From assembly GCA_016839705.1 (NCBI GenBank), contig JAEOTR010000014.1, positions 1 through 64,000 on the forward strand: a DNA stretch of 64,000 bases, written 5' to 3'. The notes beneath the pieces were generated by a model. The model saw only the letters and a list, made by a program, of their open reading frames with translations, was not told the DNA's origin and ran no database searches. Of the stretch, positions 1 through 64,000 are shown piece after piece; within the stretch, counting starts at the first letter, position 1, and each line of letters starts with the position of its first letter. This stretch comes from Promethearchaeota archaeon (GTDB lineage Archaea; Asgardarchaeota; Lokiarchaeia; Sigyniarchaeales; SOKP01). The position numbers and the translations under genes were made by a program.

Positions 1-2
1 GG

Positions 3-1067
3 ACATTAGAGTCTAACCTATTTATTGAAGGAACATTAGAGGACCTAATGAGTCGTCCGTATGATTTTTTTAGTCTTTCAGAAAAGATCTATGCTCATGG
101 TCGGGATCCCAATTTCCCCGGTTGGACCGATACGATTCAAATCAACGCTTTTTCAGCAGAAGCGAGGCAAAAGACGATTAAAACTTTATTAAGCATGTCG
201 GAATTGTGTGATGGGGTTCGTTGTGATATGGTGATGTTAATGACAAATAGAATTTTTAGAAAAACTTGGGGAGAAAAAGCAGGAAAAGTACCTGAAAAAG
301 AATTTTGGGAGGAAATCATTACTGCTGTTAAGAATAAATTTCCAGATTTTTTATTTATCGCTGAAGTTTATTGGGGTATGGAATGGGAGCTACAACAGCA
401 AGGTTTTGATTTTTGCTATGATAAACGATTGTATGAAAGGTTAACTCATGAAAATGTAAGTTTTATTGAGGAACATCTCATGGCAGATTTAGGATATCAA
501 AATAAACTCATTCGGTTTATTGAAAATCATGATGAGTTAAGAGCAATGGAAAAATACGGGGAAGAAAAATCGAGAGCAGCCGCACTTATCGTATTAACCA
601 TTCCAGGAGCACGATTAGTTCATGAAGGTCAGATGAAAGGTTTTAAAATAAAATTACCCGTTCAATTAGGGAGACGTCAAACTGAAGAAATTAATCAGGA
701 TCTCCTTGAATTTTATCAGAATTTATTGAGTGTAATCCCTGGAAAAGAATTTTCAAATGCTAAATGGTCTCTATGTAGTATAAATCCCGTCGATTCTATA
801 GATTCTTCATTCAAAAACATAATTTCCTACTATTGGTGGATAGATGGTAATTATCTATTGATTATTGTAAATTTTAGTCCTAATTTCTCAAAAGCCCATA
901 TAAAAATTGATACCTTAGACTTTGGTACAGAAAATTGGAAATTCAAAGATTTGCTTAACAGAAATGAATTTCAATATGAAGGAAAAAACTTAGATGAATA
1001 TGGACTTTATATAGAATTGGAAGCATGGAAAGGTCATATTTTTAATATACAAAAAATATATAATTAA
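3..1067 (+). CDS. Alpha-amylase family (GH13) glycoside hydrolase, 5'-truncated by window edge
   Basis: Frame open from base 3. GH13 catalytic regions DGVRCDM, FIAEVYW, FIENHDE and a C-terminal beta domain. Confidence 0.85.
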   Translation, partial: TLESNLFIEGTLEDLMSRPYDFFSLSEKIYAHGRDPNFPGWTDTIQINAFSAEARQKTIKTLLSMSELCDGVRCDMVMLMTNRIFRKTWGEKAGKVPEKEFWEEIITAVKNKFPDFLFIAEVYWGMEWELQQQGFDFCYDKRLYERLTHENVSFIEEHLMADLGYQNKLIRFIENHDELRAMEKYGEEKSRAAALIVLTIPGARLVHEGQMKGFKIKLPVQLGRRQTEEINQDLLEFYQNLLSVIPGKEFSNAKWSLCSINPVDSIDSSFKNIISYYWWIDGNYLLIIVNFSPNFSKAHIKIDTLDFGTENWKFKDLLNRNEFQYEGKNLDEYGLYIELEAWKGHIFNIQKIYN

Positions 1068-1103
1068 ATAGGTTTAATTAACGATTAGATTGTGTACATT
1101 ATT

Positions 1104-1805
1104 ATGGATCTACTTACTCTGATTAAAATAATTGCTGCAAGCGTTTCAGTTATTATCGCTTTAGTTGCGGGATTTATTGAATTGCGTTTAAATCCAGAAA
1201 GTTGGTTAAACAGATGGTTTGCGTTATTTTTTATTACAACTGCGACGGCATTTTCCCTTTATACGCTTTATCATTCATTACCCTTAGGTAACTTTATCCA
1301 AGATCAACTAACAATCATTCCCATAATGATAGTGGCTCAGCTTTTTTTCAATTTAATACCCTTATGTTTATTAATGACCGTATTTGTTTTAGAAAAATAT
1401 CAAAAAATAGCGATGAACATTGCTCATCTTGGAACAATAGCAATTTTGTTCGTAATAATGAGCATAGGTTATGTTATACCTACGCTAACACCACACTTAG
1501 ATGAAGAAGCTCACGCTATAGGACAGATTAACACGAAGACACCATCTCCATTGTTATATTTTGTAAATATTGCAAGGATTGTGTTAGCTCTTTATGTTGT
1601 AATTAAGTATGCTATGGTTTCTAGAAAAGTCGAAGGAGAAACTAAAAAAAGAGTTCAATGGTTTTTTGGAGGAGTACTGATAATTATCATAGGACTTCTT
1701 TTCAATCTACTTGGAGGTACTCTTCATGTAGCTTTAATTGAAATAATAGCGTTAATTTTATTGGATTTCGGATTTTTCGCAATAGTCAAAGGTTTTTTGA
1801 TATGA
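1104..1805 (+). CDS. Stand-alone 7TM membrane protein (HisKA_7TM sensor-like)
   Basis: Seven hydrophobic segments, LNRWFALFF after TM1, no cytoplasmic output domain. ATG 1104 preferred over GTG 1092. Confidence 0.55.
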   Translation: MDLLTLIKIIAASVSVIIALVAGFIELRLNPESWLNRWFALFFITTATAFSLYTLYHSLPLGNFIQDQLTIIPIMIVAQLFFNLIPLCLLMTVFVLEKYQKIAMNIAHLGTIAILFVIMSIGYVIPTLTPHLDEEAHAIGQINTKTPSPLLYFVNIARIVLALYVVIKYAMVSRKVEGETKKRVQWFFGGVLIIIIGLLFNLLGGTLHVALIEIIALILLDFGFFAIVKGFLI

Positions 1806-1902
1806 TACAAGTCTGTTTCGATTTCTTAATTCAATGTAATTGAGTAACAAATTCTTTCACTTCTTAAGTAGTTTTTAATATAACGATCAACTAATATCTA
1901 AT

Positions 1903-3189
1903 ATGAAAGCGGTTATATTAGCTGCTGGAAAGGGAAAAAGGTTAATACCAATAACTTCTTCTCGTCCTAAACCTATGATCCCTCTCGCTGGTATGCCACT
2001 TTTGGAACATACAATATTAGGATTGAAAGATGCTGGAATAGATGAAATTTTATTAATAGTGGGATATAAGGAAGAAATTTTTAAAGATTATTTCGGTGAT
2101 GGGAGAAATAAATTTAATATGAAAATTGAGTATGTTACTCAAGAAGAGCAATTAGGAACAGGACATGCCGTTCGCTATGCTAAAGATTTCGTTAAAACTG
2201 AGCCTTTTATGTTGATGTATGGTGATTTACTAACAGAACCTAATGTGTTTAAGGAAATCATAACGATTTTTAAAAAATCTAAAGCCCAGGGGGTAATCGC
2301 TCTATTTAAAGTTAAAAATCCTCAAGATTATGGAGTAATTTCTCTTAATCCAGACGGATTTGTAGAAAATATTACAGAAAAACCTGCTCTAGAATTAAAT
2401 TTAGGTAATTTGATAAATGCAGGGATTTTTATTTTCGAACCCTTAATATTTGAAGCAATTGAAAAAACTGAAAAGTCAGTTAGGGGTGAATATGAGTTTA
2501 CAGATTCAATGTTAATTCTAATAAACCAATTTAAAAAAAAAATTGTGGGTTTTAAAATAAATGATTATTTCTGGAATGATATAGGATTACCTTGGCAATT
2601 TTTAGATGCTAATAATTATCTGTTAGATAAAATTGAAAAGAAAATATTAGGTAAAATTGAAGAAAATGTTCAAATCTCAGGGGATGTATTTATTGGGGAA
2701 GGTACAATGGTCAGATCTGGCTCTTTTATTCAAGGTCCTTGTTATATCGGAAATAATAATATTATAGGCCCAAATTCACTTATTGGGGCATATACCTTCA
2801 TAGCTAATGATTGTCAAGTTGGCATGGGTGAAGTTTCAAATTCTATTATTTTATCGAATACTGCAATTCCAGACTTTAATTATATTAGAGATACAATTAT
2901 TTGCGAAAACGTAAATCTGGGTGAAGAAGCTAAATTTGCTAATTTAAGATTAGATAAGAAGGATATTAAGGCGAATGTAAAAGGGCAATTAATTGATTCA
3001 AGAAGAAAAAATTTAGGTGCTATTATCGGCCCAAATGTTAAAACTGGAATAAACGTAAGTATAATGACAGGTAAAATCATTCATGAAAATTCACGAATCG
3101 GAGCACATACTATAGTAAGTGAGGATATCCCCCCAAATACTCTTTATTACCATGATCCAAATAAAGGGATCATTAAGAAAAGTTTATAG
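1903..3189 (+). CDS. glmU: Archaeal bifunctional GlmU-type sugar-1-phosphate nucleotidyltransferase with LbH domain (acetyltransferase motif degenerate)
   Basis: ILAAGKGKRL..T..RPKPM, EKP and RGEYE motifs, hexapeptide repeats, ANLRLD and KLGA-like C-terminus. Confidence 0.85.
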   Translation: MKAVILAAGKGKRLIPITSSRPKPMIPLAGMPLLEHTILGLKDAGIDEILLIVGYKEEIFKDYFGDGRNKFNMKIEYVTQEEQLGTGHAVRYAKDFVKTEPFMLMYGDLLTEPNVFKEIITIFKKSKAQGVIALFKVKNPQDYGVISLNPDGFVENITEKPALELNLGNLINAGIFIFEPLIFEAIEKTEKSVRGEYEFTDSMLILINQFKKKIVGFKINDYFWNDIGLPWQFLDANNYLLDKIEKKILGKIEENVQISGDVFIGEGTMVRSGSFIQGPCYIGNNNIIGPNSLIGAYTFIANDCQVGMGEVSNSIILSNTAIPDFNYIRDTIICENVNLGEEAKFANLRLDKKDIKANVKGQLIDSRRKNLGAIIGPNVKTGINVSIMTGKIIHENSRIGAHTIVSEDIPPNTLYYHDPNKGIIKKSL

Positions 3190-3295
3190 AAAAGCTTAAA
3201 TCCGGATGAAACACGAAAAAAAGTTTTATTAGTTGTTAGAAATTATTTTTACTAAAGAAAATAAGAAATATGTAGCAGAAAGGAAATGTAATAAT

Positions 3296-4537
3296 ATGGT
3301 AGATCATGAAAAGTCTTTAATTGATGCTTTAATTGAAAAAGGGGTCAAATTACCGAATCCTTCTTCAGTTGAGATCGGTGAGGAAGTTGATAATAATCTG
3401 ATATCATCTGAAGATGTTACGATACATACAGGTTGTAAGATATTTGGCAAAAAAACACTTATTATGCCAGGAGTTAAATTAGGCAGTAGATCTCCGGTTA
3501 CTATTAAAGACTGTCAATTAGGGAGGAATGTTGATTTAAAGGGAGGGTATTTTGAAGGTTCGACGTTTCTGGATTCTGTCAATATGGGAGATGGTGCTGA
3601 AGTCCGGGAAGGATGTCTCCTGGAGGAGGAGGCTAATGTTGCTCATACAGTTGGTCTTAAACAAACAATTCTTTTCCCTTTTGTTACATTAGGGAGCATT
3701 GTTAATTTTTGCGACATTTTAATGGCCGGCGGGACGAGTAGAACGAATCATAGTGAGGTAGGTAGTTCATATATTCATTTTAATTATACTCCTTATCAGG
3801 ATAAAGCAACAGCATCTTTAATTGGAGATGTAGCATATGGTGTAATGCTTAATCAACCGCCTATCTTTTTAGGCGGTCAAGGCGGATTGGTAGGGCCAAG
3901 CCAGATAGGATATAATACCGTAATTGCCGCAGGAGTGATATATCGTGGAGATTTCCCTCAAGGTCATAAAATATTAATGGGTAAAGCACTTCAATCTGAT
4001 GATATTGATTTCTATCCTGGGCTATATAGGAGTGTTAGAAGAAGAGTTATCAATTGTATTGAATACATAGCGAATATAATAGCCCTTAAGCAATGGTATA
4101 AAGTTGTACGTTTTAATTTTTATCAGGGAAGTAATATGGAAAAATTGCTTTATGAAGGTGCGGTTGAAAAAATAGATATCATTTTCAATGAGAGAATTAA
4201 AAGATTCAAACAACTCGCTCACAAAATGGAAAAATCTGTAGATTTATATAAATCAATTAAGGGCAAAAAAGCATCAGAAGAGTTGATAAATCAAAAAAGT
4301 GAACTATTTGAGAATATACAAAAAATAGAGAAGGAATTTAATGATTGTCTATCTTATTCTGGTGATGAGAAAAAGAGAGATGAATTTTTAAGAAATATAG
4401 ACGTCACAGGCAAGGATTACGTCAGTGTAATAAAAAATTTGAATGAGGATGTTAAAAAAACTGGAACTTCGTGGCTTATTGGTATAGTTGAAAATGCAAG
4501 AAATAGTGTATTGAAATATCTTCCATCATTTGTTTAA
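3296..4537 (+). CDS. LbH-fold GlmU-like protein lacking a nucleotidyltransferase domain (putative sugar-phosphate acetyltransferase)
   Basis: Hexapeptide repeats from GVKLPNPSSVEIG, no GxGxR motif, helical C-terminus. ATG 3296 preferred over TTG 3233. Confidence 0.6.
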   Translation: MVDHEKSLIDALIEKGVKLPNPSSVEIGEEVDNNLISSEDVTIHTGCKIFGKKTLIMPGVKLGSRSPVTIKDCQLGRNVDLKGGYFEGSTFLDSVNMGDGAEVREGCLLEEEANVAHTVGLKQTILFPFVTLGSIVNFCDILMAGGTSRTNHSEVGSSYIHFNYTPYQDKATASLIGDVAYGVMLNQPPIFLGGQGGLVGPSQIGYNTVIAAGVIYRGDFPQGHKILMGKALQSDDIDFYPGLYRSVRRRVINCIEYIANIIALKQWYKVVRFNFYQGSNMEKLLYEGAVEKIDIIFNERIKRFKQLAHKMEKSVDLYKSIKGKKASEELINQKSELFENIQKIEKEFNDCLSYSGDEKKRDEFLRNIDVTGKDYVSVIKNLNEDVKKTGTSWLIGIVENARNSVLKYLPSFV

Positions 4538-4570
4538 AAATTTCTTTTTTATTTAATCATTTTAAGGTAA

Positions 4571-6421
4571 TTAATGAACTGTCACCGTTTTAGATAGATT
4601 AAGTGGCTTATCTGGGTCTAATCCATGAAGTAAAGAAGCATAATATGCTAACAATTGCAAAGCAGGAATAAAGGTTATTGGGCTGAAGATATTGTGATAT
4701 TTATCTCCCGGCTGAGGTATTTTAATAGTTAAGTCACTTAATTCAGCTATAACATTATCACTTTCGACTACAAGAGAAATAATTTTGCCTCCTCTTGCCT
4801 TAAATTCCATAACATTTCCAATCAGTCGTTGATAAGTCTCATCTGGTGGTGCGATAAATATAATAGGGAATCCCGCCCTAACAAGAGAAATGGGTCCATG
4901 TTTAGCATGTGCTGCGGAATACCCTTCAATAAAACGGCAAGCTACTTCTTTTAATTTTAATCCTCCTTCTTTAGCAGTGGCGATGGATATTCCCCGAGCT
5001 AAAAAGAAAAATTGTGCGCTTTTATCTAAAGTGTCTACAATCCCTTTTATCAGATCGATATTATTTTTTAAGAAATTTTCTATTATTTGAGGAGTCGATC
5101 TTAAAGCTCTTTCATACTTTACAATATCTGACTCTAATTCAACTTTCCTTAATTTTGCGATTTCCAGTGCTACCAAAGCTAATGTAAGTACTTGAGTACT
5201 GTAAGTTTTAGTTGCTGCTACACCAATCTCAGGTCCTGCTTGAGTTACTATTACGTTATCAGAATATCTGGTAAGTGTAGAACCTACTACATTTGTAATC
5301 GTTAATATTTTTACATCCTTATAACTTCTAGCCCATCTAATAGCTTCTACTGTATCTATTGTCTCACCAGATTGAGAAACAGCAATTATTACAGAATCCT
5401 TTTTTAATGAATTAGTCAATTGAGTTTGGAATTCAGAACATTCTATTGCTTGAATATATTTGCCTAAAAATTTGGTAAGTATAAATTTTCCCGCTAATGA
5501 AGCATAAAAAGATGTACCTGCTGCGGTTATATAGATATTTTCCGCTGACCATAAAATATTGGCAAAGATTTTTAGTTGCTCTTTAGAGATTTTTAGAGTC
5601 CTCCTTATCGCTGTAGGTTCTTCATAAATTTCCTTTAACATAAAATGTTCATATCCCCCTTTTTCTGCTGCATCAATACTCCATTCTATGGTTCTTAATT
5701 CTTTCTTAACTTTTTCATTAGTAAGAAGGTTAATAAACTCAACTTCTCCGGCTTTTAAAATAGCAAGTTCATCATCATCCATAATATAACATTTTTTTGT
5801 TAACGGTAAAAAAGCGGGGATATCTGATGCGCAATATGTCGTTTTCCCTTCATCGATCCCAATTACTAAAGGAGATTCTTTTCTCGCAACAATAATTGAG
5901 TTTGGATTATCCACTTGACAAACTGCTAACCCATATGCCCCTTTTAACAATTTCAAACTTTCAATTACTGAATCTTTGAAATTTAATCCCTTTTTCATCT
6001 GGCTTTCAATTAAGTGTGGAATAACTTCTGTATCTGTTTCCGATCTAAAAATATGACCATTTTGAGTAAGTTCTTTTCTTAATTCTAGGAAGTTCTCAAT
6101 TATCCCATTATGTACAACCGCAATTTTATTATGACAATCGAGATGCGGATGACTATTGATTTTAGTTGGGGCTCCATGAGTCGCCCACCTTGTATGAGCA
6201 AGAGCAAGCTTAGAGTTATTTGGAATTTCTGCTAAATTAATTTTTCGTTGGATTTCATCGATTTTTCCGGAATCTTTTTTTAAATACAATTTAGAATTAG
6301 ATAATGAAACTATTCCACATGAATCATATCCTCGATATTCTAAACGTTTAATTCCTTCAAAAACAATATTTCCTACCGAGATAGTATCTTGATTAGTTAT
6401 TATTCCAAATATACCACACAT
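4571..6421 (-). CDS. glmS: Glutamine-fructose-6-phosphate aminotransferase
   Basis: MCGIFG, LEYRGYDS, HTRWATHG, SQSGET, KHGP, PDKPLNLSKTVTV. Confidence 0.97.
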   Translation of the reverse strand: MCGIFGIITNQDTISVGNIVFEGIKRLEYRGYDSCGIVSLSNSKLYLKKDSGKIDEIQRKINLAEIPNNSKLALAHTRWATHGAPTKINSHPHLDCHNKIAVVHNGIIENFLELRKELTQNGHIFRSETDTEVIPHLIESQMKKGLNFKDSVIESLKLLKGAYGLAVCQVDNPNSIIVARKESPLVIGIDEGKTTYCASDIPAFLPLTKKCYIMDDDELAILKAGEVEFINLLTNEKVKKELRTIEWSIDAAEKGGYEHFMLKEIYEEPTAIRRTLKISKEQLKIFANILWSAENIYITAAGTSFYASLAGKFILTKFLGKYIQAIECSEFQTQLTNSLKKDSVIIAVSQSGETIDTVEAIRWARSYKDVKILTITNVVGSTLTRYSDNVIVTQAGPEIGVAATKTYSTQVLTLALVALEIAKLRKVELESDIVKYERALRSTPQIIENFLKNNIDLIKGIVDTLDKSAQFFFLARGISIATAKEGGLKLKEVACRFIEGYSAAHAKHGPISLVRAGFPIIFIAPPDETYQRLIGNVMEFKARGGKIISLVVESDNVIAELSDLTIKIPQPGDKYHNIFSPITFIPALQLLAYYASLLHGLDPDKPLNLSKTVTVH

Positions 6422-6602
6422 TTATGAAGAGAAAGAAAGAATGATATTTTAATATTTTATTTATTATTTGTTAGTCCAGAATATTGTTGATTTGAAGAAC
6501 AGTTAATTTTTCTTCAACTGTATTGAAGATTATTTATAATTAGATTAATTTTTATATTGAAGTAATAATTTTTAATGTTAAATTTGAAACTGGTAAAAAA
6601 GT

Positions 6603-7559
6603 ATGACGATTAGTGTTATTATCACAAAAGATTTTGATCACATGAGTGAAGTAGCAGCTGAAATAGTGAAAGATGTTATTATACAAACATTAGGAGAAAA
6701 AAAAGAATTCATTTTTGGGCTAGCTACAGGGAATTCACCTACCGGTATGTATAAACAATTAGCTCGGATGGCTAATTCTGGTGAATTTGACAGCACTCGG
6801 ATTCGCAGTTTTAACCTTGATGAATATGTTGGGCTCCCCGGTGAAAATCCTCAACAACGAATGTTACATCCTGAGAGTTATTGTTATTTTATGATACAAA
6901 AATTTTTTGGTCTTCTTGATAAGAAATTCATAGAAACTTCAGTTCCTTATGGTTGTTTGATTGATCAAAAACAATTAGTGAATGAACTTGATGCGCATCC
7001 AGAAGATTGGAGTGAATTAGGTACAGATGCAGGTAAATCAATATCTATTAAAGAAAGTCCCGCTTCAGACTATTTAAAGTGGATTCAAAAAACAATATTA
7101 AAGGGCTTTGCTCAAAAAATTGAAGATGTGGGGGGTATTGATTTACATATAATAGGCGTTGGAGGCCGTGGTCATGTCGCTTTCCATGAGTCAGGAATCC
7201 CCTTTGAAGGGAGTGACGTTTTATTAGTAAAACTTGATGACAACACTGTAGAAAATGCCGTAACAGATGGTCATTTCGCTTCCAAAGATGATTCCCCTAG
7301 GTATGCAATAAGTATGGGAGCGGAATTAGTATATAAAGCAAAGGCAGTTTTATTGTTAGCTAATGGAGAGCGAAAAGTTGAATCAGTCACCAAATCGTTA
7401 TTAGATGATCCAACTCCGGAAATCCCCATTTCTTATGGACAAATTTATTCAAAAAATGGAGGTAACTTAACTTATGTATTGGATAAAATTGCCGGTCGAG
7501 AACTCCTTGCTAATAAGGAAGAACTCCAAAAAAAAGGAATAGAAATTAAGGAAGTATAA
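6603..7559 (+). CDS. nagB: Glucosamine-6-phosphate deaminase family protein (long form)
   Basis: GLATGNSP, FNLDEYVGL, GVGGRGHVAFHE, AISMG, plus an internal insertion. Confidence 0.8.
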   Translation: MTISVIITKDFDHMSEVAAEIVKDVIIQTLGEKKEFIFGLATGNSPTGMYKQLARMANSGEFDSTRIRSFNLDEYVGLPGENPQQRMLHPESYCYFMIQKFFGLLDKKFIETSVPYGCLIDQKQLVNELDAHPEDWSELGTDAGKSISIKESPASDYLKWIQKTILKGFAQKIEDVGGIDLHIIGVGGRGHVAFHESGIPFEGSDVLLVKLDDNTVENAVTDGHFASKDDSPRYAISMGAELVYKAKAVLLLANGERKVESVTKSLLDDPTPEIPISYGQIYSKNGGNLTYVLDKIAGRELLANKEELQKKGIEIKEV

Positions 7560-7594
7560 AATTCTTTATTTTTTATTTTTAAAATTATAGAAAA

Positions 7595-9022
7595 TTAAAT
7601 TAAATTAAGTTTCTCCATTTTTTCCTTTGCAAGATCATTTACTATTTGTGAAGATTTTAGATCAACACTTGATTCACCAGTAAGTCTCAAATAAGGACTC
7701 GTTCCTGAGCGCCTAATTAGAATCCAGCCGTCATTGAAATCAAGTCTAACCCCATCCATTTTGTTAATATTTGTTATTTTCTTTCCTAAGGAATCTAAAG
7801 TCTCTTTCATTTCTTCAATGATTTCTTTATTTATATCCTCTGTAAATGGAATATCTTTTTTCAATCGAAACTTAGTTTCGAAAAATGGGTATTCTGGAAT
7901 ATCTTTCAACAATTCCCTTAACGGTTTACCCTCCTCAACAATCATTCTTAAGATTTTAGCAATAGTGACTATCGAATCAGGACCAAGATGAGTACTAGGC
8001 CATATATATGTACCTGATGTTTCTCCACCTACAAAACCACCATGCTCCTTTATAGCAATAGCTACTTTAATATCTCCAACTTCAGTTCTCACTACTTCGC
8101 ACCCAAGAGGATTTAGAACATCTTCTATTAAGCTTGATGAGTTAATTGCCGTAACAACTTTCATATTTTTTTCAGAAATTTTAGTTCCTTTATACTTTTC
8201 TAAGTAATTTCTAGCCATAAGAGTTAAAAGGCGGATGGGATCTACGATTTCTCCATTTTCGTCTAAGAATATTACCCTATCTGCATCACCATCAAGAGCA
8301 ATGCCAATACTCTCTTTATCTGAACTTTTAAGAAATTTTGATAATTGAATTAAATTCTCCTTATTCGGTTCAGAGTTTCTACCCGGGAATTTTCCGTCCA
8401 TTTGGGCATTGATAGTTATAATTTTAACGTTATAAGCGCTTAATAATCGTGGAACAATTTCACAACTCGCACCATTTCCAGGATCTACAATAACGTTTAA
8501 ACTACTTCCATCAAATTGGACTCTGTTTATTATATCTGAGATATGGATCTCATTGATATCATTTTCATATGTTATTCTACCAATTTCATCCCATTGAATT
8601 TCTATAAACGCTTTTTCATTGTATATTCTTTCAATTTCCGCCTCCTGATCAGGGGTATATCCCATGCCTGAAGGGTTCCAGATTTTTAGGCCAATATATT
8701 CAGGTGTATTATGGCTGGCAGTTATCATAACTCCCGCTACTGCCTTTAAATATTTAAGAGACATAGCTAATGTTGGAGTAGGTACAATCCCCACAGATTT
8801 TACAGAGCATCCTGTACTTACGATCCCCGAAATTAATGCATATTCTATTGGTAAAGCAGAAGTTCTAATATCTTTCCCGATAACAACGATACCCTCCCCA
8901 TTTAGATAAGTCCCTAAAGCAAGACCAACATCTAAAGCCATCTGAGGAGTAAACATAACATCTGATTCACTATAATTTTGAAATACTCTTCGAATTCCAG
9001 AAGTACCAAACATCGCGGTCAT
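7595..9022 (-). CDS. glmM: Phosphoglucosamine mutase / phosphohexomutase
   Basis: FGTSGIR, ITASHN, DGDADR, GGETSG, RRSGT motifs; glm cluster context. Confidence 0.85.
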   Translation of the reverse strand: MTAMFGTSGIRRVFQNYSESDVMFTPQMALDVGLALGTYLNGEGIVVIGKDIRTSALPIEYALISGIVSTGCSVKSVGIVPTPTLAMSLKYLKAVAGVMITASHNTPEYIGLKIWNPSGMGYTPDQEAEIERIYNEKAFIEIQWDEIGRITYENDINEIHISDIINRVQFDGSSLNVIVDPGNGASCEIVPRLLSAYNVKIITINAQMDGKFPGRNSEPNKENLIQLSKFLKSSDKESIGIALDGDADRVIFLDENGEIVDPIRLLTLMARNYLEKYKGTKISEKNMKVVTAINSSSLIEDVLNPLGCEVVRTEVGDIKVAIAIKEHGGFVGGETSGTYIWPSTHLGPDSIVTIAKILRMIVEEGKPLRELLKDIPEYPFFETKFRLKKDIPFTEDINKEIIEEMKETLDSLGKKITNINKMDGVRLDFNDGWILIRRSGTSPYLRLTGESSVDLKSSQIVNDLAKEKMEKLNLI

Positions 9023-9322
9023 TTATTTCTCACTTTTGATAAAAAATTTTTTTTATTAAAAAACAATCATTATTTTATTAAAATTTATTGATGTTATTTT
9101 TAATACTTTATTTAATTGAAAATTGAATTCAGAGAGGTAGATTTTGCAAATCGTTTTCTGAAATTCTTCAATATTTTCATATTTGTGGATGTTAAACATT
9201 GTTATAAGTAGTTTGTGTTTACAAAAAGAAGCATTATCTTTTGAAAAGAAAAAGTATTAATTTTTTTACATGATACTATTAGTTAGAAAATATAGAATTT
9301 CTAAAAGAGATGGTCTCATATA

Positions 9323-10801
9323 ATGATTTTTCAAGGCTTATTTAATATTTTGGATTTATACCTGAATGAGATAGATCTTTTCTATAATGCTATTCATCAG
9401 TATTTCCGTAGTACAATTAGTTCTTCATTTAACATTACATTAATAGAAGAAGATGAACTTGATAGTAAATTCGAGGATATTCTTAATCTAATTAAGCCTG
9501 AATTATTAGAATTAGGTTTAGAAAGTGTAGAAATAGAGAGTAAATTATCTGATCCTTTTGTGGAATTGAAAAAAGAAGGTTTTAAAAAAAGAATCAATGT
9601 TGTTGAACTATATCATGATAAAATTTTACCAATTATATATGAACTATTTTTTGAGAAGGTTGTAGATTATTTAGTTGGTGATAAAGTTGCACCACTCATG
9701 TTAAAATTAAAAGCTGAAGGATTCCTGCCAATTGAATTCATAATGGAATTAAGAAACTTAAAAGAATTGCTTTCTCTCTATCCTGAAAAAAGAGAAAATT
9801 TAAGGAAATATATTCATATCCAAGAAAGCATTATTAATAAATTGCAAGAAAACAAGGTTAACATAGAAAAACTGGAAGATATTAAAGAACCTGAGTTTAA
9901 ACTTCAACTTATTTATCTCATCTATAGAATTATACATTTTTTTAACCTTCAAGGGATGTTTGACTTTTCCCATATTAAAACCTATCTTAAGGAGAACGTT
10001 GATGATTGGCTTATCGACGTTCCGTTAATAACTCTGAAAAATCCAGATATCTACTTTTGTGGCATCTATTTAGCGAAACAATTAGGCGTAAAACTTGATA
10101 AAGAAAGAATTAGAAAATTCTTATTAGATTTAAGTGAGGAAGCTATAGATAGATATGTGTGTCCCATTGTCGAAGCCACCGATGGTGTATATTATTTTAT
10201 TAAATCAACAGAAATGACGAAAACGTTTCTGAGCATGGAACAAATAAGTAGATTAATTAAAACTGAAAAGGAGTTTTTTGAATCAAATTACTTACAAAAT
10301 CTGGAAACATCACAATTAGTTGTCATATTAAAAATGTATAGCCAATTAGGTGTTACCAAGATGGAAAGAGAAGTTAATGCTATTACGGAAGAAATAGAAA
10401 GGCGTGTTACTCCTGAAGGCATAAAACAGTTTCGAGATGGATTTGTTTCGTCAGAAGCGACGTATTATGTTTTGTTTAATCATTATATGAACAACACCCT
10501 TGAGAAATTAAAGGATTATGATATCTTAAGCAGTATCATTTCAAGGATTTACAGAAATTTAGAACTTTTAGATTTCTCAATAGACACAAATTATGATTTA
10601 ATAAGTGAAACTTTTTATTCATTAGAGAGTCTAAAATTGTTTAACTGTATTGAAACTAAAGAAATGATAATTCATTTAGCTAAATATTTATTTCCACAAG
10701 AGGTTGTTGAGAAGATTTCGATTAGTAAAGAAATTATCAGAGGTAACACGGAATTTAGGCATTTAAAGGTAGATAGAGTTACTGGAGAAACAATCTATTA
10801 A
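9323..10801 (+). CDS. Hypothetical all-alpha protein, possibly with degenerate prenyltransferase-like (alpha/alpha toroid) repeats
   Basis: 492-aa ORF; repeated D/E-x-T-Y-Y-type helices (DIYFCG, DGVYYF, EATYYV, ETFYSL). Confidence 0.4.
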   Translation: MIFQGLFNILDLYLNEIDLFYNAIHQYFRSTISSSFNITLIEEDELDSKFEDILNLIKPELLELGLESVEIESKLSDPFVELKKEGFKKRINVVELYHDKILPIIYELFFEKVVDYLVGDKVAPLMLKLKAEGFLPIEFIMELRNLKELLSLYPEKRENLRKYIHIQESIINKLQENKVNIEKLEDIKEPEFKLQLIYLIYRIIHFFNLQGMFDFSHIKTYLKENVDDWLIDVPLITLKNPDIYFCGIYLAKQLGVKLDKERIRKFLLDLSEEAIDRYVCPIVEATDGVYYFIKSTEMTKTFLSMEQISRLIKTEKEFFESNYLQNLETSQLVVILKMYSQLGVTKMEREVNAITEEIERRVTPEGIKQFRDGFVSSEATYYVLFNHYMNNTLEKLKDYDILSSIISRIYRNLELLDFSIDTNYDLISETFYSLESLKLFNCIETKEMIIHLAKYLFPQEVVEKISISKEIIRGNTEFRHLKVDRVTGETIY

Positions 10802-10914
10802 GATTTTATCTCACTCCTTATCACTATTTGTTACATTTTTATAAATCTTAGTAACTAAAAATTATAAATTGAGTCTAAACATTACTAAGATAATAAAAGT
10901 AACTACTGATTTTG

Positions 10915-12393
10915 ATGGATTTTAAAGACTTTGAAATTATATATAAGGAGAATCGTGTTAAGATACTAGATAAATCAAAGATTGAATCTAATCTAAAAGA
11001 TATTATAGGTGCTCACAGTGTTTCCACTAAGGAAATAGATCTCCTAGCATATACTAGAGGTTCAACACTTATAGGCTTTAATTGGGATATAGAAGGTAAA
11101 ATTGCAAGCCTTCCCGATTTTATTACTTGGCCTGAAAGTGTAGAACAAATTAGTGAAATATTAAAGTTAGCAAATAAGGAGAGAATCCCGGTAATCCCTT
11201 ATGGTGAAGGTTCTGGTGTAGTTGGAGGTGCAATTCCTCTATATGGTGGAATTATCATAGATATGAAAAAATTCAACAAAGTTATTAAGATAAATGATAA
11301 AGATTTGACCGTTACAGCGGAAGCAGGTATTAATGGTATGAATTTAGAACGATATTTAAATGCAAGAGGATATACTTCTGGTCATATTCCTCAATCACTA
11401 TATATTTCCTCTTTAGGTGGTTGGATTGCACATCGAGCTGCAGGACAATTCAGTACTAAATATGGGAAAATTGAAGATATCGTTTTAGGAATGGAGTTAG
11501 TTTTACCACAAGGTGAAGTTATTAATTTCAAAACAATTGCAGGAGCATCAACAGGACCACAATTTGATAAATTATTCTTCGGAGCTGAAGGGACACTTGG
11601 TATCGTTACAAAAGCAACTTTAAAAATATGGCCTCTCCCTGAAAAAAAGAGCTTAATATCATATGCCTTTCCTACTATTGAGGATTCCTTTGAAGCTGTA
11701 AGAAAAATATTAAGAGAGAATATCTATCCTGCAGTAATCAGAATTTACGATAAATTTGAAACCGCACGACACTTCCCAGATATCGAAAAAGCAAAAGATA
11801 AGGTTATGGTTATTTTCATATGTGAGGGAAATTCAGAACTTGTTGAATTAGAAGACTCAATCACGAAAGAAAAGTGTGAAGCAAATATGGGTGTGACATG
11901 TGGAGATTCTCCGGTAAAACATTGGTTAGAAACAAGATTTCGAGTTACTGAAACTTCTTCAATGCCTCCTTACAAAATTGTATTTGATACTATTGAAATA
12001 GCTTCGTTATGGGATAATGCGGCGAATATCTATCATTTAGTATTAGAATCAATGAATAAATTTAAAGGAGTATTAATGATTACTGCCCACGTTTCTCATT
12101 TCTATCCAAATGGAGTAGGAATCTATTTTTCATTCGGTGGGGTACCTTCAAAGGGACAATCTGATTTAGAATTCTATCAAGATTGCTGGGATACCACTAT
12201 TAAAGCTGTGCTGGATGCAGGTGGTTCAATTGCTCATCATCATGGAATTGGTATCAATAGATCGCATTGGATGGATGAAGAATGGGGTAAAGCTATGGAC
12301 ACCCTAAGAAAAATAAAGAAAGTGCTTGATCCAAATAATGTTCTGAATCCAGGTAAAATTTATGTAAATACTTGGCAAAGGGGTGATAATTAA
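10915..12393 (+). CDS. FAD-linked oxidoreductase, alkyl-DHAP synthase (AGPS)-like
   Basis: PYGEGSGVVGG, GHIPQS..SSLGGWIA.RAAGQFSTKYGKIED, EGTLG, HHHGIG, LDPNNVLNPGK. Confidence 0.85.
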   Translation: MDFKDFEIIYKENRVKILDKSKIESNLKDIIGAHSVSTKEIDLLAYTRGSTLIGFNWDIEGKIASLPDFITWPESVEQISEILKLANKERIPVIPYGEGSGVVGGAIPLYGGIIIDMKKFNKVIKINDKDLTVTAEAGINGMNLERYLNARGYTSGHIPQSLYISSLGGWIAHRAAGQFSTKYGKIEDIVLGMELVLPQGEVINFKTIAGASTGPQFDKLFFGAEGTLGIVTKATLKIWPLPEKKSLISYAFPTIEDSFEAVRKILRENIYPAVIRIYDKFETARHFPDIEKAKDKVMVIFICEGNSELVELEDSITKEKCEANMGVTCGDSPVKHWLETRFRVTETSSMPPYKIVFDTIEIASLWDNAANIYHLVLESMNKFKGVLMITAHVSHFYPNGVGIYFSFGGVPSKGQSDLEFYQDCWDTTIKAVLDAGGSIAHHHGIGINRSHWMDEEWGKAMDTLRKIKKVLDPNNVLNPGKIYVNTWQRGDN

Positions 12394-13668
12394 GTGGGTA
12401 TCGAAGAAACCTTAAAAAAATATTCATGGATAGTACCTCTTCTTCAAAAAGCTGATAGGGAAACCAGGTCTATATTAATGAAGAATTTAAGGCAAAGAAA
12501 GAAGAATTTCTTTCCTGAAGGTGATTTCACTGCGGATATTGATAATTTGATAAAATGTATGCTATGTCCAAATATGTGTAGATTCGATTGTGGAAGTTTA
12601 ATAGCTGGAAATACTGAAAGTATGAGTCCTGCATACAAAGCAAGAATTGGTTATTATCTTTCTGTAGGAAAAATAGATCCTATTGACCCCGCTAACAAAG
12701 ATTTCATTGATTTAATGTATAAATGCTCAAATGAGGAAAATTGTAAGATATGGTGTCCATTTGACTTTTCGGTAGTGTCACTCCTTGAAACAGTTAGAGA
12801 TGATTTGACAAGTAAAGGATTAACGCCCGAATATTTACAATCACCGATTCTAAACTTAAAAAAGACGCAAACTATTGAAGATCATAACATATTTAAAACA
12901 TACAAGGAAAAAGGAATTAGGAATATTGAAACTGACGGGAATGATGAAATATATTACTATATTGGATGTGAAATGATGAAGTTTCCAGAAGTGGTGAAAG
13001 CTAACATTGAACTCCTACAAAAGGCAGGAATCAAATTTTCAACAAATTTAGAAAGAAAGATGTGTTGTAGTGGTCCGATGTTTAATATACGAGATCTTGA
13101 AACTGCTAAGGAATTCGCTGAAAAGAACAAACAATTAATCGAAAGTACTGGAGCAAATTTAGTGGTTTCGGATTGCCCAGGGTGTGTCCTGGCTCTAACC
13201 AAACGATATGAAAGTATTGATGTAAAAATAAATGTAAGAATTATTCACATTGTAGAATACATCACACAATTATTTGATGAGGGAAAATTATCCATCAACA
13301 AAGATATCCCAGATGAATATAAAAAACTCACAATTCATGATCCGTGTCTTATGGCAAGAAACCTTAATGATATTTCTTCTATAAGATCGATTCTTTATAA
13401 AATTCCAGGAATTGAGCTTATAGAACCTACTTATAATAAAGAATTAACTCATTGTTGTGGTTGGAGTGGTACTCTTCATTGGGCTGATAGATCTTTAGCG
13501 ATTCAGGAAGCACAAAACAGAATTAAAGAGTTAAAAGAAACGGGTGCAAATAATTTCGTTTCTGCATGTCCCTTATGTGAATTAGGCTTAAAATACGGAC
13601 TAACTGAAGACGATAACCCATATATAAAAATACTAGATTTATCCGAATTATTAATTAAAATATTGTAA
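12394..13668 (+). CDS. Fe-S oxidoreductase, GlpC/HdrD family (two CCG domains)
   Basis: CxxCPxxC and C..C...CP ferredoxin-like motifs, CCSG/CPGC and HDPC/CCG/CPLC; GTG start abuts the upstream stop. Confidence 0.85.
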   Translation: MGIEETLKKYSWIVPLLQKADRETRSILMKNLRQRKKNFFPEGDFTADIDNLIKCMLCPNMCRFDCGSLIAGNTESMSPAYKARIGYYLSVGKIDPIDPANKDFIDLMYKCSNEENCKIWCPFDFSVVSLLETVRDDLTSKGLTPEYLQSPILNLKKTQTIEDHNIFKTYKEKGIRNIETDGNDEIYYYIGCEMMKFPEVVKANIELLQKAGIKFSTNLERKMCCSGPMFNIRDLETAKEFAEKNKQLIESTGANLVVSDCPGCVLALTKRYESIDVKINVRIIHIVEYITQLFDEGKLSINKDIPDEYKKLTIHDPCLMARNLNDISSIRSILYKIPGIELIEPTYNKELTHCCGWSGTLHWADRSLAIQEAQNRIKELKETGANNFVSACPLCELGLKYGLTEDDNPYIKILDLSELLIKIL

Positions 13669-13690
13669 CTAACAATTTAAAAGTGATTTA

Positions 13691-15151
13691 ATGAGTGATC
13701 TAATATGTGTGTTTGATATCGGAACAACTGGAGCGAGGACGATTGTTTTTGACATCAATGGAAAAGAAATTGCTCGAGATTATGAAGAATATCATATCCC
13801 TAAGCAAGCAATTGGCATTTCAGAGCAGGATCCTCGCATATGGTGGAATGCGATTAAAAAAACGTGTAATACAGTTTCCCAAAAAGTTAAGGTGAAGGAT
13901 ATTGTCGGTATTTCTGCTGCTTTTTTAAGACAAACCGTGACGTTTTTAGATGATAAAGGAGATTCCGTATATCCTGCATTAACATGGATGGATGAAAGGG
14001 AAGAATCAAGTGCAAAAGAATGGGTTGAGCAAGAGGGTGCGTTCAGAAGAGCAATGCCAAAAATCTTATGGATTAAACGAAATAAACCAGAAATATTTGA
14101 AAAAACATCAAAAATAGCATTTGTAGATACTTATATCTTGAATAAATTATGTGAAAAAATTGTAACAGATCCTACCAATGGATATTGGGGAATACTTAAT
14201 TTAGAAACGTTAAATTGGGATCAAGAGTTAGCAGAAGCATATGATGTTCCAATAGATTTATGGCCTGACATAAAATTCCCTGGAGAAATAATTGGTGAGC
14301 TAAGCGGTAAGGCCTCAAAAAATCTGAATTTACCAAATAATATACCAGTTATTATGGGTAGTGGAGATCAGCAATGTTCTGCTTTAGGATTGGGAGTTAT
14401 TGAAACAGGTCAAGCAAAAATAACTATGGGAACAGGAACTTTTGTTGATTGTGTTGCGGATAATCCCGTAAAACCTCCCGAAGGTATTCCTATATTTTCT
14501 ATTCCCACACCCATTAAGGGAAAATGGAATATTGAAGCTACGATGCCGGGAACGGGAACAGCAATGAAGTGGTTTAAAGATAATTTTTCTCAATTACAGA
14601 TCCAAGAGAGTATTGAGAAACAGATGAATGTTTATGATATGTTAGCAAATGAAGCATCATCTATTCCAGCGGGAAGTGAGGGGTTACTTGTACTTCCTTT
14701 ATATATGTTTAGAAAAGGAGCGATTCACGGTTTGGGATGGAATCACACGAAGGCACATTTGATTCGAGCAATTATGGAGTCTGCAGCTTTAAGTGCTCAA
14801 ATGTATCTCCAAATGATAGAAGCAATGGTGGGTTCAAAAGTCTCAGAAATTAAAGCAGATGGAGGTGCAATGAATAGCTCTATATGGGCACAAATTCTTG
14901 CTGATATAACTTCAAGAAAAATTTTATTACCAGAAGAAAAAGATGGTGCGGCTATGGGTGCCGCCATTTTAGGATTTTGTGGTACTAAAATTTATGGAAA
15001 TTTTGAAAAAGCGATTTCTAAAATGGTCAGATTTGTTGAAACAATAGAGCCTACAAAACAGAATGCGAGGACTTATAAGAAATTGAATAGAATTTTTATG
15101 CCACTCTTATTAGATCTATATAAAAAAAAAAGACTGACAAAAGATTTCTAA
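13691..15151 (+). CDS. FGGY-family carbohydrate kinase (glycerol/xylulose kinase-like)
   Basis: DIGTTGAR, EQDP, WMDER, GDQQ, GTG, DGG motifs. Confidence 0.9.
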   Translation: MSDLICVFDIGTTGARTIVFDINGKEIARDYEEYHIPKQAIGISEQDPRIWWNAIKKTCNTVSQKVKVKDIVGISAAFLRQTVTFLDDKGDSVYPALTWMDEREESSAKEWVEQEGAFRRAMPKILWIKRNKPEIFEKTSKIAFVDTYILNKLCEKIVTDPTNGYWGILNLETLNWDQELAEAYDVPIDLWPDIKFPGEIIGELSGKASKNLNLPNNIPVIMGSGDQQCSALGLGVIETGQAKITMGTGTFVDCVADNPVKPPEGIPIFSIPTPIKGKWNIEATMPGTGTAMKWFKDNFSQLQIQESIEKQMNVYDMLANEASSIPAGSEGLLVLPLYMFRKGAIHGLGWNHTKAHLIRAIMESAALSAQMYLQMIEAMVGSKVSEIKADGGAMNSSIWAQILADITSRKILLPEEKDGAAMGAAILGFCGTKIYGNFEKAISKMVRFVETIEPTKQNARTYKKLNRIFMPLLLDLYKKKRLTKDF

Positions 15152-15268
15152 TTCCTCCTTTATTTTTATAAATTTTCAATTATAATTAGGTTTACTTTTT
15201 TATTTAGAAAAGTATTTTTTGAATCTTTTATTTAAAAAATTATAAAATAGAATAATATCTTTGGTCAC

Positions 15269-16096
15269 ATGCCTTATTTTAAGAATCAAGAGGGTTATAA
15301 TCTATATTACGAAAACATCAACTCCGATTCAAAGAATTGTACCATCATTCTACTTCACGGATTCGCGTCATCTGCTTCATTCTTTAAATCACAAATAAAG
15401 ATATTGAAGAATAATTATCGTATACTTGCTTTTGATGCATTAGGGCATGGTAGGAGTGATCATCCGAAAGAAGTGAACCTTTCGAAAAATTTAAGGTATG
15501 ACATTATTAGAGATTTAGAAGATCTACTTAAACATTTAGATATTAATGAACAATATGGAATTATAGGTCATTCCCTTGTTGGAGGGATGATAGCTCAATT
15601 ATTTACTATGAAACATCCAGAAAAAATTAAATTCCTTATTTTAATGAATTCCGGATATATAATTATTGACAATGTAATTAGGAATATTTTCTATAATTTA
15701 CTCCCCTACGATATACGCATGAACTTTCTTGAAATCGTTGCCAATTCTATTGAGCATATTTTAGACAAAACTATACCATTTATAATTACAGCCCTATCAG
15801 ATTCTTTAGAAGGAATCAAATTAACTAAAGATGAACTATTCATGAAGATTGAAGAACAAATCTTTAATATGATAAATGAGATAAATGAGTTTGATCCTTC
15901 ACACATCAATTGTCCAACTCTAATTATTGGGGGAAGGTTAGACAATTTTGCTCCTGAACAAATGTCAGAAGAGCTACATAAAAAAATTCCTAATTCTATT
16001 TTAAAAATCATCGATATGGCAGGTCATTTTGCCCCAGCTCAAAGATCTGAGAAGGTTAATGAATACATTATGAGTTTTATTAAAAAATTAGTATAA
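15269..16096 (+). CDS. Alpha/beta hydrolase
   Basis: LLHGF, DALGHGRS, GHSLVGG (nucleophile elbow with insertion), D, AGH. Confidence 0.85.
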   Translation: MPYFKNQEGYNLYYENINSDSKNCTIILLHGFASSASFFKSQIKILKNNYRILAFDALGHGRSDHPKEVNLSKNLRYDIIRDLEDLLKHLDINEQYGIIGHSLVGGMIAQLFTMKHPEKIKFLILMNSGYIIIDNVIRNIFYNLLPYDIRMNFLEIVANSIEHILDKTIPFIITALSDSLEGIKLTKDELFMKIEEQIFNMINEINEFDPSHINCPTLIIGGRLDNFAPEQMSEELHKKIPNSILKIIDMAGHFAPAQRSEKVNEYIMSFIKKLV

Positions 16097-16243
16097 TCAT
16101 AAAATTGCTCTTAATATCACATCCTGGTTAGATTTACTCGTTATCTTTAAAGATATTATTAACATTTTAATATGTAGCTTATCAGAAATTTAAAGTGAAT
16201 AGTTCATATTAATAATTTAACAAATTTTTGGTTTTGACCTATA

Positions 16244-16609
16244 ATGAATTCAAACCATGATAACAATACTACAATATCATTTTTCAAAGAAGATGTAAAG
16301 ATTTTCGTTAAAGAACGGAATTGGGCTGAATATCATACACCGAAGAATTTAGTTCAAGCAATAAACTGTGAAGCAGGAGAGCTTTCTCAACTTTTACTTT
16401 TTAAAGATTATTCAAAGAAGAATATTGAGGATAATAAAGAACTATTTAATAGTATTTCTGATGAAATTGCTGACGTATTTATATATCTTATAAGTCTTAT
16501 TAATGCCTTAGATTTAGATCTTACACAAGCTTTCAAAAATAAAATGAAAAAAAACAAAAGTAAATATTCAACCAAAGAATTTAACAATGGGATTTATTAT
16601 AAAAAATAA
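16244..16609 (+). CDS. MazG-like nucleotide pyrophosphohydrolase (DCTPP1-like)
   Basis: RNWAEYHTPKNL, EAGEL, DEIADVFIYL. Confidence 0.9.
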   Translation: MNSNHDNNTTISFFKEDVKIFVKERNWAEYHTPKNLVQAINCEAGELSQLLLFKDYSKKNIEDNKELFNSISDEIADVFIYLISLINALDLDLTQAFKNKMKKNKSKYSTKEFNNGIYYKK

Positions 16610-16627
16610 CTCAAGATCGAATTTATA

Positions 16628-18235
16628 ATGAAAGAGAATCAATCTATTGTGAAACCGATTTTAATCAAAAAGGGTAATATAATTGATGGGACAGGTAATC
16701 CATGGTTTAGGGCGGATATAGAAATTACAGAGGGAATGATCACAAAAATATCTACGAATCTTAAAACTGAATTGGATAATACTATCGTTGTTGATGCGGA
16801 AGGCCTTGTAGTAAGCCCAGGATTTATCGACATTCACTCTCATGCTGATATATCTCTCCTCTATAATCAAAAATTAGAATGCCTAGCTCAACAAGGAATT
16901 ACAACTGTCGTTGTTGGTAACTGTGGCCTCTCTCATGCTCCACTAAATCCAGAAAAATATGAATATTTTAGAAAAGCTTATGAAATTAATGGAAAGCTTC
17001 CTTGGCACACATTCAAGGAATATTTAGATGTATTAGAAAACCTAGGTAGCTCTTTAAATATAATACCCTTAGTTGGATTTGGGATAATTCGTCGATCTGT
17101 TTTAGAAGATGCTATTCGATCTCCCTCAAAACAAGAGCTTAAACAAATGAAATCATATGTTGAAGAAGCGATGCAAGCTGGGGCGTATGGTATTTCTACA
17201 GGATTGATTTATCCTCCTCAATCAACTGCAGATACCCAAGAGATTATCGAATGTGCTAAAATCGCAGCGAAATATGGAGGATTATATGTTAGTCACATGA
17301 GAAATGAAGGAGAATACGTACTAGAAGCTATTAAAGAGCTGATTGAGATTGTAGAAAAATCAGGTTGTCGAAGTGGACAAATTTCGCATATTAAAGTTGC
17401 AGGAGCTTTAAATTGGGGTAAAAGTGTAGAAATGCTTCAATTGATTGAGGAAGCAAATGATCGAGGATTAATAATTCGGGCTGATCAATACCCATACAAA
17501 CGAGGAATGAATTCCTTGAAAGATTCTTTACCAGATTGGGCAAAGGTTGGAGGAAATGAAGAAATTATTAAAAAGTTGAAAGAATCTAAATCTAGAGAAA
17601 AAATAAAAGAAGATATGGAAGAAAGATTTAATAAATCCAAAATGTCATGGGATAAAATTTTTGTAGCTTCTCAAAGAACAGATAAATGGAGACATTTTGA
17701 AGGATTATCAATATCAGAGATTACCAAGATAAAACAATCTTCTAACGAATTTGATATATTTTGCGAAATTCTTGTTGACAATAATGCGAATGTGGAACAA
17801 ATTACTGAATATGGACATGAAGATGATCTTATAACATTGATGAAAAGTCGATATACTATGATTGGTACCGATGGTTGGTCAGTACCAATGGGATCTGGCA
17901 AACCCCATCCTAGATTTTATGGAACTTACCCAAGAATTCTCGGAAAATATGTTCGTAAGGAAAAGATTCTAACATTAGAACAAGCAATTAGGAAAATGAC
18001 TTCGTTTCCTGCTCAAACATTAGGATTACTAAATAGGGGTTTAATTCGAGAAGGGATGTGCGCAGATCTCGTAATTTTTGATCCGGATACGATTATTGAT
18101 AAAGCAACCTATACTGATCCTCATCAGTATCCTGATGGGATACATTATGTAATCATAAATGGGGAAATTGTTGTTAAAGATAAACAACATACAACAGTTA
18201 AACCAGGGAAGATATTAAGAAGGAATTCTCCTTAA
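16628..18235 (+). CDS. N-acyl-D-amino-acid deacylase (amidohydrolase)
   Basis: PGFIDIHSH, GNCG, SHMRNE, SHIK, PHPRFYGTYPR. Confidence 0.9.
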   Translation: MKENQSIVKPILIKKGNIIDGTGNPWFRADIEITEGMITKISTNLKTELDNTIVVDAEGLVVSPGFIDIHSHADISLLYNQKLECLAQQGITTVVVGNCGLSHAPLNPEKYEYFRKAYEINGKLPWHTFKEYLDVLENLGSSLNIIPLVGFGIIRRSVLEDAIRSPSKQELKQMKSYVEEAMQAGAYGISTGLIYPPQSTADTQEIIECAKIAAKYGGLYVSHMRNEGEYVLEAIKELIEIVEKSGCRSGQISHIKVAGALNWGKSVEMLQLIEEANDRGLIIRADQYPYKRGMNSLKDSLPDWAKVGGNEEIIKKLKESKSREKIKEDMEERFNKSKMSWDKIFVASQRTDKWRHFEGLSISEITKIKQSSNEFDIFCEILVDNNANVEQITEYGHEDDLITLMKSRYTMIGTDGWSVPMGSGKPHPRFYGTYPRILGKYVRKEKILTLEQAIRKMTSFPAQTLGLLNRGLIREGMCADLVIFDPDTIIDKATYTDPHQYPDGIHYVIINGEIVVKDKQHTTVKPGKILRRNSP

Positions 18236-18271
18236 ATTAAATTATAAAAAATTAAAATTGAGGATTTTGAT

Positions 18272-18736
18272 ATGACTGAAATAAATAAAGCTTTATTGGC
18301 ACCCTGTGGTCTTTATTGTGGTGTATGTGCTATTTATATTGCCCATCGAGATAATAATTTAAAATTCAAAGATAGATTGGTTAATGTATATAAACCATTT
18401 TCAGAATCGATTGATGATATTCAGTGTACAGGTTGTCTTTCAGATGGAATTATATTTGGTTATTGTAAATCTTGCCCGATTAAAAGCTGTGTTAAAGAAA
18501 AGGATTTGGATGGTTGTTATCAATGTAGTGATTGGCCTTGTACATTGATTCAAAATTTTCCGATTCCAGTAGGCAAAAAGGTAATTATGAGAGCTATTCC
18601 TGAATGGAGAGAATTAGGTACTGAGAAATGGGTTGAAAGCGAAGAAAAAAGATATAAATGTCCCGATTGTGGCAATATTTTATTCCGTGGGACAAAAAGA
18701 TGCAATAAGTGTAAGATTCCTGTTGATGTAGATTGA
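18272..18736 (+). CDS. Cys-rich DUF3795-family protein with C-terminal Zn ribbon
   Basis: APCGLYCGVC, CxGC, CxxC..C, CYQC...PC, CPDC..CNKC. Confidence 0.8.
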   Translation: MTEINKALLAPCGLYCGVCAIYIAHRDNNLKFKDRLVNVYKPFSESIDDIQCTGCLSDGIIFGYCKSCPIKSCVKEKDLDGCYQCSDWPCTLIQNFPIPVGKKVIMRAIPEWRELGTEKWVESEEKRYKCPDCGNILFRGTKRCNKCKIPVDVD

Positions 18737-18799
18737 GACATTCAATATTATTTTATTAATAAAAATCTTTTTTAAGATTTTATTACCTATAATTAAATC

Positions 18800-19777
18800 A
18801 TGGTTGCAGAAAATATTGAAGATCTAATTACAAAGCAATTAAATTTTACACTACGTGAAACTAACTTTACAACCTTAGGGAAATTATATAAAGGAAAAGT
18901 TCGCGATAATTATATTAAAAATGATAAAAGGATAATTATTGCGACAGACAGGTTATCCGCATTTGATCGAGTTATTACCACTATTCCTTTTAAAGGTCAG
19001 ATGTTAAATCAGATCTCCTCTTTTTGGTTTGATAAAACAAAGGATATGGTAAAAAATCATATCATAAGTATACCCGATCCGAGTGTTTCAGTAGTTCATC
19101 AATGTGAAACCCTCCCGGTAGAAGTAATAATAAGAGCTTATATTACAGGTACTGCATGGCGTAATTATTTAAAAGGTCAACCTACTTCGGGAATAACGTT
19201 ACCAAAAGGATTAGAAAAAAATCAGAAATTAGATGACGTTCTCGTTACCCCTTCTACTAAAGCAGAATCCGGGCATGATATATATATTTCAAAAGAACAG
19301 ATTATTAAGGATAAATTAGTGGAAAGGAATATCTATGAAGAGATGGAGCAAGCAGCATTAAAATTATTTAGGTTTGGACAAGAATATTGTAAGAAAAATG
19401 GTCTTATTATGGTGGATACGAAATATGAATTTGGTATAAAAGACGGTGAGCTTATGTTAATTGATGAAATACATACTCAAGACTCTTCTAGATTTTGGAT
19501 TTTAGATTCCTATGAAAGCAAATTTGAAAACGGAGAAGAACCAGAGATTTTAGACAAGGAGATTTTTAGAGGATGGCTAATGGATACTTATCCCGATATA
19601 TTTCCTGATATCAAACCTGAAGATGACATACCCCCAATATCTGATGATATTAAGATTGAATTAGCAAAAAGATATATGAGAAGTTTTGAAAAAATTACTG
19701 GAATAGAATTTCAAGCTGAAGTTGCAGACGTTAATCAACGAATTCATGATAATTTAAAACAAGCTGATTATTTATAG
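18800..19777 (+). CDS. purC: SAICAR synthase
   Basis: GKVRD, ATDRLSAFD, TPSTKA, VDTKYEFG, DEIHT.DSSRFW. Confidence 0.97.
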   Translation: MVAENIEDLITKQLNFTLRETNFTTLGKLYKGKVRDNYIKNDKRIIIATDRLSAFDRVITTIPFKGQMLNQISSFWFDKTKDMVKNHIISIPDPSVSVVHQCETLPVEVIIRAYITGTAWRNYLKGQPTSGITLPKGLEKNQKLDDVLVTPSTKAESGHDIYISKEQIIKDKLVERNIYEEMEQAALKLFRFGQEYCKKNGLIMVDTKYEFGIKDGELMLIDEIHTQDSSRFWILDSYESKFENGEEPEILDKEIFRGWLMDTYPDIFPDIKPEDDIPPISDDIKIELAKRYMRSFEKITGIEFQAEVADVNQRIHDNLKQADYL

Positions 19778-19823
19778 AAGGGAAGAAAAATTTAAATAAT
19801 AAACAATTGTTTTTTATTATAGT

Positions 19824-20018
19824 ATGCTAGATTTAATTCTTCTGTTTCTTAATTTTCCGCTATTTCTGCTTAGTTTTGTCTTTTTAATACTCGATATTCG
19901 AAATTATAAAGAAAATAAGTATAAAGATCTCAGTACGAATAAATTACCCAAACGGAGTTCTTATAGTTTAGCATGTGGACTTTTAGCATTAATATTAGCT
20001 GTAATTATTAGTTTATAA
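19824..20018 (+). CDS. Small two-TM membrane protein
   Basis: 64 aa, two hydrophobic segments around a basic loop. Confidence 0.5.
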   Translation: MLDLILLFLNFPLFLLSFVFLILDIRNYKENKYKDLSTNKLPKRSSYSLACGLLALILAVIISL

Positions 20019-20250
20019 GAGCGTTATCTGGCTTTCCTTCCATTTCTTTAGCCTATATCTAGATTTTAATTCTTCTGGTTTATGGACTATTAAATCCTAC
20101 AATCATTCATTAAATTATTACAAATAAACTTAATGCAATCGCTCGAAAAATCTAAATTAATAACAAGCTCATGTCGTTTTTGTCGATGGGAATTATTTTT
20201 AAGTTAATAAGAACTAATAAAAATATATACAACGCTATTTCTTCTTGAAG

Positions 20251-20520
20251 ATGACAACCTCTAATTATATAGTCGAAATTATAATGACTAACAAAGAAAT
20301 GGCACGCGACCCCGTAGGTGCAACAATAAAACGAGATCTTCTCGCAAAAAAAGGATATGATATGATTTCAAATGTTCGCAGTGGACAATATCTTCGCATT
20401 CATATTTCTGCTGAAAAGGAAGAACAAGCAAAAGAGATTGTCGAAGATATGTGTAACAAATTAAGGATATTTAACCCTGTTACCCAAAATTTAACAATTT
20501 TGCAAGTATCGAAATCATGA
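20251..20520 (+). CDS. purS: FGAM synthase subunit PurS
   Basis: DPVG, VRSG, NPV motifs; overlaps purQ. Confidence 0.9.
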   Translation: MTTSNYIVEIIMTNKEMARDPVGATIKRDLLAKKGYDMISNVRSGQYLRIHISAEKEEQAKEIVEDMCNKLRIFNPVTQNLTILQVSKS

Positions 20521-21227
20521 ATATAAAAATTGCCGTAATTCAATTTCCGGCTGCCAACTGCGATTTTGATGCCATTCACGTACTAAATAATGTAATGAAT
20601 ATTAAAGCAGATTTAGTGTGGCATAACCATTTTAAAGAGTCACAATATGATGGAGTTGTTTTGCCAGGGGGTTTTTCATTTGGAGATTATCTAAGAGCAG
20701 GAATAATCGCTGCCCACAGCCCTGCAGTCGATGAAGCGAGAATAATGCTTAAAGATGGAAGACCTGTAATAGGAATATGTAATGGTTTTCAGATTCTAAC
20801 AGAAGCCCAATTTCTTCCTGGCGCGTTATTGCGTAATGAGTCCCTCAAGTTTAGTTGTAAATGGGTGAATCTCAAAGTAGAAAATAATAAGACTGCCTTT
20901 ACTAATAAATTGAAAGTAGGCGATGTGATTGATATTCCCATAGCTCATGGAGAAGGACGTTATTATACTGACGATTTAAAGGGATTGAGAGAAAATAATC
21001 AAATTGTTTTTAGATATTCTAATGAGAAAGGGGAATTCGAAAAAGAAGCTAATCCTAATGGTTCATTAGATAATATTGCTGGGGTATGTAATTTAGAACA
21101 TAATTGTATAGGATTGATGCCTCATCCCGAACGTGCGTCAGAAGCAATTCTAAGCCCAAAAGGAACGGAACATGGGAAGTTGATTTTTGAATCCATGATT
21201 GAGTTTATAAAACGGAGGGTATCATAA
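20517..21227 (+). CDS. purQ: FGAM synthase glutaminase subunit PurQ
   Basis: PGGFSFGDYLRAG, GICNGFQ, IAHGEG, NPNGS, MPHPER. Confidence 0.97.
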   Translation: MNIKIAVIQFPAANCDFDAIHVLNNVMNIKADLVWHNHFKESQYDGVVLPGGFSFGDYLRAGIIAAHSPAVDEARIMLKDGRPVIGICNGFQILTEAQFLPGALLRNESLKFSCKWVNLKVENNKTAFTNKLKVGDVIDIPIAHGEGRYYTDDLKGLRENNQIVFRYSNEKGEFEKEANPNGSLDNIAGVCNLEHNCIGLMPHPERASEAILSPKGTEHGKLIFESMIEFIKRRVS

Positions 21228-23473
21228 TGACGAAGGTAAAGCTTGACGGTGAAGATATTGACGTTGAAATGACAGAAGATGAATTTAAAAAAGTTAATGA
21301 TTTATTGAGTAGAGAACCAAACATCACTGAATTAGGGATGTTTGATGTTATGTGGAGTGAACATTGTTCTTATAAATCATCACGTCCCAAATTAAAATTA
21401 TTTGAGGATGCGGAGGCAAATTATGATTATGTTTTAGCGGGCCCGGGACAAGACGCAGGTGTTATCGATATTGGTGATGGGTATGCTCTAGCGTTCAGAA
21501 TTGAATCCCACAATCACCCTTCAGCTATTGAACCTTATCATGGTGCTGCCACGGGAATCGGTGGAATAATAAGAGATATTTTATGCATGGGTGTTCGACC
21601 AATCGCTCTTTTAGATCCCTTGAGATTTGGGCGTTTAAAAGGCAATCCCCACTCACAGTGGCTGTTTAAATATGTTGTAAAAGGTATTGCGGATTATGGG
21701 AATTGTACAGGAATTCCTACTATTGGAGGGGAAGTTGAGTTTGATGACAGTTTTGAAAGCAACTGCATTGTAAATGTAGCTTGCATAGGTTTGGGAACAA
21801 TTGAAGATTTTAAACATGCGCCAAGTAGAGCTTATAACCCGGGTGATTATTTAATTTTAATGGGAGGATCGACTGGTAGAGATGGAATCCATGGAGTAAC
21901 CTTTGCTTCACGTACGCTAACAGAGATGTCTGAGACTGATAGACCCGCTGTTCAAATTGGTGATCCTTTTATAAAGAAGATGATTATTGAAGCTACTTTA
22001 GAAGCTGTTAAAACGGGATATGTAAGAGGCTTAAAGGATCTTGGAGGAGGGGGCTTAACATGTGCAACTAGTGAATTGACAGGTGACGGGAACACTGGGG
22101 CAAAAGTTGATTTAAAAAAAGTTTTTACTAGAGAACCTGGCATGAATTCTTATGAAATTATGCTTTCTGAATCACAGGAACGAATGGCTTTCATAGTAAA
22201 ACCTGACGGATTAGAAGATATTCTTGATATCTTTACAAAATATGAAATGAATTTTGCTGTAATTGGTAGAACAGATGATTCTAAAGTTCTAAAGGTCTTT
22301 GATGATGAAAAACTGGTAGTAAATATCCCTGCAAAAGCTCTTTCTGAATCACCAACTATTAAACGCGAAGAGAAACGACCTTCCTACTTAGATGAATTAT
22401 TAACCCAAAAAACTCCTGAACCAAATTTGGATTTAGATGAAATAATTTATAAATTAATTGCATCAGAAAATATATGTAGTAAAGAATGGGTTTATCGACA
22501 ATATGATCATGAAGTGGGGGTAAGATCAGTTGTTAAGTGTGGGGAAGGAGATTCTGGAGTTTTAAGAGTCATTGGTACTGATAAATTTATTGCTGCGAGT
22601 GTTGGTGTTAATTCAAAACATTGTTTCTTAGATCCTTATGAAGGGGCAAAAGGGGGATTAGTTGAAGAATGTGGAAATGTAATATCAAACGGTGCTAAAC
22701 CATTGGCGATGGTAAATTGTTGCAATTTTGGAAATCCTGAAATCCCGGAATCATTTTGGTATTTTTCTAAAGCTGTTCAAGGTATGAATGATTTTTGTAG
22801 AGCTCTAAAAATACCTATAGTAGGTGGAAATGTATCATTCTATAACGAAGACGATGTAAAAAAGACCGCGATTAAAGCTACTCCTGAGATTATGATAGTG
22901 GGTATAATTGAAGGTGAAAAGAAAATTATTACTCTCCCTTTTAAGGAGGTGGGGAATGATGTTTTTCTGATTGGGGAAACTAAAGCTGAATTAGGAGGAT
23001 CTGAATACCATTCTGTTATTCACAACCTAGAAGGTGGTAAACCTCCGATTGTAAATGAAGAGATAATACAAAATAGATGGGATTTTCTTTTTGAATTATA
23101 TAATAGAAATCTGGTGAAAGCAAATCATGATGTTAACAAGGGGGGTATTCTAATTACTATTTCAGAGATGTGCTTTAAAAATAAATTGGGAGTTGATCTT
23201 GATTTTGCTGATTGTTATAATGAACATCTAAGAGATGACGAATTTCTATTTAGTGAGTCAGTGGGTAGATTTATTATTGAAACCAGCCCAGAAGATCATG
23301 ATCTTATACTAGACTTAGCTAAAGAGTTTAATATAAATGTAAAAAAAATTGGTTTATTGATTTCTAAACCTATAATTAGCGTAAGTGGACTAAAATCTGA
23401 CCAATTCAATCTCAACTTAGATAAAATGAAGGAATTATATGACTCTACAATACCAAACTTGATGGAAATTTAA
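21227..23473 (+). CDS. purL: FGAM synthase subunit PurL
   Basis: WSEHCSYKSS, ESHNHPS, DLGGGG, SESQER, GGNVSFYN. Confidence 0.97.
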   Translation: MTKVKLDGEDIDVEMTEDEFKKVNDLLSREPNITELGMFDVMWSEHCSYKSSRPKLKLFEDAEANYDYVLAGPGQDAGVIDIGDGYALAFRIESHNHPSAIEPYHGAATGIGGIIRDILCMGVRPIALLDPLRFGRLKGNPHSQWLFKYVVKGIADYGNCTGIPTIGGEVEFDDSFESNCIVNVACIGLGTIEDFKHAPSRAYNPGDYLILMGGSTGRDGIHGVTFASRTLTEMSETDRPAVQIGDPFIKKMIIEATLEAVKTGYVRGLKDLGGGGLTCATSELTGDGNTGAKVDLKKVFTREPGMNSYEIMLSESQERMAFIVKPDGLEDILDIFTKYEMNFAVIGRTDDSKVLKVFDDEKLVVNIPAKALSESPTIKREEKRPSYLDELLTQKTPEPNLDLDEIIYKLIASENICSKEWVYRQYDHEVGVRSVVKCGEGDSGVLRVIGTDKFIAASVGVNSKHCFLDPYEGAKGGLVEECGNVISNGAKPLAMVNCCNFGNPEIPESFWYFSKAVQGMNDFCRALKIPIVGGNVSFYNEDDVKKTAIKATPEIMIVGIIEGEKKIITLPFKEVGNDVFLIGETKAELGGSEYHSVIHNLEGGKPPIVNEEIIQNRWDFLFELYNRNLVKANHDVNKGGILITISEMCFKNKLGVDLDFADCYNEHLRDDEFLFSESVGRFIIETSPEDHDLILDLAKEFNINVKKIGLLISKPIISVSGLKSDQFNLNLDKMKELYDSTIPNLMEI

Positions 23474-23566
23474 TTGAGATGTTTTTGGTAAATATTTTCA
23501 ATTCACTACAGTTTATGGCTTAAATTGATTAATTTAAGAAATAAAATATCATTTGATATTCAACAT

Positions 23567-23589
23567 TGTTCGTCTTTCACGAACATTTT
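23567..23589 (+). promoter_or_regulatory. Inverted repeat TGTTCGT-N5-ACGAACA followed by T-run (operator or terminator)
   Basis: Perfect 7-bp arms; a 16-mer from it recurs upstream of pyrE. Confidence 0.4.
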
Positions 23590-23671
23590 TAAATCAAAAC
23601 CAAAACTTTGATATATTTTCCTAATTTAAAATAATATTGAAGTACTACTGAATTAATTGGGAAGTGAGATC

Positions 23672-23878
23672 ATGAGTCTTCGTTGTCGTGCTTGTATTAA
23701 ATGCAAAACATATATTGTAATTCATGCTGATAATCCCGTAAATCAGGTAGAAATAAAAAATTTTGAAAGAAAACATACAAGCCATACCATTATGACCGTG
23801 GATCTTAATGAAGTGAAAGGAATTTATAGTCCATTTGCAAGTAATGGTGGCGTTAATCCGTCTGAAGAAAATGGTTAA
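23672..23878 (+). CDS. Small putative Zn-binding protein (CxxC...HxxH)
   Basis: CRACIKC and HTSH. ATG 23672 follows GTGAG. Confidence 0.65.
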   Translation: MSLRCRACIKCKTYIVIHADNPVNQVEIKNFERKHTSHTIMTVDLNEVKGIYSPFASNGGVNPSEENG

Positions 23879-24165
23879 TATTCTTTAGAGTTTGGTATTT
23901 TCTTACTTATTTTTAAATGATTGTTTACATTTCTGAAATTAATTAAATTTTAATAGGAATATTATCTTTGGAATCTAGGAAATGTCCAAATCTAATATGA
24001 GCAACTTATATAAAACTCTCTTTTAATATAAGAATAGGTACCCAAACCAGTAAATTACATAAAAAGATTCATGCAGAAAGGAGATTTAAGCAAAAATCAA
24101 ATAATGAAAGAACTGGAGGATACTTGTTTATAAATTCAAAAAGAAAAAACTCTGACGAAAATAAT

Positions 24166-24639
24166 ATGCAGGAGATTAAAAAGAAGTGTGATTTTTTAAA
24201 GCACTTATTTGACATAATAAATGATGGCGCTACGGGATTTGAACTAGCTTATGAAGTTGAGAAAAATCTAGAAGTTAAAAGTTTAATTTATGATGGCATT
24301 TTGTTTTACAACACATTTATAGAAATTGGGAGTAAGAAATTTCTGGATGTTCCTGATAAAGTTAAAAAAGATTATCAATCTTTTAAAACAATTGAAGATA
24401 CTGAAAAATTTATATTTATGGTATGGTTAAAAGATACAATCACCACACTGGAGAAAAAAATCCAACCTAAAGAGGATTATGCGAAATTTGTTGAAGCTAA
24501 AAAGGCCCAAGAGATAAGGGAAGCTATGGAGAAATTACACAAAAGACTGACTCATTGTAAAAATTGTGGGGCACAGATTCGAAGTAAAAAACAATTATTA
24601 TGTGAGGGATGTGGAGAAATCCTTATGGAAGGTATTTAA
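24166..24639 (+). CDS. Hypothetical protein with C-terminal zinc ribbon
   Basis: CKNCG...CEGCG after a coiled-coil-like helix. ATG 24166 (track start TTG 24124). Confidence 0.65.
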   Translation: MQEIKKKCDFLKHLFDIINDGATGFELAYEVEKNLEVKSLIYDGILFYNTFIEIGSKKFLDVPDKVKKDYQSFKTIEDTEKFIFMVWLKDTITTLEKKIQPKEDYAKFVEAKKAQEIREAMEKLHKRLTHCKNCGAQIRSKKQLLCEGCGEILMEGI

Positions 24640-24734
24640 CAAAAACAAAGATCGAGCTCCTTAGTTAAAAACTTCACTCTTCCTAAGTAAATACTAATAA
24701 AAAAAGAAAAAAATATTATTTAAATTTAAACATT

Positions 24735-26204
24735 TTAACTTTCAATCTTGGTACCACACCATTTACAGAACTTTTCTGTTTCTGTGAGTTTACTCCCACA
24801 CAATGAACAGGTTTTTGCGCTTGCGGGGGTTATTACATCAGAGCTTACAGTCTGTCTCCCTTCCACTTTCCCCCCACATTTAGGGCAAAATTTTGAATCA
24901 CTATGCAGTGTAGCACCGCAACGAATACAATTAAGTTCTGTGATTGGAGCTTTCTTGTATGGGGATCCTTTAGTCCCTTTAGCAGGCGTTTTCTCAGGTT
25001 CTTTAAGCTTGAGCTTTTTTTGACCTCTTCTTGAGACAACTGCTGCGATTATTACAATTGCAACGACTCCTAGGATAATCCAAAAGATCCATTGTATATC
25101 AATCCATCTCTCAGTAGAAGATTTCCCCGTATCATAACTCACATCGAAAGTAATGGTTGTAGATTCCTCGGGTGAATTCATTGGATCAAAATAAATGAAG
25201 AAATACCAATTTCCTGCTTTAGGAACATAAAAAGTTTCACCTAATATATCTTTTGTTTCATTTCTATGAAAATCCATTAGAGTGAAATCTACAACTCCAC
25301 TTTCTGTGAAATTTACGGTAAAGTCAACATCAACGCTTGTCCCCCCATCGTTATACCAAACCACATAATAGTCATTTGCACTCGGTATTGCTAGAGATCC
25401 TGTGTCGCCATTAGTATTTGGCTCATCTACATAAAAAGATGGTGAACCTCCTTGATCCCATAAATAAAGATCATTACCATCTCCAATGAAGAAATCTACT
25501 AGTCCAGATGTGTTAAAGACATAATCTATTGATGATCCGGGTCTTAAGAAAAACCAAAGGTATTCATATTCATTATTAAGGAGATTAATTGAACCGATTT
25601 CGGTGGTAAGGAAAGATCTCGTGGGTACAGATTCAAATGGACGATCATCAATACCAAAGTTTATATCAGCTATAGAAGATTGGATTCTATTAATCGTGAT
25701 GCCATTATCTTTTTCAATATATTCAAATTCATACCAGAATTCATTATAATACAATGTCTCTGTGGAACGATATGACACATTACCATTCACATCTGCATCG
25801 CTAAACGGGAACAAGAATGCAACACCTGCTATTGGAAGCAAAATTAGAGCTAAGGTGATTACAAGTACAACACCTCCACCAACATATACCGGAGAATAAT
25901 ACCAAGGACGATAATAATGTCCTGCCCACCATGGATTATACCACCAACGGTAATACCAAGGTCGATGGTACCACCACCAGGGTCTATAATATCTACGATG
26001 TGGTCTATATCCTCTGTGAGAATAAGGTCCGGATCTTGATGTTACTCGAGAAGCACCCGTCCTCCCAAATGGTCTCCCACTTGGTCTACCATAACCACTC
26101 CGACCTCCGAATCCACCACCGCGAAAACCACCACCTCTGAATCCACCTCCACCACCGCGAAAACCACCACCGCCTCGGAATCCACCTCCACCTCCTCTAG
26201 GCAT
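24735..26204 (-). CDS. Two-TM protein: RGG/aromatic low-complexity N-terminus, APD1-4-like extracytoplasmic beta domain, C-terminal double zinc ribbon
   Basis: FRGG repeats, W/Y-rich tract, two hydrophobic segments, four CxxCG motifs. Confidence 0.7.
   Translation of the reverse strand: MPRGGGGGFRGGGGFRGGGGGFRGGGFRGGGFGGRSGYGRPSGRPFGRTGASRVTSRSGPYSHRGYRPHRRYYRPWWWYHRPWYYRWWYNPWWAGHYYRPWYYSPVYVGGGVVLVITLALILLPIAGVAFLFPFSDADVNGNVSYRSTETLYYNEFWYEFEYIEKDNGITINRIQSSIADINFGIDDRPFESVPTRSFLTTEIGSINLLNNEYEYLWFFLRPGSSIDYVFNTSGLVDFFIGDGNDLYLWDQGGSPSFYVDEPNTNGDTGSLAIPSANDYYVVWYNDGGTSVDVDFTVNFTESGVVDFTLMDFHRNETKDILGETFYVPKAGNWYFFIYFDPMNSPEESTTITFDVSYDTGKSSTERWIDIQWIFWIILGVVAIVIIAAVVSRRGQKKLKLKEPEKTPAKGTKGSPYKKAPITELNCIRCGATLHSDSKFCPKCGGKVEGRQTVSSDVITPASAKTCSLCGSKLTETEKFCKWCGTKIES
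26095..26201 (-). repeat. Coding low-complexity GGT/GGA repeat encoding GGG(G)FR units
   Basis: Repeated CCACC units on the + strand; GC-rich patch in AT-rich DNA. Confidence 0.8.
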
Positions 26205-26206
26205 TT

Positions 26207-27217
26207 TTAACTTGCCACCTCTTTCTTCATAGATTCAACAGTTTCCTTTTCCCTAAAGATGTAATCTCTATTTATGGCTAGTAATACTAGAATCATTGAT
26301 AAAATTGACAATGTTAATCCAATGCTATCAATTGTTATAATAGGTTTAGGGATTGCAGTTGCAAAAGCAATACCAAACAAAATCCACTCAAAAACCATAA
26401 AGAACACAAAAAGTCCAGGAATTATTGTCCTCACAATTCTACCCGTTTGCAAGTTTCTGGTGTCAGAAAAGCTCACGTATATTATGGAGAACAAACAGAT
26501 TATTCCAAAAATCAATAAGAATATGCTAAATATCGCTATTACAATCCATATTGGATGGAGTCTGCCTATTTCAAGAAAAGGTGCTATTATACTTAAACTC
26601 CTAGCTTCAAACAAATAGTAGGTTACTTTTCCACCTCCAGTCAAAATAGACCCCAACAAGCTCCAAAGATCATCTGAACTCCCGGAAAAAAAGCCATATA
26701 CCCCAGTAAGTGGTAGAATAATACCCAAAGTAAATGCTAGTATAACACATACGCTAGCAAACCAAAATTCGGCAACCCTTGTATTTCTTACGGGAATTAA
26801 TCCAATTTCATCTACGTTCTGATCAGGTATGTAACTCCAACAATCTTGGATGGTACTTACTCCAATCAATTTTCCATTCTCAACTACAGGAACTACATTT
26901 ACATTTAAATCACGCATACGTGTAAATGCTTCCACAACTGGCGTGTTTAGGGATACAGGTGTAATATTATACATTGTACTAAGAATTTTCTCAGATTTTG
27001 AGTCTTTTCCTTCTGCTACAATATTCTGTACGATATCAATATCTGCGATAACACCAAGAACTTTTTGTGCCTCTCCTTCAACTACAACCAAATCTGGAAC
27101 CCCTAGTTCTTTCATTTTTTTAGCTGCTTCTTGAATTGTTGCTTTTGAGTCAATTATGCCATATTCATCATCGATGACAAGATCTTTTACAAAATATTCT
27201 TTTTTAGTTAATGTCAT
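26207..27217 (-). CDS. CBS-pair protein with four C-terminal TM helices
   Basis: Tandem CBS motifs (LVVV..VLGVI..DI; VPVVENGKLIGV) followed by hydrophobic helices; 2-nt gap to the downstream gene. Confidence 0.8.
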   Translation of the reverse strand: MTLTKKEYFVKDLVIDDEYGIIDSKATIQEAAKKMKELGVPDLVVVEGEAQKVLGVIADIDIVQNIVAEGKDSKSEKILSTMYNITPVSLNTPVVEAFTRMRDLNVNVVPVVENGKLIGVSTIQDCWSYIPDQNVDEIGLIPVRNTRVAEFWFASVCVILAFTLGIILPLTGVYGFFSGSSDDLWSLLGSILTGGGKVTYYLFEARSLSIIAPFLEIGRLHPIWIVIAIFSIFLLIFGIICLFSIIYVSFSDTRNLQTGRIVRTIIPGLFVFFMVFEWILFGIAFATAIPKPIITIDSIGLTLSILSMILVLLAINRDYIFREKETVESMKKEVAS

Positions 27218-27438
27218 AAATTATGCATCTCATTTTTCTGTTAAATTAATTTTCTATGAAAAATACGCAATATAAAATATTTAAATGTTTTTGTTAAACG
27301 GAATTACTCATAGCAAAAATTAGTCTCTTAAAAATTGGTCTATATATCCTTTAAATTACCTAATCTATAATTTTGTTATTCTTACTCAAAATTTTACAAA
27401 TCGACAATAGAATATTAGATTATCATAATAGTAAATAA

Positions 27439-28230
27439 TTAAAAGAAATCTATTAGGGAACTAAAGGATTCAATTATTATTGATAGTTTTATTTGAGATT
27501 TACTAGGTTTATAAAACCTTCCTTTCCCTGTTTTTACTAATATCCCTTGAATCCCCGCGTTTATAGCACCATGAATGTCAGATTCAGGATCATCCCCAAT
27601 TACAAGTACCTCATCTGTATTAAGATCAATTCTTTTTAATGCTTGCAAGAAGTACTCTTTTGAAGGTTTGCCAAAAATCTTTGGATCTACATTTGCCGCA
27701 TAAGCAATCATCTGTACAAATGATCCCGTATCTATTACAGGTTCTCCATCCCGATCAAGAAAATACTTATTACCCTGTGTTCCAAGAAGTTGAGCACCTT
27801 TAATCACATATCTAAACGCTTTATTTAAACGATTCACATCCCAATTATCATGAAAGTCACCTATAATTACAAATTCAGGAATTTCAGAACCACTTACCAT
27901 CGGAAAATCTTGAAATTCCTTTTCAACTTCGCTAGTAGTAACAAAAAATGATTTTTTTGATGGGTTTTCAGATAAGAATTCTTTCAAAGCAATTATTGGT
28001 GTAAATATTTCATCCTCATTGATATAAAATCCATATTCCTTCAAAATTTTTAGAATAGTACGAGGAGATTTACTATCGGTATTCGTGAAAAACAGAAATT
28101 TTAATCCTTTTTTTCTGAGTTTTGAAAGCGTCGCAATAGCTCCTGGAATCGGCGCCCCTTTATAGAAAAGAGTACCATCTATATCGGTAAGAATTCCCTT
28201 AATATTACTAAAATTTTTGTTTTCGCCCAT
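27439..28230 (-). CDS. HAD subfamily IIA hydrolase (LHPP/HDHD2/NagD-like)
   Basis: DIDGTL, FTN, GKP, IGDD.ESDI.GA, VKTGK. Confidence 0.9.
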   Translation of the reverse strand: MGENKNFSNIKGILTDIDGTLFYKGAPIPGAIATLSKLRKKGLKFLFFTNTDSKSPRTILKILKEYGFYINEDEIFTPIIALKEFLSENPSKKSFFVTTSEVEKEFQDFPMVSGSEIPEFVIIGDFHDNWDVNRLNKAFRYVIKGAQLLGTQGNKYFLDRDGEPVIDTGSFVQMIAYAANVDPKIFGKPSKEYFLQALKRIDLNTDEVLVIGDDPESDIHGAINAGIQGILVKTGKGRFYKPSKSQIKLSIIIESFSSLIDFF

Positions 28231-28234
28231 ATTT

Positions 28235-28807
28235 CTACCCAATAACATGAAAATCCTTTACACTTATAAGAGAATGAACTCTAATCAAATGATCTTTCTC
28301 AAAATCCGCAAGATTATCCATTGATCTATCAACAAAAATAAATAAATCTTTAACCTTAGCTCCTTCTTCTCTCAATGCATTTATCGCAAAGAGTTTACTA
28401 AAACCACTGGAGATTAAATCATCAACTAAAAGAATTTTTTGCCCTTTTTTGATTTTTCCTTCAACCATTTTCTTGAGTCCGTGCTTTTTTGGCTCTTTTC
28501 TTAAAATATAAAATGGTTTGTGGAGTTGATTAGCAATCATTGTACCGAAAGGTATACCTGCGAGAGGTATAGCAACTACGCCCTCAAAATCAATGTTTTT
28601 TTTTATATAATCGACTGCAAAGTTAACTATTTTTTCAAATGCTTCCGGAAAATTAGGAATGACTCGCAAATCTATATAATATTGAGATTTTTCACCAGAT
28701 GCTAGGGTAAAATCACCGAATTTCAGTGCACCGGTTTCTTTTAAAATTTTAATTATAATTTCTTTGATATATGCATTACCTTTTCGTTTATTTTTTTCAA
28801 GTATCAT
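28235..28807 (-). CDS. pyrE: Orotate phosphoribosyltransferase
   Basis: FGDFTLASG.KS.YYID, RKEPKKHG, VDDLISSG. Confidence 0.93.
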   Translation of the reverse strand: MILEKNKRKGNAYIKEIIIKILKETGALKFGDFTLASGEKSQYYIDLRVIPNFPEAFEKIVNFAVDYIKKNIDFEGVVAIPLAGIPFGTMIANQLHKPFYILRKEPKKHGLKKMVEGKIKKGQKILLVDDLISSGFSKLFAINALREEGAKVKDLFIFVDRSMDNLADFEKDHLIRVHSLISVKDFHVIG

Positions 28808-28961
28808 TTATCTATTATAGGTATTTAACTTCATTTCCTTTTAAAAATTTATAGAATAATATCTTAAGAAAATGTTCGTGAAAGCTTCATTTCAGGTATT
28901 TTTGTATAGCTCAGGGTAATATCCAGAGAATATCGAAAATCTATTACCATAGATTATGCAT

Positions 28962-29750
28962 TTAATTTATTTCTCTCACTTGGATGGGTGGGCGAGGAGG
29001 TGCTCGAAAATATTTTACTGAAGGATATCCGAGTGTCATAACTCCCAAAACATATGTTTCGATACCAGTAAGATCTTTACATATATGTGGAAAATCAGTC
29101 AGAATTCCGTGAGCATATCCTATCCAACAACTTCCTAAACCCAGAGTTTCTGCACTTAACATACCATATGTCATGGCAATCGTTGAATTTCTTGTATCCC
29201 ATGGGTTTTTAGAATAGATAATAAGAACATGTGGAGCATTATAAAATATAGGATCATATCCTTTTTCCCTACTACTTTTAAAAAGTTCTCTCGTATCTGA
29301 TGATTCTAGAACGTTTATAATCGAATCTGTTAAATGATTTATTCTTTCTTTACTAGAAATTACCAAACACTTTAAATTTCTCATATTCCCTCCTGTTGGA
29401 GCATATCTCATTGAATTAATTATTCTCTTAATTGATTCTTCTGAAACTTTTTCACTGCTGTATTGTCGGACTGATCGTTTAACACGAAATAATTTGTGTA
29501 TTGATTCAAACGAGATATATGTGCTGGAATCTTGGCTTAACTCAAATTCTAAAATTTCATCTTCCATATCTTCGTGTATTATCGCATTTTCAGGACAAAC
29601 TGAAATACAATGTCCGCACAAAATACAATTTGACTCATTAAAAACGACTTTTTTTTGAGAGTCATCTATGCTGAAATTTCTAGTTGGACAGTCCTTTATA
29701 CAAGCCTGACAGTTAGAACATTTTTTAATATCAATTCCTATAATTGGCAT
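28962..29750 (-). CDS. Nitroreductase fused to 2[4Fe-4S] ferredoxin
   Basis: Two CxxCxxCxxxCP motifs, RSVRQY, APTGGN, LGSCWIG. Confidence 0.9.
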   Translation of the reverse strand: MPIIGIDIKKCSNCQACIKDCPTRNFSIDDSQKKVVFNESNCILCGHCISVCPENAIIHEDMEDEILEFELSQDSSTYISFESIHKLFRVKRSVRQYSSEKVSEESIKRIINSMRYAPTGGNMRNLKCLVISSKERINHLTDSIINVLESSDTRELFKSSREKGYDPIFYNAPHVLIIYSKNPWDTRNSTIAMTYGMLSAETLGLGSCWIGYAHGILTDFPHICKDLTGIETYVLGVMTLGYPSVKYFRAPPRPPIQVREIN

Positions 29751-29853
29751 TATAATTAATACTGAATTTTGATCCTTATTATAATTATGAACTTGGAAAT
29801 GACTTTATTTTGACCCGTAAGTTTAAATAGGTTCAATTTATCTATATTACGAG

Positions 29854-29877
29854 ATCGATATATCGATATCGATATAT
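29854..29877. promoter_or_regulatory. Nested palindromic operator (triple ATCGAT), probable PadR site
   Basis: ATATATCGATATCGATATAT (29858-29877) is a perfect 20-bp palindrome; ATCGATATATCGAT (29854-29867) is also perfect. Confidence 0.65.
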
Positions 29878-29880
29878 TTT

Positions 29881-30513
29881 TTGGTGATTATAATTTTTAG
29901 TACACATAGAAAAGGAGCACGAACGGGTTTAGAGATTTTAGTCTTAAAAATAATTCAAAAAAACACCTCCGGAATCACGGGATATGAAATTATTCAGAAG
30001 ATCACTAGTAAACCCAGAGGTTTATGGAGAGGAACAGCAGGATCAATATACCCATTACTTAAAAATTTAGCAGATAAAGGCTTAGTAAGGATTGAAGAAA
30101 ACCCAGATAATAATCGTGGTAAGAAGGAATATTATATAACCGAAAAAGGTTCTAATGCACTTAAAGATGCATTAAGTAATAATATCTATCCTAGCATGCG
30201 TTCTTTTATGGATTCTATATTTACACTCATTGGAGATCTCCCAAGGGTTAAAAGAAATGTTGAAACAATGTTTTGCAGCTTCCCTCATCATCATCATATA
30301 GAACTTGATGAAACTGATCTTTCACTTGAAAATCAGCAACATATAAGAAATGTGATAAAAAGCCTGGAATCTTCGAAGAAAGATCTCAATCATAGAATTA
30401 AAATAATAAATGACCAAATCATTAGGTACAACGATATTTTAGTAAAAATTGAGAAAGAACGGAAGGAAAAATCTAAATCCATTGAAATATATGATGACGA
30501 CTTATATTCTTAA
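29881..30513 (+). CDS. PadR-family transcriptional regulator
   Basis: GYEI, GSIYPLL..L...G, KKEYYITEKG; C-terminal coiled coil. Confidence 0.9.
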   Translation: MVIIIFSTHRKGARTGLEILVLKIIQKNTSGITGYEIIQKITSKPRGLWRGTAGSIYPLLKNLADKGLVRIEENPDNNRGKKEYYITEKGSNALKDALSNNIYPSMRSFMDSIFTLIGDLPRVKRNVETMFCSFPHHHHIELDETDLSLENQQHIRNVIKSLESSKKDLNHRIKIINDQIIRYNDILVKIEKERKEKSKSIEIYDDDLYS

Positions 30514-30576
30514 AATATTATTACCAAAAAATAATGAAATATGAATCAAATAAAAATAAAGAGGTAATTAAAAAAT

Positions 30577-31113
30577 ATGAATCAAGAAAATCCCCATGAA
30601 AACAGTGATCCGCATGGTCCTCAAACCCCGGATGGCCCACGTGGTCCCCACAGTTATCATGGTCGAAAAGGCATGTATGGGTGCTTTCCCTTTGATCCTC
30701 GAATGATGTATAAAATGAAAAAGATGGCAAAACATTTTATGAGGGGATTTATGGGAAATCATATACCACACAATCTTGAAGATCTAGGAGACAGTTATTT
30801 AATTACAGTACCATTAGCCGGACGTACTAAGGAGGATGTAAAGGTCTCTTTACTTAATAACTATCTGAATATTAAAGCAGAGAAACCTAAAATCCCAGAA
30901 TCAGAAAAAGTAAAGGAGACCCCAGGGGAAGTAAATACACCACATGAATTTTGTGGTCCATCATTCTGGAAAGGATATACTTTTATTGACGTAAACATGG
31001 ATATTCTTTTACCAGTTGATGCGGATACTGAAACATTGCTATCAAAAATGGCTAATGGTCTTCTGAAAATAACTTTTGGTAAAAAACCTGCTAAGAAAAT
31101 AGATATTAGCTAA
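30577..31113 (+). CDS. Hsp20/alpha-crystallin small heat-shock protein
   Basis: Y.ITV.LAG..KEDVKV...L.I.AEK and LP...D......NGLL.I pattern. Confidence 0.8.
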   Translation: MNQENPHENSDPHGPQTPDGPRGPHSYHGRKGMYGCFPFDPRMMYKMKKMAKHFMRGFMGNHIPHNLEDLGDSYLITVPLAGRTKEDVKVSLLNNYLNIKAEKPKIPESEKVKETPGEVNTPHEFCGPSFWKGYTFIDVNMDILLPVDADTETLLSKMANGLLKITFGKKPAKKIDIS

Positions 31114-31146
31114 AGCAAATCAAATATTTAATAAAATTTGGCGGAA

Positions 31147-31211
31147 TGCTTTAGAATTACTACAATAGTAGTTCTCTCAAAGCAATATTGTAGCATTTTA
31201 ATGCTAAAGCA
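31147..31211 (+). other. Structured 3' element (long hairpin) downstream of hsp20
   Basis: TGCTTTAGAATTA/TAATGCTAAAGCA and CTACAATA/TATTGTAG complementary arms, followed by T-tracts. Confidence 0.45.
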
Positions 31212-31535
31212 CCCCAATAATATATTTTTTTTATATTTTTTATTCTTTTAGTTTCCAGTTTATCGATATTTTTTGACTTGTTTGTTGAGAGAATCAAACA
31301 CACTTAAATTTATAAGAGGTTATGATATAAAACCTCATAAATTGACTAGTATCTACCCCTCAAGTTATAGTTCTTCAAAAAGAAAAACTCAAGCAGAAAT
31401 AGTAAACACACAAGAAAACGAATCTGACTAATTTTTTTAATAAATCTTTTTTTTTCTAATATATTTTAGAATTTACATTTCAACCTTGTTGTTAGTTACT
31501 TGGAAATTTAATAAACATTTGAATTAGGGAAATTT

Positions 31536-32657
31536 ATGGATAAACTTAAAGTTGGTATTATCGGTTGTGGAGTTATTTTTGATCTTAATGTGTTAGGATA
31601 TTTAAATAATGATGATGCAGAAATAATAAGTCTTTGCGATAGAAGACTGAAGAATGTGAAGGAAAAGATTCAGAAATTCGATCTTAATTCCAATATTAGA
31701 ATATATAAAGACTATAAAGAAATGCTTGACTCCGAGAGAATAGATCTATTAGAAATTTTATTGCCTCATCATTTACATCATGAGGTAACTCTATATGCTG
31801 CGCAGAAGAACTTGAAGGGGATAAGCGTTCAAAAACCGATGGCTAATACTGTTAAAGAGTGTGATGAAATGATTAATGTTTGTAAAAACAATAATATCAA
31901 GCTAAAAATTTTTGAAAATTTCACATTCTATCCTCCAATAATAAAAGCAAAACAACTAATAGAAGAAGGAATAATCGGTGAGGTGAACTCAATTCACATC
32001 AAGTCCACCCGGGCGGGTAAGGGTGGTTGGAGAGTCCCCGGTAGTGCTTCGAGATGGAGGTATGACCCAAAAACTTGTGGAGGTGGTATGGATCGAGGAT
32101 CTCCATGCGTATTTGATGACGGGTTTCATAAATTCTGGCTTGCCTTACACTTTATAGAAAATAAAATCGAAAAAGTCTATGCTTGGATAGATGGTGATTT
32201 GATAGATATACCTGCTTATATTATGTGGAAATATAAGCAGCCTGAAAACACTGAATTTATTGTACCTAAATATGGAAATATGGAATTCAACCTTTCACCG
32301 CAAATGTATCTACCAAGCCCATATTACGATATAGATGAATTTATTTTATTAACTGGATCAACAGGTGTAATGTGGATTAATCAAGTAACTGCAGGGGGGA
32401 ACGTAATGTCGGATTCTGAGATCTTCCCTCCAGTTGTAGTTTTTCGAGATGGAAAAGTAGAATCGTTTACAGATATGGAACGAGACTGGAAATACGGATT
32501 TATTAACTCAACAAAACATTTTATTGATGTAATAAAAAATGATGGTGCACCACTACTAACAGGAGAAGAAGGAAGGTATACGATTCAATTTTCTTTAGCT
32601 GCCATAAAATCTTCATTGGAAGGAAGAGAGATCAACCCCGATGATATGATAGATTAG
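31536..32657 (+). CDS. Gfo/Idh/MocA family oxidoreductase
   Basis: VGIIGCG, P..LH, QKPMA, DDGFH. Confidence 0.9.
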   Translation: MDKLKVGIIGCGVIFDLNVLGYLNNDDAEIISLCDRRLKNVKEKIQKFDLNSNIRIYKDYKEMLDSERIDLLEILLPHHLHHEVTLYAAQKNLKGISVQKPMANTVKECDEMINVCKNNNIKLKIFENFTFYPPIIKAKQLIEEGIIGEVNSIHIKSTRAGKGGWRVPGSASRWRYDPKTCGGGMDRGSPCVFDDGFHKFWLALHFIENKIEKVYAWIDGDLIDIPAYIMWKYKQPENTEFIVPKYGNMEFNLSPQMYLPSPYYDIDEFILLTGSTGVMWINQVTAGGNVMSDSEIFPPVVVFRDGKVESFTDMERDWKYGFINSTKHFIDVIKNDGAPLLTGEEGRYTIQFSLAAIKSSLEGREINPDDMID

Positions 32658-32661
32658 AATC

Positions 32662-33477
32662 TTAGCTTTTTGAAAAACCTCCATGGTGAAATTCAATTTT
32701 ATAGTTAAGCTTCATATTCTCACAATAACTCTTGATATCTTCTTCAAGAAAATCCCAATAGCTTCTATCTCTTTGAATCTCTTTATATTTTGAGAGAAAT
32801 TCTGGATAATTCTCTCTTATAACATTCATTATTCGAGGAATATTATGCGGTCTGAAATTTAAATTTTCAAAACTAAAGTTATCTGTATAATCAAGTGTTT
32901 CACCAATTATCCCTTTATAGTCTGTAATTTCAGGGAAAAAAGGGGATATAAATATATAAGTTTGAATACCATTTTCGTAGATTTCTTTTATAGCAGCAAA
33001 TCGATCTGAAGGTTTTGATGCACCTCGCTCAAGGATCCTGGCAAATTGCTCGTTTAAAGTGCTAATTGAAATCCCCACCTCAATATTTTTAAATTTCTTA
33101 AATAAATCGATATCTCTCACAACTAGCTTAGATTTAGTGAGGATAGTAATTTCGGCATTAGTTCCAACAAGTCTTTCTAATATTTTTCTAGTGTTTTGAT
33201 ATTTTTTTTCTAGGGGTAGATAGGGGTCTGTTACAGAACTTAGTAAAATTCTCTTGCCGTTATATTTTTGAGGTTTGATCTTTTCTAACTCAAATTGTTT
33301 AATATCGAGAAATTCTCCCCATTTGTCACCTTTATGATTCGTAAATCTAATCATGAATTCAGCGTAACAATAAATACAACCATGTTGACATCCCGTATAT
33401 GGATTAATAACAAAATCAATTTGAGGGATATTACTTTTTGTTATAATGCTCTTAGTTTCTCGAAAGTTTATTTTCAT
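32662..33477 (-). CDS. Radical SAM protein, SplB/Rv2578c-like
   Basis: NPYTGCQHGCIYCYA, SSVTDPY, TKS.LV.RD. Confidence 0.9.
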   Translation of the reverse strand: MKINFRETKSIITKSNIPQIDFVINPYTGCQHGCIYCYAEFMIRFTNHKGDKWGEFLDIKQFELEKIKPQKYNGKRILLSSVTDPYLPLEKKYQNTRKILERLVGTNAEITILTKSKLVVRDIDLFKKFKNIEVGISISTLNEQFARILERGASKPSDRFAAIKEIYENGIQTYIFISPFFPEITDYKGIIGETLDYTDNFSFENLNFRPHNIPRIMNVIRENYPEFLSKYKEIQRDRSYWDFLEEDIKSYCENMKLNYKIEFHHGGFSKS

Positions 33478-33479
33478 CT

Positions 33480-34250
33480 TCAAATAGATGTTAGGGTATT
33501 TATTGCGATTTTAAATAATGTTTGGAGATGTTCATCAGTTAAATGAAAGTAGGGCTTCCAATCTCTTTCTCCTAAATAATCACTTATCGTAAAAATTGCT
33601 CCAGCATCAACTTTTAAAGCATATGCTACAGAGAATACCGCTGACGCCTCCATATCTACTGTTAGTACTCCTTCTTCTTTGTAATGTTCTATTTCTTTAA
33701 TAGTCTCCCGAAAAGGCGCATCAGTTGTCCACGATGTTCCAGAAGTATATTCTAATCCCATTTGTTCAATAGTTTCTATAATTTTATTGTTTAATCCTTG
33801 AGAAGGAAGTGAGTATTTTTCACCAGGGATATAGTGATATGAAGTTCCCTCATCTCGAATAGCTCGATCACATACGACAATATTTCCTAATGTTAAATCT
33901 TTCTGTAGAGCTCCAGCCGTTCCAACCGAAATAAACCATTTTACTCCAAAAGACGAAAGTTCCTCTAATAAGATTGCCGCACTTGGTGCACCTATTCCAA
34001 AATTTCCACAGATTCCAATGTTTCCTTGAGATTTTTCAAATAGATAGAATTCTCGAATAACATTTTCAATTTTTTTAACCCTATAGTTTTTTATTATATA
34101 ATCCATTAATTTCGGTTGAAAAGTAAAGATCACCCCTTTTGGAGGGTCAATCTCTGGGTATCTCCCCATTTTCTTTCTATATTCCCAGAAATTCTTTCCA
34201 TTAAGTAATGGGGTTTCACGATATTTATCAGAAAAATTTGGGAAAGGCAT
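33480..34250 (-). CDS. Nucleoside phosphorylase (PNP/UDP family 1)
   Basis: GIGAP, GTAG, RDEGTSYHY, WTTDAPFRE, VDME. Confidence 0.9.
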   Translation of the reverse strand: MPFPNFSDKYRETPLLNGKNFWEYRKKMGRYPEIDPPKGVIFTFQPKLMDYIIKNYRVKKIENVIREFYLFEKSQGNIGICGNFGIGAPSAAILLEELSSFGVKWFISVGTAGALQKDLTLGNIVVCDRAIRDEGTSYHYIPGEKYSLPSQGLNNKIIETIEQMGLEYTSGTSWTTDAPFRETIKEIEHYKEEGVLTVDMEASAVFSVAYALKVDAGAIFTISDYLGERDWKPYFHLTDEHLQTLFKIAINTLTSI

Positions 34251-34374
34251 GTTAAATAATTCAACTTAATATTTTTAAAACTTTTAGAAATTGAATTAGG
34301 GAATAGAAAGAACCTTAACGGTTATAAATAATATCTTCGAGTTATGCCGTTTGATGCTATATTTACACTATATA

Positions 34375-35004
34375 TTAAATAGAATTGACATTTTTACCTA
34401 TTAATAACCACATTGTATGATATTCTGTATCTTTAGAATAGTTTTTGTGAAAATATTCAAATAGATCAACAATCTTCAAAAATTTGAAATCCTCCCGAAG
34501 CTCCTCTTCCGAACAGAAATGAAGGAAGAACTCACTTTGAAATGAATTTGGATCATTTTTTACTGATACGCCTTTCCCATAATATTGCCTATCATTTGAG
34601 GAAAGTGTACTCAAGAAAAAAAAACCGTGTGATTTTAAAATTTTCTTGATTTTGAAAATAAATGCATTTCTATCAGCCATATTAAAGAAATGGTATACCC
34701 CTGAAACGTAAATTATATCATATTGAGTATCATCTAAATCCTTCCGATTCATGCATTCAAATGTGACATTATCTTTGTTTGAATTTAGTTCAATTGCATT
34801 TTCTATAGCTTTTAATGAAATATCAATTCCTCGTATTGTGAGATTATCTAATTTCGAAGATATAAAGTCGATATCGCGCCCATTACCACATCCAATATCT
34901 AGAAATGTGAATTGATTGGATTTAGTCAATTTTTTTTGAAGAAAACTTAAAGCCATACTGGCATTTATACTAACCTTATCATCGCCACTTGGAATATGGT
35001 TCAT
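34375..35004 (-). CDS. Class I SAM-dependent methyltransferase
   Basis: LDIGCGNGR, GIDIS, YDII...YH. Confidence 0.85.
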   Translation of the reverse strand: MNHIPSGDDKVSINASMALSFLQKKLTKSNQFTFLDIGCGNGRDIDFISSKLDNLTIRGIDISLKAIENAIELNSNKDNVTFECMNRKDLDDTQYDIIYVSGVYHFFNMADRNAFIFKIKKILKSHGFFFLSTLSSNDRQYYGKGVSVKNDPNSFQSEFFLHFCSEEELREDFKFLKIVDLFEYFHKNYSKDTEYHTMWLLIGKNVNSI

Positions 35005-35099
35005 ATATATTTTTAATCAAAAGAGAGTTAAAAAAATATCTTTAGCTTTAGAAAAAAAGAACCTTAAAGACAAATAAAAATAAAAAAAATATGGATTAC

Positions 35100-36068
35100 T
35101 TATTTTTTGGGTTTTCTTTTAGTAATAATTACGTAAATGACTAATCCGGCAATGCAAGCTATTATTATTATTAAAATTAGATAAAATATCCAATCTGAGT
35201 TAACATTGATAAGTTGGAAAATAATAGTATCACTGACATTTCTAACCGCAAAAGACACCATAGTTCCTTTTTCTCCATATGATATTTCAACAGTATAATT
35301 CGTTTCACCTGAACGTTTAAAAATAAGTGTATTCCCCGTTGAGGATGCATTTTCACATCCAAGTTCATTAATTAAGTCCGTTAAATACTGAGTTCGTGGT
35401 GTTGCAATAGCTAATCCATTAAGGATTAACTGCCATAAAAACTCATCTGCCATTAGGTTAGGAAACGTATAACCTGAAAGTTGAATAGCCAAATTTCCAT
35501 TAAGCTCAGCCGCGATAGCATTATAATCATCTAAAATTGTTTTAACATCAGCAGGATCCTTAAATATTAACAGTCCCTCATTATAGCTAGGTTGTTCTTC
35601 ATGAGTCCCATCTGTGAAGTTCCAAACAGCGCGTACACCATACCATAGATTATAGGTATTCGTATAATTTTCATTAATCAATGTTTCGTTGAATCCAGCA
35701 GAATTCATGATGGTAAGTAGTATCACTAAGTCTTCTATATTGAAATGTTCCGCCATGATTAAAGTTGTTAAAATATCATAGGCTTCCCATGTAATATCAT
35801 TCCAACCTAGTATAGTTGTTCTACTCTTCGCTCCAGTAATATTTGCATCTCCCTCGAACCAGAAGCTTGGATTTGTGGATGAATTAACTGTAGACTTCCA
35901 CGCCGCATCATTGTATTGATTTACTAATAAATCATCAGTCCCTTTCGCTAGAGTCAATTGATAGTTTATACTAGCTGACACTGATATAGCAAACATCCCA
36001 CAAATTATTATTCCAAACAATGTTAAACTCAAAAAACTTGTTTTGGTTTTATTCTTAATTAGCCTCAT
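35100..36068 (-). CDS. Secreted protein with C-terminal membrane anchor
   Basis: N-terminal signal peptide, C-terminal TM plus KRKPKK, multiple N-x-S/T sequons. Confidence 0.7.
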   Translation of the reverse strand: MRLIKNKTKTSFLSLTLFGIIICGMFAISVSASINYQLTLAKGTDDLLVNQYNDAAWKSTVNSSTNPSFWFEGDANITGAKSRTTILGWNDITWEAYDILTTLIMAEHFNIEDLVILLTIMNSAGFNETLINENYTNTYNLWYGVRAVWNFTDGTHEEQPSYNEGLLIFKDPADVKTILDDYNAIAAELNGNLAIQLSGYTFPNLMADEFLWQLILNGLAIATPRTQYLTDLINELGCENASSTGNTLIFKRSGETNYTVEISYGEKGTMVSFAVRNVSDTIIFQLINVNSDWIFYLILIIIIACIAGLVIYVIITKRKPKK

Positions 36069-36069
36069 T

Positions 36070-36930
36070 TTATAATTGCCTCCGTTTGAATAATATTGCT
36101 GCTAATATCAAGAAAACAACTGTATTTACGAGTAACAAAGTAATTCCCATACCAACTGTAGGAGTCACCCATTGACCAATTGTAAAATCTCCTCCTGGAC
36201 CAAACGGGCCGCCACCACTACCACTAAATGAAAATTCGACAAACCTTGGATCTGGAAATGGATTATTAAGTATCCCTGTGATAAGAGACCCTAAGTATGC
36301 TAAAGAATATAAAGGTTCAAAACTATCAGCTAAAATAAATGAAACTATCTGATCGGCTATATTCAATCCTATTAATAGGATTACTAATGTAGATATGATT
36401 GTAAGATTTACACTTCTCATGAATGAACTAAAGAAAGTTACAAAGCTGCTTAAAGCTATAACATATAATATCGCAATACCATATGAATAAAATAGCCTAA
36501 TATTGATAGGTCCGCTATAGTAAAAAAATCCTAAAAGCCCAAGTATAAAGTAATAAATTGAAATAATCGCAATAACTAAAATTAGATTCCCAAAATATTT
36601 CCCTAATATCAACTTATATTTGTTGATTTTTGGAAACACAATAAACCCCGTTTTTTTATCATACTCAGAGCAAATAATTCCCGAGAAAAACAAACAAGCT
36701 GCAAATAAAGTTAAGAAGGAAATAAATTGTAATCCTGTATTAAAGAATTCTGTTTGTGTGTTAGATAATAAATAAGAAGGTATCGCAGGTAGTACATATC
36801 CCAGTAAAAAACTGATTAATATGGTAATTCCTAAAAAGAAATAAAACTTCTTTTTTTGCTTTTTCAATTCGAATATAATTGTATAAAGCACAGGCTTTAT
36901 CCCTATATGGGTGATCGTTCTCTCTGCCAT
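36070..36930 (-). CDS. ABC-2 type transporter permease
   Basis: Six TMs; EYDKKTG...PKINK..LILGKY signature. Confidence 0.85.
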   Translation of the reverse strand: MAERTITHIGIKPVLYTIIFELKKQKKKFYFFLGITILISFLLGYVLPAIPSYLLSNTQTEFFNTGLQFISFLTLFAACLFFSGIICSEYDKKTGFIVFPKINKYKLILGKYFGNLILVIAIISIYYFILGLLGFFYYSGPINIRLFYSYGIAILYVIALSSFVTFFSSFMRSVNLTIISTLVILLIGLNIADQIVSFILADSFEPLYSLAYLGSLITGILNNPFPDPRFVEFSFSGSGGGPFGPGGDFTIGQWVTPTVGMGITLLLVNTVVFLILAAILFKRRQL

Positions 36931-36934
36931 TTTT

Positions 36935-37963
36935 TTATTCACCTTCCTCATTTATTTCATTATCTTTTACCATTTCTGCATACACTCTCTCCAACTGGGA
37001 TGTTTTAGGTTGAGTAAATGAGATCACCGTAAAATCTGATTCGAATTCTCTTATTAGAATTTTTAAGATTTCTCCCTTAGATTCGCTTTTTCCATCAAAA
37101 TATACTTTTAAACCTTGATGCTCAGGGAAATACTTTATGGGTATTTTTGAGATATTGGGATCTAAGTTCTTATCTAAATAGGGATTAAGATTTTCAGTCA
37201 ATCTTTTTAATAAGGGATCTAATTCACTTGCGTTAAGAGGATTTAACAGGACTGCATTTACTTCACTTGTTTTTAACGTGAGAGCTAAATTTTCTACTGA
37301 ATCGAAGCCTATTATCGAACCTAAGTTGATTAAAGCAATTTTATCACACACTTCAGATATTTCATATAGCATGTGAGATGCTACGAATATAGTTTTTCCT
37401 AGCGCTTGAAGCTCCCTAATGTATTTTCTTATTTCAACGCGAGCTAAAGGATCTAACCCTGTCTGAGGTTCATCTAATATTATAATCTCTGGATCATGAA
37501 TAATAGCTTGAATAATTCCTAACTTCTGTGTCATTCCTTTAGAAAAATTTTTAACTTTCTCATGTTTCCAATCAGAAAGTTTAAACAATTTTAGTAATTC
37601 ATTTATTCTCTGATTTATTTTATCTTTTGGATATTTTTGAAGATTCGCGAAATATCTAAGAAGTTGATTAGCAGTCATATTGTAAAAATTAGGGATATCT
37701 ATTAAAAATCCAATTTGGGTTACCGTACTAGAAACATGTTGTAAATCTTCTAATTCGCTATGATTTGTTCGCATTAAGATTCTTCCTGAATTTGGTCTTA
37801 ATATTTTGGCAATCATTTTGATTGTAGTTGTTTTTCCTGCACCATTAGGTCCTACCAATCCAATTGTTTCACCTCTACATACTTCTAAGTTAATTTGATT
37901 CACCGCTGTAAAGTTACCGAACTTTTTTGTTAAATTCTCTAATTTAAGCACAATTTCTGACAT
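36935..37963 (-). CDS. ABC transporter ATP-binding protein
   Basis: GPNGAGKTT, FSKGM, ILDEP.GLDP, SH. Confidence 0.95.
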   Translation of the reverse strand: MSEIVLKLENLTKKFGNFTAVNQINLEVCRGETIGLVGPNGAGKTTTIKMIAKILRPNSGRILMRTNHSELEDLQHVSSTVTQIGFLIDIPNFYNMTANQLLRYFANLQKYPKDKINQRINELLKLFKLSDWKHEKVKNFSKGMTQKLGIIQAIIHDPEIIILDEPQTGLDPLARVEIRKYIRELQALGKTIFVASHMLYEISEVCDKIALINLGSIIGFDSVENLALTLKTSEVNAVLLNPLNASELDPLLKRLTENLNPYLDKNLDPNISKIPIKYFPEHQGLKVYFDGKSESKGEILKILIREFESDFTVISFTQPKTSQLERVYAEMVKDNEINEEGE

Positions 37964-37999
37964 TGTTTTCAGTTTTTTATTAACATTTTTTATTTAAAT

Positions 38000-38620
38000 T
38001 TATGTATCAGACCTTAATTCTGAAATTTTTTTATCGATGTCTGTTAAACGTTGAGATAAATGTTCAATCTGTTTACTAATGAACAACTTCTGGATATCTA
38101 AAATTCCTAGTTGTTCTTTTTTAGATTTGTCTTCCAGTCTACCCATGAATTCACCTTTAAATGGCCCCAAAAAAGGTCCTTTCATTGAAAATCCTTGTAT
38201 TAAAGCTTTTTGAAAGGAAGGACCTTTAAGAATAAGATCTTGGAGGTCTTCCTTAAGAAAATCATCCCCAAGTTCAGATGTAGAGAAGATAATAGATCTC
38301 ATCGATTCTCTTATCTCCCTTTCTTTTTGTAGCATTAAATCTAATATTTCTTTACCTTTCCTTGTAAGTTCATATACTTTTTTCGAATCATCTGGATCAT
38401 GAGTTTTTTGTTGTTTTATTAACTCTTTATCTCGTAGATCCTTAAGGACAGTATACATAGTCGAGTCGGTAGGTGACCATACTCCTAGAGTACGTTGCTC
38501 TATCAGCTTTTTGATATGATACCCATGCGATGGTTCTTTATTCAAAACTAAAAGCACAAAGATGTTAACAAAACCTTTTTTCATGGTTCTCTCGAATTTG
38601 TCTGCGATATTTTCAACCAT
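38000..38620 (-). CDS. PadR-family transcriptional regulator
   Basis: HGYHI, STMYTVL..L, KKVYELTRKG. ATG at 38620 preferred over TTG 38728. Confidence 0.9.
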   Translation of the reverse strand: MVENIADKFERTMKKGFVNIFVLLVLNKEPSHGYHIKKLIEQRTLGVWSPTDSTMYTVLKDLRDKELIKQQKTHDPDDSKKVYELTRKGKEILDLMLQKEREIRESMRSIIFSTSELGDDFLKEDLQDLILKGPSFQKALIQGFSMKGPFLGPFKGEFMGRLEDKSKKEQLGILDIQKLFISKQIEHLSQRLTDIDKKISELRSDT

Positions 38621-38651
38621 AATTTTCAACTTTTGAAATATTACTACGTTT

Positions 38652-38665
38652 ATCGATACATCGAC
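38652..38665. promoter_or_regulatory. ATCGAT-AC-ATCGAC, probable PadR operator
   Basis: Matches the motif upstream of the other padR at 12 of 14 positions; about 30-45 nt upstream of the ATG. Confidence 0.5.
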
Positions 38666-38773
38666 AACAATAGTAATATAACGGTAATCGAAGTATATAA
38701 ATTTTGAGATTATAAAAAAAAAGATCAAAGACTACACTAAATAAGTTTAGACTAAGAATTGATAATTATTACA

Positions 38774-39901
38774 TTAGATCTTTTTACCAACTTTTATGAA
38801 TTCTTTAAAGTTCTCCATATCTTTTTTCTCTATCTTCAACGCTATATAAGCACTTAAAATACTAATTCCTGCTTTCACAGAAGCACGTATTCCTAATTTA
38901 TCATGCATAGTTTTAAGTAGCCACCCTAGGATGATGTTGAATACCACTACCACTATCCAGATCGTATGGTAAGCACTTAACTGTCCCATGAAAAGTACAA
39001 GCAGAACATTATGTCCAAGAAAAATGGTGAATGAGTAGTAAGAATAGTAATAGAGAAGGTTATAGCTCTTTTTTGTTTTGATTACTTCTAATATTTCTAT
39101 CACGATGAGTATCGCTAGCGCAGCTATTATAAAACCTAATGCATAAAGATTAGATGAGATGGTGTTAAAGGTTATAAAATTAGGAAAAAAGAACAGAATA
39201 CCGAAGATACATACGGATATACCAATAACGATAGAATAAATTATTGATCTATGTGTAAACAAAAATTCTTTTTTCTTCTGTTCATCAGCATTTTTTAAGT
39301 CAAAAATGTAATCTCCCATAACAGAACCAAAAAGTACGATTCCGTAATAGTTTAAGATCCAATATGTATCAATGGGATTAAATAATATGTGATGAACGAT
39401 CCCTAAAAAACTAGGTTGTCCACTATACGGTGAAAGCATTGTTAATAAGATTTGGTTTAAGACAATTGCTATTATCGCAACGCCTACCCTTAATATTTTA
39501 GATCTTTTTAGTAAGGGCCATGCTAGTAATAGTGATACACCAATTGTTTGCAACGCGTTCCAACTCCATGTATCTGTTATATCACCACCACCAAATACCA
39601 TAGCAACGCCTAAGTTGAAAAAGAGTGCTATTATTAATATGAAAAGCGCTCTTAAGAGATAAATATTTCTCATAGTCTTCATCGACAATTTCTGTGTTTG
39701 TTGATTATTTTTATAAGCTAATGTTGAACTTACCCCTGAGATAAAGAGAAAACCTGTAGCCCCAATGGGAGCAAGAAATGCATACAACCAAAATTTAAGC
39801 CAAAAATCTTCTGGTCTTATCCAGAACTGAAGCATATGGCCATATACCATTATCCAAATAGAAAAACCCCGTAGTATATCAACACTCTTTATCCGCTGCA
39901 A
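38774..39901 (-). CDS. DUF1624 / HGSNAT-like membrane acyltransferase
   Basis: RIKSVDILRG...M...H, FLFISG.S, LQTIG; multi-TM. Confidence 0.8.
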   Translation of the reverse strand: MQRIKSVDILRGFSIWIMVYGHMLQFWIRPEDFWLKFWLYAFLAPIGATGFLFISGVSSTLAYKNNQQTQKLSMKTMRNIYLLRALFILIIALFFNLGVAMVFGGGDITDTWSWNALQTIGVSLLLAWPLLKRSKILRVGVAIIAIVLNQILLTMLSPYSGQPSFLGIVHHILFNPIDTYWILNYYGIVLFGSVMGDYIFDLKNADEQKKKEFLFTHRSIIYSIVIGISVCIFGILFFFPNFITFNTISSNLYALGFIIAALAILIVIEILEVIKTKKSYNLLYYYSYYSFTIFLGHNVLLVLFMGQLSAYHTIWIVVVVFNIILGWLLKTMHDKLGIRASVKAGISILSAYIALKIEKKDMENFKEFIKVGKKI

Positions 39902-40151
39902 TTTCCTAAAAAATGGTATTTGTTTTTTATATCTAAAATTGTGAAAGAAATATATAATATTTTATAAAAACAAAATTTTCTAGAAAATTAGAAATCGATA
40001 GTTAATGGATTATCAAATTTTAATTATGAAATATTAGTTTTTTATTAAACAAAAGTAATCAAAAGACTAAACATATTTATTTCAATATTTTAGGGATAAA
40101 TACTGGAATTTCTTCCACTTAAATATATACATAAGATCCTAAGATCATCTC

Positions 40152-40619
40152 TTATTTAGAATCTTCTAATTCCTTTTTGCGATCCTTAATAATTTTCTTC
40201 ATGGGTCTAAATATTAAATAATGTCCTTGTTGATATGGCCTATAACCATGAAATACTTTACCAAGTTTTGAGCCAAAATAATACCAGAATAAATATGATA
40301 TAAGTAAAAAGCAAGCGATTATTTCCATTCCAGGTTGTTGAGTAATTCTATAATCGAGTCCAAATACAATAAATGAGTTCCACAAAAAGTAACTTCCCTT
40401 ATCGATCAACGGAATATTTACCCATGGAAGAAAATTTAACCATCTCATATCAAGAATTTCAAAATATATTAAGATTTCAATAGTCCATAAGGCTGAGAGA
40501 AAAATAATTGCTAGAAAAACAATCCAGTCTTTATTTCTTCTACGTAAATATTTTCGATATAAATAAGAATTTAACCAACCAGCAACAAAACTTAGAATTA
40601 ATCCTTCTATAAATCCCAT
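40152..40619 (-). CDS. Hypothetical membrane protein
   Basis: Three hydrophobic segments; abuts the upstream SDR gene. Confidence 0.6.
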   Translation of the reverse strand: MGFIEGLILSFVAGWLNSYLYRKYLRRRNKDWIVFLAIIFLSALWTIEILIYFEILDMRWLNFLPWVNIPLIDKGSYFLWNSFIVFGLDYRITQQPGMEIIACFLLISYLFWYYFGSKLGKVFHGYRPYQQGHYLIFRPMKKIIKDRKKELEDSK

Positions 40620-41750
40620 TTAGTATTCACTTTCCAACCATTTATTTTTTTGATACCATTCTGCGGTGTCCTTAGTAGCGCTTTTATAATCTGGGAATTT
40701 GAATTTAAACCCTAACTCTTTAATTTTATTATTAGAAAAAAGATATTGATGAGTTAAATAACCTGCCATTGATAAATCGACCGGAGGTCTTGAATTTAAT
40801 TTTCTAGCTTTTTTATCATTTCTTTTACTAAGCCAAAAAAGGAATTTTGAAAAAGCTTTATAAAACGGCCACCATACTGGAAAATTAAAATAATCGACAT
40901 TTAATAAATCTGCGAGATATTCAAGGAAATCTTCTTGAAAACATACATCTATAACTAGATTATAAACTTCGCCTATTGACCTAATATCTTCTACTAGATA
41001 TACAGCCGATCTAACTAAATCTTCAATATGAATTAACGGCATTACTAAACGCTTTTTTTTAGGATATATATGTACTCCTGGTCCAAATCCAGATTTATTT
41101 ACTATTTGTATTAAATGAAAAACACCATAGATTTGATATGGTCCCAGAATCGGCGCGGATCGTATAATGGTAGCCTTCAATTGATAATTAATAATATAAT
41201 CCTTCAAAATCATTTCCTGTTCCATTTTACTAATACTATAATTATTTGGAGGGTTATAAGGTGCAGTCTCATCAGTGGGGATAGGATAACCTCTTTTATC
41301 CTTTCTATATTTGGGTTCTCCATAAACACCGCATGTACTCCAATGTATAAATCTTAATCTCTCCAGATCTTGAGTTTTAATTATAATTTCAAGTAGATTT
41401 CTTGTGCCTTCTACATTTATCTTTCTTAGAAGATTAAAAGGAGCAAAATAATCATATAAACTGGCAGGGTGGAAAATAATATCATATTTTCTCTCTTGAA
41501 ACAGATTATTAAGGGTTTTTTTATCTGTTAGATCAGCAGGGATAAAAATTATTCTCTCATCCTCCAAAATTTCAGTCATATATTTAAACCGTGGACTGAA
41601 AATTGTTTCTTTTGTCATTAATTCATTTCTCTTTTCTTTGGGTAAATCTGTTGCTATGATTTTCCAATCTGGTTTTGTTTCTAATAACTCTTTTATAAGA
41701 AACGTGCCAGTATGACCTTTAGCTCCATCCACTAAAACTAATTTACTCAA
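40620..41750 (-). CDS. Extended SDR, NAD-dependent epimerase / 3-beta-HSD-like
   Basis: DGAKGHTG, NVEGTRNLL, ST.GVYG, YSISK. Confidence 0.85.
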   Translation of the reverse strand: MSKLVLVDGAKGHTGTFLIKELLETKPDWKIIATDLPKEKRNELMTKETIFSPRFKYMTEILEDERIIFIPADLTDKKTLNNLFQERKYDIIFHPASLYDYFAPFNLLRKINVEGTRNLLEIIIKTQDLERLRFIHWSTCGVYGEPKYRKDKRGYPIPTDETAPYNPPNNYSISKMEQEMILKDYIINYQLKATIIRSAPILGPYQIYGVFHLIQIVNKSGFGPGVHIYPKKKRLVMPLIHIEDLVRSAVYLVEDIRSIGEVYNLVIDVCFQEDFLEYLADLLNVDYFNFPVWWPFYKAFSKFLFWLSKRNDKKARKLNSRPPVDLSMAGYLTHQYLFSNNKIKELGFKFKFPDYKSATKDTAEWYQKNKWLESEY

Positions 41751-41990
41751 TTTTAACCTAATTTATGTTATTTATTTACTGTGAATTTAATTTTTTTAAG
41801 TTAAAAGAGTATTAAAGGTTTCTTCAGCACTTAAGAATAAAGTTTACAAAGAAGACTCATTATTGAAATGAAGAAGTGGTTTCTAAGTAGCTTTTGATTA
41901 TTTAATACAATATTAATATACTCATATATTAAATTATCAAATTTTGCAAATTTTGTGAAGGGATCTCCGCATGAGGTTAAAATTTTGTTG

Positions 41991-42356
41991 GGTTCCAATG
42001 AAATTCAAGAAATTTTGAGTATTATAACTAGTATATCAGATTAAACAAATTTATTAGCATTAAATGCAAGCATCGAAGCAGGAAGAGCAGGTGAAAGTGG
42101 AAGAAGCTTTGCTGTGGTAGCAGATGAATTGAGAAAACTAGCTGAAGAATCTAAAAAAGCTGTTCGGAATTCAGGAGGAAAAATAAGCACCATTTTGGAT
42201 AAAATTAAATATTCTTTTACTTCAATGGAAGAAATCAGCGCATCTACAGAACAACAAACAGCATCCATGGAAGAAATTTCAGCAACATCTCAAAAATTAG
42301 GAATTCTTGCTAAAAGGCTAAAATCTTCATTAACTTCATATGGATCTACTGAATAA
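41991..42356 (+). pseudogene. Methyl-accepting chemotaxis signalling-domain remnant
   Basis: In-frame [53 protein letters not shown] at 42042-42044 replaces the conserved Gln; no sensor/TM part. Confidence 0.8.
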
Positions 42357-42507
42357 GTCACTTTTATTTTTATTTTAAATTTATTTTTAATTATTTTTTT
42401 TATATTCACCTCAATATTATCCTTGTATTATATAGAATAATATATCTAAGAAAGCTTCAAAACATTAACGAAACAAGTTTAAACAAAAAGGGGTTTAAGA
42501 TTAAAAA

Positions 42508-42666
42508 ATGAAACTAATAACGTGTCACATCCCAGAAGCCTATCTTTCAGGAATAGAAGAGTTAGTTAACATGAATTTATATCCTAATCGTTCAGAAGTA
42601 ATTCGTGTAGCAATACGGGATTTGCTGAAAACTGAACTTAGTGTAATCTTGAGGAAAAAGGACTAA
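42508..42666 (+). CDS. Ribbon-helix-helix (CopG/Arc) regulator, CdrS-like; absent from the ORF track
   Basis: Manual translation MKLITCHIPEAYLSGIEELVNMNLYPNRSEVIRVAIRDLLKTELSVILRKKD (52 aa); YPNRSE.IR.A.R signature. Confidence 0.85.
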   Translation: MKLITCHIPEAYLSGIEELVNMNLYPNRSEVIRVAIRDLLKTELSVILRKKD

Positions 42667-42950
42667 TTTAAAACACCTTTTCTTCTTTTCTTTTACAAAT
42701 CATTCATGTTAATAGGGAAGATCGATTCTCCTGATGAATATTGGGATCAAATTTTGCTCTCTTACTTAATTCATCAGCTTTGTTATGCTATTTATACCTA
42801 TACATTTCGTTAGTATTTTAAATACTGATTTGTATCTATTTTTCAAAATATATCATTTTGTGCAAAAGGTGCTTTTTTTGCTAAAAAACCTTAGTAAAAG
42901 TACAAAATCGCAATTAATCCAAAAAAGAAGAATAATATGAGGAAAATTAT

Positions 42951-43769
42951 ATGTTATTTCAAACATTTGATCGTCAAACGATAATTAGCCTTTCGGCAGT
43001 GGTATCATTAATCTCTCTTATGATATTTGGTTGTTACCTCATTTTACGAAGACGAGGAAAAGGAGTAAAATCAACAGAATTTAAAGTTTTATTCCTTTTC
43101 TTCACATCGATAATTGTAATGGTAAGTATGGTAATTATCATACAAAAAGTCTTTGATAGCCATATTTTGGCACAAGCTTTTGGTTATGTCTTTGGAATCA
43201 GTTATGTCCTATTTAGTGCATATTCCATTGCAAAATTCTTTATTAAGAAAAATAATCAATTAGACAATTTGTTGAATAATGTAATCAAGTCCAGCTCAGA
43301 TGTGGCAGTGAATGTAGCAAATATCGCGACAGAATTGGCTGCGAACGCAAGCGAGGTAAATGCTGCTGCAGAAGAGATAGCTTCATCTACTCAAGAAACT
43401 ACAAATATAACAGAAGGAATTATGAAGGCCTCTACTGAAATAGATAGTGTAAATTCACTTATTACAAGCATAGCAGATCAAACTAATTTATTGGCGCTAA
43501 ACGCTAGCATTGAAGCGGGTAGAGCGGGTGAGTGGGGAAGAGGTTTTGCTGTTGTTGCAGATGAAGTTAGAAAACTGGCAGAAGAATCAAGAAAAGCAGT
43601 TAAGGATACAGGCAGTAAAATAAGCGATACAAATAGTAAAATAAACGATTCATTTAATAACATGGAAGGTATAAATTCCGCCGCAGAACAACAAACTGCG
43701 TCTATGGAAGAGATTACCGCGACAGCAACCAAGTTAGGAATGATAGCTGAAGAACTTAAAAGTGGTTAA
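42951..43769 (+). CDS. Methyl-accepting chemotaxis-like protein (3 TM, short signalling hairpin)
   Basis: [40 protein letters not shown]. Confidence 0.9.
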
Positions 43770-43918
43770 TGATAAATGTGGACCCTGTTAAAAAAGAGAA
43801 AGAATTTAAACCAAAGTTAAAAAAATTAGGATTAAGGATCAAAAAGTAGGAGATTCAAGAAATTTAATATAACTAATCTGAAATCTTGAAATTCCCACTT
43901 TAACTTTTTATTTTAAAA

Positions 43919-44932
43919 TTACTTTTTTAGAATTTCAATAGTTTTATCTACGATCTTTTTAGTGTTTGGGAGTGTTTGTTCTTCTAATTCTCTTGAATAG
44001 GGGATGGTATTTTCTGTACAGACACGACCATATTTAAATGATAAGCCTTCTTCTAAAAGAATGGCACATACCTCACCTGAGAGTCCGAAATTTTTGTAAT
44101 CTTCATCGACAACTAGTACGGCTTCTGTTTTTCCCACTGAATTTTTTATACCTTCTATATCTAGTGGAGCTATACATCTTAAATCTAAAACTTCAGCGGA
44201 AATACCTTTCTCTTCCAAAACTCGAGCAGCTTCGAGTGATTGATGAACACCCACTCCAACACTAACTAATGTTATGTCGCTTCCTTCTTTCATCTTATTT
44301 AATTTCCCTAAAGGAATTGGTTCCCATTTATCAGGTACTTCTCCCTCTATTCCCTGTTCAGGTACATCAAAAGAAACAGTCGATCTCCCACCAATCCCCA
44401 TATTATCAAGCCAATAATCGGCTAGTAATTTATGCTCGAAATAAATTACGGGGTTATCTTCATAAATAGAGGAAAGCATTAATCTTCCAGCATCAGCAGG
44501 ATTAGATGGAACTACAATCGATAATCCTGGGATATGAGCCAACCACCCCCATAGACTTTGTTCATGCTGCCCAGCATCACCATAGCCCCCACCACAAGCA
44601 GTTCTGATAACCAGAGGAACATTCCACTTATTTCCTGAAAAGAATGATATTTTAGCGGCATGATTAAGGATAGCATCCATTGCAACACTAATAAAATCTA
44701 CTAACATAATCTCGACAACTGGTCGTAAACCTGCCATAGCAGCAGTAACCGCTGCGCCAACAAAAGCACCTTCACTTATAGGCGTGTGCATAACTCTTTT
44801 TTTACCAAATCGAGCGAAAAGATTTAACCTCAAAGTGTGCACGTCTTCTCCCATAATAATAATATTCTCATCCTCTGCCATAGCATAGGCGAGTGCACTT
44901 TCGATGGCTTGAGCAAATCCCATTTTAGCCAT
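43919..44932 (-). CDS. 2-oxoacid/acetoin dehydrogenase E1 beta subunit
   Basis: GEDV, TPISE, GLRPVVEIM..DF, QHEQ, FEHK, DLR. Confidence 0.9.
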   Translation of the reverse strand: MAKMGFAQAIESALAYAMAEDENIIIMGEDVHTLRLNLFARFGKKRVMHTPISEGAFVGAAVTAAMAGLRPVVEIMLVDFISVAMDAILNHAAKISFFSGNKWNVPLVIRTACGGGYGDAGQHEQSLWGWLAHIPGLSIVVPSNPADAGRLMLSSIYEDNPVIYFEHKLLADYWLDNMGIGGRSTVSFDVPEQGIEGEVPDKWEPIPLGKLNKMKEGSDITLVSVGVGVHQSLEAARVLEEKGISAEVLDLRCIAPLDIEGIKNSVGKTEAVLVVDEDYKNFGLSGEVCAILLEEGLSFKYGRVCTENTIPYSRELEEQTLPNTKKIVDKTIEILKK

Positions 44933-45935
44933 TCTTAATCCCTCCTTCATAAATTTCTAATGCGTTCTTGATTATTTGTTCAATTTCTTTAGTTACTTCT
45001 TTTTCTATCTCTTTAAGACGATCTGCATCGATTTTCAGCTTTTTCTTAATAACAACAATAGGATCCATTCTTTTTTTAAATTGTCCTCCAATATTACGTA
45101 AGATCAAAAGAATTTCGTCTATATTTTCACTATACTTTTGAAGAGATTCTGAAACTTCAGCTAACATGGTAGGATTTCGATATGTTCTGACAAGTAGATC
45201 TCCAAGCATGTGCCCTTCTAAGTGCACACAACGTGCCTGAATAAACTGAGGGCCACCATCTTCACGCATTTTTGGGATTACTTCACTTACTACATTCCAA
45301 ACTGCTTCTACGTCAGTTCCATCGACTTCATATCCTTCAATACCGAAACCTTTAGCTCTTTGTATTAAATTCCCTCCCGTAGTATTATTTGTAATGGTTG
45401 AAATCGCCCAATCGTTATCTTTACAAATAAAAAGGACAGGTAAATTCCAAGCAGAGGCTAAATTCATTGATTCTAGCATCATTCCCTGATTTATTGCTCC
45501 TTCTCCAAAAAAAGCGACTGCTATGTTTTTTTTCTTTTGGTATTTCAATGCTAATGCAAAACCCGTGGCTGCGGGGCCTGATGAGCCAACAATACCTGAT
45601 GATGCAATTAAATCCTCTTTTGAAAAGAGATGCATATGACCACCTTGTCCGGAGCATAAACCCTGGGAATGACCTAAAAATTCTAGTAATAGTAAAATAG
45701 GATCGATTCCTCGCATAATTAACGGAGGGGTTCCACGATGATCAACGGCTATAGCATCACCTTCTTCTAATTGAGAAATTACGCCTGCAATTATTGCTTC
45801 TTCTCCCGTTCCAAGATGCATTTCACCGGAAATCTTTCCTTGTTCCCAAAGGTCTGTTATAGCATTCTCAAAAAGACGACTACGCAACATCATTCGATAG
45901 AGTTTCCATATATCTACTTCAGTCATTATTTTCAC
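44925..45935 (-). CDS. 2-oxoacid/acetoin dehydrogenase E1 alpha subunit
   Basis: H...GEEA, GGHMH, TPP motif GEGA...N, GH. Confidence 0.9.
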   Translation of the reverse strand: MKIMTEVDIWKLYRMMLRSRLFENAITDLWEQGKISGEMHLGTGEEAIIAGVISQLEEGDAIAVDHRGTPPLIMRGIDPILLLLEFLGHSQGLCSGQGGHMHLFSKEDLIASSGIVGSSGPAATGFALALKYQKKKNIAVAFFGEGAINQGMMLESMNLASAWNLPVLFICKDNDWAISTITNNTTGGNLIQRAKGFGIEGYEVDGTDVEAVWNVVSEVIPKMREDGGPQFIQARCVHLEGHMLGDLLVRTYRNPTMLAEVSESLQKYSENIDEILLILRNIGGQFKKRMDPIVVIKKKLKIDADRLKEIEKEVTKEIEQIIKNALEIYEGGIKNG

Positions 45936-46047
45936 TTAATTTTATTAAAACAGATTTTATTCAAATATAATAGATTTTAGATGATTCATTATAAATACTT
46001 AATCATTAATTTAAAATTTTAAAAATCCTTTTTCCTTTTCTTATTTA

Positions 46048-46923
46048 ATGCCATTTACTCATGATGATTTTGATTACATTGACGCTCACAGTCATTTTTT
46101 CCCTCCTCAAATATTTAAGGCTATTTGGAGCTACTTTGAACAAACGGATGAAAAGGGCAATATAAAAGGATGGCCGATTAACTATAAACTTCCAACAGAA
46201 GAATTAGTAAGATTTTTAGAATCACAAAATGTGAAGGCTTATACAACATATAATTATGCTCATAAGGAGGGTGTAGCAGAATATATTAATGAATGGGTTA
46301 AAGATTTTTGTATGACACATAAAAATGCTATACCATTTGGATGTGTATGGCCAGATGATGAAAATCGGATTGAGTATGTAAAAAAGATATTAGAAGATCA
46401 TAATTTTTTCGGAATTAAAATCCAACCATTAGTTCAAGAATTTTATCCTGATGATAAAAGGATGTATGAAGTCTACAATTTAATATTAGATCAAGGAAAG
46501 TGGATATGTTTTCATGCGGGTACAGCCCCTTACCGCAATAAATACGTCGGATATAAAAATTTTGTAAAATTCCTGAATAAATACTCGGATATGAATTTAT
46601 TAATAGCTCATATGGGTGCATTCGAATATAAGAAATTTTTACACCTACTTGATAAACATGAAAATCTTTATTTAGACACTACGATGATATACATTCCAGA
46701 TAATATATTTCCTGAAAGAAAGTCGAAACGCCCAAAACCAGAAGAGTTGATTTCTTATCAAGATCGAATTTTATTTGGGAGTGATTTCCCTAATATTCCT
46801 TATGCGTATCAATTTTCCACAAAAGGTCTGTTAGAGCTTGAACTCCCAAAAAATGTATATCAAAATATTTTTTTTAATAACGCAAAGCGTTTATTTAATA
46901 TCACTGTAGAAGAGCTAGACTAA
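46048..46923 (+). CDS. Amidohydrolase_2 family protein
   Basis: IDAHSH, FHAG, AHMG, LFGSDFP. Confidence 0.88.
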   Translation: MPFTHDDFDYIDAHSHFFPPQIFKAIWSYFEQTDEKGNIKGWPINYKLPTEELVRFLESQNVKAYTTYNYAHKEGVAEYINEWVKDFCMTHKNAIPFGCVWPDDENRIEYVKKILEDHNFFGIKIQPLVQEFYPDDKRMYEVYNLILDQGKWICFHAGTAPYRNKYVGYKNFVKFLNKYSDMNLLIAHMGAFEYKKFLHLLDKHENLYLDTTMIYIPDNIFPERKSKRPKPEELISYQDRILFGSDFPNIPYAYQFSTKGLLELELPKNVYQNIFFNNAKRLFNITVEELD

Positions 46924-47764
46924 AAGCCATTACTAGCATCCCTGCAGCAATTCCTAATATAGATAGATGTTCTTTACCCAAAGAACGCGACATTGGGAGT
47001 AATTCGTCTAAGGAAATATAAACCATAAACCCACCCACTACAGAGAGCATTGCGCCTAATAAAACTTCGTTGATAAAGGGAAAAAGCACTAATCCAACTA
47101 AAAGGGCTCCTATTGGTTCACTTATTCCTGAGATAAAAGACCACAGGAAAGCTTTAAATTTGTTCTTATTATGTAAGGAAATTGTTGTTGCTATAGCAAG
47201 TCCTTCAGGAATATTATGTAATGCTATTGCAACAGTAATTAATAGTCCGAGTTTAAATTCTTTTAGAGTTCCTATAAAGGTTGCCATCCCTTCAGGAAAA
47301 TTATGAATAAAAACACCCAAAGTTACTAACAATGAAGTCTTTCTCAATTGACCTTGTTGAGATAGTTGCTTGTGATGGCGAAAGCGACGATGTTGATGAT
47401 TTTGACCACCATTTCTAGGTCCATTCTTATGTTGTCGGTTATTTCTACCAGAAAAATAAGGTATTTCTTCTAAACTTGAACTATCTTCAAATTCATAATA
47501 ATGTGTGACTGTAATATCAATTAGGAGCATTAGGCTCATTCCTAATAAGAAAAATAATATCCCAAATAGTATCCCGTTGGTTTGAATACCTTCTTGTAAT
47601 AATTCCACGAACGAAACTAGAATCATTACTCCTGCTGAAAAACCCATTATAAAAGAAATAACTTTATTGCTAGGTTTTTTCATAATAAGAGCAATAATAC
47701 TGCCTACAGAAGTTGATAAACCTGCAATTGTACTTAATAGTAAAGCAGTGAATAGAGGTTCCAT
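46901..47764 (-). CDS. zupT: ZIP-family divalent metal transporter
   Basis: HNFPEG and HNIPEG, SEPIGA, DELLP; His/Arg-rich loop. Confidence 0.88.
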   Translation of the reverse strand: MEPLFTALLLSTIAGLSTSVGSIIALIMKKPSNKVISFIMGFSAGVMILVSFVELLQEGIQTNGILFGILFFLLGMSLMLLIDITVTHYYEFEDSSSLEEIPYFSGRNNRQHKNGPRNGGQNHQHRRFRHHKQLSQQGQLRKTSLLVTLGVFIHNFPEGMATFIGTLKEFKLGLLITVAIALHNIPEGLAIATTISLHNKNKFKAFLWSFISGISEPIGALLVGLVLFPFINEVLLGAMLSVVGGFMVYISLDELLPMSRSLGKEHLSILGIAAGMLVMAFSLALLQ

Positions 47765-47830
47765 TTTTCAAGTGTAATTCTTATTGTAGGTTAAAATCTA
47801 AATCAAATTTTGGTTTAAAAGTGTAAAAAT

Positions 47831-47844
47831 TTAGACGAGTCTAA
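47831..47844. promoter_or_regulatory. Palindrome TTAGAC-GA-GTCTAA, DtxR/MntR-like metal operator
   Basis: Perfect 6-bp arms about 70 nt upstream of the ZIP gene; TTAG...CTAA resembles DtxR-family boxes. Confidence 0.55.
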
Positions 47845-48077
47845 TTTATGTAATTAAAGGTACATATAAAAAGATTATGAAATCAAATACAATAAAGATT
47901 ACGATTATCATAACAAGATTTAATAAGAAATTCTATATTTAAGTAAAAATTAGTAATTAGATTGACGTAATATTTTTTGTTGTCAGAGTATTTAGAGTTT
48001 CTTAAAAATAATGATACTATTTATAATGTAAATTCCTTTTTTTATTTAATGTTTAAAGTACTAATTTGGATAATATT

Positions 48078-48569
48078 ATGAGAAAAGTCACCGATGCGGA
48101 TAAATTGCTTTATTACGAGAGAAATTTTGTCACATTAGATGGTTTATGGATGTTGGAAACTGAAAAAGTTCTGGGATGGGATAAAGCGTTAGAAATAGAT
48201 AATACAGTATGGATTAGGCTACTTAAAATAATAGTAAGAAGAATTAAAAATTATTTAAAAATCGAGACGAATACATTACTCGATCTTGTTGAGATCATTA
48301 CTTTTAGATGGTCAATTGAGGGTTGGAATTATAATGTAAACAAAATCTCAGAATCAGAAGTAATTATTGAAGTTATTGGGTGTCCCTATAAAGCATCAAT
48401 GGATAGAAATGAAGATCGTCATAATAAAATCCCTTTAATATGCAAAAATATGTGTAGTATCATTTATAATGCAATGACTGAAGAGTTCAGCCCAAAAATT
48501 AAACTGGAAAGAAAGACATTCATGGGATTGGGGGATAAAAGTTGTGAATTTCACTTTAAAGAATCGTAA
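48078..48569 (+). CDS. DUF6125 / ATC-hydrolase / V4R-like small ligand-binding protein
   Basis: DGLW..E, CP, C...C, G...CEF.F. Confidence 0.65.
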   Translation: MRKVTDADKLLYYERNFVTLDGLWMLETEKVLGWDKALEIDNTVWIRLLKIIVRRIKNYLKIETNTLLDLVEIITFRWSIEGWNYNVNKISESEVIIEVIGCPYKASMDRNEDRHNKIPLICKNMCSIIYNAMTEEFSPKIKLERKTFMGLGDKSCEFHFKES

Positions 48570-48579
48570 TGATGAATGA

Positions 48580-48996
48580 ATGAGCCAACTAAAGCCCAAA
48601 TGGAGAAATATTGATTATTTAAAAGCAGTACCAGCTTTTATATTTGGAATTATTATTTTTTATTTTTCTTCTCTAAGTAACCCTTATCTAACACCACCTT
48701 CTGAACAGGTGTCTACATTTTTAAATCCTCTTTTGCATATATGTGAATATGCTTTCTTATCATTTCTAATCTTTTTTGGGTTCTTTTCTAAAGTAAAAGC
48801 AATCTATTTGCTAGCATTTTCATTTTTTTACGCATTCTTGGATGAAGTTCACCAGTTTTTCGTCCCTAATCGCTATTTTGATGTTTTTGATCTCATTATT
48901 GATTTTGGAGGAGTGGTCTTAGGATTTATATCTTATTTAATTGTAAAGAAATTGTATACCATCTTCAAGGAGAAACAAGAAAACAGTAAACTATAA
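48580..48996 (+). CDS. VanZ-like membrane protein
   Basis: H..EY..L, DE.HQ.FVP.R.....D...D..G. Confidence 0.88.
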   Translation: MSQLKPKWRNIDYLKAVPAFIFGIIIFYFSSLSNPYLTPPSEQVSTFLNPLLHICEYAFLSFLIFFGFFSKVKAIYLLAFSFFYAFLDEVHQFFVPNRYFDVFDLIIDFGGVVLGFISYLIVKKLYTIFKEKQENSKL

Positions 48997-49031
48997 TTTA
49001 TATCCGATATTAAAGATTTTGAACCAAAAAT

Positions 49032-49475
49032 ATGACTATTAATAAAAAACAAGTTGTTGTTATCATTTTAGGGATTTTCTCAATCTTAATAGTTTTTTTT
49101 GCTCCATATGGGTATCATATAGATTTAGGTCCGGGACCTAACGTTCTAATGGCAGTATTCTGGGACTTTTCAGATTATATTGGGTTCCAAATATTAGCAT
49201 CACTAGAGTATTTTCCGTATTATCTCTTTCGAATTGTTGTTCTTTACGAACTATTAAGATTTTTCCAAGAAAAAGCATCGAAAAAAAAAGTCATCATCGC
49301 AGCAATTGTTAGCGAATTGATACCATTGATCATATCAATTCCTGGAGCACTTTTTCTCAATTCAGAGGGGGAAAATTATATTCCTATAATGATCTCGATT
49401 CCGATATTACTTTTGTTCGTTCTACCTTCTGTGATGTTATTCTCATTTAAAACTAAGAATAAGCAAATAGAGTAA
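49032..49475 (+). CDS. Hypothetical membrane protein
   Basis: About four hydrophobic segments. Confidence 0.6.
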   Translation: MTINKKQVVVIILGIFSILIVFFAPYGYHIDLGPGPNVLMAVFWDFSDYIGFQILASLEYFPYYLFRIVVLYELLRFFQEKASKKKVIIAAIVSELIPLIISIPGALFLNSEGENYIPIMISIPILLLFVLPSVMLFSFKTKNKQIE

Positions 49476-49588
49476 TTAGGTTGAAAGTAACTAGGAAAGC
49501 ATATTGTAAAGTGGCTCCAATTAATTTTATAGCTAAGCAAATGCTAAAAAATTATAATCAAGATCCAATAAATTCCATTATTTATTTT

Positions 49589-51448
49589 TCATGCGTAAAC
49601 ATTCTCAAAATGCTTAATATGGCTTTTCATATCGGAGATTATTACTTGTTTCTCATCATCAGAAATTGAATATGATGTAAAAATTATATTATCAATTTCT
49701 TTTAATAAATGCTTAACTCCTTCATACGATTTACTATGGTTCTTTTGAAATAATTGAGTTATCTCATCTACATTATTAGCAAGTTTCACTTTGATTTGAT
49801 TATCCATGTTCACAATAGGAATATGGCGTATCATGTATTGATTTAAATTGATAGTAGTATTCTTTTGGTTATTAATAGCATATGTGCAATAAAATTGAAT
49901 TAAGATCGAATTAAAAATGGAACACAGGAACTTAAGTTCATTTGAATCATGATGAAGCAAAGAATAAATTGAGGACGTAAAGCACACATTTTCCTCAGTA
50001 TAGATAGCTTCTGGAATTATGTTATTATGCTTAATTAATAATTTTGGTGAGAGATAATATTCAAAATTATTGCCTTTTAAACTTGTAGCTTCAATCTCTT
50101 CAATATTGAAAGATTTATTTTTATCAATAAAAAAGTAACTGAAGTCATTTCGAGCACTAATAAAGAAACAAGTACCGTTATCTTGCTTTTTCAATTTCTT
50201 TCGAACGAGTCTTAAACCTTTATCTTCTTCTCCTCTTATCAGATTTGGAAAAGCAACAGGATTTAAATAATTTAAATCTCCTGTCTTTTCTATCTTATTG
50301 ATCAGTTTAAAAAACAGAGGTTTTGGTTTAACCCTAATACGCTTTAATTCTAAGGTCTCTAAACTACAATAAGGGCAAATTTTTTTGTAGGTATAGACAT
50401 ATAATTTCTTAGATTTCAAATTTAGGTGACAATTAGCATTTAAGCAAATCCTTAGTGAATCTACCTTTTGATTCTTGTAAGTAATAATTTTCCTTTCTGG
50501 AAAATCATAGATATTTAAATCTCTGTTATTGTTTTTATGCTTATTTTCATAGAGCAGTATCTGAACCTCGTTTGTAGCATTTTTAAATATCTTAGAACCC
50601 ATATCGATAATCTTTAGCAAATTAGCTTTTGCTAGGAATGCATTTCGAAATTCGATATACCCTTGTCTAAGAAGAAAACTTTTAGGAACTAAGAAGGCTA
50701 TTACTTCATTGCTCCAATTTAAAGCCTTATAGAGAAAAGCACAGTATATATCTTTATAGAAAGTATTTTCTTCCTTTAGATATTCTTTATCCGCTTTATT
50801 TAAAATGTTTCCGTAAGGCGGGTTTCCGATAATTATATTAAATTTACCCAAGTTTGAATCTATTAAGGTATTTCTTGGTTTAAGATTTTCTCTTAGTTGA
50901 GATAGAATTTCACTAAATCCCTTTCTCTCTTCATCACAATACCATTTAAATAATTTTAGAATTGATAAATCAATAGCCTGCTCATTGATATCGTATCCAT
51001 AAAGATTTTTCAACAGTTTCTTTTTGACTTCAAGAATACCTGAAGAGGGATCTATTTTTTTTATAATGTTATAAATAACCTCAATGGAACTTACTAAAAA
51101 AATGCCGGATCCGCAGGTAGGGTCACAAATCGTTGTATTTAGTAGAACCTTAATTATTTTTTGCTTAATTCCGGAATCTAGACTAAAAATATCATTGATT
51201 TTCTGAATTTGTATTGTATCACTGCCACCATTTCTAAACATTTTATTAATTAAAAAGATTAATGATTCACTTACGATTAGCTTCGAAGTTTCCTCGTCAG
51301 TATAAAACACTCCTTCCTTTTTTCGTCTATTATGATTTGTTAAAAAATTTTCTTCTAATTTGTTAATTAAAGTGAAAAGGTGCTCTAATTGCTGGAAATT
51401 TCCTGAATTTATCTTCTGAATAAGATTTTTGAGTTTAAGATTTTCCAT
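49589..51448 (-). CDS. N6-adenine DNA methyltransferase (gamma class, Eco57I/TaqI-like), no nuclease domain evident
   Basis: GVFYT, DPTCGSGIF, GYDI, GNPPY, TaqI-C-like TRD (..NS.L..FY). Confidence 0.85.
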   Translation of the reverse strand: MENLKLKNLIQKINSGNFQQLEHLFTLINKLEENFLTNHNRRKKEGVFYTDEETSKLIVSESLIFLINKMFRNGGSDTIQIQKINDIFSLDSGIKQKIIKVLLNTTICDPTCGSGIFLVSSIEVIYNIIKKIDPSSGILEVKKKLLKNLYGYDINEQAIDLSILKLFKWYCDEERKGFSEILSQLRENLKPRNTLIDSNLGKFNIIIGNPPYGNILNKADKEYLKEENTFYKDIYCAFLYKALNWSNEVIAFLVPKSFLLRQGYIEFRNAFLAKANLLKIIDMGSKIFKNATNEVQILLYENKHKNNNRDLNIYDFPERKIITYKNQKVDSLRICLNANCHLNLKSKKLYVYTYKKICPYCSLETLELKRIRVKPKPLFFKLINKIEKTGDLNYLNPVAFPNLIRGEEDKGLRLVRKKLKKQDNGTCFFISARNDFSYFFIDKNKSFNIEEIEATSLKGNNFEYYLSPKLLIKHNNIIPEAIYTEENVCFTSSIYSLLHHDSNELKFLCSIFNSILIQFYCTYAINNQKNTTINLNQYMIRHIPIVNMDNQIKVKLANNVDEITQLFQKNHSKSYEGVKHLLKEIDNIIFTSYSISDDEKQVIISDMKSHIKHFENVYA

Positions 51449-51597
51449 ATTGTAATTTGAAGCTTACAGATATTTATTTGATAAACTTTGACGTACTGTT
51501 AATATTCACCTATATTTTTCAATCTAAAATATTTTGTTGTTTATCTTATATTTTCTTTAGATTTTTATAGTTATTTTTATTTTATATTATAGAGAGT

Positions 51598-52089
51598 ATG
51601 ACGGATAAAGAAGAAAAAAAAGATTATCATGGAGTTGCACCAATCAGATCTGTCGTAAAGAAGATGAAAAAAGAATATGACAGGGATAACAAGGATTGGA
51701 GAGTGATAGGGTCAAAAGATCGAGATGGGAACCTAGATACTATCATATCAAAAAAGCCTAATCACTTTTGGTTAAAATCGAAACAATTAAGCCCATTTTC
51801 AGCTTTATCCATGGGTTCGGTAGTTCGAAATCTTGATAGAGATATCGATGAAAAGATGGGGAAAAAGATGTCTCCAGATGAAATGCTACGGTTCTTTGGG
51901 ATGGTTGTTCCTATTAAAGAAAACAAAAATATTATTGCTACTGGAATAGAAAAATATTCTCAAGAACAAGGAGATTATCTAAAAAAAGTTATCAACGAAA
52001 GGGATTCGAATTTAGATTATCAACTTCGTCATAGAATTGATAAGGAATTTATAAAAAAACATCCGCAAAGAAAAAATTTATACATATAA
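51598..52089 (+). CDS. Hypothetical protein
   Basis: 163-aa ORF with no recognised motif. Confidence 0.6.
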   Translation: MTDKEEKKDYHGVAPIRSVVKKMKKEYDRDNKDWRVIGSKDRDGNLDTIISKKPNHFWLKSKQLSPFSALSMGSVVRNLDRDIDEKMGKKMSPDEMLRFFGMVVPIKENKNIIATGIEKYSQEQGDYLKKVINERDSNLDYQLRHRIDKEFIKKHPQRKNLYI

Positions 52090-52105
52090 AGAAAATATAA
52101 TAATC

Positions 52106-52516
52106 CTAGACTTTTTCTTTTAATATGCCTAGTTGATCTTTACTTTTAATTATTGGAAGATTTCCTGAATACTTATCTGAATTATTTATTAATTCTGCTA
52201 TGATAGCATTCATTTTTTCAGACCCAGAACTTCCTTCAAGAGAGTTCGCAAACTCCTTTAATAATGGAACTTTTAAATCTTCCACGTAGAACGATACTCC
52301 CTTTTCAACTTCCTCAAGAAGAAATTGAAATGATAGGTCAGCGTTTCTTTCAGTTGTGAAAAATGGTTCGTCAGGATCCTCAAAAGTGTAGGATACCTCA
52401 ATCCAACGATCATTATCTGTGGGGACCATCCCAAAAATATAATCTTTTGTATGAAGCCAAAAAGGGGTCCCTTTATCAAATGATATATCTACAAGTGATT
52501 TAAATTCCTCGCTCAT
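52106..52516 (-). CDS. Hypothetical protein
   Basis: 136-aa acidic ORF with no recognised motif. Confidence 0.6.
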   Translation of the reverse strand: MSEEFKSLVDISFDKGTPFWLHTKDYIFGMVPTDNDRWIEVSYTFEDPDEPFFTTERNADLSFQFLLEEVEKGVSFYVEDLKVPLLKEFANSLEGSSGSEKMNAIIAELINNSDKYSGNLPIIKSKDQLGILKEKV

Positions 52517-52674
52517 ACCATCTTATTCCTCTAATTTTTATTTAAACTTTTCCGATAATTGTGTAATTAAGAAGATTCTTTTAATTTTATAATTTAATAA
52601 TTTCTATTTTAATCTTAGCTTTTAAAATTATTATGTGAAAAGAATTTTAAATAAAAGAATAATTGAAAAATAAT

Positions 52675-53439
52675 ATGCGGAAATTAGATTATGATCAAAT
52701 AATTTCTGAAATTCAGGAATGGATAAAGAATTATTGTAAGTCTTTTAATGTTGATGGAATTGTTGTTGGGATAAGTGGAGGCATTGATAGTGCTGTGACC
52801 TCAACTTTATGCGTAAATGCAATAGGAAAAGATTTCGTAATAGGTTTAGGTTTACCTTGTTTATCAAATCCAAAAGATTTGAGTGATGCTAAATTGTTAG
52901 GGACCCAGCTAGGGATAGAATTTATAGTTTTTGATCTGTCATCTGTTTATGAAGAATTTATAAAAATTACTACCAATGTTATTGAATCCAATAACCTCGC
53001 AGCAGCAAATTTGAAAGCTCGATTAAGGATGGTAGCATGGTATTTTGCGGCACAATCCAAAGGAAATTATTTAATTGGAGGTACAGGGAACAGAACTGAA
53101 TTAGCGATTGGGTATTTTACAAAATATGGAGATGGTGGTGTTGACATTGAACCTCTTGGAGGATTATATAAATGCGAAGTAAGAGAAATAGCAAGAAGGT
53201 TAAAAGTACCCGAGAATATCATTAAAAAACCACCTTCAGCAGGGTTATGGGAAGGTCAAACAGATGAAGGTGAAATCGGTATAAAATATGATGATATCGA
53301 TGAAATACTTTATAGAATTGATTATAATTTAGACTTAAGCGATTTAAATAAGAGTGAAGTACAAAAAGTTAAAAAAATGATGTCATTATCGCAACACAAA
53401 TTAAAAATGCCTCCGACATATGAAATTTATAAAAACTAA
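52675..53439 (+). CDS. nadE: NH3-dependent NAD+ synthetase
   Basis: GISGGIDS, NLKARLRM, GYFTKYGDG, KPPSAGLW.GQTDE. Confidence 0.97.
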   Translation: MRKLDYDQIISEIQEWIKNYCKSFNVDGIVVGISGGIDSAVTSTLCVNAIGKDFVIGLGLPCLSNPKDLSDAKLLGTQLGIEFIVFDLSSVYEEFIKITTNVIESNNLAAANLKARLRMVAWYFAAQSKGNYLIGGTGNRTELAIGYFTKYGDGGVDIEPLGGLYKCEVREIARRLKVPENIIKKPPSAGLWEGQTDEGEIGIKYDDIDEILYRIDYNLDLSDLNKSEVQKVKKMMSLSQHKLKMPPTYEIYKN

Positions 53440-53545
53440 TGTGAAAAAATAAAATCTTCCCAAAATGATAATTATGATTAAAACTTATTAGTCAATAAAT
53501 TTCTAAATTTATTAAGGGCTATGAGTAATAAGGATTAAGTAAGTT

Positions 53546-55090
53546 TTACAAACTTGCAATTAATCGTCTAATTCTGTTAATTCGAGAAGTTATTCCCTCT
53601 TGACTCTTCTTAAGATCTTCACTACGGTTTTTATATTCAAGATCGGAAATCGATCCTCCATTAAAACTTCTTTCTAGCTCTTTAAATGTTTTTTCTAATG
53701 AGTAGCGCCTCCCTTCAAGGGCAATCAATTCCTGATATAATGAATCTTTATCTTCAGGTAATTCATCAATATATTCTGATGTATATTCTTCAGCAGCATT
53801 AGTTTCTAGCTTGATAGAATCAAATCCAACAAATGCTGTAGTATCATCTTCCTTCTTTTTCTTTTTAACCTCTTTTTTCTTCGTTTCTTTTGAGGGTTCT
53901 AAACTAGGAAATTCCGGTTTAGGAATCAATTTCTCAGCTCGTCTGTCTCCAACTGCAGAGAATACATCAAATAATTCTGTTCCAATTGATTTTATAGGGT
54001 CATTCTCAATTTCTTCCACACTAACAGATGAAATTTTTGGTGTTTGAGCAAGAAATGGTTCTGGTTTTTCCTTTTCGATAGAATCTTGAATAAGAAAGGG
54101 CGCTGATTTTTTTTGCTCTACCGGTTCTTCTTCGATGAGTGAAACTTCAGTTGAAATAATCGGTTTCTTTGGTAAAAGAGTCCTTTCCTCTATAGCTTTT
54201 GGTTCCCCCTCTATATATTCCGCTTCTTGTTCATCTAAAATATCTAAAATTGATGTGGATTCTATTGGGGCATCCTCTTTAATTTTTGGCTTAGGTCTAA
54301 TTGGAATTGGTTTTAATTCTTCAAGATTATTTAAATCACTTTGAGAAGAAGGGGGTGGTGGAGGTGGGGTAAGGGGTGAAGTTTGAATGGGTTTTAATTT
54401 TTCAATTTCTTCTTTAATTTTGAATTGAACTGCTTCAATCGATTTAACTCCTATTTTTCCCTTAGGTTTTTCTGCGTCTGTTTCAATCTTCCCTAAAATA
54501 TGAGGTGGTTTTTCAGACTCCTTAATGACAGGGATTCTAATCTTAGGTGGTGGAAGAATTGCATTCTTCTTAGGAGTAATTTTGATTACTTTTTTCTGAG
54601 TAACCTTTTTAATTTTTTCATCTTTCTCATCAATTTCATGCTTTAAAAAATCAATCTTTTGCTTAAGGTTGTCTATTTCACCTTTAAATTTATCTGAGAC
54701 TTGTTCTACAATCTCTTCAATATCGATTTGGGCTGAACTTGATTCAAGTTCAGCTTCTCTTATTGATAATTCCTCGGCGTTCTCTTTGACCTCAACCTCA
54801 GCTAAATCATCGGTTAAGGTTATTATTTTTTTTATTAAATCTGGTATCTCTGATTCTGTAAACCATAAATCAAGGGTATCCCAATTTTCTAGACTAGTTA
54901 GAGCATCCTCAAATAAGCCTATATTAGAACTGACTTGATAAGAATCTACATTTTTTAAATTTTGAATTATTTCAATAAGACTTGCACGTGCTTCTATTTC
55001 ATCATCAGGAGTAGGTTCCCCCTGAATTAAGAACACATAAATATCTTTAATCTCTTGTATTATAGATTTAAACTTTTCTTCTTCGCTCAT
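53546..55090 (-). CDS. Coiled-coil, Pro-rich disordered protein with C-terminal steadiness-box/SHOCT-like helical hairpin
   Basis: Heptad region, PPPPPP tract, acidic/Pro linker, C-terminal LY.EL...E.T..L......G.I...EY......L. Confidence 0.55.
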   Translation of the reverse strand: MSEEEKFKSIIQEIKDIYVFLIQGEPTPDDEIEARASLIEIIQNLKNVDSYQVSSNIGLFEDALTSLENWDTLDLWFTESEIPDLIKKIITLTDDLAEVEVKENAEELSIREAELESSSAQIDIEEIVEQVSDKFKGEIDNLKQKIDFLKHEIDEKDEKIKKVTQKKVIKITPKKNAILPPPKIRIPVIKESEKPPHILGKIETDAEKPKGKIGVKSIEAVQFKIKEEIEKLKPIQTSPLTPPPPPPSSQSDLNNLEELKPIPIRPKPKIKEDAPIESTSILDILDEQEAEYIEGEPKAIEERTLLPKKPIISTEVSLIEEEPVEQKKSAPFLIQDSIEKEKPEPFLAQTPKISSVSVEEIENDPIKSIGTELFDVFSAVGDRRAEKLIPKPEFPSLEPSKETKKKEVKKKKKEDDTTAFVGFDSIKLETNAAEEYTSEYIDELPEDKDSLYQELIALEGRRYSLEKTFKELERSFNGGSISDLEYKNRSEDLKKSQEGITSRINRIRRLIASL

Positions 55091-55283
55091 AAAGGATTAC
55101 TTGAATTTTTTTTATTAATTTTCAGCTAAATATTTCTTTTTAAATATTTAAAAACTTTTCGCCAATATATTTTTTTGTGAAGTTTAAATTGATTATTATT
55201 TATGAAAATGTTTGAATTTATCTCTAAAAATAAAATTAATTCCAAAAAGATCAAAAATCTGATCCTTTATCGGAGTCATGAGT

Positions 55284-55475
55284 TTAGGTTATAAATCGAT
55301 TCCGAAATTCATTGATCAATATAGAAAACTTTTCTGTATCGTATTGAAAAAAATTTAATACTAACTCTTTCGTCATGTGATTATGATATAATTTCAAACC
55401 AGTAGATTTTGCAAGTTTTTGACCCACTGTCATTTTTCCTACAGCAGGAGGACCAAAGATAATCTTACATTTCAA
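55284..55475 (-). pseudogene. Truncated P-loop kinase (shikimate kinase-like) fragment
   Basis: IIFGPPAVGKMTVG..L...TGLKL.HNH, then stop after 63 aa; too short for the fold. Confidence 0.65.
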
Positions 55476-56818
55476 ATTTTCTGTTCCACCTCAGTAAAAG
55501 CGGAATCGAGTATTTGTATTGCTCTTTCAGTTTGGTCTTGGGTAAGCTCGAGTGGTGGTTGAATTCTTATTACATTTCCGTCAATTCCTCCTTTACCTAT
55601 CAACAATCCATTTTGTTTGCAGATTTCCATAACTTGAAGCATTTCCCGAGTAGCAGGTTCCTTTGTAATTTGATCACGAACGAGTTCTATTCCTAACATC
55701 ATGCCCTGTCCGCGAATATCACCGACAAGTTTATGATCTGCTTTAAGAGTTATAAGTTGTTTCTTTATTATTGCACCAAGTTTTGCAGCTTTACTTAGAT
55801 ACTGTTCTTCTTGGATTATTTCGATAACCGCTACTGCTGCCGCACATGATAAGGGATTACCACCAAAGGTTGTAAAAGTATCTGTTGTAGTATATTCTGC
55901 CGCATATTCTGGGCGTGTCAAAAACCCTCCAATTGGAATACCGCTTCCAAAACCTTTAGCGATTGTAATGACATCTGGAATTACATCTGATTGTTGAATA
56001 CCCCACCAACGATCCCCAGTACGACCAAAACCTGTTTGAACCTCATCTGCAATGAAGAGACCGCCAAATTCTTTTACAATTTCATAGGTGATCCTGAAAA
56101 ATTCTGGAGGGGGTTGAACAATGCCACCAACTCCTTGAATCGGCTCAACTATAAATGCAGCAATGGCCTTATTAGTCTGAGTTCGGATAACTTCACGAAG
56201 ATACCGAGCACACTCATAATCACAATCGGGATATTCCTTTCCAAAAGAACACCGATAACAGTATCCATAGGGTGTAAAACGAACTCCAGGAGGGTGAGAT
56301 TCAGGTACCGTACGCCAACCTGCACTCGAGATCTCTCGGGCTAATTGAGTACGTCCATGATAGGCATGAGTACAAGCTACAATATAAGGATTATTTCGAT
56401 ATTTCCGTGCCATAAATAATGCTGATTCATTAGCTTCCGACCCACTATTTAGAATAAAAGCCTGTGATAAGTCAGAAGGCGCAATTTGAGCCAATTTCTG
56501 TGAAAGTACAGCATACGGAATAGTAGAATAGAGCGTACTTGAATAAATAAGATGCTCTGCTTGCCATTTAAGGGTAGCGAGAAATTTAGGATGGTTATAC
56601 CCTGTAATTTTGGTGCAGATACCTGAAAACAAATCAATATACTGCTTCCCTAAATCATCTTCAACCATTGCACCTTTGCCCCCAACAATAAGGATTGGAT
56701 CTTCAAAATAGTGAGTCACCGCGGGGATAATATGTTTTTGCTCGATAGCAAGGATCTCTTTACTAGTATATGATTTTCGAAGATCCTTGGGTACAATTGT
56801 ATCATCCATTAAATTCAC
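55472..56818 (-). CDS. Class III PLP aminotransferase (AGXT2 / beta-alanine / GABA-type)
   Basis: SGSEANE, AYHGRT, EPIQG.GG, DEVQTGFGRTG, AKG, TFGGNP. Confidence 0.9.
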   Translation of the reverse strand: MNLMDDTIVPKDLRKSYTSKEILAIEQKHIIPAVTHYFEDPILIVGGKGAMVEDDLGKQYIDLFSGICTKITGYNHPKFLATLKWQAEHLIYSSTLYSTIPYAVLSQKLAQIAPSDLSQAFILNSGSEANESALFMARKYRNNPYIVACTHAYHGRTQLAREISSAGWRTVPESHPPGVRFTPYGYCYRCSFGKEYPDCDYECARYLREVIRTQTNKAIAAFIVEPIQGVGGIVQPPPEFFRITYEIVKEFGGLFIADEVQTGFGRTGDRWWGIQQSDVIPDVITIAKGFGSGIPIGGFLTRPEYAAEYTTTDTFTTFGGNPLSCAAAVAVIEIIQEEQYLSKAAKLGAIIKKQLITLKADHKLVGDIRGQGMMLGIELVRDQITKEPATREMLQVMEICKQNGLLIGKGGIDGNVIRIQPPLELTQDQTERAIQILDSAFTEVEQKI

Positions 56819-56963
56819 TTTAGTATTGTTAATTGTTATTTAATTATCAAAACATGATTATTATTGAAAAAGAAGTGGAAAAAACTTATAAATATTTAAT
56901 TATTTTCCAATTTTATTTTTTACAATTACTGTTTTGACTAGAGAGAAATATTTTGATTTAAAC

Positions 56964-58442
56964 ATGAATGTTTTAAAAAATTATATTAATGGAAAATTTG
57001 TAGACTCAGAAAGTAATAGATTCATTGAATTTATGAATCCTGCTTTAGATGAGCCACTCGGTAAAGTCCCAATGTCTACAAAAGAAGAAGTGAATTCAGT
57101 AGTTAAAGCTGCTAAAGAAGCTTTTCATGATTGGAGAAGAGTACCTGGGATTCAAAGAATTCAACCATTTTTTAAATTATTAAGCTTAATTAAAGATAAT
57201 CTTGATGAGATCGCTGAATCTGTAGTATTAAACCATGGGAAAGAATGGAATGCCGCAGTAGGAGAAGTTATACGTGCTTATCAGATGATTGAAGCTTCAT
57301 TCGCTGTACCTGAATATCAAAAAGGGCAATACATGCCCAACATTGCAACGGGGATTGATGAATATTCGATACTTGAACCTTTAGGTGTTTTTATAATGAT
57401 TCCTCCCTTCAATTTTCCTGCGATGATTCCCTTCTGGTTTTGGCCATTCGCAGTTGCTGCTGGAAACACTTACATCATAAAATCAAATGAACAAACCCCT
57501 TTAGCGTTTCAAAATATATTCAAATACATTGATAAAGCTGGTTTTCCACCAGGAATTATTAATTTCATTCATGGTGATGTAGAAATTGCTATTCAACTAA
57601 TTGAGCATCCTGATGTCGTAGGGGTATCAAGCGTTGGTTCAACTCCTGTAGCTCAGGCAATTTATAAAAAAACGAGTAGCTTATGTAAACGAGCACAATG
57701 CCATGGAGGTGCCAATAACTTCTTAGTTATTACAGAAAAAGCGAATATTGAAAAAATTATGCCAAACATAATGAATTCAGTTTTTGGTAACTCTGGGCAA
57801 AGATGTTTATCAGGAGCAGTGTTAATGGCTGTGGGAAAGGAGTCGTTCTATGATAATTTTAAAGAGCAACTTCTTAAAGCAACCAATGAACTAAAAATTG
57901 GTTATGGCATGGATAAAGAAACATTCATGGGTCCCGTTGTCTCAAAAAAATCACTTGACAAACTCCATGAACAAATACAAAACGGAATTGATGAGGGCGC
58001 AGAATTAATTTTTGACGGTCGAGGAGTAAAAGTACCAGAATATGAAAAAGGGTATTTCTTAGGTCCCTGCTTCTTTGAAAAGGCTAAGCCTGGCATGAAA
58101 ATTTATGATGAAGAAGTATTTGGACCCGTCGCTTGTCTTGATCGTGTAGACACCTTAAAAGATGCAGTAAACATTATCAATCAAAATCCTAAAGGTAATG
58201 CTGTGACAATTTATACTGAAAGCGGAGAAGAAGCTCGTTTTTTCCGGGATGAGATTAATAATATTCAACTTGGTATAAATATTGGGGTGGTAGCGCCCCT
58301 TGCGTGGTTTCCATTTGCAGGAGCAAAAGATTCATTTTTTGGTACCCTTCACGCTCAAGGGTATGAATCTTTGAAATTTTTTACTCAAGAACGTGTAATA
58401 ATCGAAAGATTTCATGGAAGCACAAAGATTGAATGGGATTAA
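56964..58442 (+). CDS. mmsA: CoA-acylating (methyl)malonate-semialdehyde dehydrogenase
   Basis: PFNFPAMIP.W, VGST.VA, GGA.N, GQRC, EEVFGPV, GINIGV..P. Confidence 0.88.
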   Translation: MNVLKNYINGKFVDSESNRFIEFMNPALDEPLGKVPMSTKEEVNSVVKAAKEAFHDWRRVPGIQRIQPFFKLLSLIKDNLDEIAESVVLNHGKEWNAAVGEVIRAYQMIEASFAVPEYQKGQYMPNIATGIDEYSILEPLGVFIMIPPFNFPAMIPFWFWPFAVAAGNTYIIKSNEQTPLAFQNIFKYIDKAGFPPGIINFIHGDVEIAIQLIEHPDVVGVSSVGSTPVAQAIYKKTSSLCKRAQCHGGANNFLVITEKANIEKIMPNIMNSVFGNSGQRCLSGAVLMAVGKESFYDNFKEQLLKATNELKIGYGMDKETFMGPVVSKKSLDKLHEQIQNGIDEGAELIFDGRGVKVPEYEKGYFLGPCFFEKAKPGMKIYDEEVFGPVACLDRVDTLKDAVNIINQNPKGNAVTIYTESGEEARFFRDEINNIQLGINIGVVAPLAWFPFAGAKDSFFGTLHAQGYESLKFFTQERVIIERFHGSTKIEWD

Positions 58443-58480
58443 TTTTTATATTTAAAAATAACTATAATTAGTTGAGGAAT

Positions 58481-59776
58481 ATGGAAAAAAGGGAAGACAT
58501 TAAATATGAAACAGCCTTCACGATGGCCACTTCCAGTATCAAATTTGGCCCGGGTGTGACATGTGAAGTCGGGTATGATATGAAAAAACTTGGGGCAACT
58601 CGAGTAATGGTTGTCACAGATCCAAACTTGACTAATAGTGAACCTGTGTCGGTAACTCTTGAAGCCCTACAAAAGGAAAATATAGAAACGATTTTGTATG
58701 ATCGAGCGCGAGTTGAACCTACCGATAATTCCTTCAAAGATGCTATTAAATTTGCGACTAAGGGTAAATTCGATGGGTTCATCGGTGTGGGGGGAGGATC
58801 AAGTATGGATACTGCTAAGGTAGCAAACTTGTATTCGACTTATCCTAAAGATTTTTTAGCTTATGTTAATGCCCCGATTGGTCAAGGAATTCCTGTTCCA
58901 GGACCATTGAAACCGATGATAGCCATTCCAACAACAGCAGGCACGGGCAGTGAAACTACTGGGGTAGCAATTTTCGATTTAGTAAAAATGCATGCAAAAA
59001 CAGGTATTGCCCATCGTTCATTAAGACCTATTATGGGGATTATAGATCCAAACAATACTAGAACGGTACCTAAAATCGCTACTGCTTCTTGTGGTTTTGA
59101 CGTTCTTTGTCACGCATTGGAATCAATAACGGCCATCCCATATAATAAGCGCCCTACTCCTGAAAGTTTAGATTTACGGCCAGCTTACCAAGGAGCAAAC
59201 CCAATTAGCCATCTTTGGGCATCTAAGGCAATTGAAATGGTTTCAAAAAACATTGTGCGTGTAGTTCAAGATCCTTCTGATGATACGGCACGTGCAGAAA
59301 TGATCCTTGCTTCCACATTTGCAGGCATAGGTTTTGGTAATGCTGGGGTTCATTTAGTTCATGGAATGTCTTATCCCGTGTCAGGTATGGTCCGAGAATA
59401 CTTACCTGAAGGCATTAAATCAGAACATCCAATAATTCCACACGGTATGGCTGTAGTTCTTCCATCACCTGCAGTGTTTAGGTTTACTGCCCAAACAGAT
59501 CCGGAATTACATCTATACGCGGCACAATTAATGGGAGTTGATTTATCGAATGTTGATAAAAAGGATGCGGGAGAAATTCTTGCAACTGAAATAATAAAAC
59601 TAATGAAAGCCACCGGAATGCCCAACGGTCTTAAAGCGGTCGGTTTTACCGAGAGTGATATAGAAGAACTGGTTCAAGGAACCCTACCTCAGCACCGTGT
59701 AACAAAGTTATCTCCCCGACCCGCAAGTGCAGAGGATCTTAGGAAACTATTTTCTGAATCAATGACATTATGGTAA
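58481..59776 (+). CDS. Hydroxyacid-oxoacid transhydrogenase (ADHFE1-like, Fe-ADH family)
   Basis: ETAFTM, GGGSSMD, YVNAPIG, TTAGTGSETTG, YQGANPIS, GVHLVHGMSYP. Confidence 0.9.
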   Translation: MEKREDIKYETAFTMATSSIKFGPGVTCEVGYDMKKLGATRVMVVTDPNLTNSEPVSVTLEALQKENIETILYDRARVEPTDNSFKDAIKFATKGKFDGFIGVGGGSSMDTAKVANLYSTYPKDFLAYVNAPIGQGIPVPGPLKPMIAIPTTAGTGSETTGVAIFDLVKMHAKTGIAHRSLRPIMGIIDPNNTRTVPKIATASCGFDVLCHALESITAIPYNKRPTPESLDLRPAYQGANPISHLWASKAIEMVSKNIVRVVQDPSDDTARAEMILASTFAGIGFGNAGVHLVHGMSYPVSGMVREYLPEGIKSEHPIIPHGMAVVLPSPAVFRFTAQTDPELHLYAAQLMGVDLSNVDKKDAGEILATEIIKLMKATGMPNGLKAVGFTESDIEELVQGTLPQHRVTKLSPRPASAEDLRKLFSESMTLW

Positions 59777-59819
59777 GATCACATATTTTGAAAAGATTTT
59801 TTTTTGTTTGTTTTTCTTT

Positions 59820-60473
59820 TTATTGTCTATTTGAAAATACAAGGCAATAACTATGATCATAACCAAAGGATTCTCTATCTCTAGGACCTTCCCACCCAAT
59901 AATTACTTCACCTTCGAAACGCATTATGTCCGAGATTGTTTTCCCTATATCCCAAGCTAACGTAGTTAATCCCTCTGTTTTGAGATTTGAAACCATAACT
60001 GTGATGTATGAATGTGGTTTTAAAAATGTTTTAAGATCTGTGAAAATTTTTTGCACGTCATTTAGGTATTTTGTGTAATTACCTTCCGTTTTATATCCAT
60101 TCAGCGGATTTCTAGTTTCATTTTTTGACATGAATATTGGAGAAGTAAAAACAAAATCTATAGGAGGGAGATTGTAATCGAGTAACTTTCGAGTATCCCC
60201 GTGAATCATGTTTTCTTTATTTTTAATTATAGAAGTGACATAGTTACAGCGATCCTCAAGATATTCAATACCATAAGGCACACGGTTTAATTTTTCTGCT
60301 AGGATTAAGGTAGTTCCCAATCCCGCAAATATATCCAGTACAGTATCGCCAGGTTTCGTAAATTCTTTGATAAAATATTCAACAACTTCTTCGGGTGAAC
60401 GGTTATCATACTCCTTGAATTTTTCAGGGATTTCTAATCGATGCTCTCTTTTACAAATAATAAATGTTCGCAA
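59820..60473 (-). CDS. N4/N6 DNA methylase-like / TRM11-like SAM methyltransferase
   Basis: FTKPGDTVLDIFAGLGTT, GIE, GD, FTSPIF (degenerate SPPY). Confidence 0.75.
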   Translation of the reverse strand: MRTFIICKREHRLEIPEKFKEYDNRSPEEVVEYFIKEFTKPGDTVLDIFAGLGTTLILAEKLNRVPYGIEYLEDRCNYVTSIIKNKENMIHGDTRKLLDYNLPPIDFVFTSPIFMSKNETRNPLNGYKTEGNYTKYLNDVQKIFTDLKTFLKPHSYITVMVSNLKTEGLTTLAWDIGKTISDIMRFEGEVIIGWEGPRDRESFGYDHSYCLVFSNRQ

Positions 60474-60604
60474 TCAAATCATCACTCTTAATTTAATTAA
60501 ATATTCTTTTTGAGAAAATTTATTACTATTCTTTATCTTTTATTTTTAAAAAAGGCATTTGGTTATTAATGTTAAATTATTCTAAATAGGAATTAATGGT
60601 TTAG

Positions 60605-62005
60605 ATGAGTAAAGATCTTGCAATCCCTAGAAATCAAGTAGAAAGATTACTCAACATCTACAAATTAGATGAGGGGCAAAAGAACTTAATTTTTCAAGAA
60701 TTCACTAAATTTAAGCCCCAAACATCAATTAGACAATTCATTAAAGATCTCTCTAAAAGAATTGAGCTTCCAGAAGATTTACTTCAAAATTTTTTTTGGT
60801 TTTCATTTGATACTTATGAAGTTTTCTTAGAGAGTGGTGAACCTTTCAATAAATTCTTTAATAATCTAATAAAATCTCCGATTGAGAATGATCTTCCAGA
60901 TTTAGCAAAGGAAATTAATAATTTTACTGATTTAAGAAACTTCTTCTCAAGAATGATTAAAATAGTAGATTTTGAGTATTATAAGGTTTTCTCTTTAGAA
61001 GGCATCAATCAGATTAATATCGGTTTTTCTAACATTGTTAGCTTATATCTTTTCACCGTAAGAGATAATATTGTTCTTATTGATGCAGGTTATTCGACGA
61101 AATACTGGCAAAATGCTTTTCATAAAGCCTTAAACGATCTGCAGATCAACCTTAAAGAGATTGATTACTGTATTATTACGCATGAACATCCCGACCATAC
61201 AGGTCTAGTAACAGAACTAAAAAGAGCAAATCCAGATGTAAAAATCTGTATCCACAAAATTGCCCATGAGCTAGCTAAATTAAGAAAGGAATTGAGTGAA
61301 AATTCTAACTTGGAAGAAAAAATCAGGGAAAGAAGACAATTACTCATTAGTTACGGTCTCAAGAGGGAAGAAGTTGATTTAATGATGCAAAGATTTGGAA
61401 CAGGGGGGATGAGATTTGAATACAATGAACCAGATTTATTACTTAATAATAATGATAGAATCGTAGATGGTGAACTTCAAATTATACATTCTCCAGGTCA
61501 TTCCGTTGGGCATATATGTATATATTATCCTAAAAAAGGCATTTTATTCTCTGGAGACCATATATTAAGCAAGATTACTCCACACTTGGGCACTCTGGTA
61601 ATTCCGGGTGCTGAAGAGTTTAACAAAAAAAACAACTATGAAAACATCTTAGAACATTATCTAAGATCTCTGGATATAATCGATGAGCTGAATTCAAGAA
61701 TAATTTTACCCGGTCACGAGCAGATCATCTACGATCCCCATGAAAGAATAACCGCAATTAAAAATCATCACCAAAATCGACTTTATGAGATATCTAAAAT
61801 AATTGAAAATAATCCATTGACACCCCTACAGATTGCTCTTCATCACTTCGGTGAGGATTTAGACCAGATGAATAAGATGCTTGCAATTAGTGAAACTTTA
61901 GTTCATTTGGATTACTTAGAATTCCAAAATAAGGTACACAAAACAAAAAAAAACGGATTACTTCTCTATTGGTCTGAAAATCTTTGGGAAAAAATTGAAT
62001 TTTAG
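60605..62005 (+). CDS. Metallo-beta-lactamase-fold hydrolase with N-terminal extension and C-terminal winged helix
   Basis: LIDAG, THEHPDH, PGHS.GH, SGDH, PGH, ET..HL.YL. Confidence 0.88.
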   Translation: MSKDLAIPRNQVERLLNIYKLDEGQKNLIFQEFTKFKPQTSIRQFIKDLSKRIELPEDLLQNFFWFSFDTYEVFLESGEPFNKFFNNLIKSPIENDLPDLAKEINNFTDLRNFFSRMIKIVDFEYYKVFSLEGINQINIGFSNIVSLYLFTVRDNIVLIDAGYSTKYWQNAFHKALNDLQINLKEIDYCIITHEHPDHTGLVTELKRANPDVKICIHKIAHELAKLRKELSENSNLEEKIRERRQLLISYGLKREEVDLMMQRFGTGGMRFEYNEPDLLLNNNDRIVDGELQIIHSPGHSVGHICIYYPKKGILFSGDHILSKITPHLGTLVIPGAEEFNKKNNYENILEHYLRSLDIIDELNSRIILPGHEQIIYDPHERITAIKNHHQNRLYEISKIIENNPLTPLQIALHHFGEDLDQMNKMLAISETLVHLDYLEFQNKVHKTKKNGLLLYWSENLWEKIEF

Positions 62006-62136
62006 TTTAGATTTGTTCTTTTACAATTAAGAACCATTATAAGAAATTTAAAAGGTTAAAATCATTTAGTCTAGCTAACGGTTAACTTAGCATTTGAAGA
62101 GTAACTTTAAAAAAAAAAACAAATTAATGAGATATT

Positions 62137-62973
62137 ATGACAGTAAAAACAAATTTTATAGATGTAGAAGAACCAGGTGTAGCAGTAATTACTGGTGCGA
62201 GTTCAGGAATAGGACAATCATTCGCACGAATCTTAAGTTCTCAAGGTTTTGATTTAGTTATTACTGCTCGAAGAAAAAACAGGTTGGAAGCTCTAGCTTC
62301 AGAATTGAAGCAAAAAGATGGTATCACTGTTGAGATTATGACAGGTGATCTTTCCCAACCTGAGTTTATGGATCAAGTTGCTTCATATATCGAAACAATC
62401 GAAAATCTTGATGTATTGGTTAACAATGCGGGATTCGGAACCCTTGAAAATTATATTAGCAAAGAGTCCAACATCAGCGCTTTTATGACGATGCTCAATC
62501 TTCACTGTGGTGCCATAGTTCGCTTAATGCATGCTGGATTGAAAGTGATGCGAAAAAATGAAAGAGGAGTAATTTTCAACATCTCTTCCATAGCATCACT
62601 AACATTACACGGTTCGCGAGAACCAATGTATCATGCAACAAAAGCATTTGTTTCAGCTTTCACAGAGATGGTTCAACTCAAATTAAACTTCATTAAATCA
62701 AAAGTGAAGCTTAAAAGTATTTGTCCGGGGAATACTCATACGGAAATCTTTGGCCCCGCAGCTATCGCTACACCTGGAAGGTTTGGTGGCCCGATGTCCC
62801 CTGAAGAAGTAGTAAACATTGCGTTAAATTCGTATAAAAATAAAGATATCATTGTAATTACAGGAGACCATAATATAGATGAAGTAATGGAATGGCGTGA
62901 GGCAGCGTATAATAAACCAGGCAGATACTTTTCAAAAGAGTTCACAAAATCAGGACTGTATAAAAAACTATAA
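62137..62973 (+). CDS. Short-chain dehydrogenase/reductase
   Basis: TGASSGIG, NNAG, SS, YHATK. Confidence 0.92.
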   Translation: MTVKTNFIDVEEPGVAVITGASSGIGQSFARILSSQGFDLVITARRKNRLEALASELKQKDGITVEIMTGDLSQPEFMDQVASYIETIENLDVLVNNAGFGTLENYISKESNISAFMTMLNLHCGAIVRLMHAGLKVMRKNERGVIFNISSIASLTLHGSREPMYHATKAFVSAFTEMVQLKLNFIKSKVKLKSICPGNTHTEIFGPAAIATPGRFGGPMSPEEVVNIALNSYKNKDIIVITGDHNIDEVMEWREAAYNKPGRYFSKEFTKSGLYKKL

Positions 62974-63024
62974 TTCAACTATTTTACATTTTATAATTTT
63001 AAAATATTTTCCGAATGATTGTTA

Positions 63025-63777
63025 ATGCCTGTTGAACCTAAAATCGCTTCCACGGTAATTCTATTACGTGAACGAGAGCCAGACTTAGAATCTGAGGATG
63101 ATTGTGAATTTGAAGTATTCATGGCTAAAAGACATGAAAACGCGAGATTTATGAGTGAACATCACGTCTTCCCCGGTGGTGGAATCGACGAACAAGACTT
63201 AACCGAAGAATCAAGAGCAAGGTTAGTAGGAATTGATGAAAAAGTTATTAATAAGTTAAAAGAAATATGTGAAGATCCAGCTAATCTTTGGATAATTGCA
63301 ATCCGTGAGTTATTTGAAGAAACGGGGGTTTTAATCGCTATTAATAAAACAGGAAATCCACAAGGAATAATTGAAGAAACACCCAAGAAAGTAAAGAAAT
63401 ATCAGAAGAATCTTCAAAAAAAACGCAGAACTATGACAAGTGTTTTAAAAAGGGAAAATCTTTATTATGCGGGGAATAATTTAAGGTATTTTGGAAGACT
63501 GGTGACTCCAGAAATATCCCCTATTAGATTTGATACACAATTCTTTTTATGCAAATTTCCCAAAAATCAGAACATTAATTTATTTAATGATGAATTAACA
63601 GAGTGTTTATGGGGATCTCCAAAACATTTACTTGAGCTTTTTAAAAAAAAACAAATAAAATTAATATTCCCTCAATATTCCACACTCCAGCGATTGAAAG
63701 AGTTTAGAACTATTCAAGAGGTATTTGAAAATTCAAAAGAAGTGTCTAGTCATAATCGACTGAATGATTTCCAATAG
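63025..63777 (+). CDS. NUDIX hydrolase (NUDT19-like)
   Basis: VFPGG.ID...AIRELFEETG, TP....RFDTQFF. Confidence 0.88.
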   Translation: MPVEPKIASTVILLREREPDLESEDDCEFEVFMAKRHENARFMSEHHVFPGGGIDEQDLTEESRARLVGIDEKVINKLKEICEDPANLWIIAIRELFEETGVLIAINKTGNPQGIIEETPKKVKKYQKNLQKKRRTMTSVLKRENLYYAGNNLRYFGRLVTPEISPIRFDTQFFLCKFPKNQNINLFNDELTECLWGSPKHLLELFKKKQIKLIFPQYSTLQRLKEFRTIQEVFENSKEVSSHNRLNDFQ

Positions 63778-63842
63778 AGATTTTGGTAGGTTATAAGAAG
63801 GGTCTTCTTTTAGATTTTTTTAAGCAAAACAAAATTTAGGCT

Positions 63843-63998
63843 TTAGTACATTAAAATGCCAGTTTGTTGAGTTTCATTAAATATTTCGTTAGCTTTTATA
63901 AACAGATAAGTTTTTTCCCATAATTCGGAATTGACTCTTATAAGTTTTCCACTAACTTTTATAGCATCCCCAACACTTACATAACATAATTTTGAGCA
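63843..63998 (-). CDS. C-terminal fragment of a gene running off the window edge (OB-fold-like)
   Basis: Manual translation ...VSVGDAIKVSGKL...IKANEIFNETQQTGILMY*. Confidence 0.5.
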   Translation of the reverse strand, partial: CSKLCYVSVGDAIKVSGKLIRVNSELWEKTYLFIKANEIFNETQQTGILMY

Positions 63999-64000
63999 TT

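Follow-up and report, generated by a model that had tools for sequence, protein, structure and literature searches.

Plant APD1-4 proteins are membrane RING-HC E3 ligases (PMC13210498, PMC6118397). The locus analysed here raises the question of whether an Asgard archaeon encodes a counterpart of these proteins, as a sequence-only reading of the DNA had proposed, and whether such a counterpart is itself a ligase. The gene (24735..26204) lies on the minus strand of the window, the 64-kb stretch of DNA that was analysed, as do the features and the partner gene for which coordinates are given below, and it is present as a single copy in its own genome, which the names of its homologues assign to the Lokiarchaeia (Promethearchaeota). 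Its ORF encodes a membrane protein of 489 aa with two TM helices, hereafter the query, for which 288 homologues were retrieved at E<=0.001; it belongs to type A, one of two Asgard subfamilies of APD-like proteins that we distinguish.

The protein begins with a cytoplasmic tail of RGG and GF repeats (residues 1-40; 26085..26204), followed by an Arg/Tyr/Trp/Pro-rich juxtamembrane segment delimited by column conservation (residues 41-107; 25884..26084) and by TM1 (residues about 110-134 by hydropathy; 25803..25877), which the structural model gives as a helix at 105-131. After the outer region comes TM2 (residues about 370-391 by hydropathy; 25032..25097), and just past it, at residue 392, begins the basic stop-transfer stretch RRGQKK. 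The cytoplasmic C-terminus carries a double zinc ribbon (Pfam DZR, 39.5 bits against a cut-off of 27.3; residues 426-484, 24753..24929), with four CxxC(G) motifs at residues 426, 440, 466 and 480. TM1, the beta-rich outer region, TM2 with its basic stretch and the four CxxC motifs, as listed in the sequence-only reading, are all present by hydropathy, sequence and Pfam DZR; missing from that reading were the RGG/aromatic N-tail and a coupled upstream CBS gene. The ectodomain is acidic (39 D+E against 10 K+R) and contains 4 sequons, and homologues average 2.9 sequons in the ectodomain against 0.3 in the tails, which supports the placing of both termini inside the cell. An arrangement of two TM helices flanking the outer region, with cytoplasmic termini, fits hydropathy, the charge and sequon bias, and the model.

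An AlphaFold model, built with 111 homologues, has a pLDDT of >90 over the ectodomain and shows one beta sandwich (residues 197-305) inserted into another (140-193 + 306-362). The outer, membrane-proximal sandwich is GOLD-like, and its N-terminal half (25626..25787) and C-terminal half (25119..25289) were delimited by model and HHalign, with conservation as additional evidence; the inner, distal GOLD domain (25290..25616) was delimited by model, structure match and HHalign. When the split outer domain of type A was compared with the inner domain, HHalign gave a probability of 91.6-98%. Model and alignment together bear out the earlier suspicion of nested or duplicated beta sandwiches, which had been prompted by a second strand set that starts at residue 327.

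The inner domain superimposes on the GOLD domain of p24beta1 with Z 12.7 and rmsd 1.4 over 87 aligned aa; p24 GOLD was the top match among solved structures, and Foldseek matched TMED1 at E 2.5e-5. The ectodomain profile found no sequence match in the PDB, and Foldseek rows for birnavirus VP2 and other jelly rolls were dropped (rmsd 14-16). GOLD domains of the inner type also stand alone, singly or in tandem, in other prokaryotes, with bacterial and Thermoplasmatota clusters in the Atlas, and GOLD domains occur in methanogens, that is, in non-Asgard archaea (PMC10936438). By itself, the inner domain is a generic GOLD fold. The type A ectodomain was also seen, as read from sequence, behind a TPR-like region in a fusion protein of 875 aa (P0121) and as an insertion within a 652-aa secreted protein that is beta-propeller-like (P0122).

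In a survey of 301 Asgard genomes, type A was found in 75. Of the 69 genomes in the query's own family 50 have it, as do 6 of the 7 in the sister family, 18 of the 21 Hodarchaeales (a label that rests on Ca. Hodarchaeum mangrovi among the matches) and one genome elsewhere. The type A pair on contig G286:C264 (L017) is very near to the Loki sequences; its genome, which belongs to another class, shows 8% contamination, and the finding points to misbinning or recent transfer. Type B proteins have a shorter, diverged outer domain. They were found in two other heimdallarchaeial families, one Kariarchaeaceae-like (members L047, L050-L054, L060, L109-L114; P0217, P0223, P0291-P0293), with 7 of the 12 genomes positive in one family and 2 of the 3 in the other, although some of these matches are partial; some Loki also carry type B as a second gene. 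Family f16 would, by sequence likeness, be the Kariarchaeaceae. Two closed genomes, one of 4.3 Mb and one of 6.0 Mb, contain the type A orthologue with its CBS gene; we take them to be those of the cultured Promethearchaeum syntrophicum and Ca. Lokiarchaeum ossiferum. One further contig carries four tandem, strongly diverged type A-like paralogues that have neither RGG tail nor CBS neighbour (L134:3759-10088), and an ABC gene that flanks them has its best matches within the heimdallarchaeial genomes searched, at 60-61%, in Hodarchaeales.

The partner gene (26207..27217) encodes a 336-aa protein with a CBS pair (Pfam) and four predicted TM helices, hereafter CBS-4TM, and its stop lies 2 nt before the query ATG. 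In all loci examined, in Loki and Hodarchaeales, the CBS-4TM gene adjoins type A at a spacing of -14 to +10 nt; it is present in 74 of the 75 type A genomes. The two gene sets disagree in four cases, all of them fragmented assemblies. In the two heimdallarchaeial families, most type B genes have upstream a gene for a CBS-only protein of 133-155 aa with no TM helices, and the Loki type B copies, like the four-paralogue tandem array, have no CBS neighbour. Members of both subfamilies, and of two classes, are thus linked to a CBS pair, with the reservation that kin are non-independent samples. A complex prediction for query residues 78-489 with CBS-4TM scored 0.09 against a mark of 0.32 and was counted neither way. 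A promoter scan was at chance level.

A convergent 171-aa ORF ending in a zinc ribbon (window 24124-24639) is kept downstream in only 5 other loci, all of close relatives, and is therefore not regarded as part of the module; beyond it lies an ordinary purine biosynthesis cluster (18800-23473; purC, purS, purQ and purL from their sequences), and a pyrE-like gene lies at 28235-28807. In one lineage only, a CBS and type B pair has two genes for proteasome subunits 1.6 kb upstream of it (L111:2536-3946).

The reading that we favour, tentatively, is that the query serves as receptor or adaptor in a two-gene membrane module under CBS regulation and is not a ligase itself. The distal, faster-evolving GOLD domain would bind an outside ligand or membrane cargo, like the GOLD domains of p24 proteins. 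Contacts within the module, either with the CBS-4TM protein or between copies of the query, would be made by the proximal GOLD, which is conserved, by the TM helices and by the aromatic segment. The CBS pair may read the adenylate level and so gate the module, the RGG tail and DZR would recruit cytoplasmic partners, and a ubiquitin link, if any, would be made in trans. Among the folded parts, conservation is lowest in the inner GOLD (0.60 in close and 0.48 in diverse homologues) and stands at 0.78/0.64 in the N-terminal half of the outer domain; a variable distal and a conserved proximal GOLD fit the former meeting ligands and the latter a fixed partner. The four diverged tandem copies on the Hodarchaeales-like contig, similarly, fit receptor diversification. 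The receptor roles, whether in ligand binding, partner binding or gating, are all ones that we infer.

The most conserved region of the family is the N-tail (0.74-0.85 overall), within which the juxtamembrane segment, modelled at low pLDDT, scores 0.82 when close homologues are compared and 0.74 when diverse ones are, values that rank with the highest in the protein. The 107-residue tail of the query has 19 K+R and no D or E, the start MPRGG is shared by 95 of 111 homologues, with a median of 5 RGG, and the query is the only ATG-started ORF with at least three RGG in its own genome. The RGG boxes of fibrillarin, Gar1 and nucleolin bind RNA, and the conservation of the tail, its retention in type B and amoebozoan homologues and its status as the sole RGG-rich ORF of the genome could all be accommodated if the protein were a membrane anchor for RNA or condensates, its RGG and aromatic tail tethering RNA or ribonucleoproteins under regulation by the ectodomain and the CBS protein. 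We nevertheless consider this unlikely: RNA-related gene neighbours were absent at the loci examined, amoebozoan tails are Gly/His-rich and not Arg-rich, the RGG part is gone from the divergent paralogues of Hodarchaeales type, and acidic lipids would be an equally good target for a basic aromatic tail.

The near-perfect co-occurrence and adjacency with CBS-4TM would also be expected if the CBS-4TM protein formed a CBS-gated channel or transporter and the query were its accessory subunit, and CBS pairs are known to regulate the CLC, MgtE and CNNM transport proteins. This proposal is rather improbable, because the CBS partner of type B lacks TM helices, so that the conserved link is with the CBS pair and not with a pore; in addition, the 4-TM part of the partner matched no transporter family in Pfam. 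The receptor module remains our preferred account of the pair, and its relation to the eukaryotic proteins is considered next.

Type A aligned with eukaryotic APD profiles at an HHalign probability of 99.0% (E 3e-18), and with richer profiles the alignment was collinear over 193 of 231 ectodomain columns, running through both outer halves. The inner domain alone matched its eukaryotic APD equivalent at 99.1-99.2% (E about 1e-18), and a profile of the eukaryotic inner domain scored type A at a median of 47 bits, as against 27 for single GOLD-like matches. A search of 1.84 billion proteins with the type A profile retrieved about 20 eukaryotic-type proteins, the best at E 8e-7 (amoebozoan, mollusc); those named come from Pellita, Balamuthia, Cochliopodium and Dreissena, and all seven that were scanned pass one or both APD cut-offs.

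In Pfam, APD1-4_N matched the query at 13-15 bits (E 0.016-0.087), under its gathering cut-off of 27 bits; out of 65 type A homologues, 28 matched it with E<=0.05, mostly under the cut-off, the best of them reaching 5e-7. APD1-4_M (cut-off 25 bits) did not match the query and matched one of the 65 at E 0.025. The sequence-only reading had likened one segment (25314-25574, residues 211-297) to the middle domain of APD1-4; its likeness to APD holds, the segment corresponding mostly to APD1-4_N, with only its end at the start of APD1-4_M. In structure, the nearest non-self fold in the Atlas was a cluster of plant APD1-4, which aligned over 186 residues with rmsd 4.8 and a TM of 0.44 by target, as against 95-115 residues aligned with single-domain prokaryotic rows, and the GOLD fold was matched as well. 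The plant comparison rests on this Atlas row, on Pfam and on published papers, and word-based searches with the eukaryote and type B alignments returned 4 and 7 proteins with no plant APD among them. Pfam scans of genomes are too insensitive to establish absence, since PF16040 was silent in the query's own genome, controls included, and PF16041 put no Asgard genome over its cut-off.

Both the profile evidence, with HHalign at 99% and 28 of 65 homologues matching APD1-4_N, and the structural neighbourhood thus show that the kinship is real. Common ancestry of the whole nested architecture with eukaryotic APD is very probable, and the APD family probably predates eukaryotes. Homologues were found in eukaryotes and Asgard archaea, and a plasmid search gave no match. 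Among 139 representatives, matches over both outer halves are Asgard or eukaryotic wherever the source is named, several having no taxon, and the rest match in the inner domain only, single or in tandem. These data support a candidate eukaryotic-signature protein for the nested two-TM architecture, as had been suggested; the concern that the match might be to a generic GOLD fold holds for the inner domain but not for the nested two-TM form, which among the representatives with a named source has so far been seen only in Asgard archaea and eukaryotes.

The query is not, however, the closest Asgard counterpart of eukaryotic APD. Type B aligns with eukaryotes at 99.9-100% (HHalign) over about 190-207 columns, with 97% for the outer domain alone; two type B proteins (P0223, P0291) pass both APD Pfam cut-offs, and a third (P0293) passes that of APD1-4_M. 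In a 203-column tree, with type A set as outgroup and P0253 left out, type A lies on one side of a branch supported at 100/99, and type B and eukaryotes lie mixed in an open polytomy opposite; because of this polytomy, no Asgard sister of eukaryotes can be named. A tree of the inner domain (104 columns, quick method) left the groups mostly unresolved. As judged from sequence, then, type A is a sister subfamily, paralogous to eukaryotic APD, and type B is the Asgard group closer to eukaryotic APD. Automatic annotation has already labelled one type B protein accordingly: P0292 bears the NCBI name 'E3 ubiquitin-protein ligase APD1-4 domain-containing protein, Ca. Kariarchaeaceae archaeon'.

On present alignments, the weak point of the kinship is the outer domain. 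That of type A matches its own inner domain at 98%, but the eukaryotic outer domain at only 17.5% over 82 columns (P 0.0014, with 0.9% for the reversed control); against the outer domain of type B it scores 1.6%, which is no match. Proteins with an RGG tail and two TM helices but a single GOLD have also been observed (P0182, P0245, P0207), and in the inner-domain tree they fall inside the type A clade with an SH-aLRT of 96. Together with the occurrence of GOLD in bacteria and non-Asgard archaea (PMC10936438), these findings would suit a history in which the likeness to APD reflects the shared GOLD fold only and type A became nested independently, from a single-GOLD RGG membrane protein. Such a history is quite improbable, given that types A and B share the insertion point, flanking motifs, RGG tail, C-terminal zinc ribbon and upstream CBS gene, and that the alignment of type A with eukaryotes crosses both outer halves. 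We therefore retain common ancestry of the nested form, of which type A, by retaining the internal repeat, shows how the APD ectodomain arose.

Only DZR and other zinc-ribbon families matched the query in Pfam, with no match to RING, U-box or HECT, and a RING pattern search of its ORF found none. In Hodarchaeales, 20 distinct orthologous sequences carry the DZR and, in addition, a C-terminal RING-like finger with Asp or His, not Cys, at the second ligand. A model of this finger (pLDDT about 80) matched aS34 at Z 6.9, the ZZ domain of Nbr1 at 6.2 and RNF4 at 5.8, so that RING, ZZ and aS34 matches tie at Z 5-7; the best Foldseek match was RING1B (E 0.006), and Pfam zf-RING_4 matched at E 1.5e-4, below its cut-off. 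For aS34, the top match and a protein of the ribosome, no ligase activity has been demonstrated (PMC11698992). Finger matches numbered 11 and 4 in two Hodarchaeales genomes of the same genus, and none was found in the query's genome or in two other Asgard genomes. The finger was also seen in Hodarchaeales as a mobile C-terminal module on single-TM secreted-type proteins (L037:5893-6066, L146-L157). In the 203-column tree the finger-bearing orthologues nest inside type A, and the finger therefore looks like a local addition; its mobility and this nesting speak against an ancestral RING that was lost in the query.

The sequence-only reading had placed a zinc ribbon in the position of the RING. 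Since DZR and finger stand side by side in the 20 Hodarchaeales sequences, the DZR does not replace the RING, and none of 21 non-plant eukaryotic homologues sampled, some of them partial, has a RING pattern. The DZR pattern was found on 26 ORFs of the query's genome, 19 of them with a TM helix. By sequence, the ribbons of the query lack the Thr-Phe pair, the motif of ubiquitin-binding NZF fingers. Three mollusc-type proteins (P0257, P0276, P0277) have three to four PPxY motifs in the C-tail, and PPxY motifs recruit Nedd4-type ligases; one of the single-GOLD proteins (P0207; L136:6001-7125) carries a C-terminal zinc ribbon and a RING over the zf-RING_2 cut-off. Coupling of the scaffold to ligase-like modules three separate times, and again in P0207, suggests an old ubiquitin link. 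The link itself may have been gained separately, through the RING in plants, PPxY in molluscs and some other eukaryotes, and the mobile RING-like finger in Hodarchaeales.

No ubiquitin-system gene lies next to the query within the 64-kb window. Coupling to ubiquitin in trans is possible, since its genome has genes for ubiquitin and E2 and a cascade of Asgard E1, E2 and RING proteins is functional in vitro (10.1101/2023.07.25.550441). Of the proposed Asgard counterpart of a receptor/ligase, the kinship with APD therefore stands and the ligase reading falls: lacking the RING-HC, the query fails membership of the APD E3 ligases and yet belongs to the wider APD-domain family. That the query is itself a membrane E3 ligase with the DZR doing the job of the RING, as first proposed, is very improbable, for although plant APD1-4 are RING E3s (PMC13210498, PMC6118397), Hodarchaeales orthologues add a RING-like finger and Asgard cascades function in vitro (10.1101/2023.07.25.550441), the query has no RING pattern or Pfam match, DZR and finger occur together in 20 distinct Hodarchaeales sequences, the ribbon type is common (26 ORFs) and the Thr-Phe pair is missing.

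The membrane receptors or cargo that would feed the working ubiquitin and ESCRT machinery of Asgard archaea are largely unknown, and the type A family is a concrete candidate; its presence in two closed genomes, possibly of cultured strains, means that it may be testable. A search of the available literature found no paper linking APD1-4, or its Pfam ids, with Asgard archaea, and in the accessible part of a structure-based study of eukaryotic-signature proteins (PMC12962969), the preprint supplements, neither APD nor GOLD is mentioned. Plant APD1-4 can be reframed, with the GOLD-in-GOLD ectodomain as the conserved core and the RING looking like a later addition. As a speculation that in its entirety is unlikely to hold, APD may be an unrecognised eukaryotic signature family, the Asgard ancestor having had a CBS-regulated two-pass GOLD-in-GOLD receptor with a Gly-rich cytoplasmic tail, which picked out surface cargo for ubiquitin/ESCRT sorting via ligases acting in trans, and plants, molluscs and Hodarchaeales having later hard-wired the link in three ways.

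Likeness to the RING/ZZ cross-brace fingers (aS34, RING1B, RNF4, Not4) extends only to the Hodarchaeales orthologues, the query having no finger. With the p24/TMED cargo receptors it shares a GOLD fold outside the membrane (Z 11-13). The p24 proteins are single-pass, with a signal peptide, one GOLD domain, a coiled coil and a short coat-binding tail, whereas the query has two nested GOLDs, two TM helices and long tails (107 aa at the N-terminus and 98 aa at the C-terminus), with no coiled coil in the model. Type B is like the query in its RGG tail, two TM helices, nested ectodomain and C-terminal zinc ribbon and, in heimdallarchaeial loci, mostly in its upstream CBS gene, and differs in having a shorter, eukaryote-like outer domain, one ribbon and a CBS partner without TM helices. 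Non-plant eukaryotic APD proteins (Pellita, Balamuthia, Cochliopodium, Dreissena, Mya) share the order TM, nested ectodomain, TM and the lack of a RING, and their amoebozoan members, like the query, start with a Gly-rich cytoplasmic N-tail, although it is Gly/His-rich there and Arg-rich in the query; their C-tails are Pro/Tyr-rich, with up to four PPxY in molluscs, and have no zinc ribbon, and their outer domain has two cysteines that type A lacks.

The plant APD1-4 proteins (PF16040 + PF16041), described in Arabidopsis by Luo et al. (2012) as cited in PMC13210498 and PMC6118397, have substrates that are not known (PMC13210498). The query departs from them in having no RING-HC, a DZR instead of the ligase domain, an RGG/aromatic N-tail and a coupled CBS gene, in scoring under both Pfam cut-offs, and in an outer domain that is still a recognisable copy of the inner one. 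Common to both are the two TM helices, the nested double sandwich, the homologous inner domain and a zinc-binding C-terminus.

Follow-up and report, generated by a model that had tools for sequence, protein, structure and literature searches.

RGG or GAR boxes are a signature feature of eukaryotic proteins that bind RNA and form condensates; to our knowledge, they are generally missing from archaeal counterparts such as fibrillarin. The ER-membrane proteins p180/RRBP1 and LRRC59 have basic cytosolic tails to which ribosomes or mRNA bind. Trp/Arg/Pro-rich interfacial peptides are exemplified by indolicidin and tritrpticin, secreted antimicrobials of animals. RGG domains phase-separate, and Gly-rich domains such as that of GRP7 bind RNA (PMC6065366, PMC11239674). 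The APD1-4 transmembrane RING ligases, which combine PF16040 with PF16041, are orphan E3s of the plant endomembrane system (PMC13210498). In the open-access literature, we found no paper on RGG motifs in Asgard archaea or in archaeal membrane proteins, on PF16040/DUF4792 or on Asgard phase separation. Here we describe a textbook RGG box, the single one in a Lokiarchaeial proteome, on what profile comparison identifies as a homologue of this orphan eukaryotic transmembrane E3 family.

A membrane protein with an RGG box at its N-terminus

The window analysed is a 64,000-nucleotide stretch of a Promethearchaeota archaeon contig. A gene at 24735..26204 on its minus strand (stop codon 24735-24737) encodes a protein of 489 aa, in which an RGG/aromatic tail, a first transmembrane segment (TM1), an outer beta-sandwich domain, a second transmembrane segment (TM2), a Lys-rich linker and a double zinc ribbon follow one another. 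All feature coordinates below refer to this strand. An earlier note, made from the letters of the window, had located the tail at the repeat from 25885 onwards; the location is correct, and the exact span is 25884-26204. The five RGG that it counted, four of them as FRGG, all lie within residues 1-35 (26100..26204; 22 G, 6 R and 5 F), where they begin at residues 3, 10, 16, 23 and 28 and are separated by 4, 3, 4 and 2 residues. A tri-RGG is defined in the RGG/RG-motif literature as three RGG with a spacing of 0-4 residues, and residues 1-35 form a cluster of this type (at least three RGG with gaps of at most 4 residues). With a Gly share of 63% and AF2 pLDDT values of 24-39, they also belong to the Gly-rich disordered class. 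Disorder is predicted for the tail as a whole (residues 1-105, pLDDT 24-53, vs about 90 in the outer domain). The box resembles those of fibrillarin, nucleolin, GAR1 and LAF-1 in its (F)RGG(G) repeats spaced 2-4 residues apart, its Gly/Arg/Phe make-up, its Arg-only charge and its predicted disorder. It differs from them in forming the very N-terminal end of a polytopic membrane protein that has no RRM, methyltransferase or helicase domain, in being followed by a Trp/Tyr-rich tract, and in being the only RGG box of its proteome.

The box is joined by a basic S/G/R/P linker (residues 36-70; 25995..26099), holding the motif GxPFGRTGxxR (residues 43-53; 26046-26078), to a W/Y/R/P tract (residues 71-107; 25884..25994). 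The tract contains 9 W, 11 Y, 5 R and 5 P arranged in three to four (Y)YRPW(Y)Y-like units, and ends in PWYYSPVY adjoining TM1. Reading of the ORF bears out the earlier observation that it directly precedes TM1 and that the protein has no N-terminal hydrophobic signal. Partitioning of the tract into the membrane interface is predicted, with a Wimley-White interfacial sum of −19.6 kcal/mol; its best 35-mer ranks fourth among those of 2882 ORFs, the others listed resembling transmembrane segments. Relatives without the Gly-rich part keep PW[YF]xSP next to TM1 as the sole remnant of the tail. Both the interfacial energy and this retention support the suggestion, already made in the earlier note, that the aromatic tract is a membrane-interface anchor, which is its most likely role as judged from sequence. 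Indolicidin and tritrpticin offer an analogy: like them, the tract is short, non-helical, Pro-punctuated and W/R-rich (it includes a PWWW string), with a strong predicted preference for the interface. Unlike these peptides, however, the Loki tract is intracellular and fixed beside a transmembrane helix, and there is no homology between them.

The tail contains 19 R, no K and no D or E, giving a charge of +19; across the proteome, K makes up 8.3%, R 3.8% and D+E 12.7% of residues. Lys, about twice as frequent as Arg in the proteome and used freely after TM2, is absent from the tail. Among the ORFs in six frames of the 3.36-Mb genome (31.4% GC), this is the only one with at least three RGG within 40 aa, and only one other has a comparable W/Y tract. 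The combination of RGG box and W/Y/R tract is more than chance. An ESM Atlas search with the tail gave a top score of 0.76 and nothing above lead level.

Start codon, gene pair and selection on the tail

Directly upstream lies a gene for a 336-aa membrane protein with a CBS pair and four transmembrane segments (26207..27217), whose stop codon (26207-26209) is 2 nt ahead of the ATG at 26204. A Shine-Dalgarno-like hexamer, GAGGTG (26216..26221), is found 11 nt upstream of this ATG, inside the end of the upstream gene. This arrangement is widely preserved. The gene for a CBS-domain membrane protein is immediately upstream in all 44 loci examined, its stop codon being a few nucleotides ahead of the start codon in the 29 same-family loci read. 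In 43 of 44 loci, an ATG, GTG or TTG stands directly before PRGG (the remaining one reads N), and GAGGTG, GGAGG or a near variant occurs 7-12 nt upstream in nearly all of them. Since the start codon and the Shine-Dalgarno sequence are conserved, the tail is translated. About 22 nt past the stop codon of the 489-aa gene, an oligo-T run (24699..24713; 14 of 15 T) is likely the archaeal terminator of the two-gene unit. The 220-nt intergenic region ahead of the CBS gene has a GC content of about 20% and contains an AT-rich TATA-like element (27269..27285), some 52-68 nt before the start of that gene; the element is weak evidence for a promoter, because matches of that sort are cheap in AT-rich DNA. 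A structure search with the CBS partner matched solved folds for the CBS pair and none for the transmembrane part. No RNA-related gene is linked to the locus, no Rfam family matched either strand of 24000-28000, and an NCBIfam search with the 489-aa protein returned noise only.

Conservation of the tail was read in six frames, independently of gene calls. Full-length matches from residue 1-2 were obtained in 57 of 68 genomes of the own family, in 7 of 7 of a second family of the same order and in 19 of 21 of a third family. None of the complete genomic matches lacked the tail, so the concern that it might be missing from orthologues is answered by its presence in each of the complete orthologues examined. 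The majority-residue fraction is 0.85 in the RGG box, 0.72 in the linker and 0.76 in the tract, compared with 0.62 in the outer domain. Values of dN/dS are 0.02-0.10 for the tail and 0.06-0.31 for the outer domain, the tail being lower in 13 of 14 close pairs; in the tail codons, dS reaches more than 1 with dN of 0.01-0.09, indicating many synonymous changes with the amino acids kept. Purifying selection acts more strongly on the tail than on the folded outer domain, and no other part of the protein is as well conserved. Across 123 family tails, the length is 100-124 aa with 16-24 R and 2-9 RGG (median 5), and the medians for K and D are 0 (at most 1 D), with no E at all. M1, P2 and R3 are invariant in the tail, as are G43, P45, F46, G47, R48, T49, G50 and R53 in 40 sequences compared down to about 40% identity, a measure inflated by low-complexity regions. 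When residues 36-110 were used as a query, 172 of 181 candidates belonged to this protein family, and all those listed share its length and zinc-ribbon layout; the search with this non-RGG part of the tail yielded essentially no other architecture.

These data bear on whether the tail is an artefact, with the true start downstream and the repeat either untranslated or neutral slippage DNA. In about a quarter of the database homologues, the gene call starts at V codons in PVYVGGG, shortly before TM1, many database gene calls are only about 365-398 aa long, and the DNA of the tail region is compositionally odd (48% GC vs 31% in the genome). An artefact is nevertheless hardly credible, given a frame that is open from a conserved start with a Shine-Dalgarno sequence in 43 of 44 loci, plentiful synonymous changes at kept amino acids and the lack of any complete genomic match without a tail. 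We therefore reject a wrong start or an untranslated repeat on the conserved start, the Shine-Dalgarno sequence and the selection pattern. Short plus-strand ORFs over the repeat are unsupported as well, the codon-level selection pattern fitting the minus frame. The start assigned here corrects database gene calls that lack the tail and bear misleading names; the JGI names 'FliL', 'L40E', 'L37E' and 'RPABC4/Spt4' are unsupported and reflect the transmembrane and zinc-ribbon parts only.

Membrane topology and the outer domain

TM1 (residues ~108-132; 25809..25883; a helix at 105-131 in the AF2 model) leads into an outer, extracellular all-beta domain (residues 133-365; 25110..25808). TM2 (residues ~366-391; 25032..25109) connects this domain to the cytoplasmic C-terminus (24738..25031), composed of the Lys-rich linker (392-423) and the double zinc ribbon (424-489), whose eight Cys form four CxxC. 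The predicted topology is N-in/C-in, with two transmembrane segments flanking the outer domain and both termini cytosolic. The charges of tail, outer domain and C-terminal linker are +19, −29 and +8, all four N-x-S/T sequons are in the outer domain (N231 is a sequon in 33 of 40 sequences), and in some relatives a signal peptide replaces the tail and TM1. The cytoplasmic placement of the tail in the earlier note is backed by charge, glycosylation sequons and homology to these signal-peptide relatives, and the same features together with the cytosolic zinc ribbons lead us to reject a tail outside the cell.

TM1 would be a signal-anchor that stays uncleaved, or possibly an internal signal that is cleaved. 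In the latter case, cleavage after FPFS(D/N)A, a sequence conserved right after TM1, would free the tail and TM1 as a small membrane peptide and leave a mature protein of type I, as in its relatives. We regard such processing as very improbable: the small-x-small site (S-D/N-A) and the cleavable-looking signal peptides of relatives at the same place are compatible with it, but a conserved n-region of 105 aa would be very unusual and the role of the tail would go unexplained. Alternatively, the tail could be a topogenic and anchoring device only, in which Arg residues fix TM1 as N-in, the W/Y tract steadies the helix end and the RGG box is free of ligands. Such a device would account for the strong positive-inside pattern, for the large interfacial energy of the aromatic tract and for the most distant 2-TM relatives keeping the TM1-adjacent stretch only. 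However, a few Arg are enough for topology, relatives attain the same topology with a plain signal peptide, and the segment most conserved and under strong purifying selection is the RGG box, 70-105 residues from the membrane. An anchoring role alone is therefore distinctly unlikely.

The outer domain aligned to APD1-4_N/M with an hhalign probability of 98.5% (E 2.2e-15, 180 columns). On this profile evidence, the eukaryotic APD1-4 family of transmembrane ligases has an Asgard homologue in the 489-aa protein. By itself, this protein scores 13 bits against PF16040 (APD1-4_N; E 0.087), below the Pfam cut-off of 27 bits, and its sister-genus orthologues score above it (28.1-28.4 bits). A profile of Heimdall and eukaryote members matches this gene only in the genome (E 1e-26), and among 92 proteins retrieved with a Loki profile, PF16040 was found in 25 and PF16041 in 23. 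A word-indexed search for named plant APDs from the amoebozoan homologue returned the query itself only. The relationship to APD1-4 was absent from the earlier reading of the sequence. APD1-4 proteins have the same succession of cytosolic N-tail, TM, lumenal or outer beta domain, TM and cytosolic Zn-binding C-terminus, and amoebozoan and Heimdall members likewise have Gly-rich basic N-tails. The Loki protein differs in having a double zinc ribbon in place of the RING, a longer outer domain, and F/R/W/Y in the tail where the eukaryote-type members read have His/Ser.

Residues ~198-303 of the outer domain (25296-25613) have a GOLD fold as in p24/TMED by structure superposition, matching the p24beta1 GOLD domain 5azw_B with Z 13.1 and an rmsd of 1.4 Å over 87 residues at a sequence identity to p24/TMED and SEC14-like GOLD domains of 10-17%. 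Superposition on p24gamma2, TMED1, SPF and p24delta1 gave Z 11-12, and generic beta-sandwiches gave Z 9-10. Unlike p24/TMED proteins, the Loki protein embeds this core in a larger sandwich and has neither a coiled coil nor a COPI/COPII tail; the p24 architecture (signal peptide, coiled coil, single TM, sorting tail) is absent. PF01105 gave no match to the own protein and weak matches to distant relatives. An ESM Atlas search with the outer domain scored 0.85 against unnamed archaeal clusters (one of them 19% PF01105), with nothing above lead level.

Homology to transmembrane RING ligases raises the question of whether the tail serves mainly to dock specific proteins, or as a regulatory region, in a membrane pathway that is E3-like or ubiquitin-like. 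MPR and GxPFGRTGxxR would then recognise one particular partner, be it the CBS protein, an E2-like enzyme or a substrate; the RGG box would act as a flexible spacer, and a tail without Lys would avoid self-modification. Besides the APD1-4 homology of the outer domain, the invariance of the motif and the absence of Lys from the tail against a Lys-rich proteome, such a pathway is favoured by RING-like fingers in relatives and by three E2-like UQ_con proteins in the genome, encoded on other contigs. The fingers are an extra C-terminal one in one Loki sister family (zf-RING_4, E 0.0017, below threshold) and zf-RING_2 in Heimdall relatives (25 bits, cut-off 27.3). By contrast, the own protein has no C-terminal RING finger, its two sequential zinc ribbons matching PF12773 only, and the locus has no linked gene for an E2 or for ubiquitin. 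Moreover, a spacer would not need 2-9 RGG held at a dN/dS of 0.02-0.1, and GxPFGRTGxxR is missing from the Heimdall and amoebozoan tails. We consider a docking region of this sort possible but on the unlikely side.

Tails of relatives and possible roles of the tail

Among 37 representative relatives having an N-tail, 24 carry a Gly-rich tail with Arg, His and aromatic residues and without K, D or E; Heimdall LC_2 is among them, as are two transcripts from amoebozoans. The Arg and Phe of the box are partly replaced by His, Tyr or Ser in relatives from Heimdall, other Loki and amoebozoan lineages, with Gly-richness and the absence of K/D/E retained. This pattern fits a multivalent tail that works through its composition better than a module dedicated to RNA binding. 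As the box Arg is often His, Ser or Tyr in relatives, these tails cannot have Arg-specific RNA binding as their common function. The Gly-rich tails of distant relatives could be convergent. Within the Loki family, the invariant GxPFGRTGxxR and the exact MPR start point to specific protein recognition beyond composition alone.

The explanation that we prefer, holding it at somewhat short of even confidence, is a genuine disordered cationic tail in which an interface tract, a docking motif and a multivalent RGG sticker together cluster the protein or recruit ligands. Like Trp/Arg/Pro-rich peptides, the W/Y/R/P tract would most likely rest in the membrane interface, here on the cytoplasmic side, and GxPFGRTGxxR would probably dock a partner. 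The distal GAR-type RGG box would reach into the cytoplasm as a multivalent sticker, making Arg-aromatic contacts and binding polyanions, with RNA the obvious candidate. It would thereby gather the protein, together with its CBS-domain partner, into clusters at the membrane, or bring ligands there. Insertion into the interface, self-association, binding of RNA or other polyanions and a link to a ubiquitin-like pathway are all properties that we infer. RNA binding and condensate formation by the tail are plausible by analogy with eukaryotic boxes. A functional analogy is also provided by p180/RRBP1 and LRRC59, which combine a membrane anchor with a long, highly basic, disordered cytosolic region that may keep RNA close to a membrane; they have no sequence relationship to the Loki protein, and their tails consist of Lys-rich repeats or of coiled coils.

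Should the tail bind RNA or self-associate, it would be an Asgard case of membrane-tethered low-complexity-domain function and would offer a handle on the roles of APD-family tails, of the GOLD-like domain and of the zinc fingers. A broader proposal, which we judge unlikely, is that an ancestral Asgard-eukaryote APD-type family carried a cytosolic Gly/Arg(His)/aromatic tail before eukaryogenesis, forming membrane-tethered assemblies or holding RNA at the membrane. Were it true, RGG sticker-and-spacer biology, thought to be eukaryotic, would already be at work in Lokiarchaeia, coupled here to an energy sensor of the CBS-domain type and to a GOLD-like domain that faces outwards. The family also occurs in Promethearchaeum-type genomes and may therefore be amenable to proteomic and imaging work on cultured strains.

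Composition and start of the tail

The earlier note had described an RGG box and a W/Y/R tract ahead of the first transmembrane helix (TM1) of a membrane protein. The whole ORF, as read from the window, spans 24735..26204 on the minus strand and encodes 489 aa, the first 107 of which form the tail. Gly accounts for 22 of residues 1-35, Arg for 6 and Phe for 5. This box includes five RGG at spacings of 2-4 residues, four of them within FRGG; by its sequence it qualifies as a tri-RGG motif, and it is predicted to be disordered. A basic S/G/R/P linker (36-70) follows, and then an aromatic tract (71-107) containing 9 Trp and 11 Tyr as well as 5 Arg and 5 Pro and adjoining a hydrophobic helix. The tail has 19 Arg but lacks Lys, Asp and Glu altogether, whereas Lys makes up 8.3%, Arg 3.8% and Asp+Glu 12.7% of the proteome, and its coding region has 48% GC compared with 31% genome-wide. 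In a six-frame scan of the 3.36-Mb assembly, the tail gene was the only ORF with at least three RGG inside a stretch of 40 residues and one of two with a comparable W/Y tract. This composition and uniqueness therefore confirm the described arrangement and place it far from chance.

Start sites were compared in 30 loci of the same genus and family plus 14 from two further families. The codon before PRGG was ATG, GTG or TTG in every readable locus of the 44 (one has an N), and GAGGTG, GGAGG or a near variant lay 7-12 nt upstream of the start in nearly all. In the window, the ATG has a GAGGTG hexamer 11 nt ahead of it, and the preceding gene, encoding a CBS-pair membrane protein (the CBS partner; 26207..27217, minus strand), stops 2 nt before this ATG; the upstream gene's stop is likewise a few nucleotides from the start in 29 same-family loci. 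With start codon and upstream element kept across loci, a true start downstream of the repeat was not borne out. Database homologues of ~365-398 aa begin at Val codons within PVYVGGG, just ahead of TM1, and are mostly automatic calls; six-frame genome searches gave no tail-less complete match. An artefactual tail, not real or not translated, is for practical purposes excluded. Roughly one in four public gene calls for the family begins at these Val codons and loses the whole tail (homologues P0002, P0012, P0018 and P0022-P0024, among others), and some homologues bear unsupported names (FliL, ribosomal protein L40E/L37E, RPABC4/Spt4).

Topology and conservation

Pfam matched only the C-terminal double zinc ribbon in the whole protein. 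In an AlphaFold2 model built with the family alignment, residues 1-105 were disordered (pLDDT 24-53), and helices at 105-131 (TM1) and 363-399 (TM2) flanked a confident all-beta domain at 142-358 (pLDDT about 90). The tail has a net charge of +19 and the part after TM2 one of +8; the middle domain, at -29, contains all four N-x-S/T sequons (one is kept in 33 of 40 sequences), and all eight Cys lie within the zinc ribbons. In distant relatives a signal peptide takes the place of the tail and TM1, and downstream of it come the same domain, then a TM and then a zinc ribbon. Because of these features, the middle domain is predicted to be outside and both ends cytoplasmic, in agreement with the tail's proposed location. 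A purely topogenic role for the tail appears improbable, and cleavage after TM1 still more so.

Full-length matches from residue 1-2 were found in 57 of 68 genomes of the same family, all 7 of a second family of the order and 19 of 21 of a third; elsewhere in the phylum, the genome search matched the zinc ribbon only. Scanning species-representative genomes gave 119 loci, nearly all labelled Promethearchaeota or Promethearchaeia, including Promethearchaeum sp. Depositor labels conflict among loci L056-L135 (Promethearchaeota, Hodarchaeota, Odinarchaeota, Thorarchaeota and Hermodarchaeota on sequences 55-75% identical) and are therefore unusable for inferring the family's range. In an alignment of 40 sequences, down to ~40% identity, the tail was the most conserved part of the protein, with majority fractions of 0.85 (box), 0.72 (linker) and 0.76 (aromatic tract) versus 0.62 for the outer domain. 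Invariant positions were M1, P2, R3, GxPFGRTGxxR (43-53), P82, W83, R99, P105 and Y107. Across 14 close pairs, dN/dS was 0.02-0.10 in the tail, with ample synonymous change, and 0.06-0.31 in the outer domain; the tail, whose variability in orthologues the earlier note had contemplated, is retained in its own and two further families. Among 123 members it measures 100-124 aa, with 16-24 Arg, 2-9 RGG, 4-10 Trp, 10-20 Tyr, a median of 0 Lys, 0 Glu and a median of 0 Asp (maximum 1). Residues 36-110 as sole query recovered essentially no other family.

Kinship with APD1-4 and tails of relatives

Residues ~198-303 superposed best on GOLD domains, led by p24beta1 (Z 13.1, rmsd 1.4 A, 87 residues) and followed by p24gamma2, TMED1, SPF and p24delta1 (Z 11-12); generic sandwiches reached Z 9-10. 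An outer-domain profile run against 1.84 billion representatives gave 156 matches. The 92 distant ones included PF16040 (APD1-4_N; 25, best 5e-13), PF16041 (APD1-4_M; 23) and PF01105 (GOLD; 13), with two amoebozoan transcripts (Pellita, Cochliopodium) and one Heimdallarchaeote LC_2 protein among members above Pfam cut-offs. Aligned profile to profile with ten such sequences, the Loki domain reached 98.5% probability (E 2e-15, 180 columns), and a profile built solely from Heimdall and eukaryote-type sequences retrieved exactly the tail gene from its own genome (E 1e-26). Sister-genus orthologues exceed the PF16040 cut-off. In plants, APD1-4 are transmembrane RING ligases of the endomembrane system that are classed as orphans (PMC13210498). 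Because the window's protein scores only 13 bits on PF16040 and has no RING, it is a divergent APD1-4 homologue and not a canonical member; Heimdall relatives have a RING-H2 near threshold. One Loki family's orthologue has an extra C-terminal Cys/His-rich, RING-like finger of ~70 aa (L032:4000-4180, plus strand; also L033-L037, L044 and L045), matching zf-RING_4 (E 0.0017) and zf-UDP (E 0.007) below cut-off, so that its layout approaches the TM-RING arrangement of the APDs. Three E2-like genes (UQ_con, PF00179), all over the Pfam cut-off, lie in the window's genome on contigs C87 (53103-53573), C53 (21994-22407) and C30 (35412-35666); the organism therefore has ubiquitin-type conjugation parts. 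Four archaeal homologues (P0210, P0213, P0225 and P0228, one labelled Thorarchaeota) have a signal peptide ahead of a GOLD-like domain with a weak PF01105 match, then a TM and a zinc ribbon at the C-terminus; they show a p24-like layout and are related to the outer domain at E 1e-8 to 1e-11.

Of the relatives, 37 representatives have an N-tail as well as two or more TMs; in 24 of these the tail is Gly-rich, free of Lys, Asp and Glu, and contains Arg and/or His plus aromatics. Heimdall tails begin MRRGGG (bearing one FRSGG/FRGGG) or MRRGRG before a GY-rich stretch, one Lokiarchaeia form has H/Y-GGGG and GYG repeats, and amoebozoan tails begin MPRHGGG or MGKHSGG with GGRSH or HGGHH repeats. A second, shorter APD-like paralogue in a genome of the Loki order (L048:931-2172, minus strand) passes the PF16040 cut-off; its Ser/Arg/Gly tail begins MPRSSRGGG, it has a single zinc ribbon, and it has no CBS neighbour, the gene upstream resembling a group II intron maturase instead. 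A Gly-rich, cationic, aromatic composition thus recurs widely, and the FRGG box in its exact form, PFGRTG and the CBS partner are particular to the Loki family. The deepest tail feature is the segment adjoining TM1, since one Loki sub-clade with ordinary charged tails yet keeps PW[YF]xSP there. Replacement of Arg by His, Ser or Tyr in relatives argues against specific RNA recognition as the function that such tails share. A search of the open-access literature turned up no paper dealing with an Asgard RGG box or with APD homologues in Asgard archaea, and database names for the family are either 'zinc ribbon domain-containing protein' or wrong. The tail places a GAR-type RGG box at the predicted cytoplasmic N-terminus of an archaeal membrane protein.

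Proposed function and the CBS partner

On the Wimley-White interfacial scale the aromatic tract comes to -19.6 kcal/mol. When the best 35-mers of 2,882 ORFs are ranked, that of the tract stands 4th, with the other entries listed resembling transmembrane segments; despite this rank, the tract is Pro-punctuated and holds 5 Arg. Arg-only charge together with Phe, Tyr and Trp is a composition known for driving Arg-aromatic association and RNA binding (PMC6065366, PMC11239674). We tentatively favour a tail that may act as a membrane-proximal anchor and projecting multivalent sticker, in which the aromatic tract would embed in the interface and extend TM1 and the RGG box would project to cluster the complex or hold polyanions such as RNA. 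A specific docking or regulatory role, to which the invariant GxPFGRTGxxR motif, the Lys-free tail and the kinship with E3 ligases point, is a less probable alternative.

The CBS partner consists of a Bateman pair and four TM helices; no transporter fold is recognisable in it. In its helices W224 and W278 are invariant, as are R317 and F321 immediately C-terminal to the last helix. The CBS and tail genes look like one transcription unit, whose AT-rich upstream spacer contains a TATA-like element and whose last stop codon is followed by an oligo-T run; no Rfam families were found in the region. The partner's membrane part combines the four helices with a small beta element (residues 177-213) and matches no Pfam family or solved fold. 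A convergent gene of 171 aa (24124-24639, plus strand) ends 95 nt from the tail gene's stop; it encodes a C-terminal CxxC...CxxC zinc ribbon with a weak DZR match and adjoins the module in 6 of 29 other same-family loci.
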